In this document: piece by piece, positions 1-64,000 of the stretch
Layout: every line of letters starts with the position of its first letter
Position numbering within the stretch: the first letter of the stretch is position 1
NCBI GenBank assembly: GCA_053919585.1
Contig: CM132819.1
Source of the DNA: Euprymna scolopes
Lineage: Eukaryota
Strand: one strand, 5' to 3'
DNA: 64,000 nucleotides
The notes under the pieces: model-generated
Seen by the model: the letters and a program-made list of their open reading frames with translations, nothing else
Told to the model about the DNA's origin: nothing
Database searches by the model: none
Position numbers and translations under genes: made by a program

Positions 1-650
1 AAAATATCATTACTGTGACCTAAATACCTCCTTATCGATAGTCTGCATGATTTTCATGTTCTCAGACAAAAAAATAAAGAGAAAAGAAAAAAAGTATATC
101 AAATCTACGAAGGGTCGAAACGGCATTGAACCCATTACGACAACGCAGAGCAGCAACAGGAATACTTAAATGGATTCTGACTACGACAAGGGATTACAAC
201 TCAAAATTACTCGTATTTTTCTTCTCGAGAGAGATAAAATAAATTCTCAATTTTTCTTTGTTCTCAGTGAGAAATGGAATAGTTTTTTTTCTGTTAAAAC
301 CACAAATATGTAACTTTTTTGCTTCGTGCATGTTTACTTTCCATATCTTCTCCGTAAAGTCGACGTTTTTCTGTTTAGCATCGTTTACCAACATTTGTCT
401 TGTAAGTCTATTTATTTTTTCAACATAGAACAGCTTTCAAAGCAACTACTTAAAATGATCCCTTTGCAGAAAACGCGGGTTTCAAAATTACAGAAACAAA
501 GAGAAGGTTAAAGACGAGAATGAGAAAGAAAAGAATAAATCGAAAGAAGTGAAGGAAAGAAGCGGGAGGAGGAGAAAAATAAAAAGAAAAGCTTAAAAAA
601 GGTGAAAGAAGAAAAAGAGAAGCGACAAAAGAGTACAAGAAGCAGAAAGA

Positions 651-1937
651 CGGCAACCAAGCGGGAATATACTGGAAATGCAGACAATGGCTAAGAATGA
701 TCGGAATTTCTATCTTAAGTAATAACGAAAAAAAAACAACAAAGAATCAGAACAGAATATATTCCTAAACCACAATCTTGTCAGCTTAGAAACATTTCAC
801 TCTCGTCCTGAAAAAAAGTAGACTTTTAAAGACTATTTTCGGAGATTTGATGACGTATTCAGGGTTGATTTTAAATTATAGAGCGACTAGATGAAGCTTC
901 GTCTTTTATTACAAAAATTGAGAGCTGTGGAACATAATAAGTTTCTGGACTACATCATCACTAAACTAACCAGCAAGTTGCCCTTCGACAAGACAGTGAA
1001 ATCTTCGATTAAAATGTACTGTCAAAATATCAGCTTATTCCATAAAGATAACCCCACAGTGGCTTCAGCTATTAATAGACACTGTGACGACTTCAGATTA
1101 CCCTCATTGAAGCCCGACAACATTAAGGTCCTAATATTCATTTAAGGCTAAGTGTCGATCAAGGACGCTGAACTCAGATGCCGACCATTAAACCAACTTG
1201 AAAAGGACCCAAATATAATATTTCAACAACTGGCTGCGGTTCTTTTTGATGATTTGGGTGGCATAGTCTTGTAACTTGAACGTCGCCTCAATTTTTGTAC
1301 AGCGGATTAATTTGTCTGAAAAAATATCCCAGATGTCTCCGACAGAAGTGATGTTCGCGAGAAAAATACAGCCAATATTTGAGACAGTATTACGAAACCA
1401 GGTAAAGCCTGCAAAAAAAAATGTTCTCAAAAAGAATTACGTACCGGGAAAACCATATTTTTCTGATTTCCAAAGATAATACTACTTTCTGTGAGCAGGG
1501 AAAAATCAAAACTGAATTGGCCGTATATTTTACATAGTAAAAGGACTACATTACATGCATAAGAAATACTTGACCAAGATACACAAGCGCACTCCGAACG
1601 AGTAAAGTGAAACTCCGCTAGAAGAGAGACGCTGGACTTATGTATGACGCATTTGATCTGGAACCACCTTAAACTAGTACCAAAATTCGTCGACCCGGCA
1701 GAATAAAGGAAACTGATATACCCCTTGGACGTTAACCCAAGTAATAAAAATTATATTTCGGGGAAGCAAATCTTCGGAAACGGGTGTTCTGTAGCAGTTA
1801 ACACCCCTATATCTATGAGAGTATGGATTCGTCTGTTACTATGCAAGCTAGACATTTCTGCCGTCGAGCAGAAAACATGCTCATCGTTTAACCGCTCGCA
1901 GTGAACACCAGGCCCCTTTAACCTTAATATTGTCACA
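651..1937 (+). mobile_element. Decayed, internally deleted Ty3/Gypsy LTR retrotransposon (gag N-terminus fused to integrase C-terminal region, possible short 3' LTR)
   Basis: 785-1236 translates with stops to SLETFHSRPEKK*TFKDYFRRFDDVFRVDF..MKLRLLLQKLRAVEHNKFLDYI..SLFHK..VASAINRHCDDFRL..DNIKVLIFI*GLVSIKDAELR..NQLEKDPNIIFQQLA, a K02A2.6-like Gypsy gag. It is followed at once by MSPTEVMFARKI.. and a (W)EQGKIK..IGRIFYIVKG..HKKYL segment typical of the post-integrase region. A TG...CA-bounded segment at ~1785-1937 may be the 3' LTR. Confidence 0.75.
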
Positions 1938-2597
1938 CCCTACACATAATACACACACACAACACATACACACACACATATATATATGTGTGTATATATA
2001 TATATATATGTGTGTGTGTGTGGGTGTGTATACTTGCATTTGCATTTTAAAACTATATCAATATATATATATATATACACATATTTGCATTTGCATTTTA
2101 AACTTTAATTGTAGCTATTATGCATAAGAATTACTTTCTAAAATGAAGAGTACAATGCAATCTATCCACACTTTATTGTAGAGTAAGTCCCTACGAAAGG
2201 AATGTGAGTCTTCAAATAGAGACACTCCATTGGTTTAATTGAACAAATGGGATTTACCGATTTTCATATAATAAACGCATGGGATTGTTAAACATGTGTT
2301 GATCATTATCTAATCTCGGGCAACTTGGGTTTCCTTTACTTGTAAAATTTACCTAAGTATTTATAAACAAAGTATTAAACAACCCTCGAACCCAACGAGC
2401 TTTGTTCAATTGCACTTTCTCGACACGTATGCTTAAAAAGTGTATGTCAAACTTATTGCACGTGGCTTAATGCCTATCAAAATAAAAACATCGGTTCCGA
2501 AACAATCGTGCAAATTATTGACTTTGTTGTTGTTCCTTCTTATGAAACAGATTTCTAATTTTTAATTCTAATTTGAATTTTAAATTATCAATCCCAT

Positions 2598-2618
<21 letters not shown>

Positions 2619-2648
<30 letters not shown>

Positions 2649-2686
2649 TGTGTGTGTGCGCGTGTGTGTATATGTGTGTGTGTGTG
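2619..2686. repeat. (TA)n/(TG)n microsatellite; representative of many such tracts (e.g. 1940-2080, 2939-3004, 3709-3740, 10684-10751, 10942-11008, 11351-11398, 22476-22552, 26804-26867, 29165-29239, 31557-31598, 46716-46772, 51738-51791, 56363-56430, 58571-58618, 61251-61310)
   Basis: Dinucleotide tracts visible directly; they generate the spurious YIYIYI/CVCV ORFs in the ORF track. Confidence 0.98.
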
Positions 2687-2937
2687 CCAGACTAGTCATG
2701 AGTATTTATTTTGTGTACATTTATAAAAAAAAACCGCTGACATCCTGTAACTACTTCGGACTCGTAAGTATTTTCATGCTGGTAAAATGTTTGTATTTTA
2801 ATCTTTCAGTTTGTTTCAGTTACAATTGCTACTTGTAAAATTATTTTTTTATACATTCTAATATGCAGAAAAAAAACTGTTGCATGCCGAGTATTCTCAG
2901 AATTTCGATGAGCATAAAATATTCAGAAGAGTTATTA

Positions 2938-3008
<71 letters not shown>

Positions 3009-3705
3009 TACACATGTCAGGTCATCTGCTTTTCTGTGGAAATGTTATTGAATATAGAGTAGATTTGTATCTTTCATAGTATTTTTACTTCTATGACATT
3101 ACTTATGCTTTCATTCTATCCTGTATTTACACATCTGAAAGAGTGTATGTGAGTTCAGATATATGTACACACTAAAGGTTGCATTATTGACATTATTGTT
3201 CTCTTATTTCCACGAGATTATGTTTAGTGTTGAAATTTTCCGGCCGTCAGAGACATCATCAAATGTCTATCAAATTTCACAAGCATTTAGCATCAATGTC
3301 AGAATTAAGAGCATTTAAATGTATCCTGTCAATCCCAAACAGTTCGTCTGAGCTAGGAAATTACAGTCGTTCGGCCGTACACGCTTTAAGAAATATAACT
3401 ATTCACGTGCTGTAATAGTGGTCACTTAATTAGAGGAAAGATTCAAATGCTTGAATTTACACTATATGAAATAACGCCTATGCAGGCAAATACATACGCA
3501 GGAATTTATTACAGTGAATTTTATGTATAAGTTTTTATATTTTTACCTATAGTGTTTTTTTTCCATTTGAAAAAAAATCCTGAAACGGGCCTAAAGCTTA
3601 GGAGATTTACTGGAACTAATTATGATTAGTTACGTTAACAAAGATATATGACTCATCTCATTATTTAACGCATAACAATATACTTTCACACAAAACACAC
3701 ACACA

Positions 3706-3742
<37 letters not shown>

Positions 3743-3854
3743 GCATTTAATAAAACATATTAAAAACAAATAGTTAATAAAACACGTTAAAACCACTTTG
3801 AAAAAGAGCCAAATACATATTTAATTTGAAAAGAAAACGCTAAATAAGTGGATA

Positions 3855-3915
3855 ACTTTTAATCCGCGGAGTTTCGAAGAAATACGTTCTTTCTCATCAG
3901 TGGCGAGGATTTAGC
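3855..3915 (-). ncRNA. Degenerate minimal hammerhead-ribozyme-like motif (Penelope-type terminus)
   Basis: Minus strand reads aatcctcgcca CTGATGA gaaagaacgtatttcttc GAAA ctccgcggatta. Both core boxes are present and stem II is imperfect; the stem III/NUH register is ambiguous. Confidence 0.5.
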
Positions 3916-4138
3916 AACATGCGTGATCGGATTTTTCTGTCAAGAGTATTTGATGAAACTACAAGTAAGCCATAGATCATACTTGATATCACAAAGTGAA
4001 GCAGAGGGAATAGGGTGAAAAAAAGTGATTTCACGTGAATAAATAGTCTGGTGAAGAGTAAAGTATCACATGACGGTAAAATCCAAAAATGCAGAATCAA
4101 AGGAAGGTGCCTTAATTTCCATTTGCACAAGTAAAACC

Positions 4139-4356
4139 NNNNNNNNNNNNNNNNNNNNNNNNNNNNNNNNNNNNNNNNNNNNNNNNNNNNNNNNNNNNNN
4201 NNNNNNNNNNNNNNNNNNNNNNNNNNNNNNNNNNNNNNNNNNNNNNNNNNNNNNNNNNNNNNNNNNNNNNNNNNNNNNNNNNNNNNNNNNNNNNNNNNNN
4301 NNNNNNNNNNNNNNNNNNNNNNNNNNNNNNNNNNNNNNNNNNNNNNNNNNNNNNNN
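4139..4356. other. Assembly gap (others: 12620-12759, 16451-16590, 19791-19960, 42595-42736, 56707-56905, 57589-57765, 61064-61208)
   Basis: Runs of N. Confidence 1.
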
Positions 4357-5664
4357 AATGTTTAGTAAATAAACAAAAAAATCATTCTGCAATAGCAGAA
4401 AAATAATAATAATGTACTTGTATGGAATTAAAATAAGAACACCTATAATAGAAAGTAATTATCGCTTATCAATCGGAATTAAAACGTTTGATTTGTTTTA
4501 TGAAAAGTCACATTTCCCCTGAACGCTAGGTTTACTAAGGAACAATAAAGTTTTTAGCCTATGACAAGGGAATATTTTAAAAAAAAAATTTTTGTCTTTC
4601 CAGTATATATAAGTTAATATATGTTTTATATAGAATGATGTGGTTCTCTATTGATTAACTGTGTATAACTGTATGGGATATATACTCGAAGGTCAAAACA
4701 ATGATGAGAATATTCTCTTGTCATAGCCATAGTAATTTCATGTGAATTTGCCCTAACATATATCAATAATATACTGCATCCTTCTTAGTTTGTTTGTTTG
4801 CAATACACTGCAATGAACTGTTTTACATGAGACAAAATTCGTGATATTTGTCTTTATAAAGCCAATATGACAACCCTCTGCCAGATAATGAGAGTGATTT
4901 CCCTTTTATATAGCATTGTTTTGGAATGTCATGATCTATTTTTTTTATTTCATTTAGGTTTGTTTTATATGAAAAAAAAATACATATTAGTTTTTAGAAA
5001 TGTAAGTAAACATGCCCCAAAACTATTTTTTTGTTTGCTATCTAGAAACATATCTGATTAATCCTAAAATATGTGTGAATTGTATATATTCCGAATCCCT
5101 TCATATTTCCAGTTGACTTGCTAGTCTATAATAATAAGGAATGAAGGACTTTAAAAATAACACGTGTGTTATAAATTGTACATGTTTTATTATGGGAAAA
5201 CAAGACATTTTAACTACGAAAATGCGTGTCTTTCTCTGAAATCTCAACAGTTATTCTATCAAAATCAAGTTTAATATTAAATAAATTATACACATTCATA
5301 ATACTTCGAAACAACCGTGTGTCAACAAATCAATATTTAGAACGTAATGCATTTTTCAACGTGTATAAGTTGTTATTCAAAAATAACTTTTACAAGCAAT
5401 ACATTCTGCGTTAAAGCACACATCTAGTTTCTATGGAAACAATAGTAAACAGTGGAATGTACTATCTGATAGCAATACATCATAACGTTTTTCATAAATA
5501 ACTACTCCCACTGAATATATCCTGCATCAAGGGCTTTGTTTTCCTCGTGAGAAATGTCTTGGAATAAATTCGAATTATACACATAAAAACATATGAATTT
5601 TTGAATAACTTAATTTAAGAGTACTTTTACAATATCTATAATAAAAAGCAGAGTGTGTGTGCAT

Positions 5665-6378
5665 GTGCGTGTGTCTGGTCACGAATAGGCTACTATATGG
5701 TTCACTATTATAGAAAACTGATCACATATAATGATAGAAGATGTATCGGGGCAAAAGAATGGGTATGTTTGATCTGGCAGAACCGTGGCACATTAAAAGT
5801 GTGGGGTTTGCGTTCGCGCCTGATTCACAAAGTATGGAAATAAAAAAAATAAAAATTAAAAAGAAAACGTTTACAAGTGTTTTTGATATAGATGTACATA
5901 ATAATACTTTGTATATATGGTTTATCTTAAATAGGGATAGTATAATAAAATTGGGAGGTCTGCGTTCACGCCTGGCCTCCATAGAATGGAAATAGGCACA
6001 CAATTTAATAAAGATTATTCATATCTATCTGCGTAAGTATACTTTGATAATTATGTTTCAGTTTGAAGAAATATCGTATGAGAAAATAATGGGGTGTTCG
6101 TTCGCACCTGACTTCCATAGAATGAGAATATGCCACAAAGTTTTACAAGGTTTTCTTATATAGATCCACAGATTATTGTGATAAGTGTTTCAGTGTGAAC
6201 TGGTATGGTATAATAAATTATGGGGTTTATCTATTTTATCTTTACTTTCATCATATTTTGCTTTGGTTTTGATACCCGCAAATTTGAAGGTATCTCATTA
6301 CAACCCTTCCTTTTCATAACCTATCATACTTTCATAAATCAGAGTCCATTTTCTGTATGGTGGTTTTTTAACCCAGTC
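5665..6378 (+). repeat. Interspersed repeat, copy 1 (~700 bp, internal ~140-bp subrepeats)
   Basis: Aligns by eye to the reverse complement of 57766-58468 (gtcacgaataggct.ctatatggtt.actatt; caacccttccttttcat.acctat.atactttcataaa). An internal motif gggg..tgcgttcg..cctg..tccatagaatggaaat recurs near 5800, 5950, 6090 and partly 6220. Confidence 0.85.
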
Positions 6379-9300
6379 AATGACAGGTACTTTTGCTAGT
6401 AAAATATAAAGAGACAGGGGTTGGTATTTTTTCTGAAGGTATTTTATAATTCTTGCAGTATAAAATTAATTATACACTGAAGTCGCTTACGACAAGTTTA
6501 TTCATGCTCCTCGTATAAAACTACTACAACTGTTACAGTTTTATTGTGCTAACTGTCGTGAAAAAAATTATACATTTAGATATGTCTTGTGATGATATTT
6601 GAATGTGTACGTAAACGATGCAAAAATGGACCAATGCAGAATTAATTATATTATATAGCGAAGACAGATTAATATGTCAACGGGGTTAGGGACAAATTTC
6701 TATGTTAAACAGCGGATAAACCGGTCCTTGATAGAAATTGGAGCGGCATGGAGTTTTATGAAAACAAAAATTAAAAGATCAGATACAAGTTTTATATGAA
6801 CAAACAGTGATGTTTCAGGTTGATTCATATTGTAATATTAGCGTGCCGGGACAGAGACAAATTATTATTTATATGATAAAATGTTCTGTAGAGGTAGATT
6901 TTTTAGAGAAAATAGTTTAATAGAAGAGGAATGTTCAAAAATATACCAATCAGTAATTTTTCCTGATAACTAACTTTTTCGTTAAAAAATACGGACATTT
7001 TGCATAGATTGCATGATTTGATTGCTTAATTACGTGCGGGTTTACTTAATTTACTTAATCAACCACAAAATGTGTATAGCTATTCATGTAGATTTATTTG
7101 AGAGATGAGACATTCGAGAATTGAGCATGAAAGAATAGGGATCGAAAGAGATTACCCTCACGTCCTTGAGCCAGGTCATGTGATAATAGATATATGTAGC
7201 CGTCGCAAACCCTTCGGTGTGATATAAATGTTTGAAATGAAATAATTTTCGAAAAAAAAAACTTAGCGTGGAAAAATATCAGAATCCTGAAGAAAAACAT
7301 CCAAAAATGAAGAAGGTATGTGTTACCTTTTTGCCGCAAGACGATGTTAGGGTTGCACTAATTGTCTCATTGTTGAACTGCTGCTGAATGTTTAAAAACT
7401 GAGCCACAGCTATACGACTAAGACCATCTTTACCCAACACGAACATTTCTAGACAATCACATCTTTAAATATGTAAGCGCAGACATTAAGAGCCACGTAA
7501 ATATACACAGAAAAGCATACGTTATACAAATCGCTATATAACACGATCAATAAAATGGCACACAATAAATCTATATAGTAGAATAAGACCAGAAAAAGGC
7601 GTTTGATTTATAATTTAAATACATGTTTGATTAATATAAAATAATGAGTAAATGTGTATATTTTCGTAATAAAATAAAGCGTTTTTCTATATTAAATATA
7701 CTTTACATCTACAGTTTAATTTATTTTTAAAATAAACGACAGTGTTCTATTTACTGACACATAAAATACCGCACTGATTTTATTCATTTGGAAACAGGAT
7801 TATCTAAATTTCTACGGTGAAAATAATTGTCAGCTTACTTTATTTGAGTTGAGTAAAAACAATTATTTTTTAATGAATATTTTTATTTTTAGTGATTAAG
7901 TCGACGGGAGGGCACTCTTTTATTTCGGAAATATATAAGTTATAATATTGGGCATGTTTTCTTTTATTTTTTCTACAGCAGATAAATAACGTATTGAACG
8001 TCCATACTTTTTTATTTATTGGAAAGATATGCATATTACTTAAATAATATTTTATTCCGTAGTGTTTTCTAAAAGTTGCACCCGCTTTATAACTCCACAT
8101 ATGCACATTATTTGTTATATGTAGCAGATTATTTGTAAATACTTATATACTTATGACGTGCGAAACGATAAGAGACGCAACGATATTATTGTATACACAT
8201 TGTAAAATAAGAATACCGACGAAAATTCTAGTTAATCTCGGTTCAGATAATATTATGTTGAGTTTGGTATTATCTTTAACCTTTGAAGATGTCTGGCGTA
8301 TTTCTAATTCATACAAATCTGAAGCGTACTAAGCCAATATTGTATTAGTGTGTTATAGTATTTCGTGAACAAAGTTGTTAACTATTGTTAATATTCGAAT
8401 ATTAAATAGTTTAGTTTAGAACTACACAGCACTGAGATCCGAGAAAGTGAAATGAAACGGTGTTCTTGTATTTAGATGTATAAACTTCATAAAATGAACA
8501 TTTACAACATATAGTCTTGTGTATATGGTTTATGATCATATCATATTTGTCAATCTCGTAAGACTTTGAACATTTATGGTATATTTCTATTTTATAGACA
8601 CCTCGAGAGTACGCAGAAAACACAATGGTTATATATTCGTGCACATATTTACTACACGTTTGGCAATGTTCGACGATTAAAAACGTGTAATTTATTTCGA
8701 GATAACACCGATATCAGAATGAATCAAATAAAACAATTTTCTTCTAGTTAGCAGTAGATTGTATTTTTTAAGAAAATAATGTGTAAGGCAATCGGGCCAA
8801 ACTTCTCTTTTCGAGAACAAGATGAAGTACGATATCGAACGTGAGAAACAGACATTATCCCATCGTAAAATTATAAACTTTTCTAATTTTAATTCATGTT
8901 AAAAAGTGATAATATTAAGCATCAACACACTAAGGCCTATGTAAGATGGATTCAGCGATAACTAGCAATCTGCGAAATTAAATATTGATCAAAACCCTAC
9001 ATAAATTAACTGCACAATACTTTATAAAAATAGGAAACAGGCCTCACAAATAGAATTTACAAAATATCACAAATTATTTTCAATAGATTTTTTTATCGTT
9101 GGTTTGGATTTGCTTTTAAGATGTGCCTATTAATTTAATTGCTCCGTCACAAATCTAATCAAAACTGTTTAATTAAGGATGAACTGAAACATTTACTAAA
9201 TTAGATTTCATTTGTTTAATGTTTATAACTATAAACTATAGAAATGCCAGTTATGGCTGGGTTTAAATTGATTCTCCGAAGAAAACAATTTTTACCGTCT

Positions 9301-9821
9301 ATATATAACTTACTATAAATAAATCAACATTCCATGATCCTGCAGCCTATGTCTAAAATCTTTAGTTATATTCTGATAAAATAGTAATACAAATACAAAT
9401 CAAGTAAATCAATGCACAAAATATTCTAAACCATTTTCTTCATACAAATAATATCGTTAGCCGCTATTAAATTTTTACAAACATCCTCTATTTTTGAAAA
9501 AAAAATGAAAATGTTTTTGCAATGCTTTCTTTAGCATTCTCTGACATTCAGCTATTAGCATACCATATTTGTTCAATAGCGTTAAATGTCGCTAATACCA
9601 AAAATTCCACACTATTCTTCAGTGAAATGCATTACAATTATTAGAGGAAAATATTATTAACGTTTACATGTTTATTTAAATATGAAGAAAAAAATGAATT
9701 AATAAGCCGCAAAGCAGAATATAAAAATTGGGCAAATTTCTAATTTACTTAATGATTTTTAATTTATTTTTCTTTATATATTTTTCGTATATACCTGCGT
9801 ATATATTCCTATGTATATTAC

Positions 9822-10151
9822 AATAGAAAAATGGGAGGTTAAGAAGTAATATGGATAAGATTAAACATGGAAAAGTAAAGGAATTATTGTTAAATCTGGA
9901 AAAGAATCAGACAAAATATTCTAGTGAAAAATATAATAAATGTATAACTTAAAATATTGCAGCATTAAGAATAGATTATAAAATGTTATAAATTGAATTA
10001 AAAAAAATAATTGCTGTAATATCTCAAGTTATAATTTATTATATTTTTTCTAGAATATATTGTCCTTTACTTTTCCAGTTTAACAACTAGTTCTTTACTT
10101 TTCCATGTTTCAGGTAAACGATATTACTTTTCATGCTCGCATTAGTCTATT
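9822..10151. mobile_element. Foldback / MITE-like long inverted repeat (~140-bp arms, ~45-bp spacer)
   Basis: The left arm aagtaatat..aaacatggaaaagtaaaggaattattgttaaatctggaaaag..gacaaaatattctagtgaaaaatataataaatgtataactt is mirrored by aagttataatttattatattttttctagaatatattgtc..cttttccagtttaacaactagttctttacttttccatgttt..atattactt. Confidence 0.8.
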
Positions 10152-10681
10152 TTGATCCATGAGTGTTCAAGGCTTGCAGTAAATTCACTTGACTTTATTT
10201 AATTTCAGTCTTATTTTTTGATCCCATAAACATAACGTAGACATATGTAATAACAATGTACGGCACTCGTCTGCTTTCACTTACACCTACCCAATTATAA
10301 TGTTTTCATGATCTGTTTCCCTTGTTACTTCTCTTTTCGTGGGAGCAGTGAATGGTTAGAAAGACATGTCGCTGATGCGCCGTGGTTTCTATGGAAATCA
10401 CTCAAAAAACTGCGCTAACATCCTCACTTTTTTACGATTGTGAACACCAGTAAACTCATTATAACTTTTGTTTTACTGTACGGAAGTTGAAAAATATCAC
10501 AATATAGCTGAGAAGGTGATCTATAAAATGCAATAATTATTTAAAATTTGCTGGAATAATGAGTGAGCGGTGAAGCTTGAAAGCTGTTCTAAATTAATAA
10601 AACTGGCATTTAGCAATATATCCAAATACTACCATGTTTGAATGATATATTTCCACCTTGGTTTCTGTCTCTTCTCTCTTA

Positions 10682-10751
<70 letters not shown>

Positions 10752-10840
10752 GCACAGATCATCATATATAGATTAGATCCCTCTGACAGAAATTAAAAAG
10801 TATTTAACAAATAAATGTTTAAAATGCAATAACATTTCTC

Positions 10841-10938
10841 GCGGTTAACGGTAGCCGAATGGATAAGGTTCTTGCTAATCGAGCAATGATTATTTCTGGC
10901 ACCGAGTTCGAATCTATCGATTAGTGTTAATCGTGACT

Positions 10939-10940
<2 letters not shown>
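10841..10940 (+). mobile_element. tRNA-derived SINE head / tRNA pseudogene (Pol III A and B boxes)
   Basis: A box TAGCCGAATGG (10852-10862) and B box GAGTTCGAATC (10904-10914) at tRNA-like spacing. There is no acceptor stem or clean cloverleaf, and the segment runs into (TA)n. Confidence 0.65.
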
Positions 10941-10992
<52 letters not shown>

Positions 10993-11019
10993 ATGTGTGT
11001 GTGTGTGTAATTTTGTCTT

Positions 11020-11272
11020 ACCAGGCTGCGAAAAGCTGCTTCTGTGTTCACAAAAATGCTGGACAAAAAAACGAATGCATTAAATTATCGCCCCGTTATC
11101 CTCCTTTTTTCTTTTCAGCCAAAATTTTTGACTCTTTAATTACCAATCTCTAGTCTACCACCTCACATTTGCTAAATTATATCCCTACAGAACGTGTATA
11201 CTATGCACTGTATGAGGCAGAGAAGGTTGTGGCAGTCGTACTAGATATATCTAAGGCTTTTGACAGGATATG
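11020..11272 (+). pseudogene. Non-LTR retrotransposon reverse-transcriptase fragment (CR1/L2/Jockey-type)
   Basis: Frameshifted NYRPVILL (NYRPIS-like) and ERVYYALYEAEKVVAVVLDISKAFDRI, the LD.SKAFD RT motif. Both sides are bounded by microsatellites. Confidence 0.8.
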
Positions 11273-11349
11273 CAAGTTTCTCTTTTTTGTTTTGGTTTAT
11301 TTACGTTTAATAAAACTGGGCCACAACAACACGTTGTCAGATGCAGCTA

Positions 11350-11392
<43 letters not shown>

Positions 11393-12359
11393 TATATAAG
11401 TGTATATATAATATAAAAATATATATAATATCGTTAATCACATTCTAAAACGAAATGCCTTTATTTCATAGTATTTTCTATGTTTATGTAGTACAGTCTA
11501 TACATTTTTCTTTTAATAGCATAATTCATATAGAATCCATTGAGTAGGATGCGTGTTTCCAGTACGAAAAGAGTAAAGTTATATTGTATTTTCTTCAGAA
11601 TCAAAATAATATACTGAAAGAAAATCTTTAGTAAAGGAACAATCGCTATATTTTAAAGTTAGTAAAATCATAAGAATAAAGAAAAATATTTAGGAAAGCA
11701 AAACGATAAACTATAACGAAATCGCTCAGTAAAATTAGACAAACAATAGCAAATATATGTGGGGGTGCGTGTGACCCGTTATATTCTTATATCTTTTTTC
11801 TCAATTGTAAGGACACAAAATAGTTTTAAAATCTCGAGAAGCATTTCTTAAACTTCAAGATATTCTAAAGTAGTTTAAACTGCCATAAGACTTACGACTT
11901 TAAACCAATACAACGTATAAAATCGCAGTAACTACTAATAAGGAAATAGAAATGCAAGTAAATGTATTAAACAAAAACTGTCTTTTTATTTAACTCAAGA
12001 TCATAGAAACCTATACATATTGACTATATTAAATCCAAAATTAATGTTAAGTTTACATTTGTTTCATGTGTTTATAAATTAACTGCTATGTGAATAAATT
12101 AGAATTATAATGAGTGTCTAACATTTGTAATACACCTAATATTTATAGCTCCAACCATTTATATATATTCGCCCGTATTTGATGAACTCAAGGGAATGGG
12201 AGAGATGATTTCATTACGATTTCAAGCCATGTTATTTTTAATTACAGTATAAAACTTGCATAACGTCTTTTTTGGTCTTTATGGGATAATTTTCGTGGAA
12301 ACTGTTCTTAAAATACTTAATAATTCATGAAATGAGTGTATTACTCTAAAGCCAATAGT

Positions 12360-12619
12360 GTGTATGATTATATTGCATTAAAATTGAACGATACTATATA
12401 TAGGTGTTTGAATCCGCCATACTCTCCCAAACTCTCCCTTACCTTTTCAAGCAAATCGATTCCCTTCCTGCATGAGAAATTCTTCGAAAAACATAACATG
12501 TTTTATGTTATTTGCATGAATACAGTTGTTGATTCCGATTATGCTTATTTTGACCTACATATTTTTATTTTATTTGAGCCGAGATATGCACATCTGAATT
12601 TGAAAGTTAGAAGAGGCGG
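12360..12619 (+). pseudogene. mariner transposase C-terminal remnant
   Basis: LNPPYSPKLSLT..FKQID..FLHEKFF resembles HPPYSPDLSPTDYHFFKHLDNFL, and VDSDYAYFD resembles the mariner C-terminus. The segment is cut by an N gap. Confidence 0.65.
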
Positions 12620-13508
12620 NNNNNNNNNNNNNNNNNNNNNNNNNNNNNNNNNNNNNNNNNNNNNNNNNNNNNNNNNNNNNNNNNNNNNNNNNNNNNNNNN
12701 NNNNNNNNNNNNNNNNNNNNNNNNNNNNNNNNNNNNNNNNNNNNNNNNNNNNNNNNNNNAAAACTAACATATATACAAACAACACATGACAAACAGAATG
12801 AACTAGGTTTTGCTCAACACTGCTAATTTTAATGCAACTTCTGACGTACATGTATCTACTTTTCTTATGCATATGGACTGATGGAAGAGAATTCTGACAG
12901 CTTGACTACTTTCTTTCTGTTGTTTGTATATTTTTCCTTAAGGTTGTTTATTGCTGGTAAGCGTATCAAACGAGCCCTGGCTGTGCAATCATGACAAGGT
13001 TTATTCGGTTGCAGCACATGTATATTTATTCTAAGGTATTTATTGAGGACGATCAAAAAACAAGATATTCTTTTTATTTCGGACTTTTCCTTCTATAATG
13101 ATTTCCGTACGAAGAATATAGGTTAAGTCTTATAATTATCTACCTTTACCTTGGACAGAAGAATAAAAGTAACGCATTCGGCAAGAGATATTAATGTTAC
13201 ATGCTCTGCTGAATTGCAAAATTGTTTTAATGTTGTCGAGTTATATGTCTCATCATTTATTAAAGTTAGACAAATATTCAATTATCCATGTTGACAATAG
13301 CAACCACTATTGATTTGAACTATTATAAAATTCTTGATCATAAAAAAGATTGCTGATGCACTGACCCATTACAGAATAAATGAAGCGCATCATCATAACA
13401 AAGACGACACATTGGTCATAGTAAAACAGTCAACGAGTGAAGTACTATGTTCAGTATCGATGTTTAAGATCAGATTAATGAATACAGAATTTATAAATAC
13501 CATATTCT

Positions 13509-14252
13509 TACAATTTAATCGTGTATAACACGGTCAATACTTGGAATTTACGCATCGCAATTCTGTTATCGTTCCCAAGATTCTGTACATATTTTTAGAC
13601 AATTTATTTATTTGTTGCTTCCTTACTTTATTTAATTGCCAATAAAATGCTGCTAACAAATAGCAGAATACGGTTTTCTCTCATAAAGTTCACCGATAAA
13701 CGTAATTCATTGCCTGAACGCAAAGTAATAAAACTGTTGAGAATAACTATTTCTCTTTTCAACCAAGATTAACAAAAGGACACTTGTCCGCAGACAGTTG
13801 AAAATAAATTGCACTATAAAACACTTTGCAACTCCTATTATTCATATGTCATGTTTGATGGCATAACAAAAGAGGAGTAAAATGGCCAAAGTGAACTTAA
13901 TTAGAAAATTTGAATAAGAAATTAATGGGAAATATAAATGATTTTTTAAGCTATCAGAATGATTTAGAAATTGAAAACAATTAGTAAATTTAAATATAAC
14001 ATTGCAGAAGCGAGAGATAAATGGATTAAGCGAGTAAAGCCGGCTGTCTACGAACCCATGATATGCCCGTATATAAGAGACTTATTATCCTAATTAGAGA
14101 AAATATCGTATATCCGGGTTATACTTATATGCTGGATTCTAATAGCCGGGTTAAAATGTACATTATCATAGGCTCTAATTTGGGATCAGAAAAATCTCTT
14201 GTATGCCTGTTTTTAGGTTTATCCGGGCCTCTTATATCCGGGTTACATTGCA
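13509..14252. mobile_element. Possible Tigger/pogo-like non-autonomous DNA transposon remnant
   Basis: The right end carries repeated tatatccggg motifs ending ..ttatatccgggttacattg (CAGT-type TIR-like). The matching left end is weak, and there is a faint HTH-psq-like peptide AKVNLIRKFE near 13885. Confidence 0.3.
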
Positions 14253-15520
14253 TAACATTAGAACTGAACAACGAATGCTTATCTGTATACAGTTGAATTA
14301 GTTAGCCCTTGTAGGTTTGTTACATTTTCGCATATGTTTTGCATATTTCTATTGCGTATAATAAATAAAAAAGCACGAATATTATATTGAAAATGTTCAA
14401 AATTGCAGGTTATCGACTTCAATGTTTTTAAGAGGTTTCACAAGAAACTCATGCTATGATTATCTTCTAACCAAATTCTTAACTCTCAATGCCAGACGAC
14501 TTTCTGTCACTTTATTTCGCAGTTAACTGTATGATTCTGGAGTAAGCACTCTGTCCAAAGACGGGCATGCTGTTTTCTACCTTTACTTTGATAATAAAGC
14601 TACTCAATTTATTCAAACCACATACAGTTCAGCAAGGTGGATATTCTAATATACTCTCATTTCACACAAGATAAGCCGACAATTCCGAGATACAAGATCT
14701 TGTTTTAACCCTTATTTCTATGAGGATAACTACCGCTTGAGTGAGTTTGAGAAGCAAATGGTTGTTTGACTCAACCTACATCCTATGAATAAAGAGGTAT
14801 TCGAAGAGTCAGTGAATTTATTTATTTATATATATATATATATATGGTTTATTTTATTCCCCCTTTGTTTCAGTATTTCCGTTGTAAATTAAGCTGTATT
14901 CCCAAGACTAAGAATCTTTCGATTTTGCCAAACGCACTTACATAACACTGATAATCCGAGAAACGCACCGACATAAAACTTATAATCCGAGAAATAGATC
15001 TGACCTAATAGCGAAAATCACTCTAGCAGAACGGTTGCGCGGTGGGAGACATGCTTTACAAGGTTACAAATATATAACTTGCGTATAATATCATTGATGT
15101 ATAACTCTGTAGTATATTTGCCTTTTTTATATCGATATATCTATCTTCCTGTGAATCTCCACAAAAACACCGAGCAGTTTTACGCGCCATATAATCTCGA
15201 TAGAAAAATTCATCTACATCTTAGCTGTTGCAAAATAGAAGCTTAAAACTAAATATGTACGGTATTATAAATGACACGGACGGACAATTAGAGCGCGACC
15301 CATCAATGAACTTAAGGCTTTTAATTTACGAATTCAAAAAAAGATATCTGATGAGGGCAAAAGGCTTATGCAATATGTTTATTGAATCAGATGCGCAAAG
15401 TTCTTCATATAATTACATCTGGAGTAAATAGTTTTCTTATTTCCATTGGAAATATGAGATTACGTTCAGCGATTAACACGATTTGCACGAATGGTGAGCA
15501 TACCGATAAAAACTAAAGAC

Positions 15521-15837
15521 ACTTATTTTGAATAAATATTAAATGAGAAATTTGAAAACTTTGAAGTGTCGAAAATAATGATAAAACATTTTATTTACTT
15601 TTATTGTTGTCGTAAGTCGAACATTTCGCTAAAAATATCATCGTCAGGTAAGAAGTCTGGCACGTGAATTTTTTTAACTAAGAAGGGGTTAATGCCTCGG
15701 AATAGAAGAGAAGAGACATATAGGCGTTGTTCCGTTGGTCGACGTGTGTGTTGCTCTAGTTTGGGACAGGAAGTTTAAAGTAAAGAAGAAACTTATTTTG
15801 AATAAAATTTAAATGAGAAATTTGAATATTTTAAAGT
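15521..15837. repeat. ~220-bp insert flanked by ~45-bp direct repeats, containing a decayed hammerhead-like core on the minus strand
   Basis: acttattttgaataaa..ttaaatgagaaatttgaa occurs at 15521 and 15791. Minus strand 15647-15612 reads CTGACGA tgatatttttagc GAAA tgttcgac. Confidence 0.6.
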
Positions 15838-17529
15838 TTTTTTTTAGTTCTTTCATTTTTTTTTAATATTGAAAACTCTAAAGCGATTAAAGTATTTCAT
15901 AATCTTTAATATTTACCTTTCTTTAGTATGTAGACATTATATTCAAAAGCTAATTAAGCTATATGCGTTTATAGAAATACTATGTAAATCTTAAACATAA
16001 TCCATACGTATTACTGAAAAAAAATATTGTGCATCTGCTGATTAATTTCATTGCACTTCTTATATAGGATATGCGTTGACATCTGATCGACAGAATTGTT
16101 TACATTCTAATATATAACGTATACATTAAACCTAGGCGAAATACTTCAGTTTAAGCGATGAGATATGGTTATGGTAAGGTTAGTAGTAAACTAGGCTTAC
16201 GCATAGTAAGGATATGTTAGTTAGCTATGTTAAGAGAATACGTTAAATGAACATATCAGATATTCGAATGCTAACAATCCGGTAGATCGCATATTAGATG
16301 GCCAAAAAAAAAAAATGGTAAACGGTGACATTTAGTCAAGCACCTATTAAAATGCATCACTGTTTTTTACTGTTTCTTCTATATCTTCTATTCTATCTTT
16401 TCTTCTTCTTCTTTTCTATTTTCTTCTTCTAGTCTACCTTCTATCTTTTTNNNNNNNNNNNNNNNNNNNNNNNNNNNNNNNNNNNNNNNNNNNNNNNNNN
16501 NNNNNNNNNNNNNNNNNNNNNNNNNNNNNNNNNNNNNNNNNNNNNNNNNNNNNNNNNNNNNNNNNNNNNNNNNNNNNNNNNNNNNNNNNNTGATTTTGAC
16601 CTTAATAGGATTAAAAATTGCGAGATTTCAGGCCAATATAATATGCACAAACTGCAGCAAAATATCTGAGCTGTGTTATAGGCTTATTACCTCTCCGCAT
16701 CCTTGATATTTTAAATCCCTATATGTTTTCTGCTGATAGTTCACAGCCAAAATCGGTTAAACTCAATGAAAGTGGTAAAACCTTTTCTCTTTATAAAAAT
16801 CCTCCTTCCCCGCGACAACTTAACACCGTTGCCGGATCGTTCACAAGGAACACTTACGAAGGAACAGCGGTTTTAGTTTTCTTTTCTTAGTAGTTGCTTA
16901 ACCTACTGGAATTAACCGAATCCAAGGGTTATTTATGCCATGTCATTTTTTTTGTAGCTTTTCGCGGTGTTTTGTGGTTTTTGGTTTTTGATTTTTGGTT
17001 TTCCGAACATGTATTTCCATTATTATTTTTTTGTTTTTCCGATTTCTTTTATAAAGAAGTTTTACGTTTGTTCGCTGTCTTCTTTTTTCTTTTTTTTTTT
17101 TCGTGTTGCCGATGTTTTTAACGAAATCACCTTCTACGTATTTTGACAAGAAGCTAAGTACATAACATACTCTGATATTTCTCTTCATTTTTGTCTCGTT
17201 GATTATTTAAAATCTATATAATTATAAAACTCATATGAACTATTAACGAGTGATGTAACACACTTTCCGGTTTACGACATCCGGTTGCGTATGCGCGCAT
17301 AAACATTAACCCATAACAAGGTAAACAAATAAACACAAATCGCTTCTTTTGCAGATTTTGATCTGTGCACTGAATTATTAACTTTATTATTTCGAAATTA
17401 TTATTTAATATGGGAGGTGTGGGGGTGGTTTGCAACTATTCTTTATTACAACTATACTGTGGCTATTTTCTTATAACTAAACAACTTAAACCTGTGACAA
17501 ACATAAGAACAATTGTAGTAAAGACCGGG

Positions 17530-17530
<1 letters not shown>

Positions 17531-17577
<47 letters not shown>
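17531..17577. repeat. (CTA)n trinucleotide microsatellite
   Basis: About 15 perfect units; the source of the poly-Leu ORF. Confidence 0.97.
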
Positions 17578-17814
17578 TTCTCTATCCGTCTATTTTCTTT
17601 CCTACTTCTTTTTATTTTTTTTTACATTTCTAGATACAAAATAGTTGTGTGAGAACGGTGAATTTGTTGACACATTTACTAATCTGTTTCAATATTAATT
17701 TTATTTTATTTTATAAATTTAGGCTTCATTTTTTTGCTTCAGGTCTTATTAATTTTTTATTTTATTTTAAGTTTCTATAATTTGTTGAAGGATTCCAATA
17801 TAGGTTTTTCATTC

Positions 17815-19030
17815 TTATATGACGAGATCCCTGGCGAGACCAGACGATCTTGCTTTTCAAATAGAGGAAGAGAAAATGGGAGAGGAAAACAGATGTTTAT
17901 GAGATTCCTGTCCACAGAAAAGAGTAAATAGTTCAATGAGAGAAGAAATAGTGAATATTTCGATGGGAAATAAATAAATATGATAATGAGATTCTCGAGT
18001 TGGCCGAAAAAGCAATACAGGGTCGTTTTCTGGTTTAGGTTAGAACAACAATTCAAATTATTAAAGAAACAATGTTTTGCTGAAAGGTACAATGACTTGG
18101 GTTCAAAAGGTCTCTTTTGGTGTCTGGGGGGTATTGTCGTTGGGTCCATCTGTTGTATTTTAACTGCCAGATCACCAGCAAGTGATAAGTTAGTTGGACA
18201 GATAGATAAATAAATTGAACGTAGGGAGAGATATGGTCATGAAAGACGGAGAAGAGAGAAAAGAAAGAGAAAATTAAAAGAATAAAATAATGAGTTAACG
18301 AGAGAAAGAAAAGAATAAGATAATGGAAAAGAGAAGAATAACTCCAAAAAGGCAGAGGGAGGAATTTCTGATTTGATAAAAACGATTGACTTTTTGGAGT
18401 CAGAGTCCAGAGTCGCTTTTTACTGACTGGCATCGAGACGTACATATCGCTCTCACCCAGCCAGGGAGAGGGTCGAAACCCTCATAAGAGCTAAGTTGAA
18501 AAGCTCTTGTTCTTAGCTGGGAAATAGATTAGTGGAACAAGTATGCAACCTGCATCATGAAGCTTGAATCAAAGAACCTGACTAAACAAGTTTAAACCGA
18601 TTTATGAATAATTATTTTGTTTCGTTATATAAAAATGTCCCAGAGTTTTTCCTTGTTTCTCGCTTTCCGGCCTGAATGAAGATACAGTTTGTTTCCGCGG
18701 AAGCCAGATGATGAAGGAGAAAGACTGGATCCAGCACGAAGCCAGAGTGACGACCGAAATCGACAATGTTGCCACACGAACTTAGGGTCATGCACATTTC
18801 GCGTGCCCTGAGCAGCAGAAAATATTTTCCAGTGACCAGTGATAGTCTGGTCACCCTTGAGGGGTCCACTACTAGAAAAGAAAGAATATAGCCCTGCTGG
18901 GTTGCATCTATGGTCCTGTGAGCTGGGAGCGACGAACACGGCCAGAAGTACATCACAAGTATGCGCCGATGAATCAGGATAGCGACGGATGCGGCCCGGC
19001 CCTCCGGTGAAGAGGGGGTTAGGGTATTTT
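17815..19030 (-). mobile_element. Probable decayed Penelope-like element remnant
   Basis: The minus strand gives ..IWQLKYN.. and ..YLSAKHCFFNNLNCCSNLNQKTTLYCF, resembling the tail of the PLE GIY-YIG endonuclease (IW.LK..CL.EK..I..LN.K.EL). There are also pyrimidine-rich tracts and hairpins at 17822-17852 and 18390-18417 that look like eroded hammerhead stem IIs, plus a GC-richer block at 18650-19030. Confidence 0.35.
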
Positions 19031-19324
19031 ATACTTATGTCTCTCATCGGTTGGTTCATGTGCGTTTTTGCTGCTGAATTACTTTCGTCGGCGTTCGATT
19101 CGTAGAAAAAGAATGTTTAATTTTCGATTTTTGAGTGATTATTCGGAAAAAAATAGGTAACTTTACACGAATAGGGTGAATTTTTTCATGTTTGTGTGAT
19201 CCCTCCGTGATTTTTCATTTTAATATACTTTCATAGAAATGTTTCTGTTATGTCAAAAAACAACTATTTTCTTTACGTCACAAGTGTCACGCTCATACAT
19301 TAATTCCATAGCTAATATAACATA

Positions 19325-19351
19325 CTGACCCAACGGTCACGGGTTGTCTAG
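19325..19351 (+). mobile_element. Helitron 3' terminus (hairpin + CTAG)
   Basis: A tgacc-caac-ggtca hairpin is followed 8 nt later by CTAG and then T. The 5' end was not located. Confidence 0.55.
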
Positions 19352-20867
19352 TATAATTATAAATTGGGGGGATTCTTGATTTGCCCTCATACAGTAATTG
19401 CATTTTTAGGGGAGCTTAGTGTTTTATTACAGTCAAAGGTGATATTTTGTCATATTTATTTTCTAAATATTTGATGTGCTTTCCTCCAGATTTCTTTTAA
19501 TGAATCTTGTTTTAGGAGGCAGGAAATATAACAATTTCATTTATAATAGTTACTTTATACAGCACATCTACCGGAATGTGGCGTAAAGGTGTGAACCTCT
19601 CCACAAACAGTTATCAGATATTGTATAATTTGGTCTAATCTAACTTATTCAAGTGTGCTATTATAAAACAACACTTTTAAAATAAAATAGATTTGATTTA
19701 AGGAGATGTGCAGAGATAAAGCGTTTATTTGTAGTATTTATTGAAATATATTTATTAAATTATATCTTAGATATTCACCAAAAAGACGAANNNNNNNNNN
19801 NNNNNNNNNNNNNNNNNNNNNNNNNNNNNNNNNNNNNNNNNNNNNNNNNNNNNNNNNNNNNNNNNNNNNNNNNNNNNNNNNNNNNNNNNNNNNNNNNNNN
19901 NNNNNNNNNNNNNNNNNNNNNNNNNNNNNNNNNNNNNNNNNNNNNNNNNNNNNNNNNNNNGATATTGTTCAAACACCCAATCATATATCTGGGGCCTCAT
20001 TTATTTATCAAACATAATTTTAATCTCCATTTTGCTTATTTTTGAGTGTTTTTAATGCACCACACACTCACGAGATAAGATAGTTTTAAATTGCATTTCC
20101 GCCACCACATTTGTGGACTGAATTGTTGATTTATTTTCATTTCCATGCGACTTAATATATCTATATAAAACTATGTCGGTCTCATAGTTTGCCATTCTAT
20201 TTAATGTATTTACTAAAGATTAAAGACGGGAATGTTTTTCCATGAAAGTGTTTCTGTGTAAATACCTGCAGTTGTACTTGATAAACACAATTTTTTAAAC
20301 TTCTTCAAAGTCTTTTACTACTCAGCCTAGAAACCCCGATGTCCGTCATATTCAAGGCTCATACAAAATTTTCGTTGGTCTGTCCGTTTCATTCAGACTC
20401 TCAAGTTTCAAATAGAATTTTTCTTTTATTCGACAAAGTAAGGCGTATAAGATTATTTTGGTTAGTTAAAGCTAATTCTCAGATGGGTTTGTTGATAATT
20501 TGTTGCATCGTTACAATATATATCTGTATTTTCTCTCGTGATTTAAAGTAAATGTGTTGCTAGGTTTTAGAGACTTACTTTCGGACTCTTTTACGACATA
20601 TTTGTAAAAGGTTTGCTGCCTTTGTGTCCCACTTATTATACATTTGTTTTCGTTTGTAAGGATAAATTCTGCCATATGATTCCCATATCCCTGTGCATCT
20701 CTGACCAAAGAGCTTCTCATAATATGTTCGTTTTCCGCCACAACTAAGTTACTATATATATTTCACTTTACTTTCACAACTGAGTGTCAAATAACATTTT
20801 TATTAGTCTGTCACGACGAAGTGACGAATATATTTTCAGCATACTAATTGTAAATAAATGTTCGCAC

Positions 20868-21218
20868 TTTTTCAGATCCGAGTTGGTTATTTCTAGTATC
20901 GCAATGAAACGTTCATGAGAATTGGAAACGACATCAATTTCGATGAATACTTTATCAACTCATTGATCAAAATTGATGTCATTTGCAATTCTCGTTGAGT
21001 CAATGCAAATGAACCATTGATCTCAAGAAAGTGGACATTTACCTTGATAAGAGCGAATCATCTCTGCTAATGGTCAACAAGAAATGAATACAAATCTTGA
21101 TGACTGAGTAGAGCTCTCGTCTTAACTGAACGTGTGATTTTGAATAATTCACGATCAAACGATCAATCACGAGAGATGGTCTTGCATTGTTGAATAATGA
21201 TGCAGTAGGATCTGGGAA
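20868..21218. repeat. Nested inverted repeats (MITE-like)
   Basis: 28-bp arms gagaattggaaacgacatcaatttcgat (20917-20944) and atcaaaattgatgtcatttgcaattctc (20966-20993). Weaker outer arms are ttcagatcc../..ggatctgggaa and caatgcaa..ccat../..atggtcttgcattg. Confidence 0.6.
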
Positions 21219-22472
21219 TTTACTGCAGAGTATTTACTATCACGTAAATGATGAATACAGAATTATTTCCTTAGTTTTTCTACGACCACTTTAGCTGATA
21301 TTTTTTTGTTTGAATCAATAGTCAAACCTTAGAATATAATAAGAAAAATATAAAAAATAGAAAAAAAGGCATTGACACGTGCAACCTATAAATATTTTGC
21401 ACTAACATTTATATAAGTAGACTTAGTTAACTTATAAATAAGAAACAATAGAAATCAATTGGAAGGTGTATTAAACATCAAACTTAGTTAAATAAGATAA
21501 AGGGCATTCATTGTATCATTAGTGGCATAGATACACGGTTTTATTTCTGCATTCATTTTAGATAAAGGAAGATAGCGGATTCGTTATTTCTTGCATCCTT
21601 TCCAATACAAATGTAAAAAGATTTCATTCAGATCGGATTCTGCACTAGTACACATCATGAAAATACTCCCACACTCATGCATACAGTTATTTAAACATAC
21701 ATACATGTTAAATATAATCATAATTCTGTATGCTAGAGCGTTTGTGAATGTCAATAAGTTTGCGGGTCTTATTTTATTTTCCCAAGAATTTACACACTAG
21801 TTCTATTTATTTTGTATAGGGGTTAATCTTGTTTTAAATTTAACTTCAATAAACCAATTGTTAAAGGGTATACGCGGCCTGGCTCTGCATTCTTCCAAGT
21901 GTCAGTTTTAAGTATGTATTTCTGATTCTTTATTTTAAAATATGTTATTACCTATTCAATCTTAATATAATCATGGATGAATTACTAGGCAATATATGTT
22001 CCATCTAACAAATCACCTCAATCTTTTAATTCATATTGACTTTCTTATTGTATTTGATGTGGAATTTAAACCAAGCTTTATTATAAAGCAGACGATTATT
22101 TAAACAATGATAAGTAATTTAATCATTCTTATGATTAAATTATATATGAAAGTTTCTTAAACAAACATTCTTAAAAGATCAGTGCTGTTGATATAAACGC
22201 ATACAGTATCCGGATAGTTAGTTAAACCTGTTATTAATAAACATCTTAGAAATCTTGTTAGAAAAATCAATATAATTTGGAATGGGAAATATTATTATAG
22301 TTTAAACAATCACCGTATAACTGCTGGTTGTTATGCCATATCTGAGTGATTTACGAATAAAAAACAGGTAAAGTTGGAGGGCAATATCTTTACGTATATG
22401 AAAGAAATTGAAGCACATAGTACACCGAATTTTCAATACTTGTGTGATATACACAGATAGACACACACACTC

Positions 22473-22552
<80 letters not shown>

Positions 22553-22553
<1 letters not shown>

Positions 22554-23408
22554 TAGCATTTCAGTCCGGCGTGGCCCGGGTGTTTTGAGGTGTATGTTGA
22601 GTAAAAAAAAAGTGGAAGTAGAAAGGCAGGCTCGAACCAGTGCCTCGAAGAAGGAAAAGACGGGGGAAAACCTGACGTCCTGGTACGACCACCGAATAAC
22701 CAGAATTGACTAATGTTTAAATTAAGGCTAGACAATAGAAAGGAGAGGATGACTTAAAAAATATCGGCGAAAAAACCGACCCCCTGGAGAAATGTGTCCA
22801 GTTGAAGGTGAAGATATTACTGTTTTTAGCCACTTTTTCGATATTTGTCGTCTGAGAGGTGGAACTTAGAAACGATACTGATCTTGGTAAAATCAGTCGC
22901 TACTGTAAAAAGTTTTAGGCAGAAAAGCAAACATACATGCATACATTTATATGTTATTAGCTAAACATTTTCGAACAAAACCGATTAAAACAGCTTGCCC
23001 TATACCTCAATACACTTTATGTCAAATTTCAAATGTTTATACCAGAAATTGTGTGAGTTATTTGGTAGAGACCACAAATTTGACCCCTATTATGACCCCT
23101 GAACATTTACTGTCTTGGGCTCAAATCAAGATATCAAGTTATATCCATGTCCAAGGAACCTATATCTAAAATGTCAAGTATTTGGCCCAAAATTATCAGA
23201 GGAGTTTGGTAGAGTTCTTAAAGTTCGAATGGTTGAACTTGGACCCCTTACAGCCAAATTTTGGGTCGAAGACGGATTACAATGATTTCTCCAAATCTCA
23301 GTAGTCTGTATATAAAATTTCGAGTCAGTAGACTAAAAATTGACAGAGTTATAGCGTAAGAAACTGTACACAGACACACAGATACAAAGTCACGTTCAAT
23401 TTTATAGA
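22553..23408 (-). mobile_element. Non-autonomous Helitron, copy A
   Basis: On the minus strand it begins A|TC (23408) and ends with the GC-rich hairpin cccgggccacgccgga ~10 nt before CTAG|T (22556-22553). It abuts a (TA)n tract. Confidence 0.8.
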
Positions 23409-23412
23409 TATA

Positions 23413-23823
23413 CTAGAATTTCAGCCCGCCTTTGGCGAGGTTTTTGGATGTGTTTGTTGAGCAAAAATTAGTGGTAGTAGGAAGGCAGGCTCAAAGCCGT
23501 ACCGAGAAGGAAGAAAAGAACGGGAAAAAGTGACCTCTTTGCTGTTACGATCACCGACAAATCGGAAGTGACGTAGGTTTAAATTAAGAATAGACAATCG
23601 AAAGAGGGAATAACTTTCGAAAATATCGGAGAAAAAAGCGATCCCTTCCGGTAGAAAAGTGCCGAGTTGAGAGTGAAAACAAATCATGTTTTTAGTCAAG
23701 TTTTCGATATTTGTCGTCTGAAAGGTCGAACTTCAAAACGATACTGATTCATGGTAAAATCCGTCGCCTCTGTCGAAAGTTTAAGACAGACATGCAAACA
23801 TATATATATATATATATATATAT

Positions 23824-23860
<37 letters not shown>

Positions 23861-24290
23861 TCGCTCAAATTTTCGACCTAAACCGATTAAAAAGCTTGTC
23901 CTGTCTCTGGATACCCCTTATATAAAATTCCAAACATTTAGATTAGAAATTGTCTTAGTAATTTGGAAGAGACCGCAGAGACCAATTTTTTTAAAAGTGT
24001 GCCTCCTATTATGATCTCTGAACATTTATTGTTTTGAGCTCCAATCAAGTTATTAAGTTTGATCCATGCCCATTAGCCAATATCTAAAATTTCAATTGTT
24101 TATAACCAAAATTGGCGGATGAGTTTGGTAGAGCTCTCAAAGGTCACATCGTTGTACTTAGACCCTTTGAAAGCCCAATTTCTGACCGAAAATGAATTAC
24201 AAATAGTTTTCCAAATCTAAGTACGATGTATATTCAATTTGGAGTCTATAGACATAAACTTAACAGAGTTATTGCGGATTTTACTTTTTG
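23413..24290 (-). mobile_element. Non-autonomous Helitron, copy B (head-to-tail with copy A)
   Basis: Colinear with copy A (actag..tttcag.cc, gaaggcaggctc, ttttcgatatttgtcgtctga, aaacgatactgat, aaccgattaaaa.agcttg, gagtttggtagag). CTAG is at 23413-23416 and there is an internal (TA)n expansion at ~23800-23856. Confidence 0.8.
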
Positions 24291-24301
24291 CCGCTACTAT
24301 A

Positions 24302-25788
24302 CACTGCTGATCAAAAATTTAAGACCATTTTAAATCTTTATAAACACTTTTATTAAGGGTAGACTTAAGGATACCAATACTGCAATCTAAAAGGTTATTT
24401 CAAAGATTTATTTTTAAAATTTACATTTTTATTTAATTAGACATTTTACACATGATTAAAATTATAAGACCAGAGAAAAAAATTGTATTAAATTGTACAA
24501 AAAGTGTATGAAAAGTGTATAAAAACATTCAACAATCAAACATAATAATGAGTTCTAACTCTACTGCCCTTGCTGCCTTCAAAAATTCTATTGGCATGCT
24601 AGAAATTAGCGTTTCCATTACGGTGTGGCTATCCTGCCCCATAATCTGAAGACGGCTTCACGAAGTTCATTTTCAGTTGAATATTGATTGCTATTTCGAT
24701 AAATCTCTTATCATCCATCGCAAAACATTTTCAATTCGCTCAAGTCCGGTGATCATGCAGGATGTTCCAAGAGGTAGACTCTATTTTCTTGTAGAAAGCC
24801 CAAGATCCGTCTTGCAGTGTTGATTGCACAATTATCCTGTTGGAATAACGATCACTCCTCACAAACGATGACACCCATCATCAAAGACGCTTTTTGCAGA
24901 ATGACTACATTAGAAGCTGCTGTCTGACGACCCTGCACCACCTGGAGTTCCGTCATCCCTCTGTAGGAAAAGGTACCACTATACCATTACGGACTACCAC
25001 TACTATAACGCGTGGAAAAAATCAAGGGGCATGTTTTCGTCATGCCAATATCGCCGGAAGCCATCTAAATTCAATTATCCGCATCACAAAACAGGAATTT
25101 CTTCCCCTTCCCAGGTTTCGTATTCACGACCAAATCTTAAGCTGTCAACTTTGTGAGGTGGAAGCAATTCAGAAATTTGTTCACGCTTTTTATTTACTGT
25201 GTCTTTTTTGTTGTAGGCGTGGTCTTATGGTTATTGGACTGCAATCATCATTTCTAACCGCCTTAATTTTATTAAAAGAAAGGCTTCTGTCATTCATAAC
25301 AACCCATTTATTCTTCTACTCAATGTAGGAGAAATTAGGGTAGGGGCGACTACCAAAGCATTTTGCTTTTCAATATTTCTCAGTGTTCTTTAGAAAGTTG
25401 CAAATGACAGTTTTACTGCTTTTTACCTTAGCTGCTATCGCTCGCTGTGACAAACATTGTTTATAGAATCCTAGAATTCGAGACTGCTCAGCTTCAATTA
25501 GTTTTTTGGCAACACCTTTACACAGTGATTGCCAATCTCAAACTGAACTAAAAACATTACGATTGTCATAAATCTAACAATTTATACTCTTAATCTTATA
25601 ATTTTGAACATGTGTAAAAATGCCTAATTTAACAAAAATGCAAATGTTAAACTAATGTTTTGGAATGTATCTTTTTGTTTCCATAACCTTTTAGATTAGT
25701 ACTAGTAACCTTAAGTCGGAAGGGTTTAAAATATATCCTTAAAAGAAAGGGTACTTTTTAAGTGATGTTAAATATTTGATCAGCAGTG
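24302..25788 (-). mobile_element. Decayed Tc1/Tc3-like DNA transposon (DD34E-type) with long IR-DR terminal repeats and TA target duplication
   Basis: TA|cactgctgatcaaaaatttaag ... ttaaatatttgatcagcagtg|TA. The minus strand encodes GVAKKLIEAEQSRILGFYKQCLSQRAIAAKVKSSKTVICNFLK (Tc3-like HTH), NLDG..RRYWHD, FQQDNCAINTARR and HPA*SPDL..IENV, with stops and frameshifts. Confidence 0.92.
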
Positions 25789-25790
25789 TA

Positions 25791-26150
25791 TGTATGTCTG
25801 CCCACAAACTTTCGACAGAGGCAGTGGATGTTTAGAAAATCGGTATCGTTTTGTAAGCTCGAAACTTTGGACGACAAATATCGGAAAATCAATTCCTTCA
25901 CTTTCAACTGGGCAGCGTTCTACAGGGATGGGTTGCTTTTTTTTCGAAGATATTTTCGAAAGTAACCCTTATTTGATTTACTAGTCTTAATTTAAATTTT
26001 GTAACTTCCGGTTTGGCGACATCCACAATAATAGCAAAGACGTTACGTTTTTTTTTTCACTTTCTCTTCCTTATTTGCGGTACAGGATTGAGCCGGCCTG
26101 CCTACTACCACTTAATATTTTTTGGCATACGACACACCTCCAAACACACA
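25791..26150 (+). mobile_element. Partial third copy of the same Helitron, opposite orientation
   Basis: aaactttcgacagagg, gacgacaaatatcggaaa, tttcgaagatattttcgaaagt and gagccggcctgcctactaccac are reverse complements of segments in copies A and B. Confidence 0.75.
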
Positions 26151-26159
26151 ACCACGTCT

Positions 26160-26410
26160 GTGTAACACAGACTGGGGTTCCAACTCTTTTTGGAGGTTTG
26201 CCCCCCGGGCCAAGATCAAAGTCTAGTATCTGTTCCGACCGATACTACAAGCAAAAACCATATGTGGGGGAATCCCACGGACAATACCTTGGTCAGTGTA
26301 GGGGTAACCCTTCATACCAATTGTCACTATCCAGATCCCATACTCCCCGGCCTTGTGCCTTATTTGCTCGGAGGGGAAGTACATAAATACACGGTGTCGC
26401 CCAGATAAAT
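26160..26410 (+). mobile_element. GC-richer LTR-like fragment
   Basis: Starts TGTAACA, has a TATA-like tacataaatac near 26380 and raised GC content. No partner LTR was seen. Confidence 0.25.
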
Positions 26411-26455
26411 GTGTTGACTGCAGTACAGACGGTCGCGTATCAATCCTGGCTTGAG

Positions 26456-26523
26456 GTAGTTTCCTGTCTAGCCGCGCTGATGAGCTATAAAAATGCGAAA
26501 TACTTCTGTATGCGGTTGACTAT
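26456..26523 (+). ncRNA. Type I hammerhead ribozyme, copy 1 (catalytic core intact)
   Basis: gtagtt-tcctgtct-agccgcg CTGATGA gc-tataaaaat-gc GAAA tacttct GTA tgcggtt-gactat. Stem I agccgcg/tgcggtt is extended by gtagtt/gactat across an internal loop, stems II and III are short, and cleavage is predicted after A26510. Confidence 0.8.
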
Positions 26524-26738
26524 AATGCTCCTAATCTCGAATTGATCATATTGAGAAGTGATACACGAATTACCATTAGCGTATAAACGATGCTCTATGT
26601 ACAAAAAAATTAAGCTTAGGTAGTTCGGACGATGTCAAAACATCGTCAAACTCACGACTCACACAGCAACCGCCGATAGTGTTGTGGTTTGGAGCCTTGA
26701 CTGTCGTACAGACGGTCGAGTTACAAGCCTGGCTTGAG

Positions 26739-26800
26739 GTAGTTGCCTGTTTAGCCGCACTGATTATCTGTGAAACAGCGAAACAGTACTATATGTGGAT

Positions 26801-26806
<6 letters not shown>
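26739..26806 (+). ncRNA. Type I hammerhead ribozyme, copy 2 (core mutated)
   Basis: agccgca CTGATTA tctg-tgaaa-cagc GAAA cagtactATA tgtggat. G8 is changed to T, but stem II (ctg/cag) and the palindromic stem III (acagtact) are better preserved than in copy 1. It lies 283 bp downstream of copy 1 in a ~110-bp direct repeat (26414-26523 vs 26697-26806). Confidence 0.75.
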
Positions 26807-26869
<63 letters not shown>

Positions 26870-26959
26870 TGAGTGTTACTTCTTGGCAGAAGAAGACCAT
26901 GGTTCCCTTTTTTATAAAGTATATACACATATATACACTTATACACACATACATATATA

Positions 26960-29110
26960 CATGTGGGGATGTGATCAAGATGCATCAATTCCTATTTCCT
27001 GTGGGAGCGAAGGTGGCTCTTCAGACCACCCTGCTCTTACACAGTGTATTGCAAAGGGCACACTAAGCTGTAATTGAGGGATGCCAACTGGTGCTGCCGT
27101 ACTCTGGACGCTCATATGAGGCTTCAGGTCTCCACTCGATTTACAGACCACAGCGCAAACAGAACATCTGTGTCCTGCAATGTTATCCCCATCAAAGAAA
27201 AATTGATCTCCATGTGTACGCTTTTGTTTAGCTAGGCCAGCTCCGGATAAAGTAATTTTACCGCATAAATCTCAGGTGTGGTTCTGCATGAAATCCTCCG
27301 ACATACCTATATCTGACCGATTTTTCTTCCGGATGTCACGTTCATTTTTTGCGTGCTCATACTTTTTTTATTCTCAAAACTATCACAGCCATGATAGACC
27401 AAGGAGCGCCACTTTTTACAATCATTGGAAGCACTTTCCCAACTGAACACGTCAATACCAAGAGCTTTAAGATTATCTTTGATGTTATCCTTAAAGCATT
27501 TCCTCGGTTTATGTTGTGGACGTTTTCTTGTGTAATTTCACCATAGAACATGCGCTTTGGCAATCCATCGTCGTCCATCCTTGCCAGATGTCCAGCCCAC
27601 CTCATCTGATTGCGTATAATCAATTTCTCGATACATCAGCTCACATGAGAAAATCCATATCAGGTATAAGAGTACTCCACCAGATACCCAGAATGTGTTT
27701 CAGGAATTTCTGCTACACTCTCTCCATGACTTTTATGTGTCTACCAAAAGTTGTCCATGCCTCAGAAGCGTAAAGTAATGGTAAAATACAAGATTGATAG
27801 ACAGTGATCTTTGTATGAATAGTTATACAGCTATGAGGCCTACTCGCTTCTCTAAGCCACCAAAAGCCTTAGGGTTCCATCTCTGGCGAGAGTACTACCC
27901 AAATACACAAATGTGTCAACCGAAAACAGATCCATGATACACTCTCACCACGGGCCACGAGATCGGCGTCATCCGCATAAAGCAATTAACGAACCGGGTG
28001 CTGAAAGGTTCTTGTAGAAGCATGAAAACGACGAAGATCAAATACCCTTCCTGTGGTTCTGAAACGCAAATAAACACCTAGAGAACATTCCCTAAAGGCC
28101 TACGATAACATAGTTGCAAAATAAATTGAAAAAAGTGTAGGTGCTAGGATATAACCCTGCTATACACCATTTTCGACAGAAATGGGTTCCGCTAGGCATC
28201 CGTTGAAGTTCGGGCGAGCCGTCATATTAATGTGGAGCTCCCTGAGTAATCGTAGAAATTGAGGTGGGCATCCCAAATTCCCCAGAATTATCCATAGGGC
28301 ACTACAGTTCAAACGCCTTAGTCAAATCAACAAAAACATGATAAAGCGGAACACGGTGTTCAGTACATTTCGCCTTCAACTGCCAAGCAGAGAAGATCAT
28401 GTCCGAGGTTCTTCTGCCCGGACGAAAGCTACTTTGGCTTTCTGGAATGACAGATGGACAAATATACTTTAACAATCTATTGATTTGAACTCTGGAAAAT
28501 ACTTTATCAACTGCTTCCAACAAACTTTTCTCACGACAACTTCCACAGTTGTTCCTGAGCCACTTTCCCTTGTACAGTGATATAAGAATTGCATCAACCC
28601 AATCCTGATGGACAGGAACACCCTTCCAGACATCAGTGATAAGATGAACAATTTCATGAACAAGTTTATCACCCCGATGTAAGAGGACTTCCACAGGAAT
28701 ACCATCAAGCCCTGGAACCTCCCAACGTTCACTTCGTTGATTGCATCTCTAATTTAATTTCACAGATGGGAACAGAGACATTTCATGGATACGCTTATGT
28801 TGTGATAAAAATTCATTGATGGCGTCCTCATCAAAGTACGAGGGGTTGTCAAAGGGATCAGAATAATGCTCGGTCCAACGAAGGAGAATCTTGTTAGGAT
28901 CCTTTGAAAGGGCAATTCCATTAAGATGTAGATAGTGTTTGAGGACCAAAAGCTATTTTTAAGACAATGGTACGTTTGAGGTCTTTACAATCAAAAGCCA
29001 TCTGGATTTGGTTTGCGAGGTTAGCCCACCACTGATTCTTCATTTGGCGGAGACGCTTTTAGAGAATACCGTTGTATGCTTTAAGTGACTGTTGGAGGGA
29101 CGCTCGACCT
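26960..29110 (-). mobile_element. 5'-truncated, decayed RTE-clade non-LTR retrotransposon
   Basis: Minus strand: LRQMKNQWWANLANQIQ, RWTEHYS, QDWVDAILISLYKGK..CGSCR..SLL, PESQSSFRPGRRTSDMIF, VFVDLTKAF, LLYADDADL (27985-27960), YLGSTL, RWAGHLARMDDDGLPKRMFYGE, then C2H2 fingers and a stop at 26992. Many frameshifts. Confidence 0.93.
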
Positions 29111-29162
29111 CAATGAGAGGGAGAAAACATCTTATGGTGCAAAAGCAGTACTGTATATGGAT

Positions 29163-29240
<78 letters not shown>

Positions 29241-29612
29241 TTTGTTCACGTTTTTATTCCATCGTGTTAAGCATAAAGTTGTTTGGACCAGCTTATTCAC
29301 ACAGAATCTGATGTATAATATACGCATGTATGGTTTGTGACGTGTCTATTTTTTATTATACATTTTAAGGTTCATGAATTATTATTTAAACATTTTCCGA
29401 TTCAACATTTTATAATACCCCTGTTTTTTTTTAAATAAAGGGGATATGATGAAACAAACAATTCAGGAATTCACAATCGTTTCTGTTGAAGTGTCATGTT
29501 TTGTTCATCGATTTAACCATTTTTATAGACATAGGCATTTCAGTTGATTTATATCTTAAATAAATAAAGTATACCACTATTATATTATATATATCTATTT
29601 ATCTATTCACCT

Positions 29613-29655
<43 letters not shown>

Positions 29656-29793
29656 TATATATGTAAAAGCATATACATATAGTTCTGTATCTAAAAAAAA
29701 TCAGAGGAATTTACCTCGCTACACGAACTAGCAATTAACTCCCTTTCGCCCCCTGCGTTGAAAGAACAGATTATAAATATAATGACATCTATA

Positions 29794-31117
29794 CGAGAAA
29801 CGTGCAATAAGTAATGCCCCTGACCCACTTCCAGTTGACTGATCTAACTGAAATTTTGCATGTGCAATGCTTACAGCTCTGAACTAATTGCAATGATTTA
29901 TATCGGGATGGGTGGCAAATTGCAGATCTGACCTAATTACAAATCTGTTACAGATCTGTGGTTTCTGTTTTACAGGTGTCTGAACTGAGTCAGGTGTTAA
30001 ATGGAGCCTGTTAAATGTCGAGCAGTGATCCGGCTTTTGTATTTGAAAGGAAGCACACCGCAGGAGACGTTTGGAGAAATGAAAGACACTTATGGTGCTA
30101 ATGGCCCATCATATATGACCTTATAAAACGCTTGCATCGTGGATTCAAATATGGCCCGAAGTCTGTGGTAACAGCTCCCAGACCTGGTCGCCCCCTTCTG
30201 CAATGTATGAGGCATCTGCCCGTCAAGTTGAGGCTGCCATTTTGAGATATCGGTACATTACTATTCGCCAAATAGCTCAAGTTGTGAGGGTGTGTAGAGC
30301 GTCTGTGCAAACTATCATTCATGATCATTTGTATATGCATAAAGTGTCTGCCAGATGGATTCCCAGGTTGCTCACAACATTCCAGAAGCGAGAACACGTC
30401 AAGTGCTCGAGGATTAATTTGGAGATATGCCAAGAAGATGAGTCAAACTTTTTCAAAAGACTGATTTCACAGGATGAAACCTGTATCAATCACTATTATC
30501 CAGAGACCAAAGCCCAGTCAATGCAGTGGAAGCACTTGGACTCACCATCTCCAAAGAAGACAAGGATGCAGCCCCCCGCTTGCAAGATCATGCTCACAGT
30601 CTTCTGGGACCAGGACAGAGTATATGATGACAGGTTTCCTGACAAAGGTTCCACAATGACAGGAATCTATTATGCTTCACTTTTGAGGAAAGTAAGGAAA
30701 GTGATCAAAATCAAGAGACGGGGCAAGATCAGCAAAGCTTATCTCCTCCTGCAGGACAACGCTACGGTCCACAACTCGCATGTTGCCAGATACGAAGCAC
30801 GGGCGTGTGATTAGGAAATCCTTCCCCATCTCCTGACTTTGCACTCTCTGACTTTCACCTCTTCCCAGCCATGAAGTTGTTTTTGAAAAGAAAGCGTTTC
30901 CCAGATGATGCAGCCTTGATTTCTGAAGTCACGTATTGGGTGGAGGACCAACCTGGGGTGTTCTACCAAAACGGTCTCGAGAGCTGCATCAAACGATGCG
31001 AGAAGTGCATAACTCTGGGTGGTTCCTATGTAGAGAAAGACTAATAACTGTGCCAAGTTTCGTTGCTCTGCTGCCATGCAGAGTGGGTCAGCGGCATTAT
31101 TTATTGCCCGCCCCTCG
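29794..31117 (+). mobile_element. Full-length decayed mariner element (DD34D, irritans/Hsmar2-like)
   Basis: TA|cgagaaacgtgcaataagtaatgcccctgacccact ... agtgggtcagcggcattatttattgcccgcccctcg|TA; 1324 bp long. Confidence 0.95.
30001..31045 (+). pseudogene. mariner transposase pseudogene
   Basis: MEPVKCRAVIRLLYLKG.., WIPRLLT, QDETCINHYYPETKAQSMQW, LLQDNA, PDFALSDFHLFPAMK, ..GGSYVEKD*. Frameshifts and stops near 30115, 30200, 30620 and 30812. Confidence 0.93.
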
Positions 31118-31553
31118 TACGATGTTGATCACAGTAGCACAGGACTGTTAATTTCTACACCGATATATTACGCGCTCATCGTGTTCCGCCTACGTAAATA
31201 ATTACTAAGTAGAAGCATAATTCGTAATACTTTTAATGTTTTGCAGTCTAAGTGCCCAACGTATTACCACTATTTGCTGATAAGACTTTCGTAAGCAGTC
31301 TATCCTTTGTAAATAACGTGTCTTATTGTAGATTAGAAAAGGCATCGCTTGTATAAACATACATTTCAATTACTTATTTTTACAACCAAACTGCACAACT
31401 TTACGATATGGTCCGATTTACACAATAGAAATAACGTATTCATTTAGAATGAGATATTTCTAAGTCTTACAAAGTTATTTTTAATAAATGCATCGTACTA
31501 AATATTGTCATTTATTTATATAAGTTAAATATCTTAATTACTTTTAGTAGCAT

Positions 31554-31602
<49 letters not shown>

Positions 31603-33704
31603 TTAGTAGTAATATTATGATAGTATATGCAGCCGTTATATTAGCGATCTGTGGCACAAACAATCTAATACAAAAAAACTTAAAATCAGTTTCGCTATAA
31701 ATCATTGTTCAATGTGCCGAAAGTTATGCAAAACGTGATCTACACAAGCGAAGACGCCATTGGCTGTCCTGTCAGGTGGCGGAGTAAAGGAAAAAAGGGA
31801 AAAGAAATGTGTGTGTCCCCCCCAGAGACAGCTATTTAATATACATATCAAATTAATTTGCATTTAAGCACAATAACGATTGCGAACATTAGAATGACAG
31901 CGGAAGCATAGAGCATTCTTCATTCTTGGACAGCTGAAAGAAATAAAAGGAGAACAGTCGATATACATCACAGTTGGAATCGGATGTTTGCCGGTAGTTT
32001 TTACGAATATTTACTGTTGTTATTTTTGAATTGAAGTTACATTAATTTCAGTTTATATATTACTTTTTACTACGATCATTCTTCCGATTACATTGCGGGA
32101 GCTTTTTTTTTCATTCGTAATCGTTACATCTCATCCTGCATCCTATATGTATAACATGAATGGTCGCTAAACAAACATGCATGTTAAAATAAGAATTCCA
32201 AAAAAGTCATTTTTTTTATCTTGTGCAATTATATCTTTCTACGAAAAATTTTAGCATGAGCGAAATCTAATTTAATAATAATATATTTTCCGCGAAATCT
32301 AATTTGATAATAATATATTTTTCTGTATCAACGCTTTTTTTAAAGCTGATTAGATTTAAAAATACTGCAAAATATACACATTCCTCCCATGTCTTCATTG
32401 GGCTGCGGTTACACTAAAAGATCAAATTAATTATAATTTATTTGGACCAAGTTTAAAATTAGTGTTTTCTGGAGGGTTCAGATTAATCCCTACTATCCCT
32501 TCCAAACAGATACAAAAAATAAAGCAAAACAAAGTTAATATCCAAACTCACTTGATGAACATTTAAAAAGAAGAACGCTACAGAATATGAGACTAGTAAA
32601 TATTAAAGCAATGAAAGTGTTAATAAATTTCATATTTACTTTTGTAATCAAAACAAATTTAAAACAAATAAACGCCAGTCTCTCGCTAATTTCCTAACAA
32701 AATGTTAATTATTATGTTTTATTTTCATTGAAGATATGCTAAAAACGTTACATTTGAGAAGCTTTGGTCAGGCAAGAACGCTGTTGTCATGACTAAACAG
32801 CGTTTTTTTATAGAAATTATCTGCACTTCAAATGACTGGGTAAAATGCATGACAGTTAATTAGATCATTCTCCTCAGTCGAGGATTTATACACGACTAAC
32901 AGAGCAGCAGACGATGAACAATTATGATATCGGTTGCGTGTATCAGTGTGGTTAATATGTTAATTATTTTCACTCTTGCAGACATTGCTTCTGTACTAAA
33001 AAAGAAGATTGTTTATTGATATCTTTCTGCAACACACTCGGTAAATAATGCCCACGTGTATGCCCATATATAATGGCTTATTCTCCACCTGACTATCCCT
33101 ATGACACGTCTTTCCGGTGGTCTGTATATGGGGTCTGTCTATGTGCATATAACTTTCGCAATCTCATTTAAAACGGTATTAAATATTTACATACGGACAT
33201 AATACATTTAAAAAAATTGCTTTTACAAATTGATAGTGTATATATAATGTCAATAGCAAACCATTTATTATTTTACCGTACTGTAAATATGGGCGTGAAT
33301 TTGTTTTGAGGCTCATTCGTACTGTGTTTAAACACACCTCCATAGTTCAATATGTTCTTGCAGGGGTAATATACGTTACGTATATGAATGTGCTGTGATC
33401 ATAAAGTTTCTCCCGGCTGTATAAATTAACAGTTAGTTTCGTATTAAAAAGAATACGAGACACATTTCATTATTTCAATATAGATTTTTTTTATATTCAC
33501 ACATGAAAACAAAAGTCACAACTAGCATGTTTCTCGTGCCTTATTTCCCCCTCTACTTCATACTTGTAACGATTGACCTAATAACTTTTTTTTCTCGCCA
33601 GCTATGTTTATTGTTTCCCAAACTCTGGCTCAATGCTCCCGTGTAAATTAATACAATTATCTTTTGTCACCAGATTTGTGAATTGTCCTTTTGCTGGGTC
33701 TGGT

Positions 33705-36700
33705 ATAATCAAGGATACCTTCTTCGTAACACTATTACATATCACCTTAATCCTAACACACCTTCTTCATAAAACTATTACATACCACCTTTCTTTCTGG
33801 GGATTCCCAGGACACCTTCTCTGCAACACTATTACTAGTAACCTTATTCCTGGGATTGACGGACTATGTTCTGGGAATTTCCCTGACACATTCTTCGTAA
33901 CACTATTCCTGGGATTGACTAATCCTGTTCTTTTGCTGGTTCTTGTCTAATCCATTTTATGTCGGTTAGCCTTCCAGGGCAAGTGACGTTATATTGCCGA
34001 CTTTTTTTTGGGGGGGTGGGCATCCCAGTTTCCACGCACCATAATTATAGGTCATTTTATTCCTGGGATTGACGCATTGTGTTCTGGGGATTCTCAGGAC
34101 ACCTTCTCCGTAACAATATTACAGGTCACCCTATTCTTAGGATTGACGTATTTTGTTCTGGGAATTCCCGAGACATATTCTCCGAAACACTAATACAGGT
34201 AACCTAATTCCTGGGATTGACTAATTGTGTTCTGGGGATTTGCAGGACACCTTCTTCGTAATACTATTATAGGAGAGCTTATTCATGGGATTGATTCATT
34301 GCGAACTAGGTTTTCCCAGGACACCTTCCCTGTAACAATATTATGGGTAACCTTATCCCTGGGATTGATTCATTGCGTACTGGGGATTCCAAGAAAACCT
34401 TCTAGGTAACACTATTACGGGTCACTTAATTTCTGGATTGACGCATTGTGTTCTGGGGATTCCCAGGACACCTTCTCCGTAACACTATTACAGGTCACCT
34501 TATTCCTGTGATTAACGCATTTTGTTCTCGGAATTCCCAGGGAATCTTCTCTGTAACACTATTAAAGGTAAACTTGTTCTTGGGAAAGACGCATTGTGTT
34601 CTGGGAATTCCGAGGACACCATCTTCGTAACAATATTACAAAGCACCTTATTCCGGGGATTTACATATTTCGTACTGGGGATTCCAAATACACATTCTCG
34701 GTTACACTATTACAGGTCACCTTATTACTAGGATTAACTTATTTTGTTCTGGAGATTCCAAGCACACCTTCTCCGTCACAGTGTTACAGACCACCTCATT
34801 CCTGGGATTGACTCATTGTGTGGTGGCGATTTCCAGGACCCCTTCTTAGAAACGCTATTAACCTAATCTTATTCCTGCGATTGAGGCGTTGTTCTGGGAA
34901 TTCCCCAAACCTCCTCTCCATAACACAATTACAGGTCACCATATTTATTATCCGTAACACTATTAAAGGTCACTTTATACCTGAGATTGACGCATTGTGT
35001 ACTGTTGATTCCAAGGACGCGTTATCTGTAACGCAATTAGAGGAAACCTTATTCCTTGGATTGGCTCATTGTGTACTGGGGGTTGCCAGGGCACCTTCTC
35101 TGTAGAACTATTACAGGTCATCTTATTCCTGGGATTGATACATTGTTTTCTGAGGATTCCCAGGGCATATTCTTCGTAAGACTATTATAAGTTAACTTAT
35201 TCCTGGGTGTAATTCATTGTGTTCTGCAGATTGTAAGGACACTTTTCTGTAACTCGTTTGCAGGTCACCTTATTCCTGGAATTTACGCATTGTGTTCTGG
35301 AGATTCCCAGGCACATTCTCGTAACACTATTGCACGTCACCTTATTCTTGAGCCTGACACATTGTGTTCTTGGGATTCCTAGGAACCTTCTCTGGGATTG
35401 ATGCATTGTGTTGTGGGAATTCTTAATAAACCTCCGTAGCACTATTACAGGTCACTTTCTTCCTGGGATTAACTTATTGTGTTTAGGGGTCCTCCCTCTC
35501 TAACACAATTACACGTCACCCTATTCTTGGCATTGACGCATTCTGTCCTGGGAATTTCCAATACACTTTCTCCGTAATATAACAGGGATAACCTTATTCC
35601 TGGGATCAACGCAGTGTGTTCTAGGGATTCCCAGGGCACCTTCTCCGTAACACAATTACACGTCACCTTATACAAAGGATTGACTCATTGCTTACTGCGG
35701 ATAGCAAGGACACCTTTTCAGTAACAGTTTTACGGGTCAGCGTATTCCTGGTATTGAGGCAATGTATTCAGGGGATTACTAGGATCCCATTGTCCGTAAC
35801 ATTATTATAGGTTGCCATATTCCTGGGGCTGACGCATTGTCTTCTGAATATTTCCAGAACACCTTCCCCGTAACACTATTACAGCTCACTTTATTACTGA
35901 TATTGACCATTGTTTCTGGAGGTTCCCAGGGCACCTTCTCCTTAGCATTATTACATGTCACCTAAGTCTTGGGATTGAGATATTGTATTCTGTGGATTCT
36001 CAGGCCACCTTTTTGCAACACTATCACAGGTAACCTTATTCCTGGGTTTGGTGCATTGTTTTCTGCTGATTCTTAGGACATCTTATTCATAACATTATTG
36101 CAGGTCACCATATCCGTCACACTTACAGGTCAAATGATTCATCGGATTGTAGCATTGGGCTTTGAAGATTCGCAGAACACCTTCTCCGTGACACTATTAT
36201 AGGGAACCTTAATCCTGGGATTGAGGAATTGTTTTGACGATTCCTATTACACCTTCTCCGTTACACTATTACCGGTCAACTTATTCCTGGAATTGACTGA
36301 TAGTGTTCTGTGAAGTCGCGTGCCACTTTTTCCGTGACACTTTTACAGGTAACCTTATTCATAGGATTGACTAGTTGTGTTCTGGAGATTAATAGGGCAC
36401 CTTATCCGTAACACTATTAAAGGTCATCATATTACTGGGAGTGACTATGTGTGCAAGGGGTTACAATCACACCTCCTCAGCAGCACTATTACGAGTTATC
36501 TTATTCCTGGGATTGACGCATTATGTTCTGGTGATTCAGAAGGCACCTTCTCCGTAACAGCCTTACAGGTCACCCTAATTTTGGGGTTGACGCGTTCTGT
36601 TTCGCCGATTCTACGAATTCATTTTCTGTAACGCTATTACCGGTCACCTTATTAATGCGATTGATGCAATGTGTTCTTGGGATTCCCAGGGAACCTGCTC

Positions 36701-39700
36701 CGAAACACTATTACATGTCACCTGATACCTGCGGTTGATACATTGTGCTCGGATGATTCCCAGGACACTTTCTCTATAACACTACTACAGTTCACCTCAT
36801 TCCTGAGATTGACTCACTATGTTCTAGGGATTATCAGCACACATATACCATAACACATTTTCAGGTCAAATTTTTCCTGGGATTGACTCATTTTGTTCTG
36901 GGGATTTCTAGGACTCTTTCTCCGTAACACTATTACAGGTCACGTTATTCATGGAATGGAAGCATCGGGTGATGTTGGTTCCCATGACACCTTCTCCTGA
37001 CACTGGGATTGCCGCATTTTGTTCTATTGATTCGTTGGGCACCTTCTTCCTAACACTATTTCAGGCACCTTATTCCTGGGATTGACGAACAATGTTCTCT
37101 GAATTCCCAACATACATTCTCTTTAACACTATTACAGGCCACATAACGCATGGGATTGAGGCATTGGGTTGTGCTGGTTCAAAGCACACCATCTTCGAAG
37201 TACTATTACAGGTCTCCCTATATCTTGGATTGACGCATTGTATTCTGGGGAATCCCAGCACACCTTTCCTTAACAGTGTTACAGGTACCCTTATTCCTGG
37301 TATTGAGACTTCGTCTTTAGGGGATTCCAAGGACACATTCCTTGTTACACTATTACCGGTCACCTTACTGCTGGAATTAACTCATTGCGTACATAGTATT
37401 CCCAAGAAAACCGTCTCTATAACACGACTACAGGTCATCTTATCTCTGGGATAGACGCAGTGTGTTCTGGGGATTCCTAGGACACATAATTTGTAACACA
37501 TTTACAGGTCACCTTTTTCCTGTGATTGACTTATTCCGTCCTTAGGATTCCCAGGATACCAGCTCAATAACATTATTACAGGTCACCTTATCCCTGGGAT
37601 TGACTCATTACGCCATGAGGATTCCCAGGATACCTTCTTCGTTACACTGTTACGGGTTCCTTTATTCCTCGGATTGATTCATTTTGTCCTGGCGATTCCC
37701 AGGACACTTTCTCCGTAACACTATTGCAGGTAATCTTATTCCTGGGATTCACGCATTATGTTCTGGGGATTACCAGGACAACAACACCGTAACACAACGA
37801 CAGGTCACCTCATTCTTTGGATTGACGCATTGTGTTCTATGGATTCCCAGGAACCATCTCCGTAGCACAGTTACAGGTCACTTCGTTAATGGGATATAAG
37901 CAGTGTGTTCTGGGGATTCCCAGGGCACCTATTTCGTAACACTATTACAGGTCAGCTTATTTCTGGTATTTACGCGTTGTGTTATGGATTTCTCTGTAAA
38001 ACTTTTACAGGTAACGTTATTCCTGGAATTGAAGCATTGGGTGCTGGTGATTCCCAGCAAACCTTCTGCGTAACACTATTATAGGTCACCTTATTCCTGG
38101 AATTGAAGGATTGTGTTCTGGGTGTCCCAAAGACAGCTTCTTCGTAAAACTATTACAGGTAATATTTTTCTGGGATTTACGCATTGTTTCTGGGGAATCC
38201 CAGGACACATTTTCCCTAACAATATTACAAGTAAACTTTTTTCTTGGGATAGACGCATTGTTTCTAGGGGATTCCAAGGACACCTTATACGTAACACGAT
38301 TACAGGTTGCCTTCTCCCGGGGATAGACTCCTTGCGTATTTAGGATCCCCAGAACACTTGTCAGTAAGACTATAACAGGTCACCTTATACCTGGAGTTGA
38401 AACATTGGGTTCTGTGGATACCCATGACACATACTCCGTAACAGGTCGCCGTATTTCTGTTATTAATGCATATTGTTCTGGGGATTCCAAGCAAACCTTC
38501 TTGGTAACACACTTACAGGTCACCTTATTTATGGGATTGACGAATTCTGTTCTGTGGTTCGCAAGTCACCTTCTCCGTAAGACTATATCAGATCACCCTA
38601 TTCCTGGGATTGACGCATTATGCTCTGGGGATTTCAATTGGTATGATTCATTGTGTTCTGGCGATTCCCAGGTCACCTACTCGGAACACTATTACAGATC
38701 ACCTTATTCCTGTAGTTGACTTCTGAGTATTCCTGGGACAGTTTGTCGGTAACACTATTACAGGTCAACTTATTCCTGGGAGTGGCGTATTTTGTTCTGG
38801 GGATTCCCAGGTCACCTTCTTAGTAACACTATTACAGGAAACCCTATTTCTTGGATCTACGCATTAGTGTTCTGGGATTCCAAGGACACTTTCTCCATTA
38901 CACTATTACAGGTCACCTAATTCCTGGAATTGACGCAATATGTTCTGGGGATTCCCAGGATACATACTCCGTAACACTTGTACAGGTCAATTTTCCTGTG
39001 ATTAACACATTTTTTCTATTGATTCCCAGGACACCTTCACCGTAACCCTATTTCAGGTCACTTTATTCCTGGGATTGACGCAATGTCTTCTGGTGATTCC
39101 CAGAAAATATTCTCAGTAACACTATTACAGGTGCCCTTATTACTGAGATTTCGCATATTGTTCTTGGGATTCCCAGGGCACCTTCCCCGTAACACTCTTG
39201 CAGGTAACCTTATTCCTAGGAATGGCGCATTGTGTCTTTGGAATACTAATGACTCATTCTCCCTAACACTATTACAGCTGACCTCATTCATGGAAGTGAT
39301 GCATTGTGTTCTGTAGATTCCCAGATCACCTTCTCCGTAACATAATTACAGGTCATCTTATGCCTGGGATTTACTCATTGCAAACTGAGGACATCTTCTC
39401 CGGTACATTGTTACAGGTTACGTTATTCCTGGGATTGACTCATTGTGTTGCGACGATTCAGAGGACACTTTCTCGGTAACACTATTACAGGTAAACTTAT
39501 TCGTGTGATTGGCGCATTGTGTTTTGGGGATTCGATGGACACCTCCTCCGTAACACTATGAAAGGTAACATTATTCCTGGGATTGACGCAGTCTGTTCTG
39601 AGGAGTCCCAGGACACATGCTCCATAACACTTTTATATGCCAACTTTTTCCTGCGATTGACGCATTTTGTTCTATTGATACCAAGGACACCTTCTCCGTA

Positions 39701-40580
39701 ACACTATTTCAGGTCACATTATTCCTGGGATTCACGCATTCTGTTCTGAGGATTCCCAGCAAACCTTCTATGTAACAGTATTACAGGTCACCTTATTTAC
39801 GGATTGACGCATTATGTTCTCGGGAATCCAATGAGACCTTTTCCATAACACTGTTACAGGTCACCCTTTTCCTGGGATTGAGACATTGTGTTTAGGGGAT
39901 TGCCATAACATCTTCTCTGTAACACTATTACAGGTCCCCTCCTTCCTGGGATTGACTCATTGCGTACTTAGTATTCGCCGGGCACTTTCTCATTAACACT
40001 ATTACAGGTCACATTATTCGTGGAATTGAAGCATTGGTTTCTGGTGGCTCAAAGGACACATTCTTCGTAACACTATTACAGGTCACCGTATTTCTGGGAT
40101 TGACGCAATGTGTACTGGGGAATCCGAGAACGCCTTTCCCTTAACATTGTTACAAGTCACCTTTTTCCTGGGATTGACAAAGTGTGTCCTGGGAATCCTC
40201 CAGAACCCTATTACAGGTTACCTTATTTCTGTGATTGACGGATTGTCTTCTCGGGATTCCCAGACACCTTTTCCGTAACACTTTTATAGGTCACATAATT
40301 TCTGGGATTGACGAATTGTGTTCGGGGATTAAACATAACACATTCTCCGTAACACTATTACAGGTAATCTTATTCCTGTAATTGACTCATTGTCTTCTGA
40401 GGATTTCCAGGACACCCTGTCTCTAACACGATTACAGGCCACCTTATTTCTGAGATTGATTATTGCGTTTTTTGATTCCCAGCACACCTTCTTTGTAACA
40501 TTGTTACAGGTCACCATATTCCTGTGATTGATTTTTGTGTACTGAGTATTCATAAGCCACTTTCTCCGTAACACTATTAC
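33705..40580. repeat. Satellite array, 74-bp monomer, roughly 90 diverged copies
   Basis: Consensus caccttctccgtaacactattacaggtcaccttattcctgggattgacgcattgtgttctggggattcccagga. The period was checked (acgcat at 34441 and 34515). There is a ~110-bp unrelated interruption at ~33930-34040 and occasional deletions. Confidence 0.97.
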
Positions 40581-42480
40581 TATTGATGGACTTAATGGAC
40601 ATCTTTGATTTTTCTCCGTTTATTTCGAGAATCTATGTCGAGTTTTACCGCAAATAGTAATATCATCTATATATGGATAAGTTCCAGATAATTTGTTGTC
40701 AGAAACGAAAGAATTAATAAACCCTTGAAAAGCAGAACCCCATTGGTGCCACCCATGGATAATGGTTTGATTTGGTACAAACGATTCCCAGCAGGGAAGG
40801 CCGTGTATAGGGCCGATATCCGGGACAAATTTCGATCTGGTAGTACGCTTTGCATAAGTCAATTGTGCTAAATATACGATATTGGGCTATTCGGTTCACG
40901 AGATCGTCAATCAAAGGCAAAGGTTATGCATCAAGTAAGGTAAAACGATAAATGGGTTGGGAGAAATCAACTACTAATCGTTACTTTTTATTAAGCGACG
41001 AATTTACAACAATCTGAGCACGCCATGGTGAATAATTTGTTTCAAATACATCATCCTCAAGCAGTTGTAGAATTCCCTTTTCAAGGAAACGAGCATACTC
41101 CGCACGGTAATTTCGGGGTTTAATAGCAGTAGGTTTGTAGTCAGGGGTTAAGTTTCGAAACAATTTCACAGGGGCACAGCTTATCTTGGTTAGGGCGCCA
41201 ATTTTTAGAATATTCTGATGTCCACCAAAAGAAATAGTGATACCCTGATGTAGTTTTAAAAAAGGCACTCCGAGTATAATATTCATATAGGAATCAGGAA
41301 GCACTGTAAAGTCAATTTCTTTATACTCGCAAATATAGAAGGAAATGTTCTTCGTGCAATATTCCGATAGTTTGACGGAAACGGCGTAAGATGCCATGGA
41401 AATTACGGAATTACGTTTTAAAGTAGACAGCTTCATTGTTTTAACAATACGAGCACTGATAAAGTTATCAGAACTGCCGGTGTATATGAGGACAGTTAAT
41501 TTTTTTTCCTTTTAATTCAACATAATAGCTGAAGTAGAACGTGAAAGTGTCGGCATAGTAGAACAGCAAACCTTGGAGAAATGACGGAGTTTACCACAGT
41601 TTCGTCATACCTTATCGCAGACAGGACAATGACGCCGATTATCTTTAAAGTGGCGTCTCCCTCCATAGTTGTAACACTTGCTATGAGCAGGGAGGGCAGC
41701 ACAAAATTGTACAAAGTTACACTCAATACGAGAACCAGTAGAATCAGAAATTTTAGTTATAGTGGGCTCCTCTGCAGGATCAGTAGACACATTACTAGTT
41801 CTAATAGAAGTAGTAGTAGTAGAGCGGCTACTACACTCTAGGAAGCGTATGATTCAGCACGAAAGTGAGCTTGTTGTTAAACCCTAGCCCATTGATTAGC
41901 CTTTTTGGGAATTAGCATATCAGTTTCAAGTAGTCTAGCACATATTACTGAGAATCAGGGACCACGTATAAACGCATCACGGATAGATTCATCCCGGTAA
42001 ATAGTAGCAGTAATGTCTTTAAAGTAACAGTCAGTGACAAGTCGATACACGACCTGAAGAAATTGGTCGACAGACTCGTTTTCTTGTTGCAGACGCGTGG
42101 AAAGCAGATGACCAGCATGATTAACGGTTAGTGACTAGTCGCAAACATCTTCCAGTAATTCGACAGCTGGTTCCAATCCTGAATAACCCTCGATAATGTC
42201 AGCAACGCTGGGACCGGTGTTAAAATAAAGAAGTTCGAGTTTATCAGGGTTTAACGAAGCAATAGTTGATAAATATTAATTACAGTTACGATATCACAAT
42301 TTCCAAAGCTTGCTAGCTTGAGGGTCTGCCGAGGATACGTCATATTTGTCCAGACGAATGATCTTCTCCATGAGGGAAATAAAATGTTGTTTAATAAATT
42401 GTGGTGTTGTAAGTAAATGAAGACCTTAAACAAAACCTCTTTCCAAGGCTTTGAACAAAATTAACAGCTACTAAAGCAAG
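40581..42480 (-). mobile_element. Decayed Ty3/Gypsy retrotransposon (gag-protease-RT, truncated within RT) embedded in the satellite
   Basis: Gag MEKIIRLDKYDVSSADPQASKLWK from 42371; HLLSTRLQQENESVDQFL and IRDAFIRG; CCHC-like CYNYGGRRH..RNCGKLRHFSKVC; protease VLIYTGSSDNFIS (catalytic D replaced by Y); RT SPWRAQIVV, DAY.LPLIDDLV, FSTIDLCKAYYQI, YPYIDDITICG. Confidence 0.93.
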
Positions 42481-42736
42481 AGAGAAAGAACTCAGTCTTT
42501 TAAATAAAAAAAGAACGCGTGCAAAATCACGTGGCAAGGAACTGAATTTGTATATACTAGTAAGAAAAATAATTTAAATGGAAATATGTTAAGCNNNNNN
42601 NNNNNNNNNNNNNNNNNNNNNNNNNNNNNNNNNNNNNNNNNNNNNNNNNNNNNNNNNNNNNNNNNNNNNNNNNNNNNNNNNNNNNNNNNNNNNNNNNNNN
42701 NNNNNNNNNNNNNNNNNNNNNNNNNNNNNNNNNNNN

Positions 42737-42772
42737 GTGTTCTGGCGATTCCCAGGACACCTTCTCCTTAAC
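42737..42772. repeat. Terminal piece of the 74-bp satellite beyond the Gypsy insertion and N gap
   Basis: gtgttctggcgattcccaggacaccttctccttaaca matches the monomer. Confidence 0.9.
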
Positions 42773-45700
42773 ATGCAAAGCAAATTCGATTCGATTATTT
42801 TATTAACCCATTATTTATAGTGCTTTTATTGCATAGGGGTGTTATTTTAGAATGTACCCAATCTGAGAGTATGTTTCGTTGTACTTTTATAGTTTTTGTT
42901 GTTCATGTGAGTAAGAGTCTTAGAGTGATAGAGACAGTCTTAGGAGTGTTCATGTTGGTTGAGTGTTCATATGTCTTAGAATGTTCATGTTTGTGGGATA
43001 GCACATTGGAGACATAAAAACGTATATATAAAGAGAGAGAGAGAGAGAGAGAGACAGTTCTGTATATATAAGAGACAAGCATATAAAGAGAGAGACCCGC
43101 ATGTAATTTATTGAGATATTTTTTAATATCTTGATAGATATACCGAGACTGCGTTTTACATTTACGTTCAGACAGGTGTATATTTTTATAAACACAAGGT
43201 TCATATTATATAAATGAGCAATATCTTTTCTGTTGAATAACAACACGAAGACGCAGCTACAAAAAAATGATGATACGTGTATTTCTTCTTCGACCGGTCG
43301 GACATGCTTTTGTATTTCAGGGATTCAAAGTTGTTACATTGTTATCTCTTAAACCCCCTCGCTTCCAGAGCGTGCCGAGAATCGGTCTGAACCTCTCTGC
43401 TCCTCTGATCTGACTGGTCTAACTTCTAGTAAATAACTTCGAACTCTTTTCTATATTGAGAAATCACATGTGTGTCTGGTTAACGTGACTATAACTCACG
43501 TGTTATCAAAATGCGCGGTTTGCATGTTTTGGAACCATTTATGATGTCCCGGAAATTTCCCATTCTCTTTGTTGTTTTAAAAAGGAATTAAACATACTTT
43601 TCTAATTCTGTAACCCATATTCGAATATGCATTCTTTCTAAGACTGTGAATAGTTTCCAGCCAAATTTGTATTTAGTAAATATTTTATCAGAAACAACAA
43701 TTTACTGGAAATTGAATTCATAAAAACATTCTGTGTTTATTTTAACTTATGATTGGAATTCTCAATTGCAAATATAGCTTCGCGAGTTGGAATCCTTGAC
43801 TATCCTATTTCATATTTGCATTTAACTAATTCCCTATTTGTTCACTTACATGAATAGGGGACAACCTTTATCATGTAACACTTGGATCTAAGATCAGATA
43901 TCAGAAGAAAGAACTCCGTTCAGCGCGCCGTTTCCAGCAGTCCATTTTGTGCTTCCGTCAAACTGATTTTATTGATGCTTAGCTGATAAACAGCATTCTT
44001 TAGGTAGAATAGTTTTTACCTGCCAGTTTGTAGACATACGACTGATAGTTAACGTTGATAATATTTATTCTCTTATTATTTACGTTATTCCGAATTGAAA
44101 TACATTACCTCCTGTTTAGTTTATGTCAGGTACAGCTGGATAATTAGAATTTAAAACACGAAAGCAAACGTAGGCACTTACATTTTTTTTAAAATGTGCA
44201 TACTGTTTTCGATTTAATATTTAAGTGATTTTACTTTATCCTTGCGAAAATGTTTTCTTTTTTTTCAATTATTTGGCTCTTTATGAGTCATACTTTAGTG
44301 ACACGAAATTCAAAGTGAAAGATGGTTATATTAAGTCAGAACAAATTGCTTCTGACTAGAGATATTTCATATTCGATGAGGATGGCAACTGGTTACGTAT
44401 AATAACAGTAAAAACAAGACATTTTGCTATTATCGTAAAAATCGTAAGGCAAGTGAATGCTGTTCGAAGCTCATGCAATTTAAATAAACTTCTCAAACTT
44501 GCGTAATGCGATTAAAACTAAAATTATGTTCCGGCATAGGTATTAATATTTTACCATGAGACAAACAACACACTCCAACCGACGCTTTTATCATCAAGAC
44601 ATAACCAATGTTTTCAAATCTGAAATCATAAATAATAAGGTATAAAACTTTATATGCAACTTATGTGAATCAAACTTTAAGATGAAATAAGAAAGTGCAC
44701 TCTTCAAAGTATCGTTGTAATGTCTTAACTCTTCGATTAGTTTCACTTTCATTATATTTAAAAGTTCTTAAATGGACGAAAAGTTCTTAAATGGACTATA
44801 AATATCAATTATGAATTCGGTTGAGGTTTAAAAGGTTCAATGACAAATTGACATCGAAACTCGCTTCGTGATTAATACTTTCTTCATCATTGATTGAATC
44901 ATCAATCTCACATTAATAATACGATAATAGAATCTACATGAATACCAAGTAAGCTAAGAGCAGACAGTTCATATTCAGCAAGCAAATAGGTATTCTTACA
45001 ATGTTACTTTCAATAACTTCATAAAGAATTGTTGTATATTATATAGTTGTAATATACGTTTTAAGTTGGATAGTGATACTAATTGCTAAATAGAAACACT
45101 TAGGTTTGTTGTTTCAGGAATTTAAATAATAGATGCGGTGTGTTTGAGAAATGCTAAGAGAAAAATTAATGTTAGATATTTAATGAGGAAACTGTTGGAA
45201 TATATAAAAAGATATCAAAAACCAACTGCCGACATAGAACTAAATCCAAAGCAAAGAGGTATTAAATAATAATAATTTCTTGTCAACGTATTCAGTGTTC
45301 TTCCGCAAGATTTATTGATAATACCAAAAGTATAATGGCACGCCAGAATGAACATGATGAGCCGGGTTGAGAATTAATAGGCTATGCAAATGTAATAGAA
45401 AGAGATATCGCATCAAATTCCGTAAATATAATTAGATGAGACGAAAATAGGAGTCACTCGCATGTGGTTAATGATAGAGCAAGCAAGATATAATCAGTTA
45501 GTGACAGTGATTTTTTTTTAGCATTATATGGGTATGTTTTCTTTCATTCACCTGACCACGATTCTTTTCGACGTATGAGAGAACATATTTTCAGACGTTA
45601 TCTTCTGATTCAAAAATATCACATGGACATGCGTACAAGGACAAAATAGGGGCATATAATGATTGTGTGATAATAAGAGTCCATTGGGTGATGTTTGTGT

Positions 45701-46084
45701 AACAAATATTGGTAGCTAAAAAATAACCTAAACGAAATATCACATAGCTGTTTATTTTCTATTGCCATATAATTAGAATGAAATAAGTGTGGTATACTGT
45801 ACTACATGTATTATTCTTATCCTAGCTGAAGATTTCATTAACAATGGCCCGCATTATTAATGTAGCGACATTGAGCTCTAATCCGAAGTGGGTATGATAA
45901 TGTACTTGCCCCTTGATTTAGACTGTTTGGAACAACCAAAGAGATTGATTGACATGTACTTAAAACCAGGCTCGGCGTCCAGCATCTCAATGTTTGGTTA
46001 TTTCTGGCGCCTTTCGCTTAATTTTGGTAAGCAAACATATGATTTGGTTGTATACACGCTTATATACTTGTGGACACCGAGTTA

Positions 46085-46711
46085 CACATACAGGTAAACC
46101 CACGAACACAAACTTATAACATAAGGTAAACCTAATTATCTCCCCTAAACACTGAAAATATCATTTTTGCCACATACATCTCACATACACTTCACCTTGA
46201 TATTTCCTGACCTCTTTTCGATTTAGACGTCAAGGTATGAAAACACCATGATTAATTCATAATTTCCACGCAAGTAATGTTTTTTTTATACCTCATCGGT
46301 ATTGAACTAGTTCTTATTACTCTTTTAACAATTACTGTAAATGAATGAATACCGGTTGTAAATTATGATCTCGGCGCAGTGGTGTAGTCATTCTCGATCC
46401 GAGGACCAAGCGACCATTGTTAATATTCTTCTTCACACAAGCTGGTCAGATACTCCGATCCCTAACAGTTTGGTGACATATCGACGTTCAAAACCTTTTA
46501 CAGATTTCTCTGTCGCAAATATTACACTGCCGATTACACCCTACAAAAAAGAATTTTTTAAAATACGTAACATATGCAACCCTTTCCCGTGCCCATTCTC
46601 ACGTGCGTTGATTTATTCTTCTATCCGGCATATTTTTTTCGCACGCCATGTGCGTGAGAGCTAAAAATTAAAACGCTGAGAACAAATAACTGTTTTTCGT
46701 TTACAGTTCAT

Positions 46712-46773
<62 letters not shown>

Positions 46774-48488
46774 CGTATTTAGCTATATTTACACGTATAT
46801 AAAAATATTTTTCTCTTCTTTACACATACTTTTTACGATTGTATTCTTCACATTTTGTTGTCTTTCTCCTTTCCTCTTCATGCCATGGCCGAAAACAAGC
46901 CTAATGTCGCGCCCCTGGAAGTCCAAATCTCTTTTTCTATACATCTCTGTAAAGCGCATAAACAAGATAGCAGTTTTACACAAACTGAAACTATTTTCAA
47001 GAACCAGAAACGTTCTTCTCCAGTCGCGAATAACTTCTCATGGTAGAAGCCTGACCCACGCAGGTGGCAAGAATAAGAGAACCCCCAAAACGGGCAAATT
47101 GTCACACTCCAGCCATGAACGTAACATTCAAAACATACATTCTCAGCAACGCCGGAAACCGGTTTCGTCATGGTCATGACGCTACTAACACCGCCACCCG
47201 TGTGTGTAACTGCGTATAGCGATTTTCTTGACCTGTCCGTTAATCATTTTTTCTTTTTCTCAACAACAACTAATAGCATGCAAACGAAAAATAGGACATG
47301 CTGCCATGTGGGCGACTCCTATTATTTCATGCACGATACATTGCTTCTGCAACACTGAGTTTTTTGGGTTTTTTTTACTTCATATCGATGTTCAAAAATA
47401 AAGTCAAGCTCATCAGCACCTTACGGCATATCAAACCTTTACAGGAACAAACGCGACAAGCAACCTCCCAAATGCATTCGACAAACTCTGTAAAGTCCTG
47501 GAATTCACAACGACCTCAACGACAGAATTTACCCTAGCCAATATGAGTTATGCTTGAACGTGCACAATACGAAACTTATTCCTGGACGTCCAACGATCAA
47601 ACCTACCTGCTAATTACACAGATTATTTTAACCACGCCGATTCCCCGTGTTTGCCATGAACGGACTCGTTTCTTTACAGACTAACTTGCGACCGTACGCG
47701 CTTATCTCGATAACACGTTTCCAAAGTACGGAATCATTTCCTCGCAACAGAATCATTTCCTCGCAATAGAATCATTTCCTCGCAGACTCAATTGCGACCA
47801 TACGCGACTAATTTCGATTAACTTCGACAAACTGTGTTAATCACTAACGCACACTTCCGCAAATTGGCAACACAAATTCGTCTATGACCGCAATAACTCG
47901 CACTTTCAATTAACAATGGTCGTGACCTTTCAACGCAGTTACGCAATCTTCGTAAACTCTTTGTCTGATATCCTTTCATGTCGCCATCTCTTTTTCATTC
48001 TGTATGCACATTGACCATATACATCGGCATACTTTTTCATTTGCTTTCCTTTCCTTTAACTTCCAGTTATGGAGAGAGAAGTTCTACATACGAGCGAACA
48101 CACGAACACAAACGTGTAACATTAAAGTAAACCTAATCATCGATTTTTAACTCTTGCAATCTCATTCTTTGCCGCAGGGCGACGTTAACATCCCACATCC
48201 GCTTTCGCTTAGTATTTCTCGATCTCTTTTCGAGTTGGACCAAGGTGTGAAGAGGCGTCACACCATGCGTCGTTATAGTACATCCGCAAAGGACATTGAC
48301 ATTCCCAGTAATGCATTTTTATTCGGTTTTTACCTGTTTTACATTACTCTTTTAACAATTACTGTAAATAAATGTGTACAGGTTGTAAATTATAATCTCG
48401 TTGCATTCGTATATTCATTTCTGGCCGGAGGACCAAGCGACTATTCTACAATACACACAATGGGATCGGTAACTCAGGTCCTCGTACA
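46085..48488 (+). mobile_element. Old, internally deleted LTR retrotransposon with two diverged ~390-bp LTRs
   Basis: Direct repeats at ~46085-46467 and ~48085-48488 share cacgaacacaaac, gtaaacctaat.atc, ttactcttttaacaattactgtaaat and gaggaccaagcgac. The 5' LTR ends ..aaCA, followed by the PBS-like tggtgacatatcgacg (46471). A purine tract ggagagagaag (48071-48081) precedes the 3' LTR. Confidence 0.75.
47731..47785. repeat. 19-bp tandem repeat x3
   Basis: gaatcatttcctcgcaaca / gaatcatttcctcgcaata / gaatcatttcctcgcag. Confidence 0.9.
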
Positions 48489-48489
48489 T

Positions 48490-49620
48490 ACTACTTTAGC
48501 TTTTGATAATCCATAACAAGTTTGAACTGCTGTTTATTTGCCTGCACAATAGCCATTAGGGGCATTATACCATTTGCCCTCCAGTAGCCAGCCGTTAGAT
48601 ATCCCCATTTGCAGTCCAGTATCATCTTCCTAAAGAATATGCGCTGAGGTTGGCTAATCTGCACGTCTATTTCCGACGTAATGTAATCTCTTTCTAGTGG
48701 TATTTTCATGCTTTGCAGAGAAGTCGAAGCTGGGTATTCGTGTTGAAATGTTACCACACCGATTCTTGATACAGCTACCCTCCCAGACGCTTTATTGCGT
48801 CACACAAGCAAAAAGTCAAACGCATGATAATATCTACCCACAAGTTAAACATCTACGTTAATACTCAGCTTTGCACGAATGTAAAATTGCGACACTCCTG
48901 TTCCAGGAGAAGTAAGTCTTCTCTCGTCTGCTGTGAGCACAGGAATAACTTTTTTCGACCATTTCTTGCATGTCCTGCGATATAATGACTGTGTAGATAC
49001 GGTATCCTTAGAGCTGCGCGCGATACTCCAGTAATGTGAACAGTTACAACTTGTAATGCGGGATTGACACAAGTTTGTACGATTATATTGTCGCTGAATT
49101 CTCGCCTCCCCATATCAGTTTCCCTGAGAAAATTGAGAAATCTGCTCATGCGTCTGACATAGATAACGCGTGAATTTTTTTCAGGGATTGACACCACCAC
49201 ATTCACTACGAATAAAAAATCGCTCATCTTATTATTGGGTCTATTTTATTCGTAACACTGCGCAAAATATCCATTTCCTTAGATCTGCTTTGTACCGATC
49301 GTTTATCTACAGCAGCCTGTTCTGTATTCTCAGTGCAGTTATATTTTATACAACCCGACATGGTTCTAAAATCTTCGCAGAGATAACTCGACATGACTCC
49401 GAACAACTTTATTGAAACGACACGATACGATCCCGAACAGCTCCGGCTAATCGACCCGGTACGATTCCGAACGACTCTGCCGAGATGACACAGTAGTAGG
49501 GCAGCCTCGGCAGTTATTACAAAACGACTCTAGCGTCAGCTGTTTTATAACGTTTGGACGAGTATATTTCCGCCGTAGGTAGGCCCCACTAAGATAATGA
49601 CAAGCAATGCTGGCCACAAT
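48490..49620 (-). mobile_element. Decayed Ty3/Gypsy remnant (PBS region, gag/protease traces, RT N-terminus)
   Basis: GIMPLMAIVQANKQQFKLVMDYQKLK resembles the Gypsy RT start GLIPLMAV.Q.NK.KVRPVMDY.ELN. A PBS-like tggggcctacc lies at 49589-49578. Confidence 0.65.
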
Positions 49621-51219
49621 ATGTATGTATATAAACGAATGCGGTACTCATCATTCCTTGCCTCTTTTTTGTAGACTCTGATTTGGAGTGAAAACTATTA
49701 TTTATTTCTAATAACAAGTAATTAAACTTATCTGAAGTCAGAAACGTATTTATAAATTAAGAATATAAAACGCATTGAAAAACGCATTATTGGCAGCCCT
49801 GTGACTCCTGATTCCGATATTTTAGCCCTCGTTTGTGATTTTATTTTTATGCAAAAACGTGGTAGACTGAGGGATAACGCGGCGGATTTATTTTAATTGA
49901 TCTAAGATCAAGCAGTTTTGTTTTCTTCGCCATCGCGACTATTTTGTCTTGGCTCCAATTTAAATGATTGACTCTGTGTGCAGCATGCTTATTTGATAAT
50001 ATTTTGAGATTGACCATCAGTCCTGAAATGGAACACATACATCAAATCATTTGCCAGAGTCACCGAAATATATGGTTGCATCATTCCTCCAGTCTAGTAA
50101 CTATCTCAATCCTAATAAAAGTCTCTAATGGTATCAGAAGCAAACACATCTTAAGATGGAGTATTGTGGTAAAAGAAAGGAGAAGACTAGTGCAAGATAA
50201 AGGAGACACGTGTCCATTGGCAAGTTAACTTTCAAAGAAGAGGGCGCGTCTGTTTCTCTTACTAACGATTTCTCTTCTTTGCAAAGAGAGTTACGACATA
50301 GGTTTAACCGGTGCCACGTACTGACATGCGGCCGACGTGGTGATCAAAGAGAGCAAACAACGTTACCTTTGCCACATGTCGAATTTAATATTCGAGAGGA
50401 ACAAAATATTAGCTGCATGTTAATGACATTTGTCACTGCAGGTCGTTCTGATGGTTGAGTTAATATTATTAAGTATTACGCTACACATATTACTGCTAAT
50501 ATTAATATAAGTAAACAAAATACTCGAAACTAAGTCATCCTGAGTCCCTTAATCCAACATAACCCCTCACAACCGCAACAACGTACATGAGTTACACCTG
50601 GTATTTATCACGGAAAATAGTCCTGACTGTTCGAGAAGAATAAAAATAACGCAGATGCGAGCAGAATCATTTATTTGTACAGTCCCAAATAGCGGTAACA
50701 ATAATTATCAGATATAAATCAATAGTTAACCACTGTTGCAATGAAGTTTTATTATTTGCAACTGCTATCGAAAGAAATAGTATTTCAGAGTTAAAGAAAA
50801 GATTTGTTTTCGCACAGATTCTATGGAACAATATATGCTATTTTTACTGATCATCACTGATAAAAATTGATTAAAATCTCCAATGAATAAATGATTATAA
50901 TGTCTGCATATAAAATGCTATACAAACTTTTAATGTCGATATTAAAGGTATGGTTTTCTGATAAGGACGGAGCTGCGATTTTTTTTGGGTACGGCCAAAA
51001 CGGAAGGAAGTAGTAAGTATTTTTAAAGGAAGTCTGTCGTTAAAAATCTACCAAAAATCGAGTAATTATCCAATCAATACAACATTTTCACCGATTATTA
51101 AGTGGCAGATGAACTTTATAATGGTTTATGTTTTTTTTAATAATATATATATATTTATAATATATATTTTTTATAATATATGTATATTTATAATATATAT
51201 ATATATATATACATATATA

Positions 51220-51734
51220 TGTCAGGTCATGTCATATGCTACTGGTAACCCAGTCCTACCTGCCTCATGGTCGGGTCACCGGCGACTAAACTGGTTCCCC
51301 CACCAGACTTGTTTGGTGAGAAGGGCGGCTAGTCTCCCTGACGGATTAAAAATAAGACCTCCCAAAGGGCGAATGCACTCTTTTTCTGGGTCAACGGCCA
51401 ACTAGCACCGTGTATATTTGTATTGGGGTAGAAAGGGCTCCCGTAAGCCGTGGTGAAGGCAACCTTTCTAGGAGAAGCAAATCTGATTTAAAAAAAAAAC
51501 ATAAAGCGGAAGACCATTACCCGCATTAAGCTGGTCTGCAGTTTAATTTGTTGCTGGCTATCTTGCTCTTGCTTGTTGCTGGATCTCAACATTTTGAACC
51601 GAGAAAGAGAGACTTAGCTGTCGTACAAAGCTAAGACTCTGTAACATCATATTTGTATAGATACTCCCTCAGACATTTGGGCTCCTGGATTTTAAATGCC
51701 TGAGGGAGTGGCACTCGTCTGACAAGACGTTGCA

Positions 51735-51737
<3 letters not shown>
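51220..51737 (+). mobile_element. Non-coding, highly structured retroelement (RTE 5'-UTR-like / SINE-like) inserted in (TA)n
   Basis: GC-richer island bounded by TA tracts on both sides. It contains aaggcaacctttctaggagaag..tctgatt (RTE 5'-UTR-like) and hairpins at 51301-51318, 51607-51640 and 51663-51709. Confidence 0.6.
51244..51294 (+). ncRNA. Candidate minimal (P4-less) HDV-like ribozyme
   Basis: P1 ggtaacc/ggtcacc (one A.C mismatch), P2 cagt/actg, P3 acc/ggt closing loop tgcctcat, P1.1 cc/gg, and J4/2 ctaa, in the nested double-pseudoknot order. Confidence 0.5.
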
Positions 51738-51793
<56 letters not shown>

Positions 51794-54347
51794 TACAAAA
51801 TCCCGCTTCTTCATTTGTTGTTAAATATATGCTTAGAATAATCAGTCAAAACTGAACATAATGTATATTGTATTTTGAGGAGGCTGACGATTGTTGATAA
51901 AATAGACAAAGAAAAAAACGGCGCACGTATCAGCTTTTAAGCTTGACAATCTTATTTTTAAATGTGTTTAGTTTTTCACCTTCTGCGTTTAAAAGTCTGA
52001 TATTCGTTGAATATGTTAATAATAATAATATATCGGATATGCAAAATACGTGTTTTTAATTATTTTGCGAAAAAGACTAACTTTTAATCTTTAAAAAATA
52101 AATTTATAATTTCCTTTCAGTGAGCCCACTATTTCTAATATAGCATTAAGTAGAAAACGTTTTGAAGAATCGATAATAAAAAGAAAAAAATGCACATTTT
52201 ACTAAAAATACGATAATTTATTTCGGCAATTTCATGTTTAATATCTTAGGGTAGACCAACCTTGATAATAGATGCAAGAGTTGTTTTCAACGCACACGAC
52301 TCCTAGCATACTTAACATTGTCACCAATCTGGTAATGGCCAGCCTAATCGTTGCTTTACTTAGGGGTTTATGTAGGCATGTTGCATAGAGGTACATATTA
52401 AAGATATGACGGGGATTCATATTGTGACAATACATATAACGGATCTAACGATGATGAAGGAGAGAGGCATTCATACATATACAGTTATGATCTTAGATTC
52501 TTGGGACTTCCTATAGATACTGAATGGAGATCTATACAAATTCTTAACACAGAGGAGGGGAGATACATAATCTTGTAAAAGTTACACAATACCAATTGCA
52601 AGATGATTAACATATTACCTTTTGAGTGTTGAAAGATGACACATAAAAGCAGTTAGAAAAACACAATGATGACACTTTATTCATTGGATCGGTCGATTGC
52701 GTAGTACGTCAGGAATTCAATTTTGGATCTGCATGGTAAATCTTCTCCGCTTCGCTTCAAAAGGGTCAGCTGACCACTGACTGCAAACTGACTGACTCTC
52801 GACTCTCTGACTGACTCTCTAGCTCATATGTTGAGAATTCCCCTTCGTTTTGATGTCAGAAGTGAGTTTTCCAAACATGAATAATTCACGTGGCCATGCA
52901 CACGCTTTTGACAACAAAAGAACGTTTAACATATAACTCGAACCTATTTTTAACATAATATTTTTAATTTGTATTGTTCATTCTTTTTTGCTGACCGTTT
53001 AAACATTCCGATTCCAAACAAAATGAACAATCAATCCTTTTACGATATAAACAAAATCTAACTATTTCTTTTAGAATTTATCAATAGACTAAATTCTAAC
53101 ATTTCAATTCTTAAGCTTGCTTACAAGGTTCGAGTCTCAGCTTATCCTAATCTCATTTTCACCTATCTAATACTCTTCTTATTTACATGGAAACTTGACA
53201 GACTTTCCCTGGAACATGTATATATCGATTATAAAATAAAACTTAAACCCTTCACTTAATTGTCAATCGACTAATAAAAAAGTTGGAATTATTTGAAATT
53301 TAGGCAATCATGTTATAATATTTTTACATATTCTCATAGCAAATCACCCTAAATCTTATTTAATCATGAAATAAATTGGCCGAAAACCGTTTAAAAATAT
53401 TTAAATATTTTATCTTCGAGACAAAGATGGCCGTAAATGGTGTGGTTTTGGACAATTTAAACTTTTAAATCCATTAAAACAATAAATAAGATTTATATTA
53501 TTCTGCTTTTCATGTACTTAATTTAAGGCTTTTACCTTTGTGGGGAAAAAAGCCCCCGAGAATAATGAATTTTAATACATTTTATTTCGTTTAAAAAAAA
53601 AGACAATGTTTGTTTAACTTTTTTGTCTATTTTTGTTTTAGTTTTCTGTGTTGCTATGATTTAAGGGCCTGATCTTAACGTTGGATATCGATTAAATGGG
53701 GGACTATAAAATGAAATGTTCACTCGCAGTATTTTCTCACTTGCAATTGCGTCGAAATTATTGCATACATTATACAAACATTGTTGCAGGGTATATTTCT
53801 CTACATTATTAATGCTGTGAGGGCGATTTCTATGTCATTATATGTTAACGTGTTCGACAGACATTTGTTAAAAAAATAAAATGAATTAGAATGTTCTAGT
53901 ATTATTTTGCTAATGATTACATGAATTCATAGTTTTTGCTGCCTATTTTTAGAAGATATCACTATTTTCTTTTTACGCATAATTATATGTTAAGGAGATT
54001 GTGACAAAATTGGATTCGATAACGAGAGCTCTTCGCATAAACTGAGAAGGACTCATTTTCTTTACAAAACAAAACAAAAAAACAATCAATTCCTCATTGT
54101 TTTACCTGTTATTTTTTGTTCGAATCCAAATGAATTAATTATGAATATCATTTTTTGTACTTCGAATTACATCTATATATTTAATAAACAGACTTAGGCG
54201 TGCATTTTAGGAAATAACAGTCAGCGTTACCTTAGAGAAATCCCATCTTCCTCCTGTTGTTTACAATAGAACATAATTTGCTATTATCTCTCACACACAC
54301 TCTCTCTCTCTCCCTCTCTCGGTATATACTTGTTCCAACACTGAAAT

Positions 54348-54680
54348 ATTTTAAAATAGCGACTTATGTTAATAATGATATACACTGCTAGTGTATATTG
54401 ATTACTAAATACATCTTCAATAATTTATTATCATTGGGTATCACATACATAATTACGTCGTAATCAAAAATATATACGTATTTATTTGTTATTCATATTT
54501 TACAATTATCTCAGGTACGCAGTGTTCAAGTTAAACATTAGATATTGAAGCATTCTGCTATTACTTTATAGTATACGAGATATTAGTAGGTTGTCTTTTA
54601 TTAAAAACTTCCGTCAGGGCAAAATTACTTCTATCTACTAAAAAGAAGATTAACAGTGGTGTTTCCTAACTAAGACACCC
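54348..54680 (+). repeat. Local duplication, copy 1 (~330 bp)
   Basis: Highly similar to 56025-56360 in the same orientation. Confidence 0.92.
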
Positions 54681-56024
54681 ACACAATCAAACTAACTTTT
54701 TACACATATCTTATATTTATTCATTTTATACTGTAATTTCGAAGATATTTCTGGTTCCGGCTTTCACATATGTTATCTCATATTCACGTCTTTCATACAA
54801 CACAAATATCAACCTTTTTTGGCGATACTTTAAAACGAGTCGGTATTGAAAACATGTCCTTTACATATATTTTAGCAATTAATACTCTCGTCAAAATATA
54901 TCTAACAGAACATTCATTCGATCAGCTTTCAATATTTTAAATACATTATATGTATTTCAATTCTCTACAAATGTATCCACATTATGTATTTTAGTGGCTC
55001 ATATATTATAATACCCCGGGAATCTATAGTTTAATTTGTTTTATATGGACAGATGGGATTATACTAGATCTGTTCTGACTGTGCTATTTTCCAAAAGGTA
55101 ATCCTAGAAAACAGACCACACTAGTATATTCTCAACTGATGAAAATTTCTCATTTAAATTTACATATTATGCATGTAAATTCGAGCAAAGATCTCTTCAG
55201 AAGTTTCAATTTTATTCGTGAAAATAATCTCAAAACGAAATGAACACCAATTAAACCTGATTAAATAATTCCTTACTAAATAATATTTATTAATAATAAT
55301 TTAAATTCATAATATTAAAAAAAACAAGGAAATACATTATTAAAAATATATATACTTTTTCTCGTCTTCTTCCCTTGTTTTGACCTTTAAAGATCATCGA
55401 CGATACTATTGTCACAACTTGAATAAATTACGTAAACATTTATTTTGAATTATTTTCTATTTTTCGTAGGAGTAATTACGTTTGCCAAGATTAGGATATA
55501 TTCGTGGTGATATATTTGAGCCAAAAATTTGTTGTTGCGATAGGAACATACATGATTAACTCGGTACGATATGTATTCACCAAAAGTTTGTTAAACAAAA
55601 ACTAATAAAATATATCACGAATATTGTAATGATTGGTTTAGCATGGTTGTGTTTTTTTTTCACTTATCGATGAACATCATTCACGCACCTCAAATAAAGA
55701 TGATATATTAAGTAGTTTTTCTCGGTTAGTTTACGAGATTGCATGCTTAGTCGATGTAATTTAATTAAATAATAATACAAAAGGCGGTATTTTCTCATTC
55801 GTATATTTTATTTAAAATGCTTGGTTTGTTTTTCAAATATTTTTCGCAAAAATTATTTGCCATGTGGGTAGAAATTGTTTCTCAGGCGTATACCATAGAA
55901 AGGCGATTGTATTAAAAATGAGAATTCACAAAAATGTTCCTGGTTTTCTTCGGAACAATCCGTAGTATCATATCATTATAATCGACACTGTTTTATTTAT
56001 ATATAATCAAATTCGCATTGGTAC

Positions 56025-56358
56025 ATTTAAAATAGCTACTTATGTTAGTAATGATATACACTGCTAGTGTGTATTGATTACTAAACACATCTTCAATAAT
56101 TTATTATCATTGGGTGTCACATACATAATTACGTTGTAATCAAAAATATATACGTATTTTGTTTGTTATTAATATTTTATAATTATCTCAGGTGCGCAGT
56201 GTTCCAGTTAAACATTAGATATTGAATCATTATGGCATTACTTTATAGTATACGAGATATAAGTAGGTTGTCTTTTATTAAAAACTTCCGTCAGGGCAAT
56301 ATTTCTTCTATCTACTAAAAAAAAACATTAACAAGTGGTGTTTCCTAATGAAGACACT

Positions 56359-56360
<2 letters not shown>
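56025..56360 (+). repeat. Local duplication, copy 2
   Basis: taatgatatacactgctagtgt.tattgattactaaa.acatcttcaataatttattatcattggg ... gtaggttgtcttttattaaaaacttccgtcagggcaa is shared with 54348-54680. Confidence 0.92.
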
Positions 56361-56436
<76 letters not shown>

Positions 56437-57765
56437 TGGTATTGTATAAAACATTACAGATTTTCTGTTCAACAGATTTCTACATTGGTTAGTTTCAGTG
56501 TTTTCATCTTAAATGTGTTGATGTAAACATTACGTTCCAGTAAGTTTTTCTCCTTTTTTTTTGCAGTCAGAAAATGTAAGACAGCTTTTATGCAATTCGG
56601 CTATAACTCAGTCCGGTATTGGAATAATATTTAACTTAAAAGTACACAAAATATGTGCAATATTCACAGTCATATGGAGAGACTAAGAACTAGCAAAGTT
56701 AAATATNNNNNNNNNNNNNNNNNNNNNNNNNNNNNNNNNNNNNNNNNNNNNNNNNNNNNNNNNNNNNNNNNNNNNNNNNNNNNNNNNNNNNNNNNNNNNN
56801 NNNNNNNNNNNNNNNNNNNNNNNNNNNNNNNNNNNNNNNNNNNNNNNNNNNNNNNNNNNNNNNNNNNNNNNNNNNNNNNNNNNNNNNNNNNNNNNNNNNN
56901 NNNNNCTTATATTTTCCAGTATTAATTTATTGACTACATAACGTGTTTGTAAATATATTTCACTTAAATATTGTACACTAACAGACAAAATCATTATAAA
57001 TCAATCTTATTCATGAAAAAATGTATGTGGTCATAATAATATAGAAATCTGTAGAAATAATTACAAATGCTTAAACTGTTGAGTTTCAAGACATCAATTA
57101 AAACTGGTATTTATATGTCTTTTAAATAAATCAACGGTTATTTTTTCTTATATGACGCATTAAAGCTAAACAAATAGGCAAATTTACACATAGACATTTC
57201 CTGGATTTTAACTGTTCACATATTAGCATTACATAGTCAACGATAATTGCTGAATCTATACAAGTTTGCATATTCAGACTGATAGTATCATATTTGTCAA
57301 ATCGGAAATACTCTAGCAGAAATAACAATAATGTGTGGAAAAATATATTAAAAATCCTGCGATTCCCTTATTGGAGTGCAACCTTTTTGTAAAACGTAAA
57401 TCTTTTGGGGCAATGCACTATTAAAGTACAACAATAATAAATTGAAACATCAGTTAATTTCTGTGAAGATTGTAGTATATAATCAGAAATATGTTGACTA
57501 AGCATAATTTCCCCAGAGAATATTTGAAAAACATTCGTATTTACATGTCAGTCGAATTATTTGATTCGTTCTTATTTTCATAATTCACNNNNNNNNNNNN
57601 NNNNNNNNNNNNNNNNNNNNNNNNNNNNNNNNNNNNNNNNNNNNNNNNNNNNNNNNNNNNNNNNNNNNNNNNNNNNNNNNNNNNNNNNNNNNNNNNNNNN
57701 NNNNNNNNNNNNNNNNNNNNNNNNNNNNNNNNNNNNNNNNNNNNNNNNNNNNNNNNNNNNNNNNN

Positions 57766-58468
57766 CTTGGTTCAAAACAATCTACAGAAAAAGGAATGTG
57801 TTTTATGAAAGTATAATAGGTCATGAAAAGGAAGGGTTGTAAATTTGGGTTAAATTTGGGGGTATCAAAACCAAAGAAAAATATGATTAAAGTAAAAGTA
57901 AAATAGATAAATCCCATAATTTATTATACCATACCTGTTCACACTGAAACACTTACCACAATATTCTGTGGATCTATATTAAAAAGCCTTGTTAAACTTT
58001 GTGACATATTTCCATTCTATGGAGGTCAGGTTCGAACGAACACGTCATAATTTTATTATACCATACTTCTTCAAACTGAAACAAAATTATCAAAGTATAC
58101 TTACGCAGATAGATATGAAACGTCTTTATTAAAGTGTGTGCCTATTTCCATTTATGGATGCCAGGCACGAACGCAGACCCCACAATTTTATTATACCACC
58201 CCAATTTAAGTTAAGACATACTTATCAAAGTATTCTTATGTACATCTATATCAAAAACACTTGTACACGTGTTTTTTAATTTTTAATTTTTTATTTCCAT
58301 ACTTTGTGGACCAGGCGCAAACGCAGACCCCACAATATTTATGAACCACAGTTCTACTAGACTAAACATACCCATTCCTGTGTCTAGATACATCTTCAAA
58401 CATAGTATGTAATCAGTTTTTAAAAATAGTCAACCATATAGGAGCCTATTCGTGACAAGACACACACA
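57766..58468 (-). repeat. Interspersed repeat, copy 2 (inverted relative to 5665-6378)
   Basis: Its reverse complement matches 5665-6378, including the internal subrepeats. It is cut by an N gap. Confidence 0.85.
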
Positions 58469-58568
58469 GATATGCAGGTGTATATTATATACAAATATAT
58501 ATATATATATACATGCATATATATGCATATATATGTATATATATGAGTGTATGTGTTATGTACGTATG

Positions 58569-58623
<55 letters not shown>

Positions 58624-59207
58624 TTTTAAATTTATATCCAGAAATATTACAAAGTCGTGGCACTGAACATGATAATGTTTCGGAAAATTGTTGGCCAGAA
58701 TCAAAAGGCTTCTTCAGGCGACGTTATGAAGCGGATATTCAAATGAAGCATCTTGTTCTCATGAAAAAATTAAAATATTTGTCTGCATTTATAAAATTTA
58801 AATCCTATATGTTAAAATGCATAATATAAACGGGATGTGTGTAAGGTAAAGTGAGATTTTGTGCTCCAAACAACGGAAAGCGATAGGGGAAAAAATGTCA
58901 ATACTTAACGTCATAAAAAAAGGAAAAAGAAAAGGAAAAGGTTAAAAATAAAATAGATAGAGATAGAAGAAAGACAAATGAGTCAGCAAGAATTCACCCT
59001 TGCAAGAAATGGGAGTGGATGAAAATATTTGAAATTATCGTTTATAAAGGGTTGCGAGTTTACGTGTTAAAACATTAGATTAGTCTACCATAGATTAAAC
59101 ATAAACAAAATAAAATAAAGCGAGTAAAAATCGAAGGAAGTTAAAAAGTTCGGCCCTAGGAGGGGAATAGACAAATACCAATTTCCACATTGAGTATCTA
59201 GTCCGGA

Positions 59208-59247
<40 letters not shown>

Positions 59248-59359
59248 ATCTACGTAGCAGCAACACAGTCGAAAACACACATATGTGGACATATAAAAAC
59301 GTGACAATGAGAATGAATCTAATTTAATTTAAAAAAAAAGACGATATTATTTAGAGATA

Positions 59360-60870
59360 CTTAGGTTGCGTTTTTCTTATCATAAGTCAAATTTACAACA
59401 CTAAAATTTAAAATTAAAACTCCCAATGATAAATATTAAAAGTCTAAAAAATAAATAGAAAAATAACAAAAATAATAAAGAATACCACTTGGTGTATCAG
59501 AATTTGGGGGGAATTTTTGACACCCCTTAGAAGAAACTGCAAATAAAATATTTTTAAAAAACTCGTAATTTCTTTTTTAAATGTGGGTGTTTTTTTTCTT
59601 TATGGAATATACTTCCAAAATAAACTATTCAAGTGATTTAAAATATAATATAATTATTATTTTTTATTTAAAAAAACAGTGTTTAAAAAGTGCCGGCGCG
59701 CCTTCATGCAGCAATTTTTTTTACGTAATGAAATCAATTGCATTTTACGAGTTAATTTATTTCAATTTTTAAACTTTAAAAATCTATCAACATTTTTTTT
59801 TATTTGGTACATTTTTATGATATATTCAAGGTCAATGTGAAATTTTATGCTATTTCCAATAAACTGAAAATAATATTTTAGACAAACGTTGTTTTTTTTA
59901 TTCGACCCCCATTTTTAAATGTCTATTAAAATTATAATAATTAATTTATCTACCAAAGTGTTATACATCACAAATTGAAGGTAAAAATGAATAAATAATA
60001 TATTCAAATTTAAAACAAAAACAGAAATGTTTTTTAGAAATTTACATGTGAAGTCCAAATTTTAAAAACATTTTTTGAAAAGAACACGTTGTTTTTTTGT
60101 TTTTGTTTATAAAACCTTATAATCTTCTGATATGGCACAGAAAGTTTCGTTGTATTACGAAAATTATTTCTATTTCATTCAATTTTTTTAATATTAAAAA
60201 AAATCACTCCATAAGGTGGAAATTAAATATATTAAATAAAAAACTCGTGTATTTCTTTGAGAAAAAAAATCATCAAATGTTTTGTGTTTTTTTAAGACAA
60301 AAAATTTAAAGTAAAATGGGACTACTTTTCAGGTATGGAGGCACAACTTTCTTTATACGCAAGGCTAGAAGGCTAACGCGAACGTGTGATTTTTACTGCT
60401 TCTGTCCAACTTTAGTTCAAACGGCGACTTTCGATTTTCGATGACGGCATAAAAATCCTGCGATGTCGCGCTTTTTTTTCAAAACAGTCGTTTAAAAAAG
60501 TATTTTATTTTAAAAATAAATGGAATTGTAAGTGTAAATATGGATAAATTATTTGCAATTGAGATTTGAACTAAACACTCGATACTATTATTATAGGTAA
60601 GTGATATTTTCCAATTTATATCGACTTTTTATAACCGAAGAAATTAAAATTTGGTTTATTTTCTTCAAATCATTTTGAAAGAAAACCGATTGAAAAAAAA
60701 ATATTGCATAATTTTAACCTGTTATTTTTTAAAATGCTGGTCTTTGCTCCTTTAATCGAAAAAATAGGGTTTGAATTACATTTTTCAAACAGTTATAAGC
60801 TTGTAAAATAGGAGGTCGAATTATTCTTTTTTTTCACACATTCGTAAGAACGGTTTCTGACACACCTAGA
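59360..60870. mobile_element. Possible AT-rich non-autonomous DNA transposon
   Basis: Very AT-rich block with many short inverted segments and weakly complementary ends (taggttgcgtttttcttat / gtaagaacggtttctgacacaccta). No coding motif. Confidence 0.25.
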
Positions 60871-61246
60871 ACACAACATATAAAAAATATATAATAATAA
60901 AACTATGAAAATGAATATGAAAGGATAATGAAATAAATATAATTGATAATCATAATATTAATAATAATAGTATATGCATATATGTATATACATATATATG
61001 CGAACATATAGCCATAACAAATACGCATAATGTATATGCGGCTATAAGGCGTGTAGACGTAATNNNNNNNNNNNNNNNNNNNNNNNNNNNNNNNNNNNNN
61101 NNNNNNNNNNNNNNNNNNNNNNNNNNNNNNNNNNNNNNNNNNNNNNNNNNNNNNNNNNNNNNNNNNNNNNNNNNNNNNNNNNNNNNNNNNNNNNNNNNNN
61201 NNNNNNNNAAACACTTGTGCCCGTAGGTATTTAATAATTATTATAG

Positions 61247-61311
<65 letters not shown>

Positions 61312-63733
61312 CATTGTATATATCCCTATATATATTATATAATGAAATAGGTACGATTTTCCCCCTCTGAATCAAATTACAGTTGGTATACTCTAGAAGA
61401 TAGCACATACAAATTTATTATTTTTACATTATTATTCATTACCTTATTTACCAAAATTTTAAACATAACATTTATGCCTAGGAGCGGCATCATCAGCATA
61501 GTTATAGCCTTCAAAGGAAGTAGTTGTAATTCCATCCTCTAATTCATAAGTCCTCTTACGACCCCATACTTTACCGCGTGAATTTATTCTATTTCTTTAT
61601 TTCCTGTGCCTCCGTCGATATAAACTGGCTACGCATTTATTACGTATCGCATATTCTTACTACTTTAAACTTACAGAAATAATGAAGTGTTCCTGTACGC
61701 ATACACTGGCTTCGGATTAGCTGAAATATAAGCATTCCTATATTCTAGATTAACGGTATCAGTCTCAAAGCGGTCACTTGCACTAAAAGTTGGCCGCTAC
61801 ATATGAAACAGAAAATCCCTGGCTTCTTACTTATCGCATTAATCACATCCAAAAGCAATACACATGTAGTTAGACCTTTCAAAAATGAGTTGCTCTGTGT
61901 GTATGTGTGTGTCTCATTAAACTAATAAGCTGGATAATAGTCCGTACATTTGGCTTTGTGTTAACACGCACACGCTTGTGTGCGAGTGAGTTTGTTTACG
62001 TTTATGTACATGTTCAACTGCGCGTTCGTGTGTTTTGTTTAATGTTAATTTCATCTCTTTCCAAATTGTCCAAACCAAAATATTTTCTTAAACTTAAATT
62101 AAAAATAAATAAATCTAATCGATTTTTTTCATTTTTCTTGCGTGCGTGTGTTTTATTTTTATTGAAATAGGTTTTTGTTCATTGAGTATTTAAAAATATA
62201 CATTTTCTTTTAATTTTAGACACCCTTCAGAGTGGTACTGGCGATTACGGTATAAAAACCTCAACGTGCCCTGACAAATGAAAGCAAACAAACTTTGTTC
62301 ATTGAGTATTTTTTAATGTTTATTTTTACAAATAGAAGTATTCTCTTACAATGTTACACATTTTGTTATGTGTACTGTTTCGAACAGGGTAGTGAATAAA
62401 AAATAAGCCCAACTGACTTAATAGTACTTTTGGTAAGACACCATGGATGTGCGGAATCAGTTTAGTTTGTTTGATTTACTTATTTCTTTTAATTACGTTA
62501 ACCATTTTTCCTTAAATGCATTTAGTTCATTTGCTTTGTTTGTATTATTTACGCCTTTATTTGTTTTAATTTTACCTATTTTTCGTTTTTAATAAAATAT
62601 TTTTAACAAATTTCTTCCAGCATAATTTCAACCATATTTTACACGCACGTGTTCATTTTAATGTTACGTTCATTTATTTCCACATTGTTAAAACCAATAC
62701 ATTTCCTTTAACTTAAATAAATTTTGTTCATTTCCGTTTATATTTTCGTTCGAGTGTGGGTGTTATTTTATTGAGTTTTTGTTGTTGTTCATTGTGTAGT
62801 TATGAAAAAATATTTTTAAAAAACTAACACGCCTTAAACAATGATAGGAAACACACTTTGTTCTTGGAGTATTTTTAAGTTAATTTTTACAAATATTGAG
62901 TATTTTCTTAGTATTTGGTCGGAATTTTGATATAAAAACATTTTTTATTGTAATAATATTAATAATATTTAAACTAAATAATTTTGTTTGTGAATAAATA
63001 TATAAAGAAACTGGCGAATTGTGCGTAAAAAATCAAAGTGCACGAAAAAAATGAAAGAATATAAACTTAACAATTCAATAAAAAAATAACGTAAAACGCA
63101 CAAAAATAAGGTTTGGTTGTTCCTATTTACAATGCCTCCTCACGCGACAGAGTTAGACACGAGGGTGTTTTTATGTGGAGAAAAGGAACAAAAATTAAAA
63201 TTGTCACAGTCGTGAAAGATTTCTCCTCCACTGACAGAGAACCAGAAATTGAATTGCAGCATCTTAAGAACATATACTTTAATCTTGGCCCGAAGGGCAA
63301 GGATAAGGTTTGGTTGTTTGTTTGTTTTGTTTTACGGTATATAAACAATTTCTGGTTATTTAATGCCAAATCCAGTAATTTTGGAAATAGTATTCATGCT
63401 GAATCCAGTGATTTTGTAGAAGGTGTTTACTTTTCAATCACTTTGTACCTTAAATCCCTAGTTTATATTCTTTCGTTCAGTGTTTTTATAGTGAATTTTA
63501 TAGTTTTTGTTCCCTGCCCTGCAGAACATGAATTAGTTTTATAATAGGAGAAGGAAGAGGGTTACAGTATTAATGCTTCGCATATTTCTAGTTAGAAAAC
63601 CAGGTAGGAAGTTGAAGAGATAGAAAAAAAAATGGGAAATGGAAAGAACGAAAAGGGGAAACAGGTGGATTGTTGTTTTTGTTTTAGTTTTGCAGAACAT
63701 AATAAACATTTGCAAAAAAAGTATAAATAAAAA

Positions 63734-63782
63734 CATGTTAGGTGCATTTCGTCACCGGAAGCCAATATCTTCAGCCAGCCTC
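63734..63782 (-). ncRNA. Degenerate minimal hammerhead-like motif
   Basis: Minus strand reads aggctgg CTGAAGA tattgg-ctt-ccggtg ac GAAA tgcac ctaacat. Core boxes and a G.U-rich stem II are present, but the conserved U of NUH is missing. Confidence 0.4.
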
Positions 63783-64000
63783 ATCTGGTAGCACCAGGAA
63801 AAATAATTAAAATAATAAGCTAATTTTTTTTCAGTTTCAGATAAATTATTTAAGTAAAAAAGAAAACTAAATAAAACAGACAAGTCTTTGCACCCTAATA
63901 AAACAGACACGACTCTTTGCGCCTGCGCACTTCTATTGCAGGGAGTGTCCTTACGCAAAACAGGAGTGTGTATAGGGTCTACGTTCATTGTGTTTTACCC

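What the first reader, a model, noticed from the sequence alone, without database searches (positions are those of the whole stretch)
26414..26806. Tandem type I hammerhead ribozymes 283 bp apart: candidate retrozyme / circular-RNA-producing unit
Seen: a ~110-bp direct repeat (26414-26523, 26697-26806), each copy ending in a hammerhead. Their consensus is agccgca CTGATGA gctg-tgaaa-cagc GAAA cagtact GTA tgcgg, with a palindromic stem III (acagtactgt) and a stem I extended across an internal loop. Copy 1 keeps every core residue, and the unit has no ORF. Established: animal non-LTR retrozymes and Penelope-like-element pLTRs carry tandem minimal type I hammerheads with palindromic stem III that cleave as dimers, and retrozymes yield monomer-length linear and circular RNAs. 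Inference: this is a member of a ~283-nt self-cleaving, non-coding mobile RNA family. This genomic pair is diverged and may itself be dead.
Basis: partly seen in the sequence, partly recalled or inferred. Interest (0 to 1): 0.82.

Follow-up and report, generated by a model that had tools for sequence, protein, structure and literature searches.

The report
Dead copy of hammerhead retrozyme family
This is one old, mutated insertion of a non-coding mobile element present in thousands of copies, whose 283-base unit carries a self-cleaving hammerhead ribozyme; the element type is already known in animals, so the find is real but not new in kind.

Summary
Window 26414-26524 and 26697-26807 are a direct repeat (80% identical, 283 nt apart), and each copy ends in a type I hammerhead motif.

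The family has thousands of first-look candidates on many chromosomes of this 5.9-Gb animal genome. Insertions span 0.84-2.5 head-to-tail units. The 3' end is fixed, 13 nt past the predicted cut, and (TA)n follows it in 51 of 55 sampled loci. The 5' end varies. There is no ORF and no target-site duplication.

Intact copies have the full catalytic core, a 5-bp helix I with a 3-bp extension, a 4-bp helix II and a loop-less palindromic helix III. Folding predicts that this helix III pairs between two ribozyme copies (a double hammerhead).

A degenerate tRNA-like segment with an A box lies just upstream of each ribozyme. A young, abundant Penelope-like element (RT plus GIY-YIG) that also ends in (TA)n is present in the genome, but it shares no sequence with the unit.

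Best reading: a non-LTR retrozyme, resembling the Schistosoma Sm-alpha SINE, probably mobilised by Penelope-like elements. The window copy is dead: helix II is broken in copy 1, and copy 2 has G8 changed to U. Circular RNA and cleavage are untested. Earlier notes from this scan report similar elements elsewhere in this genome.

The parts
26416..26523 (+). 5'-truncated upstream unit (unit positions about 176-283). It holds the B-box-like part of the tRNA-like segment (about 26431-26449) and hammerhead copy 1.
   Evidence: BLAST against a multimer of the unit places the element at L001 1503-1894, which is window 26416-26807. Sequence read.
26466..26520 (+). Hammerhead copy 1. Core CUGAUGA, GAAA and GUA are intact. 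Helix I has 5/5 pairs and its extension 3/3, but helix II has only 2/4 and helix III 3/5. The predicted cut after 26510 is probably no longer functional.
   Evidence: Descriptor check. Sequence. The minimum-energy fold does not form the ribozyme.
26524..26806 (+). One complete 283-nt unit: body, then tRNA-like segment, then hammerhead. It ends at the family's fixed 3' end (...ACTAT).
   Evidence: GC content is 42%.
26669..26741 (+). Degenerate tRNA-like segment. The A-box-like site at 26677-26687 has 2 mismatches to TRGCNNAGTGG. The B-box/T-arm-like site at 26714-26729 differs from the family sequence at 3 positions.
   Evidence: The family majority sequence carries an exact A box, retained in 25 of 55 copies. 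ARAGORN accepts a cloverleaf only at relaxed thresholds, in 1-2 of 7 copies. There is no Rfam tRNA hit.
26749..26803 (+). Hammerhead copy 2. The core is broken (CUGAUUA, so G8 is U; G10.1 is also U). Helix III has 4/5 pairs. The former cut site is after 26793.
26804..26867 (.). (TA)32 microsatellite abutting the element's 3' end. It is either the insertion target or the element's tail.
   Evidence: TRF. The same junction is present in 51 of 55 sampled family copies.

Best explanation
Window 26416-26807 is a single old insertion (1.39 units) of a dispersed, non-coding retroelement family with a 283-nt unit. Each unit reads body (about 145 nt), degenerate tRNA-like segment with A- and B-box-like motifs (about 75 nt), then a type I hammerhead ribozyme (about 55 nt).

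The proposed life cycle is as follows.
1. A copy, or a tandem of copies, is transcribed into RNA that spans at least two hammerheads. Transcription may start from the internal tRNA-like Pol III-type promoter. The ancestral unit has no T4 terminator on this strand.
2. The two ribozymes pair through their palindromic helix III (ACAGUACUGU) to form a double hammerhead. [quoted passage not shown]
3. A host RtcB-type ligase closes the monomer into a circle.
4. A reverse transcriptase supplied in trans, most likely from a (TA)n-targeting Penelope-like element, starts at the UAUA just 3' of the ribozyme on a nicked (TA)n target. It copies around the circle or multimer for 0.8-2.5 turns.
5. The result is an insertion with a fixed 3' end, precise internal unit junctions and a variable 5' end.

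Shown here: the family, its anatomy, its insertion pattern, the ribozyme motif, the predicted dimer fold, and the co-resident young PLE.

Inferred: transcription by Pol III, cleavage, circularisation, and the identity of the reverse transcriptase.

The window copy itself is inactive. Both of its ribozymes are damaged, its A and B boxes are mutated, and its upstream partial unit starts after the A box. It probably could never have served as a Pol III source copy for a full monomer.
For: Family and copy number:
- 41 matches over nearly the full query at 85-88% identity, from 5515 first-look candidates on at least 29 contigs.
- 2964 candidates with the body alone.

Insertion pattern:
- The 3' end is fixed at ...GGATGACTAT in most copies, and (TA)n follows in 51 of 55 loci; 25 of 55 also have (TA)n upstream.
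- 5' ends are spread over unit positions 110-283 in the body-selected sample, and lengths range from 0.84 to 2.47 units.
- In the copies read, the internal unit junction is ...GACTAT|AATGC... without an inserted (TA)n tract.
- 5 of 30 copies are exactly one unit, lying between (TA)n runs.

Ribozyme:
- 31 of 47 ungapped instances pass a strict descriptor: CUGANGA, GAA, A15.1-U16.1, H17 not G, and helices I, II and III.
- The two-strand cofold gives -38.6 kcal/mol against 2 x -14.7 for monomers, with a 10-bp intermolecular helix III.
- In the unconstrained minimum-energy fold of a 389-nt intact insertion, the two helix III segments pair with each other.
- The monomer RNA folds better than shuffled sequence (z = -2.76).

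Other features:
- No ORF. GC content 44%.
- An exact A box (TRGCNNAGTGG) in the majority sequence. Only 6 of 55 units contain TTTT on this strand.
- A second family in the flanks shows the same tRNA-like-then-hammerhead order, and there Rfam Hammerhead_1 scores 45 and 36.8 bits against a cut-off of 34.

PLE in the same genome:
- An ORF with RVT_1 then GIY-YIG, up to 808 aa; 15,396 first-look candidates; copies 97-99% identical; ends in (TA)n.

Literature:
- Metazoan non-LTR retrozymes and their proposed life cycle (PMC7229834).
- Dimeric action of hammerheads with a palindromic helix III (PMC4209133).
- Insertion of PLEs into (TA)n (PMC8557442).
- Retrozymes as PLE derivatives (bioRxiv 10.64898/2026.07.22.740005).
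Against: - No Rfam hammerhead model reaches its gathering score on this family. The best is Hammerhead_3, a partial match at 22.4 bits against 48.5.
- All copies descend from one sequence, so there is no covariation within the family.
- PolyA RNA-seq reads laid on an intact copy show no pile-up of read ends at either predicted cut site. About 270 reads per run cross from the 3' end into (TA)n, which is what read-through of genomic copies gives. PolyA selection would lose small circles, so this is weak evidence.
- The abundant PLE shares no sequence with the unit in the 3.25 kb held around its endonuclease domain, and its last roughly 600 nt give no Rfam hammerhead hit. The partner is therefore unidentified.
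- The tRNA-like segment fails ARAGORN on the majority sequence and fails Rfam tRNA.
Confidence: 0.72

Rival explanations
1. It is a conventional tRNA-derived SINE. Pol III transcribes it and a LINE with a microsatellite-type tail copies it. The hammerhead is a passenger, as in Schistosoma Sm-alpha, and no circular RNA is involved. Lengths above one unit would arise because the source genes are themselves tandem.
For: A- and B-box-like motifs lie in every unit. There is a constant 3' end with a simple-repeat tail, and 30 of 55 copies have (TA)n only on the 3' side. 5' truncation is typical of target-primed reverse transcription. The tRNA first-look count is huge at 506,012, which suggests many tRNA-related repeats.
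Against: The tRNA-like part is internal, not at the 5' end, and no 5' end pile-up marks a transcription start. Lengths reach 2.5 units with exact unit junctions in the copies read. Each round from a linear source could only shorten copies, so the tandem state would need constant regeneration. Nearby or abutting inverted copies (6 of 55 loci; L022 head-to-head, L037 across a (TA)n run) and the (TA)n association match PLE behaviour, and the resident PLE ends the same way. No LINE with a (TA)n tail was looked for.
Confidence: 0.13
2. It is a remnant pseudo-LTR of an autonomous Penelope-like element: a solo terminal repeat or a deletion derivative, rather than an independent non-autonomous family.
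For: PLE pseudo-LTRs carry hammerheads and arise as partial tandems. PLEs are very abundant here and also end in (TA)n (PMC4209133; PMC8557442).
Against: None of the 55 sampled loci (each with 1.5 kb on either side) nor the 64-kb window encodes the PLE ORF by tblastn. blastn finds no similarity between the unit and the 30 PLE loci. The 283-nt unit repeats as a self-contained period.
Confidence: 0.07
3. It is a short satellite or segmental tandem duplication generated at the DNA level, and the hammerhead-like string has no function.
For: The window copy on its own is only a diverged 1.4-unit repeat with broken ribozymes.
Against: There are dispersed copies on many chromosomes with identical 3' boundaries and different flanks. 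TRF sees no array here. A full hammerhead descriptor has a negligible chance expectation, by my estimate below 1e-4 per 64 kb.
Confidence: 0.02

Closest known systems
Metazoan non-LTR retrozymes (Cervera and de la Pena 2020, PMC7229834; Li et al. 2026 preprint 10.64898/2026.07.22.740005)
   Same: A non-coding repeat unit of a few hundred bp with GC below 50%. A type I hammerhead in each unit. Head-to-tail copies. Thousands of dispersed copies. Autonomous PLEs in the same genome. A helix III that calls for dimeric action, as in the amphibian examples.
   Different: Most insertions here are only 1.0-1.6 units, so TRF-based retrozyme pipelines would miss them. The 3' end is fixed 13 nt past the cut site and abuts (TA)n. 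A tRNA-like A/B-box segment sits in each unit. RNA circles have not been shown.
Schistosoma Sm-alpha / Sj-alpha SINE-like elements with hammerhead ribozymes (cited in PMC2770079)
   Same: A tRNA-related segment combined with a type I hammerhead in a short, high-copy, non-coding retroelement.
   Different: In Sm-alpha the tRNA-Gln-like part is clear enough to be called by tRNAscan-SE (PMC2770079). Here neither ARAGORN nor Rfam accepts it. Here the tRNA-like part is internal and the copies are partial multimers ending in (TA)n.
Penelope-like element pseudo-LTR hammerheads (Cervera and de la Pena 2014, PMC4209133; Craig et al. 2021, PMC8557442)
   Same: Partial tandem insertion, occasional inverted partner copies, insertion at (TA)n, and a palindromic helix III.
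   Different: There is no RT/EN ORF between or beside the repeats. The ribozyme has the canonical 4-bp helix II rather than the min-HHR architecture (long helix II, no helix III). There is no sequence similarity to the dominant resident PLE.
Newt satellite 2 and avocado sunblotch viroid double hammerheads (Forster et al. 1988, as cited in PMC4209133)
   Same: Helix III is too weak in a single copy, and two copies pair to form the active double hammerhead.
   Different: Those are long satellite arrays or an infectious RNA. This is a dispersed retroelement.

Membership tests
Hammerhead ribozyme, type I | Catalytic core: C3 U4 G5 A6 N7 G8 A9, G12 A13 A14, the A15.1-U16.1 pair, and H17 not G | tested here: met
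   Met in the family: 31 of 47 ungapped instances pass. In the window, copy 1 keeps the core and copy 2 does not (G8 is U).
Hammerhead ribozyme, type I | Three helices around the core, with helix I open (5' and 3' ends in helix I) | tested here: met
   Helix I is CCGCA/UGUGG plus a GUC/GAC extension. Helix II is GCUG/CAGC. Helix III is ACAGU/ACUGU without a loop. Window copy 1 has only 2/4 helix II pairs.
Hammerhead ribozyme, type I | Match to Rfam Hammerhead_1 (RF00163) at its gathering score | tested here: not met
   No hit at gathering in the window. On an intact copy only a Hammerhead_3 partial match is listed, 22.4 bits against 48.5. A different hammerhead family in the flanks does pass, at 45 and 36.8 bits.
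Hammerhead ribozyme, type I | Self-cleavage after H17 | not testable with these tools
   Needs in vitro transcription. RNA-seq shows no pile-up of ends at the predicted sites, but the libraries are polyA-selected.
Metazoan non-LTR retrozyme | Non-coding head-to-tail repeats of about 150-450 bp, each with a type I hammerhead, with no LTR/PBS/PPT and GC below 50% | tested here: met
   283-nt unit, 0.84-2.47 units per locus, GC 44%, no ORF. PBS and PPT were not looked for.
Metazoan non-LTR retrozyme | [quoted passage not shown] 2026) | tested here: not met
   Not met for the window copy: both motifs are damaged. It is met in other copies, for example L005, L007, L016 and L023.
Metazoan non-LTR retrozyme | Expressed as monomer-length linear and circular RNA | tested here: inconclusive
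   Family reads are present in polyA RNA-seq, but they run into the flanking (TA)n and show no ends at the cut sites. Junction reads cannot distinguish circles from tandem DNA.
Metazoan non-LTR retrozyme | Co-occurrence with autonomous Penelope-like elements | tested here: met
   ORFs with RVT_1 plus GIY-YIG, up to 808 aa, with young copies.
PLE pseudo-LTR remnant | Repeats flank, or are homologous to the termini of, an RT/GIY-YIG ORF | tested here: not met
   tblastn of the PLE ORF finds nothing in 55 loci or in the window. There is no DNA similarity to the 30 PLE loci. Only one PLE family was tested.
tRNA-derived SINE | A recognisable tRNA-derived head with A and B boxes at the 5' end of the element | tested here: inconclusive
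   The A box is exact in the majority sequence and the T-arm is B-box-like. Against this, ARAGORN and Rfam tRNA fail, and the segment is internal with variable element 5' ends.

The most novel reading that the evidence does not exclude
The tRNA-like segment may be a working internal Pol III promoter placed directly upstream of the hammerhead in every unit. Any insertion that retains one promoter ahead of two ribozymes (about 1.5 units or more; 3 of 30 in the unbiased sample) would then be a self-sufficient source of unit-length RNA. Reverse transcription would both begin and end at the UAUA next to the ribozyme on (TA)n targets. That would make this, together with sister families in the same genome, a SINE/retrozyme hybrid that shows how animal retrozymes are transcribed and primed. 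It might also account for part of the 'unclassified' repeat fraction in genomes of this kind.
Probability: 0.3. Interest if true: 0.6.

Novelty: new member of a known kind. Interest (0 to 1): 0.4.

Why it matters
Animal retrozymes are a recently recognised route to abundant small circular RNAs. Neither their promoter nor the enzyme that copies them has been established, and the papers read here do not identify a promoter. This family offers several clean, testable features:
- a fixed 3' end at a UAUA next to the ribozyme;
- (TA)n junctions shared with a young resident Penelope-like element;
- a candidate internal Pol III promoter.

It also shows that most insertions are shorter than two units, so pipelines that begin with a tandem-repeat finder will miss them.

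A conditional point: the genome size, the 46 or more large scaffolds and the RNA-run labels suggest a decapodiform cephalopod. This is my inference and is not verified. If it is right, such elements may lie within the repeat fraction reported as unclassified, in genomes said to have almost no SINEs (PMC13218726).

The window copy itself has no likely function.

Tried and rejected
- Rfam at gathering thresholds on the window: nothing. With E-value thresholds, only sub-threshold hammerhead hits: HH9 at 14.8 bits and Hammerhead_3 at 22.4 bits.
- Covariation analysis within the family: not run. All copies derive from one sequence, so variation is random decay.
- ARAGORN at default settings and Rfam tRNA on the tRNA-like segment: negative. 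ARAGORN at relaxed thresholds accepts 1-2 of 7 copies and rejects the majority sequence.
- Target-site duplication search in the 30 loci without upstream (TA)n: only chance-level matches of 5-8 nt.
- Partner search. GIY-YIG loci gave one dominant PLE family with no similarity to the unit and no Rfam hammerhead in its last roughly 600 nt.
- RNA-seq. I laid reads on L023 without noticing that the locus is stored in reverse orientation. Re-read correctly, the element is 1500-1968 on the minus strand, with predicted cuts at 1514|1513 and 1798|1797. There are no end pile-ups at those places. Many reads run into (TA)n. One abundant unrelated transcript shares 34 nt (1724-1757). The excess of first mates on the minus strand (2-3 fold) cannot be interpreted without knowing the library chemistry. 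No support for, and no evidence against, circles.
The body-selected sample shows a spread.
- TRF does not detect the 1.39-unit repeat.

Full report
**Observation**

The window holds a two-copy direct repeat, 26414-26524 and 26697-26807. It is 111 nt long, 80% identical, and the copies start 283 nt apart (alignment).

Each copy ends in a hammerhead-like string.
- Copy 1 reads CCGCG, CUGAUGA (26477-26483), a helix II region, GAAA (26497-26500), a helix III region, A17 (26510), then UGCGG.
- Copy 2 has CUGAUUA (26760-26766) and A17 at 26793.

A (TA)32 run follows directly at 26804-26867. The unit has no ORF above 44 aa. The 132-aa ORF listed at 26679-27077 only reads through the microsatellite.

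**It is a family**

A search of the window's own assembly (5.9 Gb, 925 contigs) with the 393-nt stretch gave 5515 first-look candidates. Among the 40 that were scored, 41 matches cover nearly the whole query at 85-88% identity, on at least 29 contigs. The 150-nt body alone gave 2964 candidates at 95-98% identity to a younger copy.

After orienting the loci, the 3' part of the family reads the same almost everywhere: CCGCA CUGAUGA GCUG-UGAAA-CAGC GAAA CAGUACUG UA | UGUGG AUGACUAU.

**Ribozyme anatomy**

With standard hammerhead numbering, the family sequence has:
- the full core;
- a 5-bp helix I (one G-U pair) extended by GUC/GAC across a small internal loop;
- a 4-bp helix II with a 5-nt loop;
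- a helix III that is a 10-nt palindrome with no loop (ACAGUACUGU);
- the cleavage triplet GUA.

In a strict descriptor test, 31 of 47 ungapped instances pass.

A single 61-nt ribozyme does not form helix III in its minimum-energy fold. Two copies cofold at -38.6 kcal/mol against 2 x -14.7, with helices I and II in place and a 10-bp intermolecular helix III. In the unconstrained fold of a whole intact 389-nt insertion, the two helix III segments, 283 nt apart, pair with each other.

This is the 'canonical metazoan type I' architecture. Cervera and de la Pena describe it as inactive alone and active as a dimer in tandem repeats (PMC4209133). It is not their minimal PLE variant.

Rfam does not recognise it at curated thresholds. 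The best result is a partial Hammerhead_3 match at 22.4 bits. All copies descend from one sequence, so the family offers no covariation.

A different hammerhead family in the flanks of L002 and L007 has entirely different helix sequences, the same core and another palindromic helix III. It does pass Rfam Hammerhead_1, at 45 and 36.8 bits.

**The window copies are damaged**

Copy 1 keeps the core, but only 2 of 4 helix II pairs and 3 of 5 helix III pairs. Copy 2 has G8 changed to U and G10.1 changed to U.

The two repeats of one insertion should have been identical when made. They are 79.8% identical here, against a median of 92.1% (range 78-99%) in 37 other insertions. This is therefore one of the oldest copies sampled.

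**Insertion pattern**

In 55 non-redundant loci the 3' end is constant (...GGAUGACUAU, 13 nt past the predicted cut). (TA)n follows it in 51 loci, and 25 also have (TA)n upstream. No target-site duplication is detectable where the upstream flank is not (TA)n.

5' ends vary. In the sample chosen by the body alone, they fall anywhere from unit position 110 to 283. Lengths there are 0.84-1.61 units, and up to 2.47 units in the first sample. Five of these 30 copies are exactly one unit between two (TA)n runs.

In the copies read, the internal unit junction is ...GACTAT|AATGC... with no inserted microsatellite.

Six of the 55 loci have an inverted copy within 1.5 kb. These include one head-to-head pair (L022) and one inverted copy just across the 3' (TA)n run (L037). 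L048 shows a similar inverted tail by eye in its flank.

A fixed 3' end, variable 5' ends, lengths above one unit and exact junctions are what target-primed reverse transcription of a circular or multimeric RNA would give. The start site lies beyond the cleavage site. The template was therefore not the linear cleaved monomer.

**tRNA-like segment**

Just upstream of the ribozyme, each unit has about 75 nt with three features:
- an exact A box (TAGCGTAGTGG, fitting TRGCNNAGTGG), retained in 25 of 55 copies;
- a T-arm-like GGGTTTCAATCC;
- no T4 run on this strand in the ancestral unit (6 of 55 units contain TTTT).

ARAGORN accepts a cloverleaf only at relaxed thresholds in 1-2 of 7 copies, and rejects the majority sequence. 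Rfam tRNA gives nothing.

The sister family in the flanks shows the same order, tRNA-like and then hammerhead, with a collinear layout. I treat a Pol III promoter as a reasonable but unproven inference.

The window copy's upstream partial unit starts after the A box. If a Pol III promoter is real, this copy could never have produced a complete monomer.

**The likely helper**

A Pfam GIY-YIG search of the genome gave 15,396 first-look candidates. These are dominated by one family with open frames of up to 808 aa ending about 85 codons after the endonuclease domain. In the 612-aa part held in one locus, RVT_1 is followed by GIY-YIG. This is a canonical C-terminal-EN Penelope-like element.

Copies are 97-99% identical in the 3' region. 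They sit in tandem and inverted arrangements. They end at either of two points 30 nt apart, and (TA)n follows both. This matches published PLE behaviour, including the 30-40-bp tail and the (TA)n bias (PMC8557442).

However, this PLE shares no sequence with the 283-nt unit. Its last roughly 600 nt give no Rfam hammerhead hit. Its ORF is absent from all 55 retrozyme loci and from the window.

The family is therefore not a pseudo-LTR remnant of this PLE, and the actual partner remains unidentified.

**RNA evidence**

Runs labelled as RNA hold the family. I laid two raw polyA RNA-seq runs and two sets of RNA contigs on L023.

L023 is stored in reverse orientation. The element is at 1500-1968 on the minus strand, with predicted cuts at 1514|1513 and 1798|1797.

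- Depth over the element is tens to hundreds of reads, against single digits in the unique flank.
- No begin or end pile-ups occur at the cut sites.
- About 270 reads per run cross the 3' end into (TA)n. This indicates read-through of genomic copies.
- Part of the depth comes from one unrelated transcript that shares 34 nt.

PolyA selection would remove small circles or Pol III RNAs. Junction reads cannot separate circles from tandem DNA. The test is therefore uninformative rather than negative.

The monomer RNA is somewhat more structured than shuffled sequence (z = -2.76 on the ribozyme strand and -1.72 on the other).

**Comparison with known systems**

The element meets the structural definition of metazoan non-LTR retrozymes (PMC7229834). 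It is a few-hundred-bp non-coding head-to-tail unit, each with a type I hammerhead, with low GC, many copies, and PLEs in the same genome.

It resembles Schistosoma Sm-alpha in combining tRNA-related sequence with a hammerhead (PMC2770079). A 2026 preprint argues that animal retrozymes are PLE derivatives (10.64898/2026.07.22.740005).

It differs in three ways:
- insertions are short (mostly fewer than two units), so TRF-first pipelines would miss them;
- the 3' end is fixed at a UAUA next to (TA)n;
- each unit carries an internal tRNA-like segment.

Earlier notes from this scan describe several tRNA-plus-hammerhead elements elsewhere in this genome. This is one of a group already flagged.

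**Verdict**

The finding is a new member of a known kind, and the window copy is a dead insertion. Cleavage, circular RNA, Pol III transcription and the PLE partner remain to be shown.

Noticed in passing
L007:2118-2275 (+) and L002:590-790 (-): A second short element family: a clearer tRNA-like head is followed directly by a type I hammerhead that passes Rfam Hammerhead_1 (36.8 and 45 bits, cut-off 34). Its helix III palindrome is CUCGAG in L002 and decayed to CUCAUG in L007. The L007 copy ends in (TA)n. In L002 a 5S-rRNA-like stretch (503-625, minus strand, 43.7 bits, over cut-off) lies just downstream.
   Followed up: partly
L062-L090 (for example L080, stored reverse; ORF at L080:1417-3252 minus strand): A very abundant young Penelope-like element. 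It has an RVT_1 plus C-terminal GIY-YIG ORF with open frames up to 808 aa, 15,396 first-look GIY-YIG candidates, and copies 97-99% identical. There are two alternative 3' ends 30 nt apart, both abutting (TA)n, and tandem and inverted arrangements. Near its 3' end is a hammerhead-like string with one extra U in the core (CUUGAAGA ... GCCCG/CGGGC GAAAC) that Rfam does not recognise.
   Followed up: partly
window 3872-3900 (-): A CTGATGA ... GAAA string with a possible helix II (GAAAGAA/TTCTTTC-like) and a palindromic TCCGCGGA where helix III would be. It may be another decayed hammerhead element.
   Followed up: no
window 51220-51737: An earlier scan note (s1-259266) flags an HDV-like ribozyme candidate heading a roughly 520-bp non-coding element in (TA)n on this same window. 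I did not examine it.
   Followed up: no
G000:C11:1.68-2.16 Mb: The 61 best Rfam tRNA hits of the genome (64-80 bits) all lie in one region of roughly 0.5 Mb on contig C11, which looks like a large tandem tRNA gene array. The genome-wide first-look tRNA count is 506,012, pointing to massive tRNA-related repeats.
   Followed up: no
L023:1724-1757 (stored orientation): About 240 (X23) and 165 (X24) RNA-seq reads share only this 34-nt piece of the unit body, then continue into one fixed foreign sequence on both sides (agreement 0.99-1.0). This looks like a single well-expressed transcript carrying a fragment of the family or a relative of it.
   Followed up: no
L022 (oriented 1239-1498 minus, abutting 1499-1895 plus); L037 3' flank: Inverted partner copies. 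L022 is head-to-head at the 5' end. In L037 the inverted copy lies just across the 3' (TA)n run; L048 shows a similar inverted tail by eye. These are the complex arrangements described for Penelope-like insertions.
   Followed up: partly
joints 1875-1880 to 1682-1693 of L023: RNA reads and contigs join positions 1875-1880 to positions 1682-1693 of the reference through about 28-40 foreign letters. Relatives with a different unit composition may exist; this needs re-reading in the element's true orientation.
   Followed up: no
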